Notes under the pieces: model-generated
The model's input: the letters and a program-made list of their open reading frames with translations, nothing else
Told to the model about the DNA's origin: nothing
Database searches by the model: none
Source: a virus
Lineage: Duplodnaviria > Caudoviricetes
Virus record (IMG/VR): IMGVR_UViG_3300032327_000479
Coordinates: 1-41,033 of that record
Length of the DNA: 41,033 nt
Strand: one strand, 5' to 3'
Shown: piece by piece, positions 1 through 41,033 of the stretch
Numbering within the stretch: the stretch's first letter is position 1
Layout of the letters: each line of letters begins with the position of its first letter
Position numbers and translations under genes: made by a program

Positions 1-17
1 ATTAGGGGAGGTAACTA

Positions 18-257
18 ATGGATGAGGAACTTCGTAGCAAAATTGTTAATCAGGAGCCGTTGAATCAGGCTTATGCTTCTAGTGATTTTGCTCAGGGTAT
101 TGAGCGGGGTAAGTTCATGGAACAAGAACGCATTATCAAACTGCTAGAAGATGCAAGAAATAAATGTGCTTGCTATCGTGAAGTTGGCATGCCTATCTGC
201 CGCCACCAGTTAAGCGTGGATGAGCAAACAACTCTTATCAAAGGGGAAAACAAATGA
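18..257 (+). CDS. small hypothetical protein with ERIIKLLE...IKGENK motifs
   Basis: Strong RBS GGGGAGGT upstream. Shares DNA repeats with 370..585. Confidence 0.75.
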   Translation: MDEELRSKIVNQEPLNQAYASSDFAQGIERGKFMEQERIIKLLEDARNKCACYREVGMPICRHQLSVDEQTTLIKGENK

Positions 258-481
258 ATGACACCATTCTGACAGCGACCTATGACGACTTCAGCGAATC
301 GGGCGTTGCTGTTCTTAGTAATGGCTCAGTGCTTACTGACCCATTTTGGACTATCAAAGGAGAAAACAAATGAGTGAAGTAACTTTTAGCGGTAATACCA
401 TTGGCGATAAAGCATTGTATTTGAAAGGTATAGAGCATGGCACTAGGGATGAGCAAGAACGCATTATCAAACTGCTAGAAG
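123..481 (+). repeat. 28-bp identical direct repeat CAAGAACGCATTATCAAACTGCTAGAAG (123-150 and 454-481)
   Basis: Read directly. Encodes QERIIKLLE in both genes. Confidence 0.95.
254..373 (+). CDS. 39-aa hypothetical protein (MNDTILTATY...WTIKGENK), not in the ORF track
   Basis: ATGA coupling at both ends and an RBS inside the junction repeat. Confidence 0.7.
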   Translation: MNDTILTATYDDFSESGVAVLSNGSVLTDPFWTIKGENK

Positions 482-585
482 GTTTGATTGATAACCGAGC
501 TACTTATGAGATGCCAATGGAATATTGGGTGCAGAATAAGCTGCTTGAGTATGCTATTGCTCTTATCAAAGGAGGAAACAAATGA
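370..585 (+). CDS. small hypothetical protein (MSEVTF...LIKGGNK)
   Basis: Start moved to ATG 370 (AAGGAG RBS, ATGA overlap). Motifs paralogous to 18..257. Confidence 0.75.
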   Translation: MSEVTFSGNTIGDKALYLKGIEHGTRDEQERIIKLLEGLIDNRATYEMPMEYWVQNKLLEYAIALIKGGNK

Positions 586-728
586 AAAATAAAGTTATAT
601 ATTGGGCGTATTGCATTGGCTGGATTTTAAGGATTTTGTTTATAAGTGTTCCTTACCTTTTATTCTTGCTATTGCTTATGCCTTTTAGAAAGCGCAAAAC
701 TAATGAGAATCCAACAGGGAGGAAGTAA
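582..728 (+). CDS. 48-aa membrane protein (MKNKVIYWAYCIGWILRILFISVPYLLFLLLLMPFRKRK...)
   Basis: GGAGG RBS, ATGA overlap, hydrophobic stretch followed by a basic tail. Confidence 0.65.
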   Translation: MKNKVIYWAYCIGWILRILFISVPYLLFLLLLMPFRKRKTNENPTGRK

Positions 729-803
729 ATGGTATTCGCAGTATTCACAATAGTTATCTTTACGTTAGTAATCAAAGACATGATAAGGAAACATAAAAAA
801 TGA
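729..803 (+). CDS. 24-aa single-TM peptide (MVFAVFTIVIFTLVIKDMIRKHKK)
   Basis: GGGAGG RBS, abuts the previous stop and overlaps the next ORF by ATGA. Confidence 0.5.
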   Translation: MVFAVFTIVIFTLVIKDMIRKHKK

Positions 804-937
804 GCTTTAAGTATTACAGCAACAACGGCCCAACCTATGGTGCACAAATTTGGAGACCCGAACGTACTACAAAGTGGACACTAGATCTGTACTTCGGCAA
901 TCACGTGTTCGTAGTTATGTTCTACAAGGTAAAGTAA
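800..937 (+). CDS. 45-aa hypothetical protein (MSFKYYSNNGPTYGAQIWRP...)
   Basis: AAGGA RBS, ATGA overlap upstream and TAATG overlap downstream. Confidence 0.6.
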   Translation: MSFKYYSNNGPTYGAQIWRPERTTKWTLDLYFGNHVFVVMFYKVK

Positions 938-1065
938 TGACACTAAAAACTGGGTGGTGTCTTACCGACTATCACCTAGCCTGCCCAAAAGAAATCAACT
1001 CATTGAACACAGTTTACGTGTGTCCTTGTGAGTGCCATGCCAACACAAACAACGAGGAGAAATAA
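937..1065 (+). CDS. 42-aa Cys/His-rich peptide (GWC...H..C...CPCECH), putative Zn-binding
   Basis: TAATG coupling at both ends. Start moved from 850 to 937. Confidence 0.6.
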   Translation: MTLKTGWCLTDYHLACPKEINSLNTVYVCPCECHANTNNEEK

Positions 1066-1280
1066 TGAACACACCTTCTTTTATGAGCCTGCTTTCTCCT
1101 AAGCAGTGTTTCTTTTGTCAACTACCTACAAGCACCAGTACCAATTTGCTAAAAGAAACAATTGCAGGTAATTTTATACATGAAGCTTGCAAACAACACC
1201 TAGTGCAGCTAGAGGTGCATACTCCTGTACCATTAACCCCCACAGTAAAAAAGAAGCGACAGAAAGGCAATAATGACTAA
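1065..1280 (+). CDS. small Zn-finger-like protein (CFFC...HEAC)
   Basis: GAGGAG RBS, TAATG overlap, CxxC/HxxC. Confidence 0.65.
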   Translation: MNTPSFMSLLSPKQCFFCQLPTSTSTNLLKETIAGNFIHEACKQHLVQLEVHTPVPLTPTVKKKRQKGNND

Positions 1281-1638
1281 CAAAGAACCTTTAAACCAAA
1301 ACCTACTTATGACTCTCATTTCTCAACTAGCAGATGAAGTTATTACCCATGGGCAAAAAGAAGCGGAGCTTATTAAGTTAGACTGTTTGTCTGAGAAACA
1401 GGCAGACCAAATTGCAAAAGCTAACGCGTTTTTAACTACTTACGCACTGTTGTTGATTGAGGTGTACAAAACTCAAAACTTCGAGATCGCTCAAGTAATC
1501 TTAGAAGTGTGGGAAGCTCAAGAAGTTCAAGAACTCATGGCGTTAGTATTTGAGAAAGAGTTCAAAACAGCACGGACTAAGTTAGACAATAGCATCGATG
1601 TTATTGAGAACTATGTGAACAACCCTCCCCAAAAATAG
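1273..1638 (+). CDS. hypothetical acidic helical protein
   Basis: 121-aa ORF overlapping the previous gene. Confidence 0.7.
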   Translation: MTNKEPLNQNLLMTLISQLADEVITHGQKEAELIKLDCLSEKQADQIAKANAFLTTYALLLIEVYKTQNFEIAQVILEVWEAQEVQELMALVFEKEFKTARTKLDNSIDVIENYVNNPPQK

Positions 1639-1646
1639 AAGGAATA

Positions 1647-1865
1647 ATGAGCAAAGAATTAGATGTTCTAGTTAAAAAAGCTCGAGAACAAGGGTGGACA
1701 GTGGTGCTTACTAAAAACAACCACTACAAATGGATGAGCCCTCTTGGAGGGCTTTTCTATTCTGCTAGTACTCCCTCTGACTACAGAGCTGTGTATAACC
1801 TACGGCAAAACATGAAAAATAATGGGTTCATAGAAATACAAAAAACAAACAGGAGAAAAAAATGA
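1647..1865 (+). CDS. hicA: HicA-like (dsRBD-fold) protein
   Basis: Pattern AREQGWTVVLTKNNHYKW..P...STPSD.RA is typical of phage HicA-like proteins. Confidence 0.6.
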   Translation: MSKELDVLVKKAREQGWTVVLTKNNHYKWMSPLGGLFYSASTPSDYRAVYNLRQNMKNNGFIEIQKTNRRKK

Positions 1866-2146
1866 GTCGAGTTCCAACCGTATTTGATGTAATCAACATG
1901 GAGAAAGCATCCTGCACTACAGTCAACCCTGACATCTTCTTCCCAGAAGTAATGAGCCGTACTGCTGTGGCCGAGGCCAAGGCAGTGTGTGCTGGCTGTC
2001 AAGTAGCAGCTAGTTGTTTAACGTGGGCTCTAGAGAACCAAGAAATGGGTATCTGGGGAGGAGCTACCGAAACAGAGCGTAAGCTAATGAAAACTCGGGA
2101 GAAGTTCAACGATCACTTACGCAAACTCACCGTCTTTGCTAAGTAG
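1862..2146 (+). CDS. whiB: WhiB-family Fe-S transcription factor
   Basis: C...PDIFFP...AKAVCAGC...SC...GIWGG.T..ER motif. Confidence 0.95.
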   Translation: MSRVPTVFDVINMEKASCTTVNPDIFFPEVMSRTAVAEAKAVCAGCQVAASCLTWALENQEMGIWGGATETERKLMKTREKFNDHLRKLTVFAK

Positions 2147-2187
2147 TGAAAAACCCCCCTGCATTAATTTGCAGGGGGGTTTTTCAC
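2146..2187. terminator. bidirectional intrinsic terminator
   Basis: Perfect 18-bp inverted repeat GTGAAAAACCCCCCTGCA/TGCAGGGGGGTTTTTCAC with a 6-nt loop, between convergent genes. Confidence 0.92.
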
Positions 2188-2194
2188 AAACAAC

Positions 2195-2638
2195 CTATGC
2201 GTTACAAGTACACGTAGCACAATGATTCCTATCCCAAGCTCTTTGAGTGTTAGTAGAGTAATCCACTGCTTCCAAATGCTCTGGATTTACGCATAATTTA
2301 ACGCTGCATAAATGGTCAATTACAAGTCCTTTGGGTATTTCCCCTTTAACAAGCTCGTAAACAACCCTATGAGCAACTGTAGACTTGCCTTTCCATTTTA
2401 TTTGTCCATAACCTGATTTATGAACAGCTCCTGACCAAATATGGCACCCATTATTGTCAAGTGCATGCCTAGTCAATGGGTTCATCGGAATTGGACCTGA
2501 GGGCATTCCGTTAGTAAGGCAGTCAATACAACGAGACCTTCTGCCATCTTTTTTAACCCTATTGTCTGGGTAATAACTCTCAAGTGGCTTATCGATTTTG
2601 CATAAACGACAGAGTCGTGTGTTTGTTTTTATTTTCAT
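2195..2638 (-). CDS. free-standing HNH endonuclease with N-terminal Zn finger
   Basis: CRLC...CIDC, then GCHIWSGA...GYG...AHRVVY...IDHLC...CVNPEHL. Start placed at ATG 2638. Confidence 0.9.
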   Translation of the reverse strand: MKIKTNTRLCRLCKIDKPLESYYPDNRVKKDGRRSRCIDCLTNGMPSGPIPMNPLTRHALDNNGCHIWSGAVHKSGYGQIKWKGKSTVAHRVVYELVKGEIPKGLVIDHLCSVKLCVNPEHLEAVDYSTNTQRAWDRNHCATCTCNA

Positions 2639-2645
2639 ACACACG

Positions 2646-2654
2646 ACTCTATCA
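2646..2654 (-). promoter_or_regulatory. extended -10 (TGnTAGAGT) for a leaderless HNH transcript
   Basis: TAGAGT lies 7 nt upstream of ATG 2638 and no SD is present. Confidence 0.45.
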
Positions 2655-2679
2655 TTTATCGCAAACAATAGTTGTTAAA

Positions 2680-4719
2680 CTATTTAGTATTATCTGTGAT
2701 TAATTTTAGTTCACAGGAATCTGTTACGCAGTAATTCTCGCCTACAGCATCCAATGACATCCCTGCGTAAACTCCTTCGAAGTCAATCGGGAACAAGTGG
2801 TTACCGTATTCAGTGTACTCTTCCTCAGTAATTTGAGTGTAAGGCATCTGTGGGTAAATCGTGTTTCCCATCGGGAGAAACGATACCGTCTTTAGTTGTC
2901 CGTCATACATGTGCAACACCGTACCAACAGCTTGGCTTTCCTGCACAGCGTCAAAGGTAATGGTTACAGAGACAGAGTTGTCTGACCAGTACCGTTGAGC
3001 AGTTGCAGCCAATGACATCTTTTCATAAATCGATACATCTTTCTCAGACCTACTAGCATCACTCTTGATGGGGAAAAATACCACAGAGGTAGTGTCTGGA
3101 GATTCTGATGCAGCTTCAATGCGATAATTTGCCATTTTGAATAGTTCAAGCATAGGCTCATTGTTTGCAAAACGAATAGCACGGAGGAAGTACTTGCCAC
3201 CAGCAGTCCAGTGAACACCAGGGGATTCACCAGCAAGGATGCTGACAGTCCCTGAAGGCTTCACAGTAGTCATCTTAATTGACTCACGGATTCCTAGCCA
3301 TTCTGAGTATGAAACATCGTAGGCTTTGATAACTTGGTACCCCTCGTCCATCCAGTCACGAAGCACTGGAAGACCACGGTTATCTGCAAAGTTTGCCACT
3401 CCACTGATTGAGGTTCCAATACGACGATTACGCTGCATGATAGCGTTAGTCTCTTCCCAGTGGGTAGGCAATAACGTTACAGTCTTGGCATACAAGTAGG
3501 CAAACTTAAGTGTCCTCTTGAAGTCCTCTAGCGAGTCATGACGGTTAAGGTAAGTCTCAACTAGAGTACACATTTCAAACGACTCAAGTGACTGCTCTGC
3601 ACAAGGGTTGTACCCTACTACACGACGGTCCTTGTTGTTAACTCCATCAGCTAGACGACCATACTTACGGCTAGTGTCCATCCAGATAACTCCAGGCTCA
3701 CCATTACGAACAATGCCATCAACGATAGGAGAGAAATCTGTACCTACAGATACTTCTACTGAGTTGTTTGACATCCAAGCCCAACCTGGGGCTTCTGGGT
3801 CATACGAGTTGCGTTCAGGAAACTTCTCTGCGTTCTTAAGGTTCAAGAAATCTTGATCATCAATCTGTCCGATAAGTAGCTCTGCTGAGCGACGTACGTT
3901 ACCCGATACAACACAAACACCGATGAGGTTTCCAATGTCTGCTAGGTCACGCCTAGTTACTAGCTCACCTTTACGACCTGCAAATAGTTTAGTGATTGCA
4001 CCATGCAACTTGATTAGAGGAGCTGGCCCACTTGCTGTACCACCAAAGGTAGCAATAGAAGTTCCGTAAGGACGAATTTGGTCGTAGTTAAACTCCAGGT
4101 TAGGTTGCTCAGATTTCAAGAAAGAGTTAATCAACGCAACGGTTGACTCTTGCCATCCTTCACGAGTATCTGGGATTACATACTCGGCAGTACCAGTAGG
4201 GGCATAAATCTCAAACCCTTTATCTGCACCTTTATCATCAAACCCAACGCCAACACCCAGCATGGATGCTTCCATTAGAAATGCGAATGGTTTTCCTGGG
4301 TTATTCTTAGTCATTTCGTTAGTACTAACAAACGCACAGTTCTGTAGAGCTGCTGAGTTTTTCTGAGTGTTTACAATCTCAGTACCCATGACCCATAGGC
4401 CACGACCTGGAGGAGTCCACTTTAGATTAAACAAACGGTCAAACGCTTCTTTAGCACTTGCTGCTGCTTTTGCGTCACTCCATGGCAAACGGTTCTGTTT
4501 TGCATGGTCCTTCTGCAAGGAATACATACCGTTGATTACTCGCGCACATACCTCTGACCAAGTTTCCTTAGTGCCATCTTCCTTCTTGCGGCTGTACGTA
4601 CGCAAAAACGTGATTTCTCCAACGCTATTGCCTGCTACATCTGCGTAGCCGAATGGGGCTTTTTTGGACTTGTATCCTGCCACCCATTCTGAGGCTAGCT
4701 GAAATGAAAAATTAACCAT
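2680..4719 (-). CDS. nrdJ: class II (adenosylcobalamin-dependent) ribonucleotide reductase
   Basis: PPGRGLW, LQNCAF, GNVRRSA, NPCAEQ, TTVKPSGT and C-terminal CxxxxC. Confidence 0.95.
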   Translation of the reverse strand: MVNFSFQLASEWVAGYKSKKAPFGYADVAGNSVGEITFLRTYSRKKEDGTKETWSEVCARVINGMYSLQKDHAKQNRLPWSDAKAAASAKEAFDRLFNLKWTPPGRGLWVMGTEIVNTQKNSAALQNCAFVSTNEMTKNNPGKPFAFLMEASMLGVGVGFDDKGADKGFEIYAPTGTAEYVIPDTREGWQESTVALINSFLKSEQPNLEFNYDQIRPYGTSIATFGGTASGPAPLIKLHGAITKLFAGRKGELVTRRDLADIGNLIGVCVVSGNVRRSAELLIGQIDDQDFLNLKNAEKFPERNSYDPEAPGWAWMSNNSVEVSVGTDFSPIVDGIVRNGEPGVIWMDTSRKYGRLADGVNNKDRRVVGYNPCAEQSLESFEMCTLVETYLNRHDSLEDFKRTLKFAYLYAKTVTLLPTHWEETNAIMQRNRRIGTSISGVANFADNRGLPVLRDWMDEGYQVIKAYDVSYSEWLGIRESIKMTTVKPSGTVSILAGESPGVHWTAGGKYFLRAIRFANNEPMLELFKMANYRIEAASESPDTTSVVFFPIKSDASRSEKDVSIYEKMSLAATAQRYWSDNSVSVTITFDAVQESQAVGTVLHMYDGQLKTVSFLPMGNTIYPQMPYTQITEEEYTEYGNHLFPIDFEGVYAGMSLDAVGENYCVTDSCELKLITDNTK

Positions 4720-4782
4720 TTGTACCTATTTTCTTATTTAACGAAATACTCCCAATCGGAGACCTCTATTGTCGGTTATTTC

Positions 4783-4812
4783 AGCCTAACGTATACCTGC
4801 TAATACTGTCAA
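4783..4812 (-). promoter_or_regulatory. housekeeping-sigma promoter for nrdJ
   Basis: TTGACA-18 nt-TAGGCT on the - strand, about 65 nt upstream of the ATG. Confidence 0.7.
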
Positions 4813-4832
4813 ATGAGAATATACTTAGGTAA

Positions 4833-4876
4833 ATAATAGTTCCCACCATGTTTCAATACATGATGGGAACTATTAT
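4833..4876 (-). terminator. long stem-loop, terminator or RNA processing site
   Basis: ATAATAGTTCCCATCATGT-ATTGAA-ACATGGTGGGAACTATTAT. The single mismatch is a G-U pair only on the - strand. Confidence 0.65.
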
Positions 4877-4892
4877 CAGATAATACTTAGTG

Positions 4893-6353
4893 TTATCCTT
4901 CTAGCTTTTCTGCAATGATTCTGGTGGTAGTATCCCCGTCAATGATGCGAGTATTTTCTTTTGCGGCATCAACTCTGTCCCCAAAAATTGCGGCTAAAAC
5001 ACCTTGACTGGCATTACGCTGAGCAGTGATTTGGATGAATTCTTTTTGCTCGTCTAACTCTTTCAAACTCTTCAACATTTTAAAATAACGGTCCATCTCT
5101 TGCGATACGTTTGGGTCTGCGTACCCACCGTTCAATTCCTCTGTATACCGCATAAACGCTACTCTTTGGGCTTGCATCTCTACTAATGCAGTGTTCAATG
5201 CCTTCAATTGATCAGGAGTTTTTACCTCGATAGGAAGGTTAAACGCACACGTACTTGTAGGCTTAAATGCAGGGCAATTACTGGCAACAAAACAGGTATC
5301 GCATTGACGTAATGACGTGGTATTAGTCTGAACAACAGGTACTTGTTTTAAAACATCCCTACCATCTTCGTTCTCTACAACTTGCTTTAGCTGATACCCA
5401 AAAACAGGCATTGAAATGACCTCTGAGGGGTCTCTAGGAACGATTTCAACACGTTCTTGTTTCCGTACTTCACTACCACTGTTATTAGAACCAGGTAGCC
5501 CTAAATCCATTAAACCTGTATATAGGGTATCGTCACTGTTATCAGATACTTTATCATTTTTCATTGTTTTCTCTAACTGTAAATATGACCATACTGCAAC
5601 TTTAGTGGCTTCTAAGGTGTCATCATCTATGAACTTTTGAAAATTTAACCCTGATTTTTCTACCATTGTCTTGTACCGAATTCGTGCTTGAGTCTTCATC
5701 TTCTTTGGGTATCGTACTAATTTCATGCCATCCCAGATGATTGTTTCGCCTCGACGCATTGGGGATAACCAGCTGAGTGTCGAGGCTGTAGTAAAAGGTA
5801 TCTGTCTCAAATTGTCTGGTTTGGCCACTGCCAACCCATGAAATGTAGTTTTGTGAACTGCTACCATGTTTCTGGTCACCGCTGCTAACGCAGTGACGGT
5901 CTCTACCATAGTTCCTGGGATAGCAATTTGGTGATACATCGATCCCCAACTTTTTAGGGTAGGGATACCGTACTCTTCATGCCACACTACAATAAGTTTA
6001 GGGTCATTGGTGAACGCTTCTCGTTCTTTAAATACCCATTCTTTGCCCATTACTTGGCTGTCAAATTCTACCCAACCTTCAATTCGGTGGTAGTTATTAA
6101 CGATAAAATCTTCGTAATCTGCTGCGTATTCTTGCAGCTCTTGTTTAGATAAGTTAGCTTTGTCTGCTTGAGTTGCCCCCGCATCAACCCATACTTTCAT
6201 ATCTGGTAGAAAATGTTCCGCAATTAAATACGCTTTGGTTTTAGGCAACCCACGTTTACGCAATCCCCAGTAATTTAGCATCACATTATTGACGCCAGAT
6301 TTTTCTAGTAAAATTCTATTACTAGGTATTTCAACTCCACCAAATACAATCAT
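4893..6353 (-). CDS. divergent TGT/DpdA-like TIM-barrel protein with C-terminal Cys cluster and helical domain
   Basis: Ordered motifs VWVDAGA, EFD, VVWH, FHGLA and IPF..ASTLSW resemble DSGa/D/PVxH/HxLG/SxDSxSW. C-terminal CDTC-x5-C-x8-C. Confidence 0.55.
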   Translation of the reverse strand: MIVFGGVEIPSNRILLEKSGVNNVMLNYWGLRKRGLPKTKAYLIAEHFLPDMKVWVDAGATQADKANLSKQELQEYAADYEDFIVNNYHRIEGWVEFDSQVMGKEWVFKEREAFTNDPKLIVVWHEEYGIPTLKSWGSMYHQIAIPGTMVETVTALAAVTRNMVAVHKTTFHGLAVAKPDNLRQIPFTTASTLSWLSPMRRGETIIWDGMKLVRYPKKMKTQARIRYKTMVEKSGLNFQKFIDDDTLEATKVAVWSYLQLEKTMKNDKVSDNSDDTLYTGLMDLGLPGSNNSGSEVRKQERVEIVPRDPSEVISMPVFGYQLKQVVENEDGRDVLKQVPVVQTNTTSLRQCDTCFVASNCPAFKPTSTCAFNLPIEVKTPDQLKALNTALVEMQAQRVAFMRYTEELNGGYADPNVSQEMDRYFKMLKSLKELDEQKEFIQITAQRNASQGVLAAIFGDRVDAAKENTRIIDGDTTTRIIAEKLEG

Positions 6354-6835
6354 TCGAAGTTTAAAGTTTCAGTACGGATTAACCGCGCATCTTCTGTTCT
6401 CATGGAGTTTTGCTTGTTAATGGCGTTTTCAATATCTCCCCAAGCTCGAACTCTTTTAGGGGCATCGGGGCGAAACTCTGGCCGAGTGTATGTAGGTACC
6501 CCAAACATTACTGATGGAATTCCTAGCTCAAATGCAAATGCCCATAATGAAGGATTATTTGTAATGAACAAGTCTACTGGGCCTTGTGCTCGGGCAACTT
6601 TAATTTGTCTTTCGGCCAATACTTCCCCTGCTAATCCAACAGATGAATCAATAATTCTGTCGTAATCAACAATCTTGTTTAACCCTAACCATTGATTAGT
6701 TTGAGGCTCAGACATCTCAGATAGGAACATCAAACGGTTGTACACGCTTAATGTTCCTATCATGAGAATTCCTGTGGGGATAGGTTCGTCTGACATACCT
6801 TTTAACACACCGTTTAGGTCAACTAATATTTGCAT
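6350..6835 (-). CDS. HAD-superfamily-like protein
   Basis: N-terminal ILVDLNGVL (DxDG variant), FLS motif II and LFITNNP. Confidence 0.55.
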   Translation of the reverse strand: MQILVDLNGVLKGMSDEPIPTGILMIGTLSVYNRLMFLSEMSEPQTNQWLGLNKIVDYDRIIDSSVGLAGEVLAERQIKVARAQGPVDLFITNNPSLWAFAFELGIPSVMFGVPTYTRPEFRPDAPKRVRAWGDIENAINKQNSMRTEDARLIRTETLNFE

Positions 6836-6931
6836 TTATTCCTCGTAGCAATCACATTTACATTTATCTTCTAAACAAATTCCCCGATAAAGCTCATGGC
6901 CACATAAACGGCAGGTGTCAATTAGGGACAT
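6836..6931 (-). CDS. 31-aa Cys-rich peptide (MSLIDTCRLCGHELYRGICLEDKCKCDCYEE)
   Basis: Fills the gap exactly between its neighbours, has an AGGA RBS and six Cys. Confidence 0.6.
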   Translation of the reverse strand: MSLIDTCRLCGHELYRGICLEDKCKCDCYEE

Positions 6932-6934
6932 TTA

Positions 6935-7231
6935 TTAATCCTGTACAGGGGTGCTTTCTGCTTCAGCTTTACGCTTCTGCAATGCTTCGCTAACCTTGTC
7001 TGCAACGGTGTCTTCCTTAGGAGGAGTCAGCATCTGGGCTACTCCTTGTAGGACTTTCGATGCCAACATGTCCCTGTCAAAATCTTCGGTAATTTGACGT
7101 GAGGTTAGGTACACATCATTTACCGTAGCTTTACGCTGAATTTCTGGAAGGGTTTCTGGCAAGTCAGTGTAGCTAACTAGACTTCCGTCTTCTGTGATTA
7201 CGATTAGGTAATACGTTGTTGCTTTTTCCAT
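6935..7231 (-). CDS. hypothetical protein
   Basis: 98-aa ORF in operon context. Confidence 0.75.
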   Translation of the reverse strand: MEKATTYYLIVITEDGSLVSYTDLPETLPEIQRKATVNDVYLTSRQITEDFDRDMLASKVLQGVAQMLTPPKEDTVADKVSEALQKRKAEAESTPVQD

Positions 7232-7245
7232 GTGTTATTGTCTTT

Positions 7246-7347
7246 CTAGTATTTGACTAATCGACGCTTTACGGCATCGAATACTTTAGGATGTTTTTTA
7301 CTTGCTTTACCATTTTTGCGATTTGAATTGGTGCTACCTTTTGCCAT
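7246..7347 (-). CDS. 33-aa highly basic peptide (MAKGSTNSNRKNGKASKKHPKVFDAVKRRLVKY)
   Basis: TAAGGT RBS, fills the intergenic gap. Confidence 0.6.
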   Translation of the reverse strand: MAKGSTNSNRKNGKASKKHPKVFDAVKRRLVKY

Positions 7348-7356
7348 ATTTATACC

Positions 7357-7926
7357 TTAATACATTCCTAGTATTTTACGTTTACGTTGCACAACTTCTC
7401 CGTGATATGGGCAGAAATTGCATACGTAAATCTTTGGACCATCTAGATGCTCAGGTTTAGGTAACCCTAATTCACCTCGTTCTTTTGCCGTATTGGGCAA
7501 TAGCCTCTTAGAAGGTTTTTGGTAATCATCACAATCAGTTTTAGGTCTATTGTGCTTTTCCCAACACGACATTGCATCTTCAGAAAATTGCATTTTAGTT
7601 TCATAAAATGATTTTTGAGGGTCTAGCTCGTCTAGCCCTCTGGACCCACCTCGAGCCAATTGGTCAAGGATTGCTTTACGGTCTTCTGGCTTTACCCATG
7701 ATTTAACTGGTACTTTGAACAGCTTGCCTACGTGAGGGTCTCCTGAAGGAAATACATGCTTCTCAATTGCAATCTGCAATAGGTAATCTTGGTCTGATCT
7801 ACCATCCCAATCAGGGAGTTCTTCCCAGGTTTCACACACCATGCAGCGTAGTAACCGAATAATCGGACCATCGATGGGTTTAGACCCAATTAAAGGTTTG
7901 CCTGAAGGGTCAACTAACCCACTCAT
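7357..7926 (-). CDS. hypothetical protein with Zn-binding motifs
   Basis: CMVC, C..H...C and CNFCPYH. Confidence 0.8.
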   Translation of the reverse strand: MSGLVDPSGKPLIGSKPIDGPIIRLLRCMVCETWEELPDWDGRSDQDYLLQIAIEKHVFPSGDPHVGKLFKVPVKSWVKPEDRKAILDQLARGGSRGLDELDPQKSFYETKMQFSEDAMSCWEKHNRPKTDCDDYQKPSKRLLPNTAKERGELGLPKPEHLDGPKIYVCNFCPYHGEVVQRKRKILGMY

Positions 7927-8156
7927 TAAACTTTACCATTCGTAATTAACCAGTCTAAATCTTCTGATTTAGTTTTAGTAAAGTTGTGTCTTGCTAACCA
8001 AGCTTCCCCCTCAGGAGTGGCTAAGTTTTCTGCACGAGAACGCAACCAGTCTTTGTGCCTTTGTTTCGCTTGTGCTGATCCTACCATTGGTCTAGATGAG
8101 CCATCTGCCCAGTCAGTCCACAGGTAAATCCCGCAATGGGGCGTTAATTCATCCAT
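7926..8156 (-). CDS. hypothetical protein
   Basis: TAAGGAG RBS, TAATG coupling. Confidence 0.7.
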   Translation of the reverse strand: MDELTPHCGIYLWTDWADGSSRPMVGSAQAKQRHKDWLRSRAENLATPEGEAWLARHNFTKTKSEDLDWLITNGKV

Positions 8157-8210
8157 AAATTGCTCCTTATTAGTGCTACGTATTATTTTAGTAGAAACTG
8201 AGTAAAAAGT

Positions 8211-8423
8211 CTACTTACCTGGGTTTACCATGCTGGTCTTAGGGAGCTCCGAAGTAGCGAACCCATATCCGTAAAATGGGTGAAGGGTCTGCTTGTTATC
8301 CATGGTAAGCTCATTGCCTTCAAAATCAGCAACTTCTGTGTTGGGACGAATCTTACGGTACTTACCGTCTGTCGAACCTTCGTGTAAACTTTCGTTCATT
8401 GAACGGGAAGTGTTAACTGCCAT
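8211..8423 (-). CDS. hypothetical protein
   Basis: TAAGGA RBS, 70 aa. Confidence 0.75.
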   Translation of the reverse strand: MAVNTSRSMNESLHEGSTDGKYRKIRPNTEVADFEGNELTMDNKQTLHPFYGYGFATSELPKTSMVNPGK

Positions 8424-8432
8424 GATTAATCC

Positions 8433-9050
8433 TTAACCTAATGCCTTGATGTGCGCTTCATTTAGGGAATTTGCGGTATCCCCATCAGCAATGTCGAAAA
8501 TTGCTGGCATTACTGCCTTGTTGTTACTGGTGTTTCTTACAATCTTTTTTGCCGCTAATTGGTGCTCTCTGTTAGCATTGCTAAACATAGTGGATGCCCC
8601 AACTCTATCTCCGCCAGAGGCTCTTTGCTGAGCATCAAAGGCTAAAGATTGTGCAGTTGCCAAATGCTTAGTAATTTCTGAGTGAGTGTCGTCTGAAAGT
8701 CCAAACTGAGAGTTGTGAATGTCTGCCATAGCTTCAATAAGTTTACCATTTTGAGCTAAAGACCTGTGAACTTCCGAAACTTCATTAGGAAGATTTTCTC
8801 TAATGTTTGCTCCAAAGCTTTGCCCTCCAGGTACAAATGCTCCGTACTTTGCATCCACTTTACGCTGTAGAGCGGCTATTTTTGTGGTTGCAGCAGCTTT
8901 TTGGGCAGTAGTTGTGTAGGGGGGTAGATAATTTGAAGGAGCCTCAGCAGGAGCCTCAGCAACAGCCTTAGACTTAGCGGCAGGTTTAGATGCGACAGTT
9001 TTAGCCACAACTGGCTTTGCCATTTGCTTTTTTGGGTCTAGTCTAGCCAT
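8433..9050 (-). CDS. Ala/Lys-rich protein, possible internal virion or DNA-binding protein
   Basis: KPAAK-rich N-terminus with a 12-bp tandem duplication (8938-8961) and a helical C-terminus. Confidence 0.75.
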   Translation of the reverse strand: MARLDPKKQMAKPVVAKTVASKPAAKSKAVAEAPAEAPSNYLPPYTTTAQKAAATTKIAALQRKVDAKYGAFVPGGQSFGANIRENLPNEVSEVHRSLAQNGKLIEAMADIHNSQFGLSDDTHSEITKHLATAQSLAFDAQQRASGGDRVGASTMFSNANREHQLAAKKIVRNTSNNKAVMPAIFDIADGDTANSLNEAHIKALG

Positions 9051-9093
9051 TAGAAACTTTCTTACTGATTAGTTACGCTTATAGTTTACAGGG

Positions 9094-11355
9094 TTACTGT
9101 GGGGGACGGGGCTTATTGATGCCTGTACCGAACTGTAAAGGTTTTTCCCCAGAAGCAAGGTTAGCCTTTTGTGCGATGTTTGGGATTTTTTCTAGTTTAC
9201 CTGGAATAGCGATGCGATTCTTTGCAAGGTATCCCTCAGGGTTTGCGTCCATAGCCTTGTAGCTTTTAACTAATGATGATCCATAAAGGGCTTTTCGCTT
9301 GGACTCAAACCCAGTGTTGTGAGTGTTTAACTCAGATAAGTATGCCCTAGTGTCAGGGTGGTCCCAATCAATGGTGTCAAGATTTTTCATCTTAGACGGA
9401 GTAGTTCCTTCAACTCTAGGCAATGAACCATACTTTTGTTGGATGGTAGCTATTCCCTGAGCTTGTTCCGCATCTAGCGCCTTCAACTTAGTGTGAAGTT
9501 CGCCCCCTTCTGGGGTATTAGTTGAATGCCAGTGAGCTTGAGCTACGTTTTGAGCCGCAACCGTGGATTCTTCTTTAGGGGACATTTCAGGTGCGCCAAA
9601 TTCAGTAAGAGCTTTAGTACCGCTTATACTGCCACGCATTCCTTGAGTAGTGGGGTTAGTAGGCTTATACGTGCTCAATAACCCACGTGTTTGGGCAGCT
9701 TTGTCAAAATGGCCCAAACGTTCATACAAATCTGCTTTTCTTGAAAGGTCAGCGTCGTTAGCTACTCTTCGACCTTCTTCTGCGCTTGCAAATACTTGGG
9801 CTTTTGCCGTTGCTGCGTCAGCTGCTGCTTCCAATCGAGTGTTTCTGGCTTCTCGAGGTTCCTCAGGAGTGGCCTGGTATGGAGATGGACGCATTCCTAC
9901 AGCAGTTAACCTACGGTCAGCATCAGAGGTAGGTTCCGCTTCGCGAGTTTTTCGTGCCGCAACTGCAATGCGTCGGGCTACTTCATCCGCAGGTAGGTTA
10001 TTTTCATCAAGAGGAGCAACAGGGGTATGGCCTGAACTCATAGGATACCCAGCCTTAGCTCCGAGACCGAATCTAACGGTTGAGCCTTTGCCCTCGTTCT
10101 CTTCGGTTACATACGGAGTTTCTGTGCTTGTTACTGAGGTACCTTTACGGAATCGTGCCCTAGTAAGGTTATACTCACTTAGTTTCTGCTCACCTTCAGC
10201 CAACTCTTGAACAGAACTTCGGTCAACGTTTCTGGGCTTATCAGTATCCGATAATGCTGCTTCTTTGGAGTATCCTTCTGTTGCGACTTTAGCTAAAGTT
10301 GCGACAGCTAAATGTCCTGAGTTAGCCTTATATGTAGGGTGGGCATTATGAGTTGCATTGGATGCTTTAAACAAATGAGCATAAGCATCCGCCATGTGAC
10401 TAAGTGAACCCTTTTTTGCAGAAGCAATTTTACTTTGAGAGTCTTTTCCTCTACCTCGGATGTTTGACGTATCGTAGTTAACGTCTTCATCAAATATGTG
10501 CCCATTTTGATGAGCAGCCATTGCACTGTTTAATGACTCACGAGCTGCCAGTAAGTGATTGCTAATTGCTCTTTGAGCAGTAGGGGCTGACTCATCTAAA
10601 TGAGTGTCTACTACATCTATCAGTTTGTGAAAATCGTTAAAATAATCACGACTAAGGACAGGGACCTTGGGGTGGAGAAATCCTGTGGCAGGAGTAGCTG
10701 AGGTAGGGTCTGCTAAAGAGTCTTCCTTAGCAGGCTTTACCTTGGTGTATGCAGCTCTCGCTAATGCTTGAATTTTTTGGTCATTAGGGTCGTAGTCTTT
10801 ACCTAGCCCCGCGTTTCTGCGCGAGCTTGCTGCCCTATACAGCTTCTCTTCCCCTGCTTCGTCAGTAGTGTGCTTACGAAAAAGCCCACTAGTGCGTGCC
10901 TGGGCTAGTGAGGCGTCACTAACTCCTTCAAATTGCTTTAAAAACTCATTGTATTTTCTTTGAGTGTCTAGTTTTTCTCCGCCATAAGTAGGTTCTGGGA
11001 TAGTAGGAAGTCCCGCAGCAGTATCCACTGCACGTTTAATTTGTCCCTTTACACTGGCTACAGTAGCGGGGCGTTTTCCTTTAGCACTTACTTGTCCTCC
11101 AGGAAGAGTTCTAACTCTTACTTTTCCTTGGTAACCTTTTCCTTTTAAGAACTCTTGAGCACCAGCAATGTCTGCTTCAGATGCGTCATTCTCAGGGGAG
11201 GCTTTAGCTGCTCCTGAGAGTATGTTAACATGACGTTTTTGGTCTTCTGGAGAAAGGTTATTAAAGTCTTCTGCAGAGAGGTTAGCGTCGCCAACTTTAC
11301 CTTTGAAAGGGCTTCTTCCTGCACCACTGTTGAACGCACTATTATTAGCAGCCAT
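9094..11355 (-). CDS. large low-complexity protein, paralog of 11564..13171, possible internal virion protein
   Basis: 753 aa, Ala/Gly/Pro/Lys-rich, no Cys. N-terminal domain shared with the paralog. Confidence 0.8.
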   Translation of the reverse strand: MAANNSAFNSGAGRSPFKGKVGDANLSAEDFNNLSPEDQKRHVNILSGAAKASPENDASEADIAGAQEFLKGKGYQGKVRVRTLPGGQVSAKGKRPATVASVKGQIKRAVDTAAGLPTIPEPTYGGEKLDTQRKYNEFLKQFEGVSDASLAQARTSGLFRKHTTDEAGEEKLYRAASSRRNAGLGKDYDPNDQKIQALARAAYTKVKPAKEDSLADPTSATPATGFLHPKVPVLSRDYFNDFHKLIDVVDTHLDESAPTAQRAISNHLLAARESLNSAMAAHQNGHIFDEDVNYDTSNIRGRGKDSQSKIASAKKGSLSHMADAYAHLFKASNATHNAHPTYKANSGHLAVATLAKVATEGYSKEAALSDTDKPRNVDRSSVQELAEGEQKLSEYNLTRARFRKGTSVTSTETPYVTEENEGKGSTVRFGLGAKAGYPMSSGHTPVAPLDENNLPADEVARRIAVAARKTREAEPTSDADRRLTAVGMRPSPYQATPEEPREARNTRLEAAADAATAKAQVFASAEEGRRVANDADLSRKADLYERLGHFDKAAQTRGLLSTYKPTNPTTQGMRGSISGTKALTEFGAPEMSPKEESTVAAQNVAQAHWHSTNTPEGGELHTKLKALDAEQAQGIATIQQKYGSLPRVEGTTPSKMKNLDTIDWDHPDTRAYLSELNTHNTGFESKRKALYGSSLVKSYKAMDANPEGYLAKNRIAIPGKLEKIPNIAQKANLASGEKPLQFGTGINKPRPPQ

Positions 11356-11558
11356 TATGCCATTTTTCCTTTAACTCTTCGGGACTTACGCAAGTTATCG
11401 CATGGTGGGCAAAGTCCCAGCACACTGTACATGTACTCTACGGGGTTCATGATGATCCCACATTGTGGGCATAACCTACTAGTTTTCTTATTTAAAGCAT
11501 TTTCAACTAGCTTGTATGCCTGTAGCTCAAGGGTTTCTGACCCATCTCCATCAAACAT
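11355..11558 (-). CDS. small Zn-finger protein
   Basis: CPQC...CPPC with a basic tail, TAATG coupling. Confidence 0.75.
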   Translation of the reverse strand: MFDGDGSETLELQAYKLVENALNKKTSRLCPQCGIIMNPVEYMYSVLGLCPPCDNLRKSRRVKGKMA

Positions 11559-11563
11559 TTGGG

Positions 11564-13171
11564 TTAACCCCTTGCCTTAGCTCTGTTACTGATAAAGGTA
11601 TCTTTATCTTCTGGAGTTAATTTCACAAATTGAGCACGTTCGTCAGCGTTCATCTTGAAATAGTTAGTCCTGTGTTCTCGGGACATAGCCCCAAGCTCTG
11701 GGACAGTAGCCGTGGTTACCTCAGCAGGAGTAATTCTAGTGTCTCTCCAAGACTTCTTGGGTTTAGGATTTCTTGTTGAGGCAAGCTTTTGTCCTTCTAC
11801 AGCTTTTGCTCCAGCAATTTTAAACAAAACACCATTTACTTTTTTGTAAACAGGAGCTCCGCTTGCATCTACCATGTCTTCTTTTTTTATTAGCCTATCT
11901 GGGGCGTTAGCCGTTGGATTGCCTTCTTCATCTGTGTCTGTTTCAGATTTAGGAAGTTTAGCTTCAGTAGATACAGCTTCTTTAGAAACACCCGATGCGC
12001 CAGTGCTTGAGCCTCGGTATACCGATGATTCAGAACTTTGTTTAGCGTTTCTTTGAGCGTCTACAATGTTCATGTAACTAGTACTAGCTTTAGTAACCCC
12101 AGGATTTTTGGCTAAAAAGTCGGTGTGAGCAGTTTCTGTAAGAGGAACTTGGCGAATACCTGAGGGACTTCCTGCTATAGCATTTGGATTTCCTACCCAA
12201 ACATGCCCTGGTTTTGAAGGGCCGTAAAGTGGGTGGTCATCAACATACGTGTCATAACGAACTGCTTTACTCTGAACGCCTTTTACCCCTGAAGCAATAG
12301 AGTCAATGTCTGCTCTTTGGGATCCCTGAGGAAGAACTCCTAAACGCCCCAAACGGGTATTCCCCATACGGGATAACTCGTCCTTTAGTTTAAAGGCAGC
12401 TCGTTTAATGTGGTCAACTGAAATAGAGGTATTTCGGTTGTTCTGCTCTCCACTTGCGGTGTTTAACAGTGCTCGAGCTTCTACTAGGTTATTAGCCAGT
12501 AAAGAAGGGGAAGTGCCTGTCTTAGTAGCTTTTATGCCTGCGTTATGCTGCTCAAGGGCTTGCTTTAAGTCCTCTACATGTTTCGCATGAGGTTCCCCTC
12601 CAAACTTAGCAGCTTCACCTTGATGGTAGGCTATTTCACTAGCCACTTTTTCTGGGATGCTTTTGTAGTGAGCGTCAATTTGGTTATGAATGTCAATTAA
12701 TCGGCTAAGAGCTTCTGACGTACCAATCTTAGGAGCTTCACCCTCTGCTTCAGCATCTGGGTTAGGGGTAACGGAAGTTCTTCTTGCGTTAATTTTAGAT
12801 TTAATGGCTTGACGTTCAGTTTGCTGTGCGTCTCTAAGTTTAGCTTTTTGGTCTTTAGCTGCTTGAGCAGGAGTAGTGCCTGAACTAGCTGAGGAAGCTT
12901 CAGCTGTTCGCTGAGCACGGGTTCGAGGGGCTGCCGCGTAAACCTCGTTGATGTCTGTCTTAAGAGCAGGTGCTTTTGGAAGTCGAGTACCTTTTGAAGC
13001 GCCTGATTCAGCGGAAGGTTCGGGAGTACCCATCCCGCTAATTGCAGTGATGTGGCGCATTTGGTCATCATAAGGGAGGGCATTAAACTCCTCCGTGCTT
13101 AAGTCTTTAGCACCAATTCTCGAGCTTGGTGTACCTGAGCCTTTACCGAACTCACTATTTCTTGCGGCCAT
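11564..13171 (-). CDS. large low-complexity protein, paralog of 9094..11355
   Basis: 535 aa. N-terminus LSTEEFNALPYDDQMRHITAISG and short helical repeats at the C-terminus. Confidence 0.8.
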   Translation of the reverse strand: MAARNSEFGKGSGTPSSRIGAKDLSTEEFNALPYDDQMRHITAISGMGTPEPSAESGASKGTRLPKAPALKTDINEVYAAAPRTRAQRTAEASSASSGTTPAQAAKDQKAKLRDAQQTERQAIKSKINARRTSVTPNPDAEAEGEAPKIGTSEALSRLIDIHNQIDAHYKSIPEKVASEIAYHQGEAAKFGGEPHAKHVEDLKQALEQHNAGIKATKTGTSPSLLANNLVEARALLNTASGEQNNRNTSISVDHIKRAAFKLKDELSRMGNTRLGRLGVLPQGSQRADIDSIASGVKGVQSKAVRYDTYVDDHPLYGPSKPGHVWVGNPNAIAGSPSGIRQVPLTETAHTDFLAKNPGVTKASTSYMNIVDAQRNAKQSSESSVYRGSSTGASGVSKEAVSTEAKLPKSETDTDEEGNPTANAPDRLIKKEDMVDASGAPVYKKVNGVLFKIAGAKAVEGQKLASTRNPKPKKSWRDTRITPAEVTTATVPELGAMSREHRTNYFKMNADERAQFVKLTPEDKDTFISNRAKARG

Positions 13172-13536
13172 TAGATACCTTCCAAACTATTTCTATCTGC
13201 GCCTGAGAACCCCGCAGGACTTCCTGAATACCATGAAATACGTGGTTCCGTGTAAACACGGTCTATACTAACCACATCTTCAATTTCTGGTTGAGTTCTT
13301 ACGCCAAACCCGAACCTATCAGGAAATAACCTGATTTGAGGCAATGTCGGTCTAACTAACATCTGCAGCTGAACTCTAGGCATAGTTGCGGCCATTAAAG
13401 CTTGCTGGGTTAGTCGTTCCATGTTAGAGGCCCAAGGACCAGTATACGTCCATTTAGGCTGTGCTTCTGTGTAAGTGTCATCAGAAGGAGTGCCTGTCAC
13501 CCAAGGCTTTGTGTAGTCGTATCTTCCGTCAGTCAT
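13171..13536 (-). CDS. hypothetical protein
   Basis: TAATG coupling on both sides. Confidence 0.8.
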   Translation of the reverse strand: MTDGRYDYTKPWVTGTPSDDTYTEAQPKWTYTGPWASNMERLTQQALMAATMPRVQLQMLVRPTLPQIRLFPDRFGFGVRTQPEIEDVVSIDRVYTEPRISWYSGSPAGFSGADRNSLEGI

Positions 13537-14069
13537 TAACGGTACACTGGCTTCAAGTAGTTTAGGGCGTTTGCACGTTGTACGTTGATAGTAGTAGCGT
13601 TTCCTGTGGTGTTAGCTTTACCATCATTAACCAAGTGTGGCGCTGGGATAAGCCTAAGATTTTGTCCCACTTTAGGTACTTGCCAAACAAATACGCCATT
13701 AATGTTTACTTGCTTAGCTTTCATTTGACGCTTGATACCCATGTCTGCGTTAAAGTCTTGTGTCCAAAAGTACATTGAAGGCTCAATGCGCTCTCCTTTG
13801 TGGACACCTCTTTGATACGATTTTTGACCAATACGAGACTTAATGCTATCCAATAAGCGGTCATCTCTACGTGACCGAATCGTGCCTAGGTAACCATCGG
13901 GATATTCCGCAGAAGGAACTCTACCTGTACCGATACGAATAGCGTCTAGCTCACCTCGGGCAACAGGTACGCCTTGGCCACCTTGGTTGTTATACCCGTA
14001 AAACCCATTTCCACCTAGCGATTGCCAGTTTTGATTAGGGCTAAAGTTTTGAGCACCACCACTAGACAT
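13536..14069 (-). CDS. hypothetical protein with G/N/Q-rich N-terminus
   Basis: 177 aa with a basic core (GRVPSAEYPDGYLGTIRSRRDDR). Confidence 0.8.
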   Translation of the reverse strand: MSSGGAQNFSPNQNWQSLGGNGFYGYNNQGGQGVPVARGELDAIRIGTGRVPSAEYPDGYLGTIRSRRDDRLLDSIKSRIGQKSYQRGVHKGERIEPSMYFWTQDFNADMGIKRQMKAKQVNINGVFVWQVPKVGQNLRLIPAPHLVNDGKANTTGNATTINVQRANALNYLKPVYR

Positions 14070-14071
14070 AG

Positions 14072-14395
14072 TTACTCGTCTTCTCCTGTAGGATGCAATG
14101 GATTCCTAGTCATTCCTAGTGAAGAACTAACAGGATGGAATGGGTTATCTCCCATACTGGATTGACGTTCACCAAAACTAGACGTACTAGTGCCTATTCC
14201 GTGAGATAAGACTTTATGAGGGTGAAGTTGGTTAGTACCAAATACGAAACTAGTGCTTTGACGGTTTGCGTTCTGATAGCTCAGTTGACTTGCTTCACCT
14301 TCATAAGGGTGCAGAGGAGTTCCTACAGTAGAGTGCACTACTTCGTGAGGCTGCGCCCCAACTAAATATCTAGAAATGTTAGGATTTGCAGACAC
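14072..14395 (-). CDS. Ser/His/Pro-rich disordered protein
   Basis: GTG start, fills the operon gap, repeated (P)LHP/FHP motifs. Confidence 0.65.
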   Translation of the reverse strand: MSANPNISRYLVGAQPHEVVHSTVGTPLHPYEGEASQLSYQNANRQSTSFVFGTNQLHPHKVLSHGIGTSTSSFGERQSSMGDNPFHPVSSSLGMTRNPLHPTGEDE

Positions 14396-14397
14396 AA

Positions 14398-14820
14398 CTA
14401 CTGCGCTGCTGTCTGAGATTCCTGAAAGAAGTTGTTTACACTACCTGGAATTGAAGGCATAATCCTAGCGTTCATCATAGTAGGCCCTACAGTAGGGTCA
14501 ACTACAGCGTATCCAGTTTTAGGCTGAATTCGGTATGTTGCACCAACACGCTCGATGTTCTGTCGGTTAGCCTTGCTACCAGGGTTGGTAGGGTCAGCAG
14601 CTTGAGTGTTCTTACGAGGGATTAATGTTCCCTGCAATGCTGGGGCTGGAACAGCTGGACCAATAGGTACACGAACACTCATGGCGTTAGATGCATCTGA
14701 GTAATGTTCGTCTGAAGTCTTGTGTGAACGTGCCATAGAATTACCTGCTGCTTCTGTGTAAGATGAGGGGATGCCAGAACGACGACGCATGCCGTGGCCT
14801 GTGCTAAATGTTGTAGCCAT
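14398..14820 (-). CDS. Pro/Ala-rich hypothetical protein
   Basis: AAGGAG RBS and an upstream TACTAT -10 candidate. Confidence 0.75.
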   Translation of the reverse strand: MATTFSTGHGMRRRSGIPSSYTEAAGNSMARSHKTSDEHYSDASNAMSVRVPIGPAVPAPALQGTLIPRKNTQAADPTNPGSKANRQNIERVGATYRIQPKTGYAVVDPTVGPTMMNARIMPSIPGSVNNFFQESQTAAQ

Positions 14821-14855
14821 AAAAACTCCTTTTTCTATTCAATAGTAAGGCTTTT

Positions 14856-15149
14856 TTACTGCGCTGTAATGGCAAAAATCATTGCTGAAATATCGCCATC
14901 ATGACTTTGAATAGTTGTGAAACCTGGTTTACAAGTTAGGTCTAGACCTCGTGGAGCGACATAACCACGTGCAATGGCGATTGCTTTCACCGCTTGGTTT
15001 ACAGCACTAGCGCCTACGGCCCTAAGCTTAACCTGACGGCTATCATAAATTGCATGAGCAATTGCAGATGCTACGGATTGGGGGTTTGAACCTCCGCCTA
15101 CACGTAAGAATGGTTCTTCGGTAGAAGGTGCAGGATGTTGTTCAGTCAA
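14856..15149 (-). CDS. spoVS: SpoVS-family (Alba-like fold) protein
   Basis: LRV...SNPQSVASAIA...LRAVGASAVNQAVKAIAIARGYVAPRGLDL.C.PGF. Start moved to TTG 15149 after an AAGGA RBS. Confidence 0.92.
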   Translation of the reverse strand: MTEQHPAPSTEEPFLRVGGGSNPQSVASAIAHAIYDSRQVKLRAVGASAVNQAVKAIAIARGYVAPRGLDLTCKPGFTTIQSHDGDISAMIFAITAQ

Positions 15150-15150
15150 T

Positions 15151-15206
15151 TTGTAGTCCTTAGTAGTGCTGTAAGTAGTAGCCATCCTCAACTACTAAGG
15201 ATACAA
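15151..15206 (-). promoter_or_regulatory. RNA hairpin sequestering the spoVS RBS
   Basis: TCCTTAGTAGT/ACTACTAAGGA 11-bp stem, extended by TTGTA/TACAA past a 1-nt bulge. Confidence 0.65.
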
Positions 15207-15208
15207 GG

Positions 15209-15802
15209 TTAGTCAGCTATAAAGTCTCTAAACTTTAAGTCAGTAAGTTTCTTCAAAGTAGCTTTTTCATCAGCATCTATGGCTACTTCTGCAGCAATCC
15301 TAGCTAGGCCATAAGCATCTGTAGCATTGTTATCGCTAAACTCTACTCCGTATTTCTTGTATACATGTAGCAACATTAAGTCTTTTGTAGCAGTGCCTTT
15401 ACCACATACGAATTTTTTTAAGGTCATAGGAGGAACTTGTAAAGGGGCTTTTAAAGCAGGGTTGGGGGAGTCTTTAAACTCGTTAAATAAAGTAAGCTTT
15501 ACAACTCCTGCTAACTCTCCTAGTACAGACGCAGAGTTACTGTGTAGCACAGTACCTTCCATAGCAATGTCAAAAATGTCATTTGATGCGTCTTTTAAAA
15601 TGTGCAGTTTTGATGTTAGCCATCCAGAAATGTCTGCCAATCTTTGCACACCTTTATATGGGGAAGAATACACCCAAGTTTCATGCGAGCTAGGATTAAG
15701 CAGCTCTATTACTGATACCGCAAATCCCGTCAAGGACTGGTCTATACCAATGGCTACTGGGGTGCCTTTAGTAAGCCCATTGTAAAATACTTTTTCAGAC
15801 AT
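15209..15802 (-). CDS. ruvC: RuvC-like Holliday junction resolvase
   Basis: IGIDQS, IAMEG, PP.TLKK...GKG.ATK and DNNATDAYGLA. Confidence 0.9.
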   Translation of the reverse strand: MSEKVFYNGLTKGTPVAIGIDQSLTGFAVSVIELLNPSSHETWVYSSPYKGVQRLADISGWLTSKLHILKDASNDIFDIAMEGTVLHSNSASVLGELAGVVKLTLFNEFKDSPNPALKAPLQVPPMTLKKFVCGKGTATKDLMLLHVYKKYGVEFSDNNATDAYGLARIAAEVAIDADEKATLKKLTDLKFRDFIAD

Positions 15803-16346
15803 ATTGCCTAACTGGTAAGTCTGCCATGTCATGCAAGTCTGCAATAGGCACAGCATAGTTGTTTTTTCCATAAGGCATCATGTGAGTGATGGAAACGCAC
15901 TCATGCCCATACATCCACCCTACAGCTCGAAATGCGGGAGCTTTGTACCCCTCATTGGCTGATCGTCTAGTTTTTTGCTCTGGTCCTCCGACAATTAAAA
16001 TGTAAATTTCATCGGGACTATCCACTCCATCTTTAAACCTTAAAGAATGTTTAGGGTACCCTGAAATAGCGCTAGTAAAGGAGTACCTTACTTCATACCC
16101 TGGAATGTCTAACTTGCTCTTATAGGTGTTGACGTGAGGCTCAAAGTCATCCATTCCTAGCATACGTGCTGCAGCAATTTCAGAAGCTGCGCAAATCATG
16201 TGCTGCCAAGCTTCCCAGATGTCCCCTTCGCTATAGTTACGATTACGTTCAGGTTGGCCTAACATGGGTAGCTGGCGTTCCCATCCAACCCTTGCTGCTA
16301 AAGCTTCTTCCTTAGGGGTTAGTTGATAAATCCATCCCATGTCCAA
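15795..16346 (-). CDS. hypothetical protein, possible PD-(D/E)XK fold
   Basis: SEIAAA.MLG...LDIPGYEVR pattern. Confidence 0.5.
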   Translation of the reverse strand: MDMGWIYQLTPKEEALAARVGWERQLPMLGQPERNRNYSEGDIWEAWQHMICAASEIAAARMLGMDDFEPHVNTYKSKLDIPGYEVRYSFTSAISGYPKHSLRFKDGVDSPDEIYILIVGGPEQKTRRSANEGYKAPAFRAVGWMYGHECVSITHMMPYGKNNYAVPIADLHDMADLPVRQYV

Positions 16347-16891
16347 CTCCTTAGTGATGCAGTTAAGATGTTTACTTTTGCAGACAGTTCTGCCAAAGTA
16401 CCGCTGTTATTGATTGTAAAATTTACAGGATAATCGATTAGGGCGTTATCGGAGAGGTGAGAGTTAACTGGGCCAACGTTTGGTTTGGTTATCCTAATTA
16501 AAATTCCACCCTTAGATGTTATTGCTTCAGCTTCATTCGGGTATCGAACATCAGAGAATACTACATCCTCAGTAGTTGAAGGATATTTCATTGCTTGTTC
16601 TACCCAAAAATTTTCTCCGAACATTTCCCTACCAACCTCAGTACCGAAACGTTGCATAAGACCTCGTATATCAGGACTACGCGATTTAAGCATGTCCCAT
16701 TCCATCATCTTTAAAGCTTGTGAAAGGTTAACCATTAGACCATCATCAAGGCGTATAACTGGGTTAAGACGCATTAGCGCTTCACGCATAGGATCTGCAA
16801 AGGCTACTTTTAGAAAGTCGTAATCTTCTACTAAAAAATTAGCTATGGTATCTTTCCCACTACGAGCATGGCCTATTAACCCAATAAGCAT
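16319..16891 (-). CDS. deoxynucleoside monophosphate kinase
   Basis: IGLIGHARSGKDT, FADP, RGLMQRFGTEVGR and SDVRYPNE. Confidence 0.92.
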   Translation of the reverse strand: MLIGLIGHARSGKDTIANFLVEDYDFLKVAFADPMREALMRLNPVIRLDDGLMVNLSQALKMMEWDMLKSRSPDIRGLMQRFGTEVGREMFGENFWVEQAMKYPSTTEDVVFSDVRYPNEAEAITSKGGILIRITKPNVGPVNSHLSDNALIDYPVNFTINNSGTLAELSAKVNILTASLRSWTWDGFIN

Positions 16892-17338
16892 TTATCTATT
16901 AAATTTCTGGTCATTAGACCTACGGGTAATCTCACGGCTAACAAGAGATAGGTCACGCTCATGGTTAGTCAGCAACATCTCTACCAACTTACGGTAAGCG
17001 TACTTTTCCTCATAATCAGTATCGAGGTCTACAACATCTTGGTGTACAGCAATTTCTGCCTTTACTGTGGTTACTCGTTCACCCTTTACTTGAGAACCCA
17101 TGCGACGTATTAACATGGTGTTCTCTAAGAAGTCTTTTTTCTTTAGAGCGGAACGTTCTTCTAGCTGAGCCATGGTCAACTGAGAGTTAATGTAATCAGT
17201 CCAAGAGGTTAGCCTAGTAAACAATTCACCTAAATCTTCAGAACTTATAGAGGTAATGTCTGAAGGCAAACTTACTTGAGCGGATTCGGGTTTAGGGAAG
17301 GTTAATCCCCAAGCTGTAAAACGGTCTATGGCGCTCAT
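16892..17338 (-). CDS. helical protein, possible UvsY-like recombination mediator
   Basis: 148-aa all-helical pattern ending SREITRR, located in the RecA module. Inference. Confidence 0.45.
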   Translation of the reverse strand: MSAIDRFTAWGLTFPKPESAQVSLPSDITSISSEDLGELFTRLTSWTDYINSQLTMAQLEERSALKKKDFLENTMLIRRMGSQVKGERVTTVKAEIAVHQDVVDLDTDYEEKYAYRKLVEMLLTNHERDLSLVSREITRRSNDQKFNR

Positions 17339-18186
17339 TAGTCCTCCTTATAAGGGGCGCACTGCTTGCAAACTCCTCCAGGAGTATTGCTACATTTGGG
17401 GGCAACCCCTTCTGCGATTGCATCTACGACCTTTTGGGCTCCCTCAAAAACATGGGAAACAAGTTCGTAGTCTGCTTGAATAGAGGGGAACTCCCTCATC
17501 GATTGATCAGCTTTTAGTTCGTAAATAAAGGTAATCTCGTTTACATCATGCCCCATGCGCTTCATAAGCTCGAGGTAGACTTGCCCCTGAAGAACGTGTG
17601 GCCCGAAAGGAGTCTTGATAAGTTTCCAGGCTGCCATAAAGTCGCCATTAGCTTCTTGCATCAACTGCGGAGCTTCTGACCTAATAGTTCCTGGACCTAC
17701 GCTCTTGATTTCAATAAGAGTATCGACTCCAATACCTTTAATCCAACCATCCGTGTGACCTGCAATACGCAAGGGATTATCTAATAAGGTAACCTCGTCG
17801 TAAACAAGCTTAGTAGATGGTGCAAAACAGCTTTCACATTCTTGCGGGCTTGTACCCCAGGTAGTGCTGTCACAAGCTAAACACTTGAATTTTCCATGAA
17901 GTACTCCCATTTCTTGGAAGTACTTCTGCCACTTAGCGTGAATGTAATGTCCTTCGTCAAAGATAGACTGCAGACGTAAGGGTGGTTTTTCTGCGACTTT
18001 AGTAGACCCATTGAGCAAGAAGTACGAAGCTCGTTTACACCAGTCCCTCTTAATAATTTCTGAAGGGTGCAGAACAGTAGTGCTACGGTCTCCTACTGGA
18101 CGTGCAAGAAGAAATCGTTCGACGTCTCCAAGAAGGCGTGTGGGCTTTGCTTTTGCATCAAAGAACTTTTTTAGATTTTGATTCAT
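17338..18186 (-). CDS. Cas4-like PD-(D/E)XK exonuclease
   Basis: HPS...WC.R, G..IH, GHTDG, IEIKS, QGQVY and C-terminal Cx7Cx2C, plus an internal CxxC/CxxC insert. Confidence 0.85.
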   Translation of the reverse strand: MNQNLKKFFDAKAKPTRLLGDVERFLLARPVGDRSTTVLHPSEIIKRDWCKRASYFLLNGSTKVAEKPPLRLQSIFDEGHYIHAKWQKYFQEMGVLHGKFKCLACDSTTWGTSPQECESCFAPSTKLVYDEVTLLDNPLRIAGHTDGWIKGIGVDTLIEIKSVGPGTIRSEAPQLMQEANGDFMAAWKLIKTPFGPHVLQGQVYLELMKRMGHDVNEITFIYELKADQSMREFPSIQADYELVSHVFEGAQKVVDAIAEGVAPKCSNTPGGVCKQCAPYKED

Positions 18187-18526
18187 TTTGGGGTCCCTTT
18201 TCTAAACTGAATATGTAGTCTTTTAAAGACATTTTATTACGAAACTTTTTGTTCCATTTTCTTACCAAAGCGTTCCGTTCTCTGTGGGAGAGTCCCCCCC
18301 AGATTCCGTGTTGCTCATCGGTTCTGACGGCTTCCCAAAGACAACTCGTGCGTACAGGGCAAGGTAAAGTATTACCATCTCCGAAACAATAGCTTTTAGC
18401 TTTTGTTGCAATTTCTTTATAAACTGCTTTATCCCTCGGAGGATAAAATATATCGGGGTCATCTATACCGTCACATTCCGCTAAATGGTGCCAACTGAAA
18501 TCGCTATTCTGAAAGTGTTCTATCAA
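18158..18526 (-). CDS. whiB: second WhiB-family regulator
   Basis: W...AEC...PDIFYP...AKSYC-x8-CPVRTSC...HGIWGGLS.RER. Confidence 0.9.
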   Translation of the reverse strand: MIEHFQNSDFSWHHLAECDGIDDPDIFYPPRDKAVYKEIATKAKSYCFGDGNTLPCPVRTSCLWEAVRTDEQHGIWGGLSHRERNALVRKWNKKFRNKMSLKDYIFSLEKGPQNESKSKKVL

Positions 18527-18554
18527 GTTTGTCTCGTAATTCTAAGAAGTCCCC
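18504..18554 (-). pseudogene. stranded former 3' end of the Hjc-like gene (GDFLELRDKLDRTLSE*)
   Basis: Aligns with the present C-terminus TDLLEILEKLKMIN* of 19110..19430. Confidence 0.6.
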
Positions 18555-18594
18555 TTATAGTAAAAGTCTATAGTAAAAAGTAACTTCAAGCAAA

Positions 18595-19062
18595 CTATGA
18601 GTTATTACCCGAGTATCTTCCATAAGGCAATCCTCTAGAAAAAGTACGTTGTCGGTGACAGTTACTACACACCACTTCGCACTTAGCTATTTCATCTAAA
18701 ATAGCTTGTTTTGCAGCACGTCTATTTGCAAGTTTTGCAATTTCAAACTTTTTTTCAGTTCCAGGAAGGTGGTCAAATTCCATAACATATGGAGGATATT
18801 TTATTCCACAATCTTTGCACGGAACATCTTTAAAAGAATCTATAAAATCGGCTGTTTTATACCTAAGTTTTCGGGTGTAATCGTTAACATGAAGGTTATT
18901 GGCTTTACCCCATTGAGTGTGAGCTTTAGTGACGCATTTCCTACATTTGGGAAAAAGCTTTCCTTTACGACCTGCAGCTATTTCGGATTTACAAAAAGGT
19001 CTAAAAAATTCTTCTGTAAAAGGCTTTTCTTCTTTACAGGTAATGCACACATGAGTTTCCAT
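18595..19062 (-). CDS. free-standing HNH endonuclease
   Basis: CITC..., PCKDC...MEFDH...CEVVCSNCHRQRT. AT-rich cassette. Confidence 0.9.
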   Translation of the reverse strand: METHVCITCKEEKPFTEEFFRPFCKSEIAAGRKGKLFPKCRKCVTKAHTQWGKANNLHVNDYTRKLRYKTADFIDSFKDVPCKDCGIKYPPYVMEFDHLPGTEKKFEIAKLANRRAAKQAILDEIAKCEVVCSNCHRQRTFSRGLPYGRYSGNNS

Positions 19063-19068
19063 AAAACA

Positions 19069-19111
19069 AGTATAACTTAAAAACTATGTAAAAAACAATA
19101 AACATAGTTTT
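19069..19111 (-). promoter_or_regulatory. 10-bp hairpin plus -10 TATACT for a leaderless HNH transcript
   Basis: AAAACTATGT/ACATAGTTTT (19080-19111), with TATACT 6 nt upstream of ATG 19062. Confidence 0.5.
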
Positions 19112-19430
19112 AATTAATCATTTTTAATTTTTCTAAAATTTCTAATAGGTCTGTTTCAAGCATTATTACATAGTCTTCTCCATCAAGATGGATACCAAAT
19201 ACGGGTGTGCGGCCATCCAGGATAGCTTCGTTGGTTATTTTTTTTAACTCTTCAGACTGGATAGTCTTTGATTTTTTTCCAGTCCATTTATGCTCTACCA
19301 AAAGATCGGTACTACGAACATCCCCTTTTCGAGACCAAAAGGCCCCAGAAGCAGCGTTTACTTGCCCTCCAATTGCTTTGGCAATACGACGTTCATGCTT
19401 CTGGGACTGCTTTAGGCCTTCGGACTTCAT
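19110..19430 (-). CDS. Hjc-like PD-(D/E)XK endonuclease/resolvase
   Basis: HERRIAK...SGA...KGDV...LVEHK motif. Confidence 0.75.
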   Translation of the reverse strand: MKSEGLKQSQKHERRIAKAIGGQVNAASGAFWSRKGDVRSTDLLVEHKWTGKKSKTIQSEELKKITNEAILDGRTPVFGIHLDGEDYVIMLETDLLEILEKLKMIN

Positions 19431-19621
19431 TAGATACTTGCCTGTGTTACTACCACTAGGGCTACTTGCAAGCCAAACTTTTCTTGGGAGGTTACTGCTT
19501 TGTGCATTTGGTTCTTAAGCTCTCGCGTAATTTCAATGCGCATTTCTTCAGCTCCTTCTTTACGAAGTACGTTTTTTTCTTCTTCTACAAACTTTTCGTA
19601 GTCCTGCTCAATCGTGCTCAT
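19430..19621 (-). CDS. small hypothetical protein
   Basis: AAGGAG RBS before ATG 19621. Alternative start at 19645. Confidence 0.65.
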   Translation of the reverse strand: MSTIEQDYEKFVEEEKNVLRKEGAEEMRIEITRELKNQMHKAVTSQEKFGLQVALVVVTQASI

Positions 19622-20687
19622 TAGCCACTCCTTGGTTTTGCTCATTCGTCTCCCCTTCTGAGAAAAGAACTTTTGAAGATAGAACTTCGTTCCGAAGCTC
19701 CTCAAACAAGTCTACCTCTTCACGTACCGAATTAGCAAACGCTTCTGCACCTTGCCACTTACGGTCCTTGTGGTAAATCCAACCACCTTTACGGTCCACA
19801 ATTTGCTGAATGATAGAGAGTGCTACAACTTCTTTTGCAGTGTCAAAATCTCCTGGAGAGTAGATCCCGTGGTCTTTAAAGTAAAAGTCTACTGAAGCTA
19901 CTTGATACGGAGGAGCAGTCTTGTTCTTTACAGTCTTCATAATGATTTGTTGACCTACACGAACCTCATTTTCTCCTGAACCTGACTTAATCCAGTCTTT
20001 CCTACGAACTTCTGTGCGAGTGAAATACGCGTAGTCTTTGCCTACTCCACCTGGAGTAGTACGAGGGTCGCCATGCATGACCCCGATTTTCATACGCCAC
20101 TGGTTAATGATAATTCCTAAAATAGGACGTTCACTTTCAGTAAGACTACGTTTAATGGCAGCACCTGCTTTGCGGAAAAACTTATTAGTGATTAAAGCAC
20201 CTCGTCCAACAGTCATTTCATCCATGTTTTTTTGGTCTTCGGGACCTGGGATCAATGCGGGAAGAGAGTCAATAACAATCGCATCCACAGACCGAGATTC
20301 TGCAAAAGCAATTACTGCGTCGTAAGCTTCTTCCATAATGTTAGTTTCTACAACAATTACGCGGCTTTCATCTACCCCACACATCTGCGCGTATTCTGGA
20401 ACCCATTGCTCGGCAGCTACCCATACAGTCGTGAACTCTGGGTTTAACGCTTGATTTGCAGCAATAGTCTTTAGAGCAATAGCGGTTTTACCATGAGAGG
20501 GTTCTCCAATAAGCTCGTTCCATTGATTAGCAGGAAACCCTCCTCCTAAAATGTAATCAAAAGTAGTAGACCCTGTGGGAACTCGTGAAAGTAAATCAGA
20601 GCGGATGTCTTTACCAATGACCACGGCATCATGACCAAGCTTCTTATTAATCTGAGCCATAATCTTTTTAGCTTCAACGTTAATCAT
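19608..20687 (-). CDS. recA: RecA-family recombinase
   Basis: PTGS..FD.ILGGG, Walker A GEPSHGKT, IVIDS, INQWR.KIGVMHGDP.TTPGG and VKNK.APP. Confidence 0.95.
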   Translation of the reverse strand: MINVEAKKIMAQINKKLGHDAVVIGKDIRSDLLSRVPTGSTTFDYILGGGFPANQWNELIGEPSHGKTAIALKTIAANQALNPEFTTVWVAAEQWVPEYAQMCGVDESRVIVVETNIMEEAYDAVIAFAESRSVDAIVIDSLPALIPGPEDQKNMDEMTVGRGALITNKFFRKAGAAIKRSLTESERPILGIIINQWRMKIGVMHGDPRTTPGGVGKDYAYFTRTEVRRKDWIKSGSGENEVRVGQQIIMKTVKNKTAPPYQVASVDFYFKDHGIYSPGDFDTAKEVVALSIIQQIVDRKGGWIYHKDRKWQGAEAFANSVREEVDLFEELRNEVLSSKVLFSEGETNEQNQGVANEHD

Positions 20688-20883
20688 CTGTGTGCTCCTT
20701 CTTTAAATCTTCTAAAAGTACATCTGAAATTTCTAAAAGAAAGGTTGCGTCTCCGATACTTTCTCCTCCTGACACGTTGGTCAAGTCATTAGCCACTGCT
20801 TTGAGAAAATCAGTAGCATGGTAAATACCGTCATTAAAACCTACTTCGTAATGACGTTTTAAATCTTTTTGAAAGCCATCCAT
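20680..20883 (-). CDS. small acidic hypothetical protein
   Basis: Overlaps the recA start and supplies its AAGGAG RBS. Confidence 0.65.
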   Translation of the reverse strand: MDGFQKDLKRHYEVGFNDGIYHATDFLKAVANDLTNVSGGESIGDATFLLEISDVLLEDLKKEHTDD

Positions 20884-20885
20884 AA

Positions 20886-21275
20886 TTACCCGTTTATCGT
20901 TCCGATAATCCCTTGAGGATTATAGTTGTTAGTTGTGTTGTTACCTAAGGCTTGTTTCGTCGTACCTTCAACTTGTGCCCCAGCAAGTGCGCCATAGCGA
21001 CTACCTTGTTGTTCGAGGGGGTACCCGCAATCAAAGCAACGTGGTGCTGCATTTTGAACAGACATAAAGTTGTTCGACCCGCAGTCAGGACATGGAGCAG
21101 TCTGACGAGCAGATTGCGCTTTCTCCGAGGGCTGCGCACTTGGTTGAAAGGAAGGCATCGGAGGCATTGGCTGCTGCGTTGATGGCATAGGGAGCTGATT
21201 AGGTGACCGTACTGAAACGGGTTGTTGAGGGGTAGTTGGGGCCAGTTTATTAGCCCACCAATCTGCATTGTTCAT
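20886..21275 (-). CDS. Pro/Gln-rich protein with Zn ribbon
   Basis: CPDC...CFDC, ATGA coupling. Confidence 0.8.
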   Translation of the reverse strand: MNNADWWANKLAPTTPQQPVSVRSPNQLPMPSTQQPMPPMPSFQPSAQPSEKAQSARQTAPCPDCGSNNFMSVQNAAPRCFDCGYPLEQQGSRYGALAGAQVEGTTKQALGNNTTNNYNPQGIIGTING

Positions 21276-21682
21276 TTTTTATCCTTCGGAACTAATAGAA
21301 ATCCCATGTCAACTATTTGGCTCATTGCCCCGACTAACACGGAAAATGCGTACTCTTCTAAAAACTTTTTGTTATGTAGCCAGAGTTCTTCTGGAAGAGA
21401 CTTAAACTCTTCAGGAAGTTGAAATTGCTGAAACCCCGAAGTTCCATCAGCAAGGGTTTTAGCATAGGCATACATAACAGGAATCATGTAAGCTATCCTG
21501 TCTACACGCTTATCGCTTTCTTGCTCTTCGTGGTCTGCTCCTTCATCACTAATTGCAGAGCATCCTAGTAAGACGCTAATCTCATGACCATGCTGAACTT
21601 GAGAGTCTAGAATAAACGCTCGAGTACGAGCAGACATGTCTGCCATAGTGAACTTTGTTCGTTTGTTTTTCTTACCAAACAC
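21272..21682 (-). CDS. hypothetical protein
   Basis: GTG start overlapping the polA stop. Confidence 0.75.
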   Translation of the reverse strand: MFGKKNKRTKFTMADMSARTRAFILDSQVQHGHEISVLLGCSAISDEGADHEEQESDKRVDRIAYMIPVMYAYAKTLADGTSGFQQFQLPEEFKSLPEELWLHNKKFLEEYAFSVLVGAMSQIVDMGFLLVPKDKK

Positions 21683-23688
21683 TACTTAGCTTCACCCCAT
21701 TTATCTACAACATAAATCTCTGCTTTTAGAGGAACAGTAATTTGTGGCAAAGATACTCCTTCCATAGACTGACGAATAGCTTCTACAACTTCTTCTGCAC
21801 GATTATTTGGACAAATGGTTACCAATTCATCGTGCACTGTCAATACTACATTAATATCTGGCTCATCTACAAAGCAGGAATGAGCGCGGACTAAAGCGAC
21901 TTTCATTACATCTGCCGCAGACCCTTGAATCATGGTGTTAAAAGCTTGACGTTCTGCCCGTGCAAGCAACCCCACGTTATCCCTAACCAAAAGATCAGGG
22001 ATGTACCGCCTACGACCAAACAGTGTTTCTACGTAAGGTAGAGGGTCTTTATTACGGGCTAACCTAATAACGCTATTCTTGTACTTCGAGATAGAAGTAA
22101 ACTCTCGTTCAAAACGAAGAAGAAGCTCTTTAGCCTCTTTAACGGTACATCCGATAGAGGTAGCGATTTTATCAGGACCAACTCCGTAGGAGATTGCCAA
22201 TACTAGAACTTTGCCCGCCTTGCGATCAACTCCCATAGTATTACCGATAGTAGTGTAGATGTCTCCTCCAGAGAGGTAGTTGTCTACTAACCTAGGGTCT
22301 CCAGAGAATGAGGCAATAATCCTAGGCTCAATCTGAGAGTAGTCAGCAACTACTAGCTTGTGTCCTGGAGGAGCAACAAAAAGATTACGGATAAGTTTTC
22401 CGTAGTCACCAGAACTAGGGATATTTTGTAGGTTAGGTTCTGATGAACTTAAGCGACCAGTTTCTGCTCCATGAGATTTAAAGTTAGTGTGTACACGCCC
22501 ATTGATAAGCAGTGACCTTTTCTCAGTAACAGTCTTCTTGCCATTGGTTTCACGTTCAACCATGCCACCTTTGTAAGGGGTTACATACGTAGTCATAAGC
22601 TTATTCAAGTCAGCGTATTCCAACAGAGCATCTACTAGAGTATCTTTACCCCTATAAAAGTCTAGGGCATCTGAAGCAACAGAAAAGTGAGCATAAGTCA
22701 AAGGCTGCTTACTCCTGTATACATCGCGCCCTTTGTCTGTTAGCGTGTTGCCGAACTTAGGTTGCATAGGAAGCCTTGGAGCTTCACCATTTGGGCCAGG
22801 ACCATACAGCAACCGTTGCCGAACAGGAACAGAGTTAATCGCAAATGGTTCTCCTGCAATCTTAAACGCCCTTGCTTTTGCCGCTTCTTTGTCGTTGCCA
22901 ATTTGTTCTGCCAGCATGTCTAGCTGTTCTTGGTCAATGTATGCCCCAGCAAGTTCCATGTCAGCAAGAGCTCCTAACACATCCATTTCTAGCTTCCAGA
23001 CTTTACGCAAGTTACCAGTAATCTTGTTTGCCAAAACCTTGTACAAACGCCAAGTAAGTTCGGAGTCAATACCTGAGTAGTTAGCCACGTCAGGGAAAGA
23101 GTGAAGGGCTACGTTCTCTCCGATACCCTTTTCCATCTCAACGTTTAACTCTCGCGCTACACAAGCTTTTAGTCCAAGACTATTTTTATTGAGGTTGTTG
23201 GTAATCATCGCAGCCATTAAGGTATCAAAATGAGGCTTACTAGGAATGTTACCTCCGTAGTACTTAGCAATTGATTTTAAGTCGAACTTAGCATTATGAG
23301 CAACCTTAAGTTGCGGACCAAACATTAAAGGCTTAATCCCATCGAATACTTGACGTGGGGTTAGCTGTACAGGTGGCTCATCAAAATGAGGCTCCCATTT
23401 TTTTTGGTCTTTAGAGTAATGTACATCGGTAAGCTCTTTACCCTCAGCAAAACGACGCTGTCCTGCTAATAGTAGTGGCTTTTTCCACTCAGTGAACTCT
23501 CCATTAGGATGTCCCATCGGGATAACATCTACTCGACCTTCAGTAGCAAAAGAAATCCAGCAAACATCATTGATGATTGGGTACAGACGGTTTTCACCGA
23601 TGGTCTCTACGTCAAATGCAAAGGCATCAACGGACTTATAAAAATCTACAAACTCTTGGAGCTGTTCCGTGGTAGTGATTATGTTCAT
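21682..23688 (-). CDS. polA: family A DNA polymerase with 3'-5' exonuclease domain
   Basis: FDVET, HNAKFD, TGRLSSSEPNLQNIP, DYSQIEPR, RKAGKVLVLAISYG, QGSAAD and VHDE. Confidence 0.96.
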   Translation of the reverse strand: MNIITTTEQLQEFVDFYKSVDAFAFDVETIGENRLYPIINDVCWISFATEGRVDVIPMGHPNGEFTEWKKPLLLAGQRRFAEGKELTDVHYSKDQKKWEPHFDEPPVQLTPRQVFDGIKPLMFGPQLKVAHNAKFDLKSIAKYYGGNIPSKPHFDTLMAAMITNNLNKNSLGLKACVARELNVEMEKGIGENVALHSFPDVANYSGIDSELTWRLYKVLANKITGNLRKVWKLEMDVLGALADMELAGAYIDQEQLDMLAEQIGNDKEAAKARAFKIAGEPFAINSVPVRQRLLYGPGPNGEAPRLPMQPKFGNTLTDKGRDVYRSKQPLTYAHFSVASDALDFYRGKDTLVDALLEYADLNKLMTTYVTPYKGGMVERETNGKKTVTEKRSLLINGRVHTNFKSHGAETGRLSSSEPNLQNIPSSGDYGKLIRNLFVAPPGHKLVVADYSQIEPRIIASFSGDPRLVDNYLSGGDIYTTIGNTMGVDRKAGKVLVLAISYGVGPDKIATSIGCTVKEAKELLLRFEREFTSISKYKNSVIRLARNKDPLPYVETLFGRRRYIPDLLVRDNVGLLARAERQAFNTMIQGSAADVMKVALVRAHSCFVDEPDINVVLTVHDELVTICPNNRAEEVVEAIRQSMEGVSLPQITVPLKAEIYVVDKWGEAK

Positions 23689-23709
23689 TTTACGCCTCAA
23701 AAGTAAATG

Positions 23710-23754
23710 AACGGGGAACCAAGGTGAAGGGAGGGAAAACCTTGGTTCCCCGTT
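23710..23754 (-). terminator. 16-bp perfect hairpin between ssb and polA
   Basis: AACGGGGAACCAAGGT/ACCTTGGTTCCCCGTT with a 13-nt pyrimidine loop on the - strand. Confidence 0.75.
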
Positions 23755-23769
23755 TCTGGGGGGAAAGGA

Positions 23770-24438
23770 CTAAGAGACTAGTCCCCGAGCGATAGTTAGC
23801 AGTTCCTCACGAGGCGTTGATGAGATTACTGAACTGTCGTACCGCACAGCTGTCGCAACTACTGCCGCAACGTCATCTGGATCAAGTTCAAACTCTTCAG
23901 CAAGGTCAGTGGCACGTACACGCTCAAGGGTGTACTGAGTGTCGCGTCCCATACCGAGGCGTTTGATTTCCCAGTAATAACGAGTAAGAGGACCCTTCTT
24001 AGGGTCTTCATGTGCAGCCTGTAGAAGCTTGGCAAGAGTGGGAACAGCAATCATAACCTGAACGGTTGGCTCTTCCTCATTCAATACCATAACATTGAAG
24101 GCGAATTTAGCGCGAGGGTGATCCCCTGCGATGATACAGAGTGGGCAGTTGTCACCTAGACATACAAATGAACGACGGCCCTCGGTGCGGTCAACCCAGT
24201 GCTCCTCGTAAACCTTGAAAGGTTCATCATCGAGAAAACGAACAAGGGTGCCTTGCTCCGAGAATTTCATAAATGAAGCGTACTTACTATCTGAAGTTGA
24301 GGACTTCTTTTTCAAGAAAGCACTTGCTGCGGCCCAGCCACCTGCCTGAACAGTGGTACCGTGCTGGGGTGTTGCGGTTGGCTCATCTTCTTCAAGAAGG
24401 TAAGCGTTAGCATCCATAATAGGAGGGTTAATTGCCAT
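23770..24438 (-). CDS. single-stranded DNA-binding protein, gp32-like
   Basis: VRFL...EHW...FVC...CPLC, F.FNV, an OB-fold-like strand pattern and a position next to polA. Confidence 0.75.
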   Translation of the reverse strand: MAINPPIMDANAYLLEEDEPTATPQHGTTVQAGGWAAASAFLKKKSSTSDSKYASFMKFSEQGTLVRFLDDEPFKVYEEHWVDRTEGRRSFVCLGDNCPLCIIAGDHPRAKFAFNVMVLNEEEPTVQVMIAVPTLAKLLQAAHEDPKKGPLTRYYWEIKRLGMGRDTQYTLERVRATDLAEEFELDPDDVAAVVATAVRYDSSVISSTPREELLTIARGLVS

Positions 24439-24477
24439 GATGTTTATGGTTCTTTCTGCGTTGGGACTTTCGTCCAG

Positions 24478-24975
24478 TTATTCGGAGGTCGATTGACTCT
24501 CAGTTTTCACGATTTCTTCCCACTTAGCAAGTAGCTCTAGTGTTAGGTCTTCGTGTTTATTCCATTCTACACGAGACGAACCCAAAAGTCCACGTCGTGA
24601 GAATTCTTTTATTGTAGTTTCGATAAGAGGACGTGTGTAAACACGATTCCCACTTACCTTTTTACCATTTAAACTCTTCGAGCGCAAGCGGTATGGGCAG
24701 TTAGGAATGTACCCGTTTTTTTCCCATAACCGAATAGTGACTATTTCTTTTTCTAGGGCTTGAGCTAAAGCTCCAATAGTAAAAGTTTCAATGTTTTTTC
24801 CTAAAAAGAAACGCATTTTAGGTGAGGCATCCCACCCATTAGATTCTCCTAAATATTGCTTACGTTTTTTTTCTGCAATAGGATTATCTTCACGTCGTTT
24901 TTTCTTAGAGCCTGGCACAAAGTCTAGCCCATCGAAAGCTTTAAGGATGTCTTCATCGCTACGTAGCCCTGGCAT
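24478..24975 (-). CDS. MerR-like HTH DNA-binding protein
   Basis: FTIGALAQAL...TIRLWEKNGYIP...GNRVYT. Confidence 0.8.
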   Translation of the reverse strand: MPGLRSDEDILKAFDGLDFVPGSKKKRREDNPIAEKKRKQYLGESNGWDASPKMRFFLGKNIETFTIGALAQALEKEIVTIRLWEKNGYIPNCPYRLRSKSLNGKKVSGNRVYTRPLIETTIKEFSRRGLLGSSRVEWNKHEDLTLELLAKWEEIVKTESQSTSE

Positions 24976-24976
24976 G

Positions 24977-25420
24977 TTACTTCTTCAGTGTCCTCAAAGC
25001 CCAAGTAACATTTGCAGGAAACATGCTGTCTAGTTCTTCCTCTGTGATGTCTCCGTTGTAATACGCAGCCATCAATGCTTCTTCGTTAATTACTTGCTTA
25101 GTTTCATAGATAGCGGCCCCAATACCTTTTGCATTGATAATGGTTTCAGCAAGTGGCTCGTTAAGCTTTCGAGATACACGCCGTTGTTTTTCAATGCCTA
25201 CAAACCCCTCGATGTCAGCTCCAAGAGAAAGAACTACGTTTCCGTTTAGGTCTTCTTCTCCTTGCAAGTCAATCTGAGAAAACAAGGTCTCACGAAGTTT
25301 TTTGGTAATTCCGTCTAGCATGTCAATGGACTTCTTAGCCCGAATGTACTCGCGAACTTGTGAGTTAAAATCATCAGGGTTTAAAAAGCTGCGTCCTTCT
25401 TCAGGGGTTTTTAATGCCAT
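24977..25420 (-). CDS. hypothetical protein with coiled-coil N-terminus
   Basis: GGAGG RBS, 147 aa. Confidence 0.75.
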   Translation of the reverse strand: MALKTPEEGRSFLNPDDFNSQVREYIRAKKSIDMLDGITKKLRETLFSQIDLQGEEDLNGNVVLSLGADIEGFVGIEKQRRVSRKLNEPLAETIINAKGIGAAIYETKQVINEEALMAAYYNGDITEEELDSMFPANVTWALRTLKK

Positions 25421-25422
25421 AG

Positions 25423-26982
25423 TTATCCTCCAATTAGTTTCTGTGTTAAAAATTCTAACAAACTTCCTACAGTTAAATCTACTCCACCTCGAGAATTAAT
25501 TCCAGTTCCATCAAGTATCGCTTCTGCGATGTTTCCTTTTTGCTTTAACATATCCCATTGTCTTTGTTCAATAGAGTCTTTTACTAAGATGTCTTGAATG
25601 GTGATTGTTAACCAAGTACTTGATGTTCTATTTATTCTTCCGTTTCTTTGGACAGCAAGCCCCGAGGACCACGGCTGGTCGTAATTAAGTAAAAGATTTG
25701 CCTGAGGTAAATCAACCCCGTAGCCACCAGCATCAGAGCTGACCAGAACACGAATATGCGAACGAGTTTGAAATTTAACTTTAGCGTCTTCTTTTTTAAC
25801 GGCATTCATTTCTCCTGTGTAGGCAACGGCACCATACCCTTTAGCGTTTAGCCTAGACACTAGCTCGTCTACGCTATCCAGGTACGAAGTAAAAACTACA
25901 GCCTTGTAGCTGTTATCAATCTCTAAATGGTCTTCTAAGTAGCTTATCGCAGCATCAAGTTTAGGGGTTTTAGAAACTCCATGCAATAAGTCCCCCAAAG
26001 AAAACACATACGCACTTCCTTTACCTGTTTCATTTTTAAAGTTATCATAACTTTGAGCTAAAACATTAGGGCTAGAGCACAGCATTCTTAGGGCCCCAAT
26101 TCTAGACATAACTTCGCCTCTGAGCTGGTTAGCGGGGTCGTTAGCGTTGTACGCTTGGCCATAATGAGCAGACAAGTTAAAGTTACTTCCAAAAGTTTCT
26201 TTGGCTTCTATGAGCACATTGTGAAGATCTTTTGCAATGTGGGTGTACAGACTTTGAGTAGCTTTGTCTAATTTTACCAAGATGGGTTCTCGGTACACTG
26301 CTTCTGGAAGATAGGGTTTTACATCTTCATCTTGTTGAGACTTTCTAACAGAGTGCTTCATCATAGTGGAATGAAGTGTAGGCAAGTTTGAGTAGCGCTG
26401 TACTCCCCCAAAATGGTTTCTAACAATAAACGTTTTGTCAAAAATGTCGAATCGACCTAACACTTTAGGGTCTACAAACTGCATTATTGAATAAATTTCT
26501 TCAGGGCGCCCATTTTCAATAGGCGTTCCTGTTAACGCAAATCGTATAGGAATTTGTTTAGCGAGCTCTTTTACCCGCTTGGCTCTTTTTGCTTTAAACC
26601 CTTTTATGGCGGTAGCTTCGTCACACACTATGGCATCAAACTTAAAGTTAGCTATAAGTTCAAAATCACTGATAACTTGTTCATAGTTCATAATGATGTA
26701 GTCAAAGTTATCGGCAGTCGCATACTGCTCGTGTCTCTTTTTTACCGTTCCATCAATTACCAGTGCAGTGGAGTCACTAAACTTTGCAATCTCTTTTTGC
26801 CATTGGTACTTCAAACTGGCTAAGCAAAGGACTAAGGTTTTTTGAGGGTTTAACTCTTCAATAGCTGCTATGGTCATAGGAGTTTTTCCCAAGCCCATTT
26901 CATAGGCTACTAAAATGGTTTTTTGAGCAACCATTTTTTCAACCGCGTCAACTTGGTAAGGTTTTAGTATCCCTTTGAACAT
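25423..26982 (-). CDS. SNF2-family helicase/ATPase
   Basis: LKPYQ, EMGLGKT, CDEA, LTGTPIEN, GGYGVDL and QRNGRINR. Start moved to 26982 (GGAG RBS). Confidence 0.93.
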   Translation of the reverse strand: MFKGILKPYQVDAVEKMVAQKTILVAYEMGLGKTPMTIAAIEELNPQKTLVLCLASLKYQWQKEIAKFSDSTALVIDGTVKKRHEQYATADNFDYIIMNYEQVISDFELIANFKFDAIVCDEATAIKGFKAKRAKRVKELAKQIPIRFALTGTPIENGRPEEIYSIMQFVDPKVLGRFDIFDKTFIVRNHFGGVQRYSNLPTLHSTMMKHSVRKSQQDEDVKPYLPEAVYREPILVKLDKATQSLYTHIAKDLHNVLIEAKETFGSNFNLSAHYGQAYNANDPANQLRGEVMSRIGALRMLCSSPNVLAQSYDNFKNETGKGSAYVFSLGDLLHGVSKTPKLDAAISYLEDHLEIDNSYKAVVFTSYLDSVDELVSRLNAKGYGAVAYTGEMNAVKKEDAKVKFQTRSHIRVLVSSDAGGYGVDLPQANLLLNYDQPWSSGLAVQRNGRINRTSSTWLTITIQDILVKDSIEQRQWDMLKQKGNIAEAILDGTGINSRGGVDLTVGSLLEFLTQKLIGG

Positions 26983-27958
26983 AGGCAGATTCTCCGAGTA
27001 GGGCTGTTTTAGCGTTTTCAACGCCCCAACGGATTTCTTCATCAGTCATATCGCCAGGGTCTTTTACATTACTACTACCATAGTTGAAAAAGAATAGGTT
27101 TAAACCGTATTTACGTGTAAGCTTTAGCATTTCTCCTGCCGCCTTAAACCCAGCCTTATCAAGGCGAGGGTTATCCATTGCACAGATAACTTTGTCAGAA
27201 TAACGCAATAGCTTTATTTGATCTTCAGATAGGGTTGTTCCGCATAAGGCTAGTGTGCCGCTGTAGCCAGCACTGTCAATACGAAGACAATCAAGAGGAG
27301 ACTCAACAATAATGGCCAGGTTTTCATTTTGATTCTCAATTCCAAATAACGTCTTGGACCTTTGTAGCCCTGCAGGTCGATTAAAAAAGGTACGAGCAAG
27401 AGTTCCTTTTTCTTGCCAGCCCATCAGTCTACCAAAATGTGGGTCACGAAGTGGCAAAATCCAAGTCTTGCGCTGAGCATCCCAAAGAACCCCATACTTC
27501 TTAGCAGAGGCTGGAGTGATGCCTCTACTAAGAAGAGCTTCTTCGGGAGGCTCAACAAAAACTGCAAGACGAGCTTCTGACATCTCCAAGGGCTTAGCGG
27601 CAGCATGAACATAGTTCGGTAAAGCCTTAAACAGCTCCATGAGCTTTTCAACCGAAACTTCTGCGACTTGAGAAATCCAAGCCTCTGCGGCAGCGTAATC
27701 GTAGCCCGTGACTTTACCGTAGGTTACTGCGTAAAACTCATTTACGTCACAGACTAGTTGAGCAAGGTTTCCCTTGTAGCCACAAGAAAAGCAAATATGC
27801 TGACCAGTATCTTGGTTGATAAACCAAGAAGGGTTATGGTCTTGCTTTCCAGTGCGTACTTCGTGCATTGGGCAGAACCCTCGATACTCTGCACTAACTT
27901 CTTCGTATGAAATGCCTAAAGCGGTTAGTACCGCTTCAACATCAATAAACAGAGACAC
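26948..27958 (-). CDS. dnaG: DNA primase (CHC2 Zn finger + TOPRIM)
   Basis: CPMH...D.NPS...CFSC, IIVESPLD, MDN..D.AG and KDPGD. Start codon uncertain. Confidence 0.9.
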   Translation of the reverse strand: MSLFIDVEAVLTALGISYEEVSAEYRGFCPMHEVRTGKQDHNPSWFINQDTGQHICFSCGYKGNLAQLVCDVNEFYAVTYGKVTGYDYAAAEAWISQVAEVSVEKLMELFKALPNYVHAAAKPLEMSEARLAVFVEPPEEALLSRGITPASAKKYGVLWDAQRKTWILPLRDPHFGRLMGWQEKGTLARTFFNRPAGLQRSKTLFGIENQNENLAIIVESPLDCLRIDSAGYSGTLALCGTTLSEDQIKLLRYSDKVICAMDNPRLDKAGFKAAGEMLKLTRKYGLNLFFFNYGSSNVKDPGDMTDEEIRWGVENAKTALLGESAYVQRDTKTLPS

Positions 27959-29204
27959 CGTACACCGAAGTTGAGCAAAACTTGCATGTTGCTGAACTTT
28001 CTTCATCGTGAAAACACCCAGTTTTCCAGTTCCAGGTAATAGAGGTTTCGCGAGGCCCACAGTTACGTGCCTGTACAACTTTTAAAGTACGCAAGTAGTC
28101 TTCTCCTTCGATTGGCTCAAGACCGATAATAACATCGGAATCTTGAAAGAAGGAAGACGAGTAACCAATAGACCCTGCATCTACCTTTCCGCCTTTCATC
28201 TTCCAAAGAAGAGTCTGAGTGGTGATTACAACAGGGATGTTCATACGTTGAGCGACCCGCTTTAGCCCACGGGTAATGTTAGTCAAAGCTTGAGGAGTAT
28301 TTGAGTCTCCTGAAACTTGGTCCATCATTAGGTAAACCCCGTCTACAAAAATCACGTCTGGGTTTAGCTGTTCGGCTTTGGCTACAAGGCTGTCGATGGT
28401 CAACCCACCTACCGCGTCTACAAAGTTAAACGCGGGAGAATCAGACAATGACTCTAGGGTCTGCTCGAACCTAGCCATAGAAGTATCGTCTAGCCTACCC
28501 AAACGAAACTGAGTGCTGTTTAGGTGAGCCTTCATTGCAAGATACCGTTGAGACTGTTCATGGTTGTTCATTTCAAAAGACTGAAACATAGGCACTAGCC
28601 CAGCTTCGTGAACGTTGGCTGCCATACGTAAAGCAATCTGCGATTTACCAGTTTTAGGAGGAGCAATTAGTGTGATTAGCTGACCTCCTTGAAGTCCTGC
28701 AGTAGCCTCGTCAATGTCTTTAAAGCCTGTAGGAACTCCTAGCATTTTGGAGTTCATACGGCTGTAGTACTCCTCTAAGAACTTGCTGGTCTCTTTGGTC
28801 ATGTCTAGGTGAGTTGTGCCCTGTACGCCCTGCTCATTCACCACGCTGACGGTCTTGCTCATCTCCGTAAGAGCTAGCTCGTGGTTATTGGCACTTACAC
28901 TCTCGATAATCCTCTCAATGCCATTTCGAGTAAGAGTCCTGCGCCTATACGCAACCATTACATCGAGAAGATACTCAAGAGTGTCTTCTACATTAAGTAC
29001 TTTAAAGTTTGGAAAGTTGTCTACTACGGCTACTGCTGTGGGTACTTCTCGGTAGTTAGCATAATGCTCCCTAACAAACTTCCAAATGCGACGAAGGTCA
29101 TCGTCTACAATCCAGTCGTCCTTAATTCCTCGTTCAATAACTGGAATGATGTTCCTATCAGCGATTACCTTGCTTACTAAGCGGTACTCGTTATCGTTAG
29201 CCAT
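27942..29204 (-). CDS. dnaB: DnaB-like replicative helicase
   Basis: GVPTGF.DID..T.GLQ, APPKTGKS, SFEM, FVDGVYLM and QDSD. Confidence 0.93.
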   Translation of the reverse strand: MANDNEYRLVSKVIADRNIIPVIERGIKDDWIVDDDLRRIWKFVREHYANYREVPTAVAVVDNFPNFKVLNVEDTLEYLLDVMVAYRRRTLTRNGIERIIESVSANNHELALTEMSKTVSVVNEQGVQGTTHLDMTKETSKFLEEYYSRMNSKMLGVPTGFKDIDEATAGLQGGQLITLIAPPKTGKSQIALRMAANVHEAGLVPMFQSFEMNNHEQSQRYLAMKAHLNSTQFRLGRLDDTSMARFEQTLESLSDSPAFNFVDAVGGLTIDSLVAKAEQLNPDVIFVDGVYLMMDQVSGDSNTPQALTNITRGLKRVAQRMNIPVVITTQTLLWKMKGGKVDAGSIGYSSSFFQDSDVIIGLEPIEGEDYLRTLKVVQARNCGPRETSITWNWKTGCFHDEESSATCKFCSTSVYGVSVY

Positions 29205-29222
29205 TTTTCCCTCCTACAGGAT

Positions 29223-29639
29223 TTACAAGTTGTTTAGTTCAATTCCGTACGAACCGTACATCATGACACGTTCCCTTAAATCAATAACGCCTTTCAAGTT
29301 ATTACGGTAAGGGATTTCCGCAATAAACTCAAATACATCGGGGTAAACCTCAGCATAATTAAACGGGTTTCCGCCTCTACGGTCTAACCTATCCATAATT
29401 TTGTCCAAGGCGGGCTGTTCCCAATGCTCATTTTCCATAGCAGCTAGCTCTACAGAAAGCCCATATTTATTTGTGATGTTCCAAAGGTGTGAAAGATTTA
29501 GGTGATTTAAAGAAGAGATTTTCCTCTTGTAAACCGTCTTAAACATTTTTTTCTCTTCTTCAATTTCTGAGTTAGCTACTACGTCCACCATCACAATAAT
29601 TCGTGGAGAAGTTTCGTTAGAGATGTCTCCGTTAATCAA
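29223..29639 (-). CDS. hypothetical protein
   Basis: 138-aa ORF in the replication operon. Confidence 0.75.
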   Translation of the reverse strand: MINGDISNETSPRIIVMVDVVANSEIEEEKKMFKTVYKRKISSLNHLNLSHLWNITNKYGLSVELAAMENEHWEQPALDKIMDRLDRRGGNPFNYAEVYPDVFEFIAEIPYRNNLKGVIDLRERVMMYGSYGIELNNL

Positions 29640-29940
29640 TGATTTCTACTTTTCCGTATTTCAAGATGAACTCACGCCACAATCCATCGTCACTCATTGC
29701 GATGTCAGTTTCTTCATCAGGGGTGTCGTGAGGAATTTGGACAACATAGTTGCCCCCAGGTTCGTCTAACCTAGCCTTAACAAATTTTGTGTGCTTGCAT
29801 TTTGACGCGCCTTTAAACAGCGCACAAGTGCACCGTAGTTTACGCCTATCTTGAGATGAAAACGATACTTCAGAGATCCCTTCGTCTCCCAAAAATAGCT
29901 GTAAAGTTCGCCAAGTGGTGCTCATTGCTGCCTCTTTCAT
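29632..29940 (-). CDS. SWIM-type Zn-finger protein
   Basis: CTC-x8-CKH. Confidence 0.7.
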   Translation of the reverse strand: MKEAAMSTTWRTLQLFLGDEGISEVSFSSQDRRKLRCTCALFKGASKCKHTKFVKARLDEPGGNYVVQIPHDTPDEETDIAMSDDGLWREFILKYGKVEIID

Positions 29941-30665
29941 AATTGCCTCAAATCTTCATTAGCGATTAAGCGTACTCGTTTAAACGCTTCGTAAGCAAAG
30001 CTACCCATAGCTTCACCATACTGGTTAGCCCACTTTTCCCTAGCAACGTTGGTAGTGATAATAGTGGGCAATCCCCTGTCGTACCTTGAACGAAGAATTT
30101 CATCAAAAGAAGCATCATTAAACCCTGCTCCTTTGTATTCTTTTCCTAGGTCATCCAAAATCAACACCCTAACATTCAGCGTATCATTTGAAGCACGTCC
30201 GTGGAAGCCTTCCATCTCTTGAAACATGATCCTTTTAGATTCAGGGTCAGCGTCAATCATGGACTTCTTACGGGATAGGAACTCAGGATAGGTCATGTAA
30301 TACACTGGGCGACTGCTCATGCCGTAATCATCGTCTTGCATACTAAGGATTGCCTTGGCAGCATCAGGGTCTTCAGGCAAGCGACGAACTAGCTCCATAG
30401 CAGTAACTACTGCGTGAGTAGTCTTACCGATACCAGGAGCTCCGTCAAAAAGAAGTCCAACGCCAGTCGTACCAATTCCGCCAATACGACGAATGGTCTC
30501 TCCTGCCAAAACTTTGTCTAGCCATTTGTCGATAGACCCAGAAAACTCTCCTACAGTCTTTTCGATGTCTGATGGTTCCAGGCCAAGAAATCTGCGGGGG
30601 ATGTTTGAGTTACGCAAAAGCCATTGCCGTTTTAAGGTAGAAAGCTCTGCTAAGTTGTACGCCAT
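29937..30665 (-). CDS. DnaC/IstB-like AAA+ helicase loader
   Basis: NIPRRF, GAPGIGKT, LILDDLGKE and R.RY...PTIITTN. Confidence 0.9.
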   Translation of the reverse strand: MAYNLAELSTLKRQWLLRNSNIPRRFLGLEPSDIEKTVGEFSGSIDKWLDKVLAGETIRRIGGIGTTGVGLLFDGAPGIGKTTHAVVTAMELVRRLPEDPDAAKAILSMQDDDYGMSSRPVYYMTYPEFLSRKKSMIDADPESKRIMFQEMEGFHGRASNDTLNVRVLILDDLGKEYKGAGFNDASFDEILRSRYDRGLPTIITTNVAREKWANQYGEAMGSFAYEAFKRVRLIANEDLRQL

Positions 30666-30666
30666 T

Positions 30667-31200
30667 TTATTTTCCCTTCAATTCTTCTTCGTGTTGTTTC
30701 ATCTCTAACCTACCAGCCATAGAGTTATCAAACTCTGTGCCATCTGAGGCGTAAACATATTCTGATTCAGATACGGTGCCTTTGTCAAGTAGTTCGTCCA
30801 TGTCCAAAGAAACTACAACATCGTTCATTTGTGCTGAAATGGAATTTAAAAACATTTTGTGAGCATTTTTAGGGTATTTCCTAATAGCCACAATGTTTCG
30901 TTCATCGCCTAAGAACCTTTCCATTGCCTCAAGTTCAATTACTGCAGTCACTAGGTATTTTTTGCGGTTTGTAGCTAATGCTCCCCATAGAGCTTGAGTG
31001 TTTACCACTCCTGGGTAGCCCCTAAGTTTGGCATAAGTGCGAGCTGCAAATTCTGATGCAACATCTGCAGGTGTCCATTCTTCTTTTTGTCGTTTATCCC
31101 GTGTCTTGGGGTCACGTTTATTTACTTTTTTAGTAGTACTAGGTTCTGAAGAAAAATCTCCAAGAATAAACCCATCATCTTCTGCCCAATTATTGACCAT
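30667..31200 (-). CDS. hypothetical protein, possible initiator C-terminal partner
   Basis: Start moved to ATG 31200 (GAAGGGA RBS). Lies between the HTH/origin region and the loader. Confidence 0.65.
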   Translation of the reverse strand: MVNNWAEDDGFILGDFSSEPSTTKKVNKRDPKTRDKRQKEEWTPADVASEFAARTYAKLRGYPGVVNTQALWGALATNRKKYLVTAVIELEAMERFLGDERNIVAIRKYPKNAHKMFLNSISAQMNDVVVSLDMDELLDKGTVSESEYVYASDGTEFDNSMAGRLEMKQHEEELKGK

Positions 31201-31213
31201 GCTTTTCCCTTCT

Positions 31214-31300
31214 GAGGGCGATAGCCCTCTAAAGATAATACGAAGTATTATCTTTATTAATGTACAAATATGTAACATATGTAATCTATATAGCTATATA
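31214..31300. other. putative replication origin (AT-rich palindrome cluster)
   Basis: Two adjacent hairpins, a direct repeat ATATGTAA x2 and the palindrome TATATAGCTATATA. Confidence 0.55.
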
Positions 31301-31312
31301 AGCTGTTGATGT

Positions 31313-31537
31313 TCACTTTAGCAAACGGTACTTGTTTTTGTAAAGTCTTCCTAAATTTCTTTTAGTTCTAGTTACTTCTAGGTACCCAGAAATTGATAGC
31401 ATTGAAATTGCCTTAGATACGGATGTTCTACCATACCCTGTTTCTTTTTGAATTTCTTCTACAGAGATGGCTGAATCCCCCCACCTATCAATTGACTTGG
31501 AAATTACAAGCAAGACAGTGGATTCTGATCGTTTCAT
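31313..31537 (-). CDS. winged HTH protein, replication-initiator-like
   Basis: ISVEEIQKETGYGRTSVSKAISML...GYL...NKY. Confidence 0.8.
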   Translation of the reverse strand: MKRSESTVLLVISKSIDRWGDSAISVEEIQKETGYGRTSVSKAISMLSISGYLEVTRTKRNLGRLYKNKYRLLK

Positions 31538-31810
31538 TTATCGCCTAGTAAAGTTAGATTTATTTACGGGCTTTGAGGTTAACATGTCTAGCAGGATTAT
31601 CCAAGTAGTAGATAAGAAGCTAATTGCTCCTATGGACAGGGGCCAGTAAATTTCAGGCCACCAAACTACTAAAGAGATAGCTGCGGAGAAAGTAAAAATT
31701 AGTAGATGTTTTACAACAATTTTAGACTTTACAGAAAGTACAAGCCCAATAAGCTCTACTAAATAAGAGACACAAAAACTTGCGGTTAACACAATAAAAA
31801 AGTTATTCAT
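31538..31810 (-). CDS. small membrane protein with about 3 TM segments, holin-like candidate
   Basis: Three hydrophobic segments, a basic C-tail and a position at the end of the tail module. Confidence 0.55.
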   Translation of the reverse strand: MNNFFIVLTASFCVSYLVELIGLVLSVKSKIVVKHLLIFTFSAAISLVVWWPEIYWPLSIGAISFLSTTWIILLDMLTSKPVNKSNFTRR

Positions 31811-31819
31811 GTGTTTAGT

Positions 31820-33943
31820 TTACGAGGAAACTCCCGAAGCTTCAAGTACGGTGGATGAACCATACCCTGTGGTTATTAAATACGCAGTATTCAAAGGCAA
31901 AAACGACGTTAAAGTTCCCTTTAACTGAGTTAACTTCGTAGCTTTATTTGGGTAAGAAATTGACACTGAGTTGCTAGTAGTGGAAGTCCACTTAGCTCCT
32001 CTGATAGTGTAATCCCCACTAAAAAAGTCTGTGGCAGTATACCCTTGCTCAAGTTGCGCAGCATCAAAGTATAGGTCCACTAAAGGAGTCGCAGAGGAGG
32101 ATGCCCCAGTCACGTAAGCCTTTAGGTATACATCTCCTGAGTAAACTGAGATGTACATTCTTGTCGAATATCGCACCCATGTGCTAGTAAACGTAGCAGT
32201 AGTGGGTACTGCCATGAAATCTACTTCAGTGGATGAAGCCGCATCAACTACGGAAAGCGAAATTGTAGTTGGCATAGTGCCTGTTGAAGTTTTTGCATAA
32301 AAAGAAAAAGTGTAGTAATTTCCACTAGGTACAACATCCGACACGCTTGTCATTAAGAACGTACTGGGGTTTGCTGAAGGAACGCGAAGAGTGTTGCTAC
32401 CATCCACAATGCCTGGAACATCAGTAACATTTGTGAAGTCTAATGTTCCTGTAAACCCTGAAACTGTCCAAGAATTGGTATTGGCAAAAGAAGGGTTTTT
32501 TAAGTAGTTAACTTTTTTAGGAGCCAAGTAAATTTCTACCCCTCTAGCAGGGTGGTATGACGTTCCTCGAGTATCAGATGAGTACCACACTTGAGCTAAG
32601 TCAAGGTAATAAGTAGCTACTGTTTTTAAAAACACTTTGACTACCGCACGATATGGGGAAATTGGAACACTTGACCCGTTTACAGTAGGAACTGTAAAAT
32701 TGTACGTTGTTCTTGCCCAAGAAGTAGTCACTGAAAAAGCAGAGCCTAAAGATAAAGTGTGCAATAACCCGTTATTGTACCCATAAAAGTCTATTGAAAC
32801 TTGAGCAGAACTTGCTACAGAAGCTTTTAAATAAAAAGAGATGGATAAACTGTCATTAGGAAATACGGGAAGAGCAGTAAACAGTGGAGAAGTTTCTCCT
32901 AAAGCAATGTAGCCCGTTGTTAAAGTGCTAACTGCTTTTCCCACATAAACGTTATCTAGAGCATAAGGCTCAGCAGTGGGTCCTCCAGAAGTATCTGAAG
33001 TTAAAGTTATGCCACTTCCACTAGCAGTCCAACTTCCAACACCTTTGTAAAAAGAGCTATCCTGTAAAGAAAGTAAAATGTTAGGGCTAACTACGGTTGT
33101 AGTGGGATAGCCTGTCAAAGTTGACGTGTATTCTTGAATAGTAGCTAATGTTCCCTTATTTTTATAAAACCGTATTGCTTGACGTATCAGCTTTTTTTGA
33201 GTTAGCATGTTTAAGCCAGGTAAAATAGGAAGGCCCAGTTGTTGAGCCAAAGGAGAGACGAAATTTGGGTTGACCTCTTGACCACTGAACGTCTTAACTA
33301 GTAAATCTGTGTTAGTGGTTATTTCATCTTGCGTATACGCTACGGCACTTAAGAACTTGTATAAATCTGTAGTAGCATCTAACTCTCCTAAACTATCCCC
33401 CGTACCGCTCGTGTACACTTTTGGGAGTAAACGCATAAGTTTATCAGTAGAGGTAGCTAACTGAGTTCCATCAGGAGAAATAACCCCATGGTCTTTGGGG
33501 ATTGTAACTTGCGTAAATCCCGCTAATTTCCAAGCAACATCAGCAGCAGCTGGACTAGTAGTTTGAGCGTATAAAATCCAAATAGTGTAATAGGCATGTT
33601 TACCGTACGTTATTGGTGAAGATAAGTCGCTGTCAGTAAACTTAGAGATTTGAGTTCCAAATTGCTCAAGAATAACTTTTCCATCTTCTTCATTTTCAGA
33701 ATAGCCTTCTTGATTTCGTACTACTCTAATCCCTTTAATTGGGGCAGTAACAGGGGCAGTAGGGTAGGACCAGGTTAGCTGCACAATAGGGACAGGAGTT
33801 GACACCGAAACCCCATTAATCACAGAGGTGGCGTACGTGGTACCTAACGCAGTAGCGGTAAATGGTTCTGCAGAATACGGAAGTTTTGTGGCATCTCCGT
33901 AAACCGTGCCATCATTATAGGAAAACTTGTTATAGATACCCAA
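31820..33943 (-). CDS. baseplate wedge/tail protein (P2 gpI-like) with carbohydrate-binding-like domains
   Basis: LLPKVY...LYKFL...LAQQLG...YKNKGT, then two N..F...W beta-sandwich repeats. Confidence 0.8.
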   Translation of the reverse strand: MGIYNKFSYNDGTVYGDATKLPYSAEPFTATALGTTYATSVINGVSVSTPVPIVQLTWSYPTAPVTAPIKGIRVVRNQEGYSENEEDGKVILEQFGTQISKFTDSDLSSPITYGKHAYYTIWILYAQTTSPAAADVAWKLAGFTQVTIPKDHGVISPDGTQLATSTDKLMRLLPKVYTSGTGDSLGELDATTDLYKFLSAVAYTQDEITTNTDLLVKTFSGQEVNPNFVSPLAQQLGLPILPGLNMLTQKKLIRQAIRFYKNKGTLATIQEYTSTLTGYPTTTVVSPNILLSLQDSSFYKGVGSWTASGSGITLTSDTSGGPTAEPYALDNVYVGKAVSTLTTGYIALGETSPLFTALPVFPNDSLSISFYLKASVASSAQVSIDFYGYNNGLLHTLSLGSAFSVTTSWARTTYNFTVPTVNGSSVPISPYRAVVKVFLKTVATYYLDLAQVWYSSDTRGTSYHPARGVEIYLAPKKVNYLKNPSFANTNSWTVSGFTGTLDFTNVTDVPGIVDGSNTLRVPSANPSTFLMTSVSDVVPSGNYYTFSFYAKTSTGTMPTTISLSVVDAASSTEVDFMAVPTTATFTSTWVRYSTRMYISVYSGDVYLKAYVTGASSSATPLVDLYFDAAQLEQGYTATDFFSGDYTIRGAKWTSTTSNSVSISYPNKATKLTQLKGTLTSFLPLNTAYLITTGYGSSTVLEASGVSS

Positions 33944-33953
33944 GAGTTATCGC

Positions 33954-34382
33954 CTATACTGCCCCGCCACCATCGATAGCAGAAATCCAGCCATCTTTAG
34001 TTATAGAAGTTACAAGTGTACCGCCAGTGTTATTCCAGTTAATTAAGTTACCTGTTCCACTTGTTTGGTGAGTAAGCCCTACCGTGGTGCTAGTAGACAG
34101 CACTGTAGAGCCACCTGCGGTGTTCACTCTAGAGTTATACGCTGTACTCAAACCAATTTCAAGGTTATTTAACCTATTCGAAAGTGTCCCAAAATTATAA
34201 GAGGAAACTTCAGAGTAGCCACTAACGTAGCTTCCTGATTTGTACACATGAGGTTGTAGCCCTAGGTATTGCTCCATAGCTTCTACTTCATGGTAAACGG
34301 TGTTTACATCAGCAGCTTGAACTGCGTTTACCAGGTCTACTCTATCGGGGTAAGACCACGCGGTAGTGGGATACAAAGCCAT
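33954..34382 (-). CDS. minor tail/structural protein
   Basis: AGGAG RBS, A.DVN....EVEAME..LG motif, ends IDGG. Confidence 0.65.
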   Translation of the reverse strand: MALYPTTAWSYPDRVDLVNAVQAADVNTVYHEVEAMEQYLGLQPHVYKSGSYVSGYSEVSSYNFGTLSNRLNNLEIGLSTAYNSRVNTAGGSTVLSTSTTVGLTHQTSGTGNLINWNNTGGTLVTSITKDGWISAIDGGGAV

Positions 34383-34436
34383 AGGTTCTCCTAAATCTCT
34401 CTTCTAGTTTGCCCGATTTGGGCGGGTTTTACAGGG

Positions 34437-34499
34437 CTAACGAACCTCAGTAACGGTGACAATCACTGACGGTGAGTTAGGAAAATCTATGGCTGTCAT
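34437..34499 (-). pseudogene. 20-aa chimeric remnant ORF MTAIDFPNSPSVIVTVTEVR
   Basis: ATGA-coupled to the spike gene. Looks like a structural-protein N-terminus joined to a C-terminus. Confidence 0.6.
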
Positions 34500-35524
34500 G
34501 TTGTAGCCTCGTATGTCCCAGATAAGTAAAAGTAGTCTGCCGTTGATGGGCTAGTTGGGGCTGAGTGATTCATTAAAACTTCGTTTCCTCCACCAGCGGA
34601 ATGATAGAGTGCCATTGTTGTTAAACCTGCCGTAGCGTGAGCAGATAGTTCATAATGACCGCTATTAGAAAACTTTTCATACGCAGCATTTCTAAATACA
34701 TACTTTTCTGTTGGGGCAAAAGGTAGCGTTATAAAATACTGATTTCCATTTCCAGCACCAAAGGCAGTCATTGTTGTGTAGAGAACCTTGATTCTAAAGT
34801 GAACTAACTTACCTTGTTTCATGTATGAGCCAGTTGCTGGTGTTCCTGTAAAAGCAATCTGAGATGTGCCACCGCTACTTGAGAATACTGGACTATAAGC
34901 GGTTGGAGTTGGGTCAGATGGGATAGTTGGCTTATTTAGGATTTGTGCTTTACCACTTGTTGCGTTCCAGTCAGAGTTGACTTGGGCTACTGCTGCGGTT
35001 GTTTGAGTCGTGTTGTCATTGAAAGTTAGGTTTGTGACTTTAAGGTTAGGCAACTGTGCTTGAGCAATACCGTTGATAAAAAATACGCCGTTTGCTACAC
35101 CAATAGTTGCGTTAGTACCCAAAACGCTATCCGTAACGTTAACAGTTCCAGGACCTAAAAAGATGTTTTTCCAACGCTTTGCTGCACTTCCAATGGAATA
35201 GGCGTCATCTACATCAGGAATAAGGTCACCAGTAACAGGTACGGGTACTCCATAAACTTTTTTTAACGGCTCAAATGTTCCTACCCAAATAGGGTAAGAA
35301 GGGTCACCACCTTCAAACTGAACCCATACACCATCACCTATTGAGGGAGCTACTCGAACAGTTCCTGAACTAGCCATACCCCAAGCCCAGCCAGTTACCT
35401 CAGAAAGAAGTATTTGAGGAACTTGAACTTTTATTCGGTTTTTGTTTAAAGGATCATTGGTGTCTACAACAACCCCTCGGTAAATACCGTAAAATCGTCT
35501 ATTACCAAATTCGTCTTTTATCAT
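34496..35524 (-). CDS. baseplate spike (gp5/gpV OB-fold) fused to tail-fibre-like segments
   Basis: GIYRGVVVD..DP....RIKVQVP...WA...P.IGD.VWV.FEGGD...P.W.G, followed by fibre-like motifs. Confidence 0.88.
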   Translation of the reverse strand: MIKDEFGNRRFYGIYRGVVVDTNDPLNKNRIKVQVPQILLSEVTGWAWGMASSGTVRVAPSIGDGVWVQFEGGDPSYPIWVGTFEPLKKVYGVPVPVTGDLIPDVDDAYSIGSAAKRWKNIFLGPGTVNVTDSVLGTNATIGVANGVFFINGIAQAQLPNLKVTNLTFNDNTTQTTAAVAQVNSDWNATSGKAQILNKPTIPSDPTPTAYSPVFSSSGGTSQIAFTGTPATGSYMKQGKLVHFRIKVLYTTMTAFGAGNGNQYFITLPFAPTEKYVFRNAAYEKFSNSGHYELSAHATAGLTTMALYHSAGGGNEVLMNHSAPTSPSTADYFYLSGTYEATT

Positions 35525-37314
35525 GCTCTAGTTATAGACATTGTGTAGGTGTTTGAAGATAGCCCATCAGCAGTAGTGACAGTTATTGTTACTATCGTAG
35601 TAGCCGCACTTGGGGTAGAGATGGCCGAGCTAGCAGCTCCTGAAGCTACCACCGTTCCGTTAACTTTAATAACGCAAGTAGTGTCATATACCGAAGGAGT
35701 AAACGTAACAGTTGAAGTAGCTGTTCCATTAACTGAGTAGCTAAATACCTGAGGCTTTAAAGTGGGGCTAAACGACCCAGAGCTGATAGCTAGAGTCTTT
35801 AATGAAGCAACAGGGTACACTAGCGTCGAAGAGTCCATAAACACAAAGTAATCACCATTTGTTGGGATTAAGTTAGCTCGTGCAACTGACCCTCCCGTTC
35901 TGTATAGACTAATAACTTTTACAGAGGTTAACCCAGCTAAGTTCATTAAGTTATTTTCAATTTGTTCTGGGTAAATGGTGGTGCCGAAGTCCAGGTAATT
36001 GTACCCATACCCTCCCACAATTTGGTATTTAATAGCGGCTATAATCTGGTCATGAGTGTAAAGGCTGTTGCTGTTGTACTGCACTTCTGCGTAAACAGGC
36101 ACGTAGGTGGGGGGTACTACACTGACATTTACTCCAATTTGAGTTTTGTCTGTAAAGTATGTGGTTACTTCTGACTGTAAAGCTGTCCAAGAAGTCGTTA
36201 CCTCAGTATTTGCCGCATTCATTCCAGGGTAATAGTCAGTCGAAGTGTCACTAGCAGTAGGGCCTACGTAAAGAACCACTGAGTTAGGTTGCGTGGCTTT
36301 TGCTACAGCTTTTCCAACTCCGTTTACACTTAACGCTAAATCCCGATAGTCAGCAAGAGAGACTGCTCTTTTTAAAGTTCGTAAAGAAGAAGGTACGTTA
36401 ACCCTGATAGAGTCAGTGGATTCTGAATCCTCTCCACCAGTTCCCTGACCTGTGGAAATGACTGTCACATTAGGAGTGTTGGCTCCTGCAGGAGTAGAGT
36501 ACACAGTAAACGCGCTATTCAGAGAAAGGTTGCCTACTAGCCCTCCACCAACAGTGTACGTGGCAGAAATTGCGCTACCAGAGGTAGGAATAGCTCCTGA
36601 AATTCCATCACCTAAAGTAACTGTGACAATGTCACTAGAATCAAACGTGGTGTTATAGACCGAAGAAGTAGGCCCGTAATCAGACAAGTGAGAAACTTCT
36701 GACCAGTAAACTTCAGAGTTTCCGTCGTTTACAGTCACTGCTACTGTGCCATAAACTACAGGAGTTTTTGACAAGTTAAACATTTGGTTAGCAGTCCCCG
36801 TGCTAGTACCTAAAGCTTCTGTGTAAGAGTACCCGTGAGACAAAGTAGCACTTACCGAAGAGCTGGCCGTAATGGAAGTGTCTGTGTCTAAAGTAAAGTA
36901 AACAGAGCTAGTGACATCTCCCACAGTCACGCTAGTGACAAAGGTAGTTCCTGAGAGAAGGGTGATGTCAGTAGTGGTATCTTTGTTGGTAATAGTCACA
37001 GGTATTGTTGCTTGCCTATACCCCGAAGGAGTGTAGTCAAAAAACTTAGCTAAATCTAAAACACTTTGCCGTTGAACTGCAGTAGCCAAAAACCCTTCAT
37101 TAGCAGTCCTATCAATGTAGTAGTTGGTTATGTCGCCTATGTAAGCGAACGTCTCAAGTAACGCCACTCCAAAATCGCTAGGGTCTGTGCCAGACCATCT
37201 TACGTTTCCTTCTGAGTTAACTCTTGATTGAACCCTAGCTATTAGGTCATCTCTAAGTGAATAAAAATCTCGGTTAGTGTAGTTTATGGATGCGGGGATA
37301 TTATTAGCCATCAA
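35521..37314 (-). CDS. baseplate J/gp6-like wedge protein with C-terminal cadherin-like beta-sandwich
   Basis: YT.RDF..L, SDFGVALLE, GG.D.ES...IR...RAVSL.DY. Confidence 0.9.
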   Translation of the reverse strand: MMANNIPASINYTNRDFYSLRDDLIARVQSRVNSEGNVRWSGTDPSDFGVALLETFAYIGDITNYYIDRTANEGFLATAVQRQSVLDLAKFFDYTPSGYRQATIPVTITNKDTTTDITLLSGTTFVTSVTVGDVTSSVYFTLDTDTSITASSSVSATLSHGYSYTEALGTSTGTANQMFNLSKTPVVYGTVAVTVNDGNSEVYWSEVSHLSDYGPTSSVYNTTFDSSDIVTVTLGDGISGAIPTSGSAISATYTVGGGLVGNLSLNSAFTVYSTPAGANTPNVTVISTGQGTGGEDSESTDSIRVNVPSSLRTLKRAVSLADYRDLALSVNGVGKAVAKATQPNSVVLYVGPTASDTSTDYYPGMNAANTEVTTSWTALQSEVTTYFTDKTQIGVNVSVVPPTYVPVYAEVQYNSNSLYTHDQIIAAIKYQIVGGYGYNYLDFGTTIYPEQIENNLMNLAGLTSVKVISLYRTGGSVARANLIPTNGDYFVFMDSSTLVYPVASLKTLAISSGSFSPTLKPQVFSYSVNGTATSTVTFTPSVYDTTCVIKVNGTVVASGAASSAISTPSAATTIVTITVTTADGLSSNTYTMSITRA

Positions 37315-37715
37315 ATTTCCTTAGGTGGGGTATTACCATCAATAACTACTGTATTAAGCTCAATAGTTACTATGGTTCTGTTTGGTAATCTGTAAGAAAC
37401 TTCCATGGTTACCGTTCCATTAGAGGGGTCAAAAAATCCATCGACAGACTCTAGTGTGAGAAGAGGTAGATAATTGTGGAAGGCAATTGCAGCCATCCGT
37501 TTAACTTCAGAAATTGCAGAATCTGAAGTTTGAAAATCTGTTTGGTAGACATCTGTGCCAAAGTCTAGCCGTTGGACTCTCTCGCCAAACCCAGTCCCCA
37601 AAACAGCAAGAACTCTATCTTGCCAAATTTTATTTTGGTCAATAGTGGTGGCCACATTCCCTTGAGGGTCAAAAGAAAAAGGGTACAGAATAGTTTTTTC
37701 GTAAATCTGTTCCAC
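37311..37715 (-). CDS. gp25/gpW-like baseplate protein
   Basis: LGT..GERV.R.DFGT. Confidence 0.88.
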   Translation of the reverse strand: MEQIYEKTILYPFSFDPQGNVATTIDQNKIWQDRVLAVLGTGFGERVQRLDFGTDVYQTDFQTSDSAISEVKRMAAIAFHNYLPLLTLESVDGFFDPSNGTVTMEVSYRLPNRTIVTIELNTVVIDGNTPPKEI

Positions 37716-37717
37716 GG

Positions 37718-38998
37718 TTATCCCATCTCCTCATACACCCAAACTGCAGGGGTTCTTTTCCATCCTTGGTTTTTTTCAGAAAAAACCTGTTGAGTTACTT
37801 TCAGTGTTCTATTTCCTGAGTTAAGAGAGTTAGGGTTTTTCCCATTGTTGTTTAAAGCATCAGTTAAGTTTACCACTCCGCTAATACTCTTTTCTGTTAT
37901 CTGCTTATAGTTAGCGCTTACGTCACCAAACCCATCAGTAACAATGTCTAAATCCACTTGGTAGTTGTGGTTGCTGGAAAAATGATGATGAGCTTTTTTA
38001 ACTATCCAAATTCCATCGTTTAAGTCGCTCGTGCCTAACACCGCAATAGGTCCAAAAACTCTAATCCTAGGATCTCCCTGGCCTTTTAACTTTGCAGGTA
38101 AGTTGAACCGTGCATTTTGAGCTGAGCCCTGAGCCAGTGCTTGCCCTATAGCTTGAGAGTTCGATACATGTTCTTGAGAAACTTGAGAAAATAAAACATC
38201 TGCTACAACATCTCTTACGGGAGTCCCTACACCATCAGGAGTAGCCACTGCGGTGACTATGCTCGCATTTATGGGAGAAACTCCGCCTAAGTTTTTAGTA
38301 GTTCTAGAATTAGGCCCACTTTCGATGTACTCTCCATTACGAACTTGTAGCCAATCAAGAGTTCTATCGTCTTGCATGTTATTTATTCCAGTACCTCTAC
38401 CAAACATGGCAAATGTAGGAAGGCTTGTAATTCCTGAGTAAATAATTCTGTCTAAAGGTCTAAAAATAAAAGTTAATCCATCAACAACTACGCCATAACC
38501 AATTTTATGAGCTTGTTCTTGAATCCACTCCCAGTATGAGTGCCCTGCAATAGCTAGTTGGTCAAACATAACCCCATTATCTTCGCCCACAAATTTAAAC
38601 CCAAATTTTTCTACAATCTCTTTAACTGCCATAGGAATAGTAGTATTTGTAAATACTTTAGGTTCACGAGTTTTTAAAGGAAAAGTAGGACCAATACAAT
38701 GCACCTCCATAATTTCCTGAGGCTGACCTATAGTGTGGGTAGTAACATTAGACACGTACCCTACCCATTCGCGAGTGTAACTTCCCTGTGAAAAAGTTAG
38801 CTGAACAGGAACTCCTGTTTTTAAAATGGTTATCCAAAGATAGTTAGCTACGCTAAATTGTATCGTGAGCACATCATGCGCTCCACTTTCCTCTAAAAGG
38901 TCAATTTTTACAGGTTGTAGCCTTATTGATGGGGCTGTAGGAAAAGACACTTTAGTGAATGTACTCTGCCTATTTTTACCCAAATTAGATACGGGCAT
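37718..38998 (-). CDS. baseplate hub (gpD/gp27-like) protein
   Basis: G.SYWEWI...A..IGY, GDPRI...I...G..W.V....H. Confidence 0.8.
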   Translation of the reverse strand: MPVSNLGKNRQSTFTKVSFPTAPSIRLQPVKIDLLEESGAHDVLTIQFSVANYLWITILKTGVPVQLTFSQGSYTREWVGYVSNVTTHTIGQPQEIMEVHCIGPTFPLKTREPKVFTNTTIPMAVKEIVEKFGFKFVGEDNGVMFDQLAIAGHSYWEWIQEQAHKIGYGVVVDGLTFIFRPLDRIIYSGITSLPTFAMFGRGTGINNMQDDRTLDWLQVRNGEYIESGPNSRTTKNLGGVSPINASIVTAVATPDGVGTPVRDVVADVLFSQVSQEHVSNSQAIGQALAQGSAQNARFNLPAKLKGQGDPRIRVFGPIAVLGTSDLNDGIWIVKKAHHHFSSNHNYQVDLDIVTDGFGDVSANYKQITEKSISGVVNLTDALNNNGKNPNSLNSGNRTLKVTQQVFSEKNQGWKRTPAVWVYEEMG

Positions 38999-39266
38999 TT
39001 GGAATCCTTATGGTAGTTCCAGGAGCAATGTTTAGCGCATCAGCAATTTCTGGGTTAATGTCCATAATTTTCCACCAGCTATCCTCTGTACCGTAGTACT
39101 TATTAGCTATAAGGTCGATTCGGTCTCCATCAACCCACACGTAATAGCTGAAAGGCACATTTCTAGAAGGGTAAACTCTGTCTACAGTTATTTGGTATGT
39201 ACCGTTTCTAGCATCACTAGCCCTGTAAAAAAAGCCATCCGCATAACGACTATCAAAATACGGCAT
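38985..39266 (-). CDS. LysM/gpX-like tail protein
   Basis: GDRIDLIANKYYG...WWKIMDINP...PGTTIRIP. Confidence 0.88.
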   Translation of the reverse strand: MPYFDSRYADGFFYRASDARNGTYQITVDRVYPSRNVPFSYYVWVDGDRIDLIANKYYGTEDSWWKIMDINPEIADALNIAPGTTIRIPNARI

Positions 39267-41033
39267 TAGTTAACCTTTCCCCGAAAACTCTCGAATCCAG
39301 ACCATGGAGCGTAACTGTTGAACACATCTCCAGGGTTTAGCAAAGAGCCATTACCGTCAATGTTAGATTTTCCCTTAGAGTTAGGGAAGGGCTCCACACG
39401 ACGACTAAACGTAAGACTAATGTTAGTAAAAATAGGAATCATTCCTTCACTAAAGATAGTGTGAGTGACATTGAAGTCCAGGATAGTTCCTATGTACCGC
39501 ATTTGTTTTCCTAAGTGAAGTTCAACAGGAACTCCGAACAAGAAGCCAAAGTCTGCGGTGTAACGTCCTCTAAGAGCGCTAAACTCTCTAAACCCAACCA
39601 ACGTACTGAGCAAATATTCAATGTCGTACATGGTACCCAATTCTTGAATAGTCTGTAGTTCAGTTAGGTATTGCTCTCCACTAGGGGCTGTAGCAGAAGA
39701 AGAGTGGGACAATCCATAAACAGCTTCTAAGTTGCTTAGTACTCCTGAGGGTTTTCTGGAGTTAAGCAGCGCCATGTCAGGCATTCGATTGATAATTAAA
39801 TCAAAACTAATCCAAGAAGACGTTTGCGAAGGGGTAATGTACGGAGTAGCGTCTTTACCTGACATGTATAACCCAGGGTCTACGGAGTTAGTAGCTCCGC
39901 CCCAACCCATCTGCACGGTACTTGGGTTGTACAAAAATTGAAATCCGTATTTTTTAGTTTGGTGACTACCTCCTAAATACCAATCAGGAAGATTTGGGTC
40001 TTTATTTTTAAGGGATTTTGCACCTTTAGAGTTAGTTTTCCAATAAGAGTAGGTTTGGAACATTCCTTTGTGAGCACCTTGGCTGGCTGTTCCCCATAGC
40101 TCTTTAGCGTTTTTTACCAATCCTAGAGAGGCAGGGCTTCCTCCACTATTGAGAAGAATAGAGGGGTACCCAGTAGTCTCTGAAGTTCCAGAGTTAGTAA
40201 AGTAAGCCCACTTAACGCTAGGGATGTTGTACGCAACAGGAGTAGCAGAGTCATCCACAATGGTAGGGGACCCTGCGGAAGTTTCCCCTCCTCCTCCTTT
40301 TCCTCCCGAACCACTACCCAAACCTGCTTTTTTCCTAAGTGCTTGGTAATACTCCTGTAAATCTGCGTAGTAAGCGGATACTTTTTTGAAATACTTTTTA
40401 GCATCTCTGTACGCGTTCAACACTGACTTGTGCATTGTTGACACGGAAACCACGTTACCTGGCTCAGGAGTTTGCCCCCGTCTATAGTAAATTGCTCCAG
40501 TTACTTTTGTCTGAGAAGAATCAGTAGTGCTATTCGCAGCTCGAACTACAATTGACTGTGCGGGAATGACCGTTGGGGAGCTATCCCCAGGAAGAGTTTT
40601 GCTCATAGGAGAGAGCGTGTAGTTAGTCCCAAGTATAAGGACAACTCCCTCTCCACCATCTCCCGCTTTCCAACGAACTGAGTCACCTCCTTTTAACTCA
40701 GGTATGTACACCCAATCTTGCTCAGTAGGAAGATAAGCTGCATCAGATACAAAGAAGTTTAAGTACAAAGTAAGTTTTGTAGTGGACTGTTTATAATGAT
40801 GAATGTCTATAGTGTAAACTGAGCCAGGAGTGGACCCCGATTTTATTGATTTCTCAAAAGAGTTTTTGGCAGGTATAACCGTCTGATCGTGGTAAATAGC
40901 TATTTCGCGTTTAAAAAACCTAACTTCATCAAGCAACCAGTCAGCATATTTTTCTTTTTCTGATTTACCGCGAATAACGACTGACGCACCAGTGCCTTTA
41001 CCGTTATCCGTCCTAAACACTTCACTAGAAAAA
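39266..41033 (-). CDS. tail tube initiator-like baseplate protein, 5'-truncated by the window edge
   Basis: Frame is open to the edge. YGFQFLYNP..V and V..TIF...MIP motifs, located upstream of LysM. Confidence 0.65.
   Translation of the reverse strand, partial: FSSEVFRTDNGKGTGASVVIRGKSEKEKYADWLLDEVRFFKREIAIYHDQTVIPAKNSFEKSIKSGSTPGSVYTIDIHHYKQSTTKLTLYLNFFVSDAAYLPTEQDWVYIPELKGGDSVRWKAGDGGEGVVLILGTNYTLSPMSKTLPGDSSPTVIPAQSIVVRAANSTTDSSQTKVTGAIYYRRGQTPEPGNVVSVSTMHKSVLNAYRDAKKYFKKVSAYYADLQEYYQALRKKAGLGSGSGGKGGGGETSAGSPTIVDDSATPVAYNIPSVKWAYFTNSGTSETTGYPSILLNSGGSPASLGLVKNAKELWGTASQGAHKGMFQTYSYWKTNSKGAKSLKNKDPNLPDWYLGGSHQTKKYGFQFLYNPSTVQMGWGGATNSVDPGLYMSGKDATPYITPSQTSSWISFDLIINRMPDMALLNSRKPSGVLSNLEAVYGLSHSSSATAPSGEQYLTELQTIQELGTMYDIEYLLSTLVGFREFSALRGRYTADFGFLFGVPVELHLGKQMRYIGTILDFNVTHTIFSEGMIPIFTNISLTFSRRVEPFPNSKGKSNIDGNGSLLNPGDVFNSYAPWSGFESFRGKVN

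Follow-up and report, generated by a model that had tools for sequence, protein, structure and literature searches.

A phage protein joining a DpdA-type barrel that lacks its nucleophile aspartate to a likely small-terminase module

What does a phage do with a protein that has the ordered motifs of the TGT/DpdA family but no aspartate where the nucleophile is expected? This question is raised by a 486-aa protein encoded in virus record IMGVR_UViG_3300032327_000479. The window, by which we mean the whole 41,033-nt stretch of DNA that was analysed, covers only part of an approximately 90-kb genome, and is a myovirus-like phage segment with replication and baseplate genes and a B12-type ribonucleotide reductase (RNR) gene just downstream of the 486-aa gene; an HNH endonuclease gene (window 2195-2668) lies just downstream of the RNR gene. 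A sequence-only reading of the locus had described TGT/DpdA motifs in their usual order, followed by a linker, a CxxC-x5-C-x8-C cluster, and a helical tail. All of these motifs are present in the open reading frame (VDAGA with D57, EFD with D98, VVWH with H125, HGLA with H172, and TASTLSW), and the cysteine cluster (C351-x2-C354-x5-C360-x8-C369) is followed in the AlphaFold2 model by helices at residues 380-407 and 414-435 (Table 1). The protein is not a chance reading frame, because residues 1-463 match PHROG 887 (E 2.4e-59) and there are 1653 homologues at E<=0.001. Searches of Pfam, NCBIfam, and PDB sequences gave nothing useful. In GenBank, relatives occur in six BRock-type Streptomyces phage records, in two records of Bacillus phage BCD7, and in Bacteroides phage BS162P1.

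Table 1. Features of the 486-aa gene and its surroundings (window positions unless a locus is named).
Feature	Position	Strand	Basis or remark
486-aa gene: Asp-less DpdA barrel and likely small-terminase module	4893..6353	-	ORF, PHROG 887, AlphaFold2, HHalign
TGT/DpdA-type barrel, residues 1-266, pLDDT about 95-98	5556..6353	-	AlphaFold2, Foldseek, structural matches
D57, acid/base Asp of the DSG motif, equivalent to DpdA Asp95 by motif, kept	6183..6185	-	Alignment
D98, likely base-recognition Asp, equivalent to DpdA Asp130 by motif order, kept	6060..6062	-	Alignment
S191, nucleophile-Asp column, equivalent to DpdA Asp256 by alignment	5781..5783	-	Sequence alignment
Acidic linker, residues 267-300, model confidence mostly low	5454..5555	-	AlphaFold2
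Predicted long beta-hairpin region, residues 301-344	5322..5453	-	Model
Cys4 knuckle C351/C354/C360/C369, likely zinc-binding	5247..5303	-	Conserved spacing
Two-helix hairpin, residues 380-435, predicted self-association core	5049..5216	-	Model, four-copy model
Likely stalk strand and conserved G-x-L-x-x-x-F-G, residues 436-458, low model confidence	4980..5048	-	Alignment
Upstream overlapping 161-aa gene, HAD-like by motif only (DLNG)	6350..6835	-	Conserved neighbour in Asp-less clade
Unannotated 77-94-aa hairpin ORF before terL	L004:24025-24309 (GiJojo); L092:5812-6045		Rival TerS candidate

In the model, a confident barrel is joined to a C-terminal module by a linker that is modelled poorly. 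TGT and DpdA structures match it at Z scores of 15.1-18.1, with other barrels at 12.9 or less, and the five best matches belong to the TGT family, DpdA included; arcTGT aligns over 259 residues (Z 18.1, rmsd 3.2) and DpdA (7ui4) over 257 (Z 16.5, rmsd 3.4). The top 11 PDB matches in Foldseek are likewise all TGTs. Structure prediction and structural searching, the checks proposed for the fold, thus recover the TGT-like barrel.

The active site of DpdA consists of Asp95 (acid/base), Phe99, Asp130, His181, and Asp256 (nucleophile), according to the accessible part of PMC10164549. In our protein Ser191 occupies the nucleophile column, which was set by sequence alignment to Asp-bearing relatives and not by superposition on DpdA Asp256; where the protein has TASTLSW, those relatives have GDSTTW (BCD7), VDSTTW/VDSTSW (L238 and L201), and CDSTSW (L193), in agreement with the earlier report of a missing Asp. 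A residue is present in this column in 144 of 150 representatives and is distributed among Ser (65), Ala (19), Thr (17), Gly (16), and others, with Asp in only one (P0132). By sequence alignment across homologues, a check also proposed earlier, the two catalytic Asp residues are not both present in the 486-aa protein. The exception, P0132, is 485 aa long and keeps both of them in a family that otherwise lacks the nucleophile Asp. By its aligned residues, the 486-aa protein departs from DpdA at the nucleophile.

The C-terminal module is, as judged from sequence profiles, homologous through its Cys4 knuckle, helical hairpin, and strand to the product of the gene before terL in Gordonia, Tsukamurella, and Rhodococcus phages. 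Searching BFVD with the whole model returned the 'terminase small subunit' of Gordonia phage Jumbo (E 1.8e-6), and a weak BFVD lead pointed to Arthrobacter phage Kitkat (E 0.02). With the tail as query, tblastn found TIN2 ORF1 (E 6e-4) and gave weaker matches to many Gordonia ORFs. When the tail is compared with the Gordonia-type profile, HHalign gives a probability of 96.7% (E 4e-10) with identical cysteine spacing, whereas cross-domain controls give 0.3% and 0.1%; the highest of 900 shuffles scores 3.9 bits with the family HMM, compared with 15-17 bits for TIN2, GTE7, and Demosthenes. The knuckle cysteines are conserved in 120/120 close proteins and in 144-145 of the 144-147 representatives at each position, and their spacing is the same in GTE7, TIN2, Jumbo, and Trogglehumper. 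The N-terminal halves of the Gordonia proteins are collinear with the barrel, but weakly so (probability 21%, P 0.001), and in this same weak alignment an Asp of ReqiDocB7 gp001 is placed against S191. Matches of the tail to PHROG TerS families are weak (E 0.05-0.09; PHROG 6902 at E 0.05), and its similarity to a solved TerS, 44RR gp16 (Z 7.3), is tied with dozens of unrelated hairpins. Generic hairpins alone came from a PDB fold search of the tail, and unnamed low-score clusters alone from the ESM Atlas; a stand-alone tail used as query found no longer homologues, which is weak evidence, and neither BCD7 gp21 nor L195 drew any relative other than itself when used as query. The earlier suggestion that a dead barrel has been reused is partly supported, although it missed the identity of the tail, whose homology to proteins in the small-terminase position would give the repurposed barrel a specific job.

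Modelling of four copies of residues 339-464 yields a score of 0.49 (0.32, 0.74, and 0.49 in separate runs) against 0.00 for three controls, on a scale whose calibration is only rough here, the mark having been reached by 20/30 known homo-pairs and 1/23 monomers. Contact agreement between runs is at least 66%, pLDDT is at least 63, and one copy uses separate faces to contact two neighbours, as would a subunit within a ring. R397-E405 and R422-D421 span the subunit interface in the best run, and all of these residues are invariant in 120/120 close proteins. The model supports side-by-side association of the tail as an oligomer, with no function implied by this, and the predicted hairpin resembles the helical-hairpin core of TerS.

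Gene position adds a second line of comparison. The Gordonia-type tail family has matches in 117 records and lies directly before terL in 9/9 records examined, and the accessible part of PMC4524720 indicates that these TerS names were assigned mainly by gene position. ReqiDocB7 has the gene split into barrel-like and hairpin genes, and Trogglehumper has only a 199-aa stand-alone tail, which overlaps the terminase gene. Our scan of Asp-bearing barrels covered 80 loci, in 15 of which the barrel is fused to the tail (E<1e-4), in 3 weakly so, and in 3 accompanied by the tail as a separate gene, with 59 lacking a tail; fusions of ~700 aa match both the family and the Gordonia tail profile. terL is the next gene in only 3/21 tail-bearing Asp-bearing loci (L201, L195, and L238). 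The Asp-bearing DpdA-tail fusion of L201 overlaps terL by 44 nt; L238 encodes a 493-aa Asp-bearing fusion with the layout seen in the window, followed after 781 nt by a TerL of the same lineage and then by the portal; and in L195, likewise an Asp-bearing fusion, a hairpin without cysteines ends 11 nt before terL (20.1 bits; highest of 2000 shuffles, 12.1 bits). In L197, terL is preceded by three genes, namely a short DpdA, a second gene, and a separate 226-aa ORF, and BS162P1 and L193 encode barrel and tail as separate halves. Glycosyltransferase- and methyltransferase-like genes, recognised by eye (L201:4338-6004; L238:4370-5194), precede the intact fusions of L201 and L238, hinting at further decoration of the inserted base in these two.

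The Asp-less gene lies ~27 kb from terL in G004, and no tail was found within flanks of up to 3 kb at any of 80 loci picked by TerL, including L278, whose TerL is 61% identical to that of L238. Long matches to the GiJojo TerL occur in 10 GenBank records, which are exactly those with the tail, and among 12 records picked by TerL, 8 have one copy each (all at least 74% complete) and 4 have none (all at most 58% complete), although this co-occurrence could arise from shared ancestry alone. No PHROG TerS family was found among 108 ORFs scanned in the complete genome G004, a set that excluded the long tail genes and some replication genes. In BRock, which has a 221-bp direct terminal repeat (PMC7453282), the gene is ~16 kb from the start of the record, and the packaging site is therefore probably outside the gene. 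A pac site has been mapped in phage 9g, and a copy of a repeat was noted in its tgt gene, with no fusion described in the accessible part of that report (PMC5567051).

We favour the reading, at a probability of about 0.65, that the 486-aa protein is a small terminase (TerS) with a dead DpdA barrel as its DNA-binding domain, descended from active DpdA-TerS fusions. The tail hairpins would pack side by side to form a ring, with the barrels suspended outside it by the linker, in the place that a helix-turn-helix takes in other small terminases; recognition of the packaging site on concatemeric DNA would fall to the barrels, and recruitment of TerL to the ring. In its history, an ancestral DpdA-TerS fusion would have inserted 7-deazaguanine into phage DNA, after which the actinophage branch may have lost the que genes and the nucleophile, the gene being kept because packaging would need it. 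The protein is likely TerS-like in its working rather than a canonical TerS member. Several observations count against a TerS assignment: no helix-turn-helix is seen in the model, which has a TGT barrel as its N-terminal domain; at about three times 15-21 kDa, the protein is much larger than is usual; adjacency to terL is seen in homologues but not in this lineage, where another small hairpin ORF takes the usual slot; and one member of the family, P0132, keeps the Asp. A more tentative extension is that a widespread phage family has built its TerS on a DNA-modifying enzyme, such that intact members insert 7-deazaguanine into the genome at the packaging machine and the dead barrel reads the packaging site by flipping a guanine or modified base. 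The barrel may read modified bases, and these phages are not known to have a source of such a base. If the extension is correct, modification by intact members would be confined to phage DNA, and flipping a base into the old pocket would serve to verify, at the level of that base, the identity of DNA destined for packaging.

Alternatively, the protein could have left packaging to become an oligomeric scaffold that binds DNA and acts together with its conserved neighbours, the real TerS being a helical-hairpin ORF located just upstream of terL in G003-G005 and GiJojo. This ORF adjoins terL in 60/80 TerL loci and is unrelated to the tail (HHalign probability 0.04%), and the distance of the Asp-less gene from terL also suits such an arrangement, as does the retention across most Asp-less loci of its neighbours, namely the HAD-like gene, a nucleotidyltransferase-like gene, and a gene for a 183-189-aa Cys protein. 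However, the hairpin ORF has no clear homologue in the slot before terL in BCD7 (which has a basic 107-aa protein there) or BS162P1 (queD), whereas the tail occurs in all these lineages, and it has neither a PHROG TerS match nor a named ESM Atlas match. Moreover, the window has no tblastn match to the ~293-aa gene that most relatives carry at the position corresponding to 6835-6935, which we call nucleotidyltransferase-like from a motif and not from a family match, and that partner is thus not needed beside the gene. On this balance we regard a scaffold outside packaging as unlikely. The 161-aa HAD-like gene had no match in family searches, and neither did the 189-aa Cys-containing protein (window 7357-7926), a gene found upstream in nearly all Asp-less loci, including GiJojo. 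In BS162P1 (L111:5367-8619), queD overlaps the start of terL and is remote from the other que genes; the TerL of this phage is 907 aa long and contains a putative intein-like insertion.

The sequence-only reading had weighed two options, a new chemistry and a catalytically dead protein put to another use. A new chemistry would involve guanine excision by the retained acid Asp, or Ser191 as the nucleophile, with modification or nicking of the DNA. In the close clade, D57, D98, W124-H125, and H172 are all kept and column 191 is Ser (109) or Thr (11) in all 120 proteins, as would suit an altered active site; CTT/CTC, moreover, is rarer on the coding strand of the gene (13 observed, 38.8 expected), with 0/500 codon-matched simulations as low. 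Against these stand the drift of column 191 across representatives, the retention of D57 in only 85/136 of them and of D57 and D98 together in only 74/134, and the stacking aromatic that follows the DSG motif (DpdA Phe99), which is T61 in the close clade and often lost across representatives. The CTT/CTC dip is also absent from many carriers, and Ala at either Asp of bacterial DpdA abolishes exchange, according to the accessible part of PMC10164549. To judge from the aligned residues, the drift, the D57 loss, and the aromatic loss look like relaxation rather than a new active site. We consider a new chemistry improbable; that option is left without positive support, and the catalytically dead, repurposed protein is the better of the two. 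The CTT/CTC depletion extends over about 4900-7900 of the window on the minus strand and is strongest in the 486-aa gene, with normal counts in the RNR gene; it is deeper in L015, L018, and L021-L023, and absent from L037-L040, L049-L061, and the BRock-like group. We set the dip aside as a packaging signal because many carriers lack it.

A dead barrel could plausibly still bind DNA, by analogy with DpdA, an active-site mutant of which served for DNA-complex work in the accessible part of PMC10164549; residues 196-232 of our protein are basic (10 K/R vs 3 D/E). That the gene is instead a vestige kept for its tail alone, with the barrel idle, we hold to be very improbable: the tail does stand alone before terL in Trogglehumper and the halves are separate in BS162P1 and L193, but barrel conservation is near that of the tail (0.82 vs 0.86), and the two are fused in 151/152 Asp-less loci, the remaining one being cut by a contig end.

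The nucleophile and the preQ0 pathway are absent together. Asp stands at the nucleophile column in 15 of the 167 loci surveyed (164 viral and 3 reference loci); que genes lie beside at least 12 of the Asp-bearing viral loci, and also in BCD7 and BS162P1, and beside 0/151 Asp-less viral loci. QueC and FolE were each found in 0/42 Asp-less genomes of at least 90% completeness, with QueC in 5/5 Asp-bearing control genomes; within the window, the previously noted lack of queC/D/E and folE holds among the 25 larger ORFs scanned. In a tree of 41 hand-picked barrels, which was midpoint-rooted, has unresolved deep forks, and leaves out the Gordonia barrels, the 9 rows without Asp group in a single branch (100/100) surrounded by Asp-bearing ones, which is compatible with a single loss of the Asp. 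One locus (L195:5049-15195) carries in a single operon queE, queD, folE, two PHROG 887 barrels, a phosphoribosyltransferase, a HAD-type protein, queC, and terL.

Hutinet 2019 (PMC6884629, in the part accessible) lists BRock as DpdA-only and BCD7 with FolE, QueD, QueE, and QueC, and proposes that singleton DpdAs may be functionally diverged. DpdA1-4 are defined in PMC10516641, the accessible part of which does not mention these phages; BRock, BCD7, GTE7, and BS162P1 are all absent from one supplement file of that paper. An ordinary DpdA that inserts host-made preQ0 is scarcely credible, in spite of the queuine tRNA-ribosyltransferase or DpdA-like annotations in BRock and GiJojo and the entry as DpdA in the Hutinet 2019 supplementary data (PMC6884629, in the part accessible), given that the nucleophile is absent from 143/144 representatives, that QueC and FolE are absent from 42/42 genomes, and that Orion, a DpdA-only phage, lacks 7-deazaguanine (same source).

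Five known systems resemble the 486-aa protein. Phage DpdA, with BCD7 gp21 and BS162P1_00087 (PHROG 887) as the nearest examples, has the same TGT-type barrel with DSG-type, base-recognition, and HG motifs, and BCD7 gp21 also shares the Cys4-hairpin tail; the 486-aa protein differs from it in having Ser for the nucleophile Asp and no stacking aromatic, and its near-complete relatives differ in lacking que and folE genes. The accessible parts of PMC6884629 and PMC10516641 contain no mention of a tail on DpdA. The long 'terminase small subunit' of Gordonia, Tsukamurella, and Rhodococcus phages (GTE7, TIN2, Jumbo, and ReqiDocB7 gp001+gp002; PHROG 6902 and 16015) has the same knuckle and hairpin, a similar length, and an N-terminal half weakly collinear with the barrel, although these proteins are named by position, have diverged much further in their N-terminal halves, and are encoded right beside terL, and the matches of the GiJojo TerL do not include the TerL of these phages. 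Canonical TerS proteins (SF6, Sf6, P22, 44RR, and PaP3) have the same order of DNA-binding domain, flexible linker, helical-hairpin core, stalk, and tail, from which the 486-aa protein departs in having a 266-residue barrel for the helix-turn-helix, an extra Cys4 knuckle, ~3x the mass, and a gene unlinked from terL; in the accessible part of PMC9611059, the helix-turn-helix is the most conserved TerS feature and protomers are 15-21 kDa. QTRT2 (6fv5), the non-catalytic eukaryotic TGT subunit and presumably the partner of an active tRNA enzyme, is a TGT-fold pseudo-enzyme that matches the model at Z 15.1, but it is not a phage DNA protein and has no Cys4-hairpin tail. The fifth, a protein of the same type, is gp181 of Streptomyces phages BRock and GiJojo, annotated as a 'DpdA-like tRNA-guanine transglycosylase', a full-length homologue (32-33% identity) with the same Asp loss (to Ala or Ser), the same neighbours, and the same TerL lineage; it is probably misannotated as an active enzyme.

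Our searches of the literature, made at listing level and with subscription reviews of DpdA outside their coverage, found no paper on a DpdA-TerS fusion, and this is apparently a widespread architecture of known parts that is undescribed in the literature searched. Cultured phages that grow on harmless hosts, including BRock, GiJojo, and Gordonia terrae phages, are available for testing. If the preferred reading of a small terminase carrying a dead DpdA barrel is correct, an enzyme fold would replace the helix-turn-helix in a small terminase, a large family of actinophages from soil and freshwater, together with their Bacillus and Bacteroides relatives, would have its missing TerS named, and the annotation that counts BRock among DpdA phages would be corrected. 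With the intact fusions, one could test directly how a phage targets a post-replicative modification to its own DNA.
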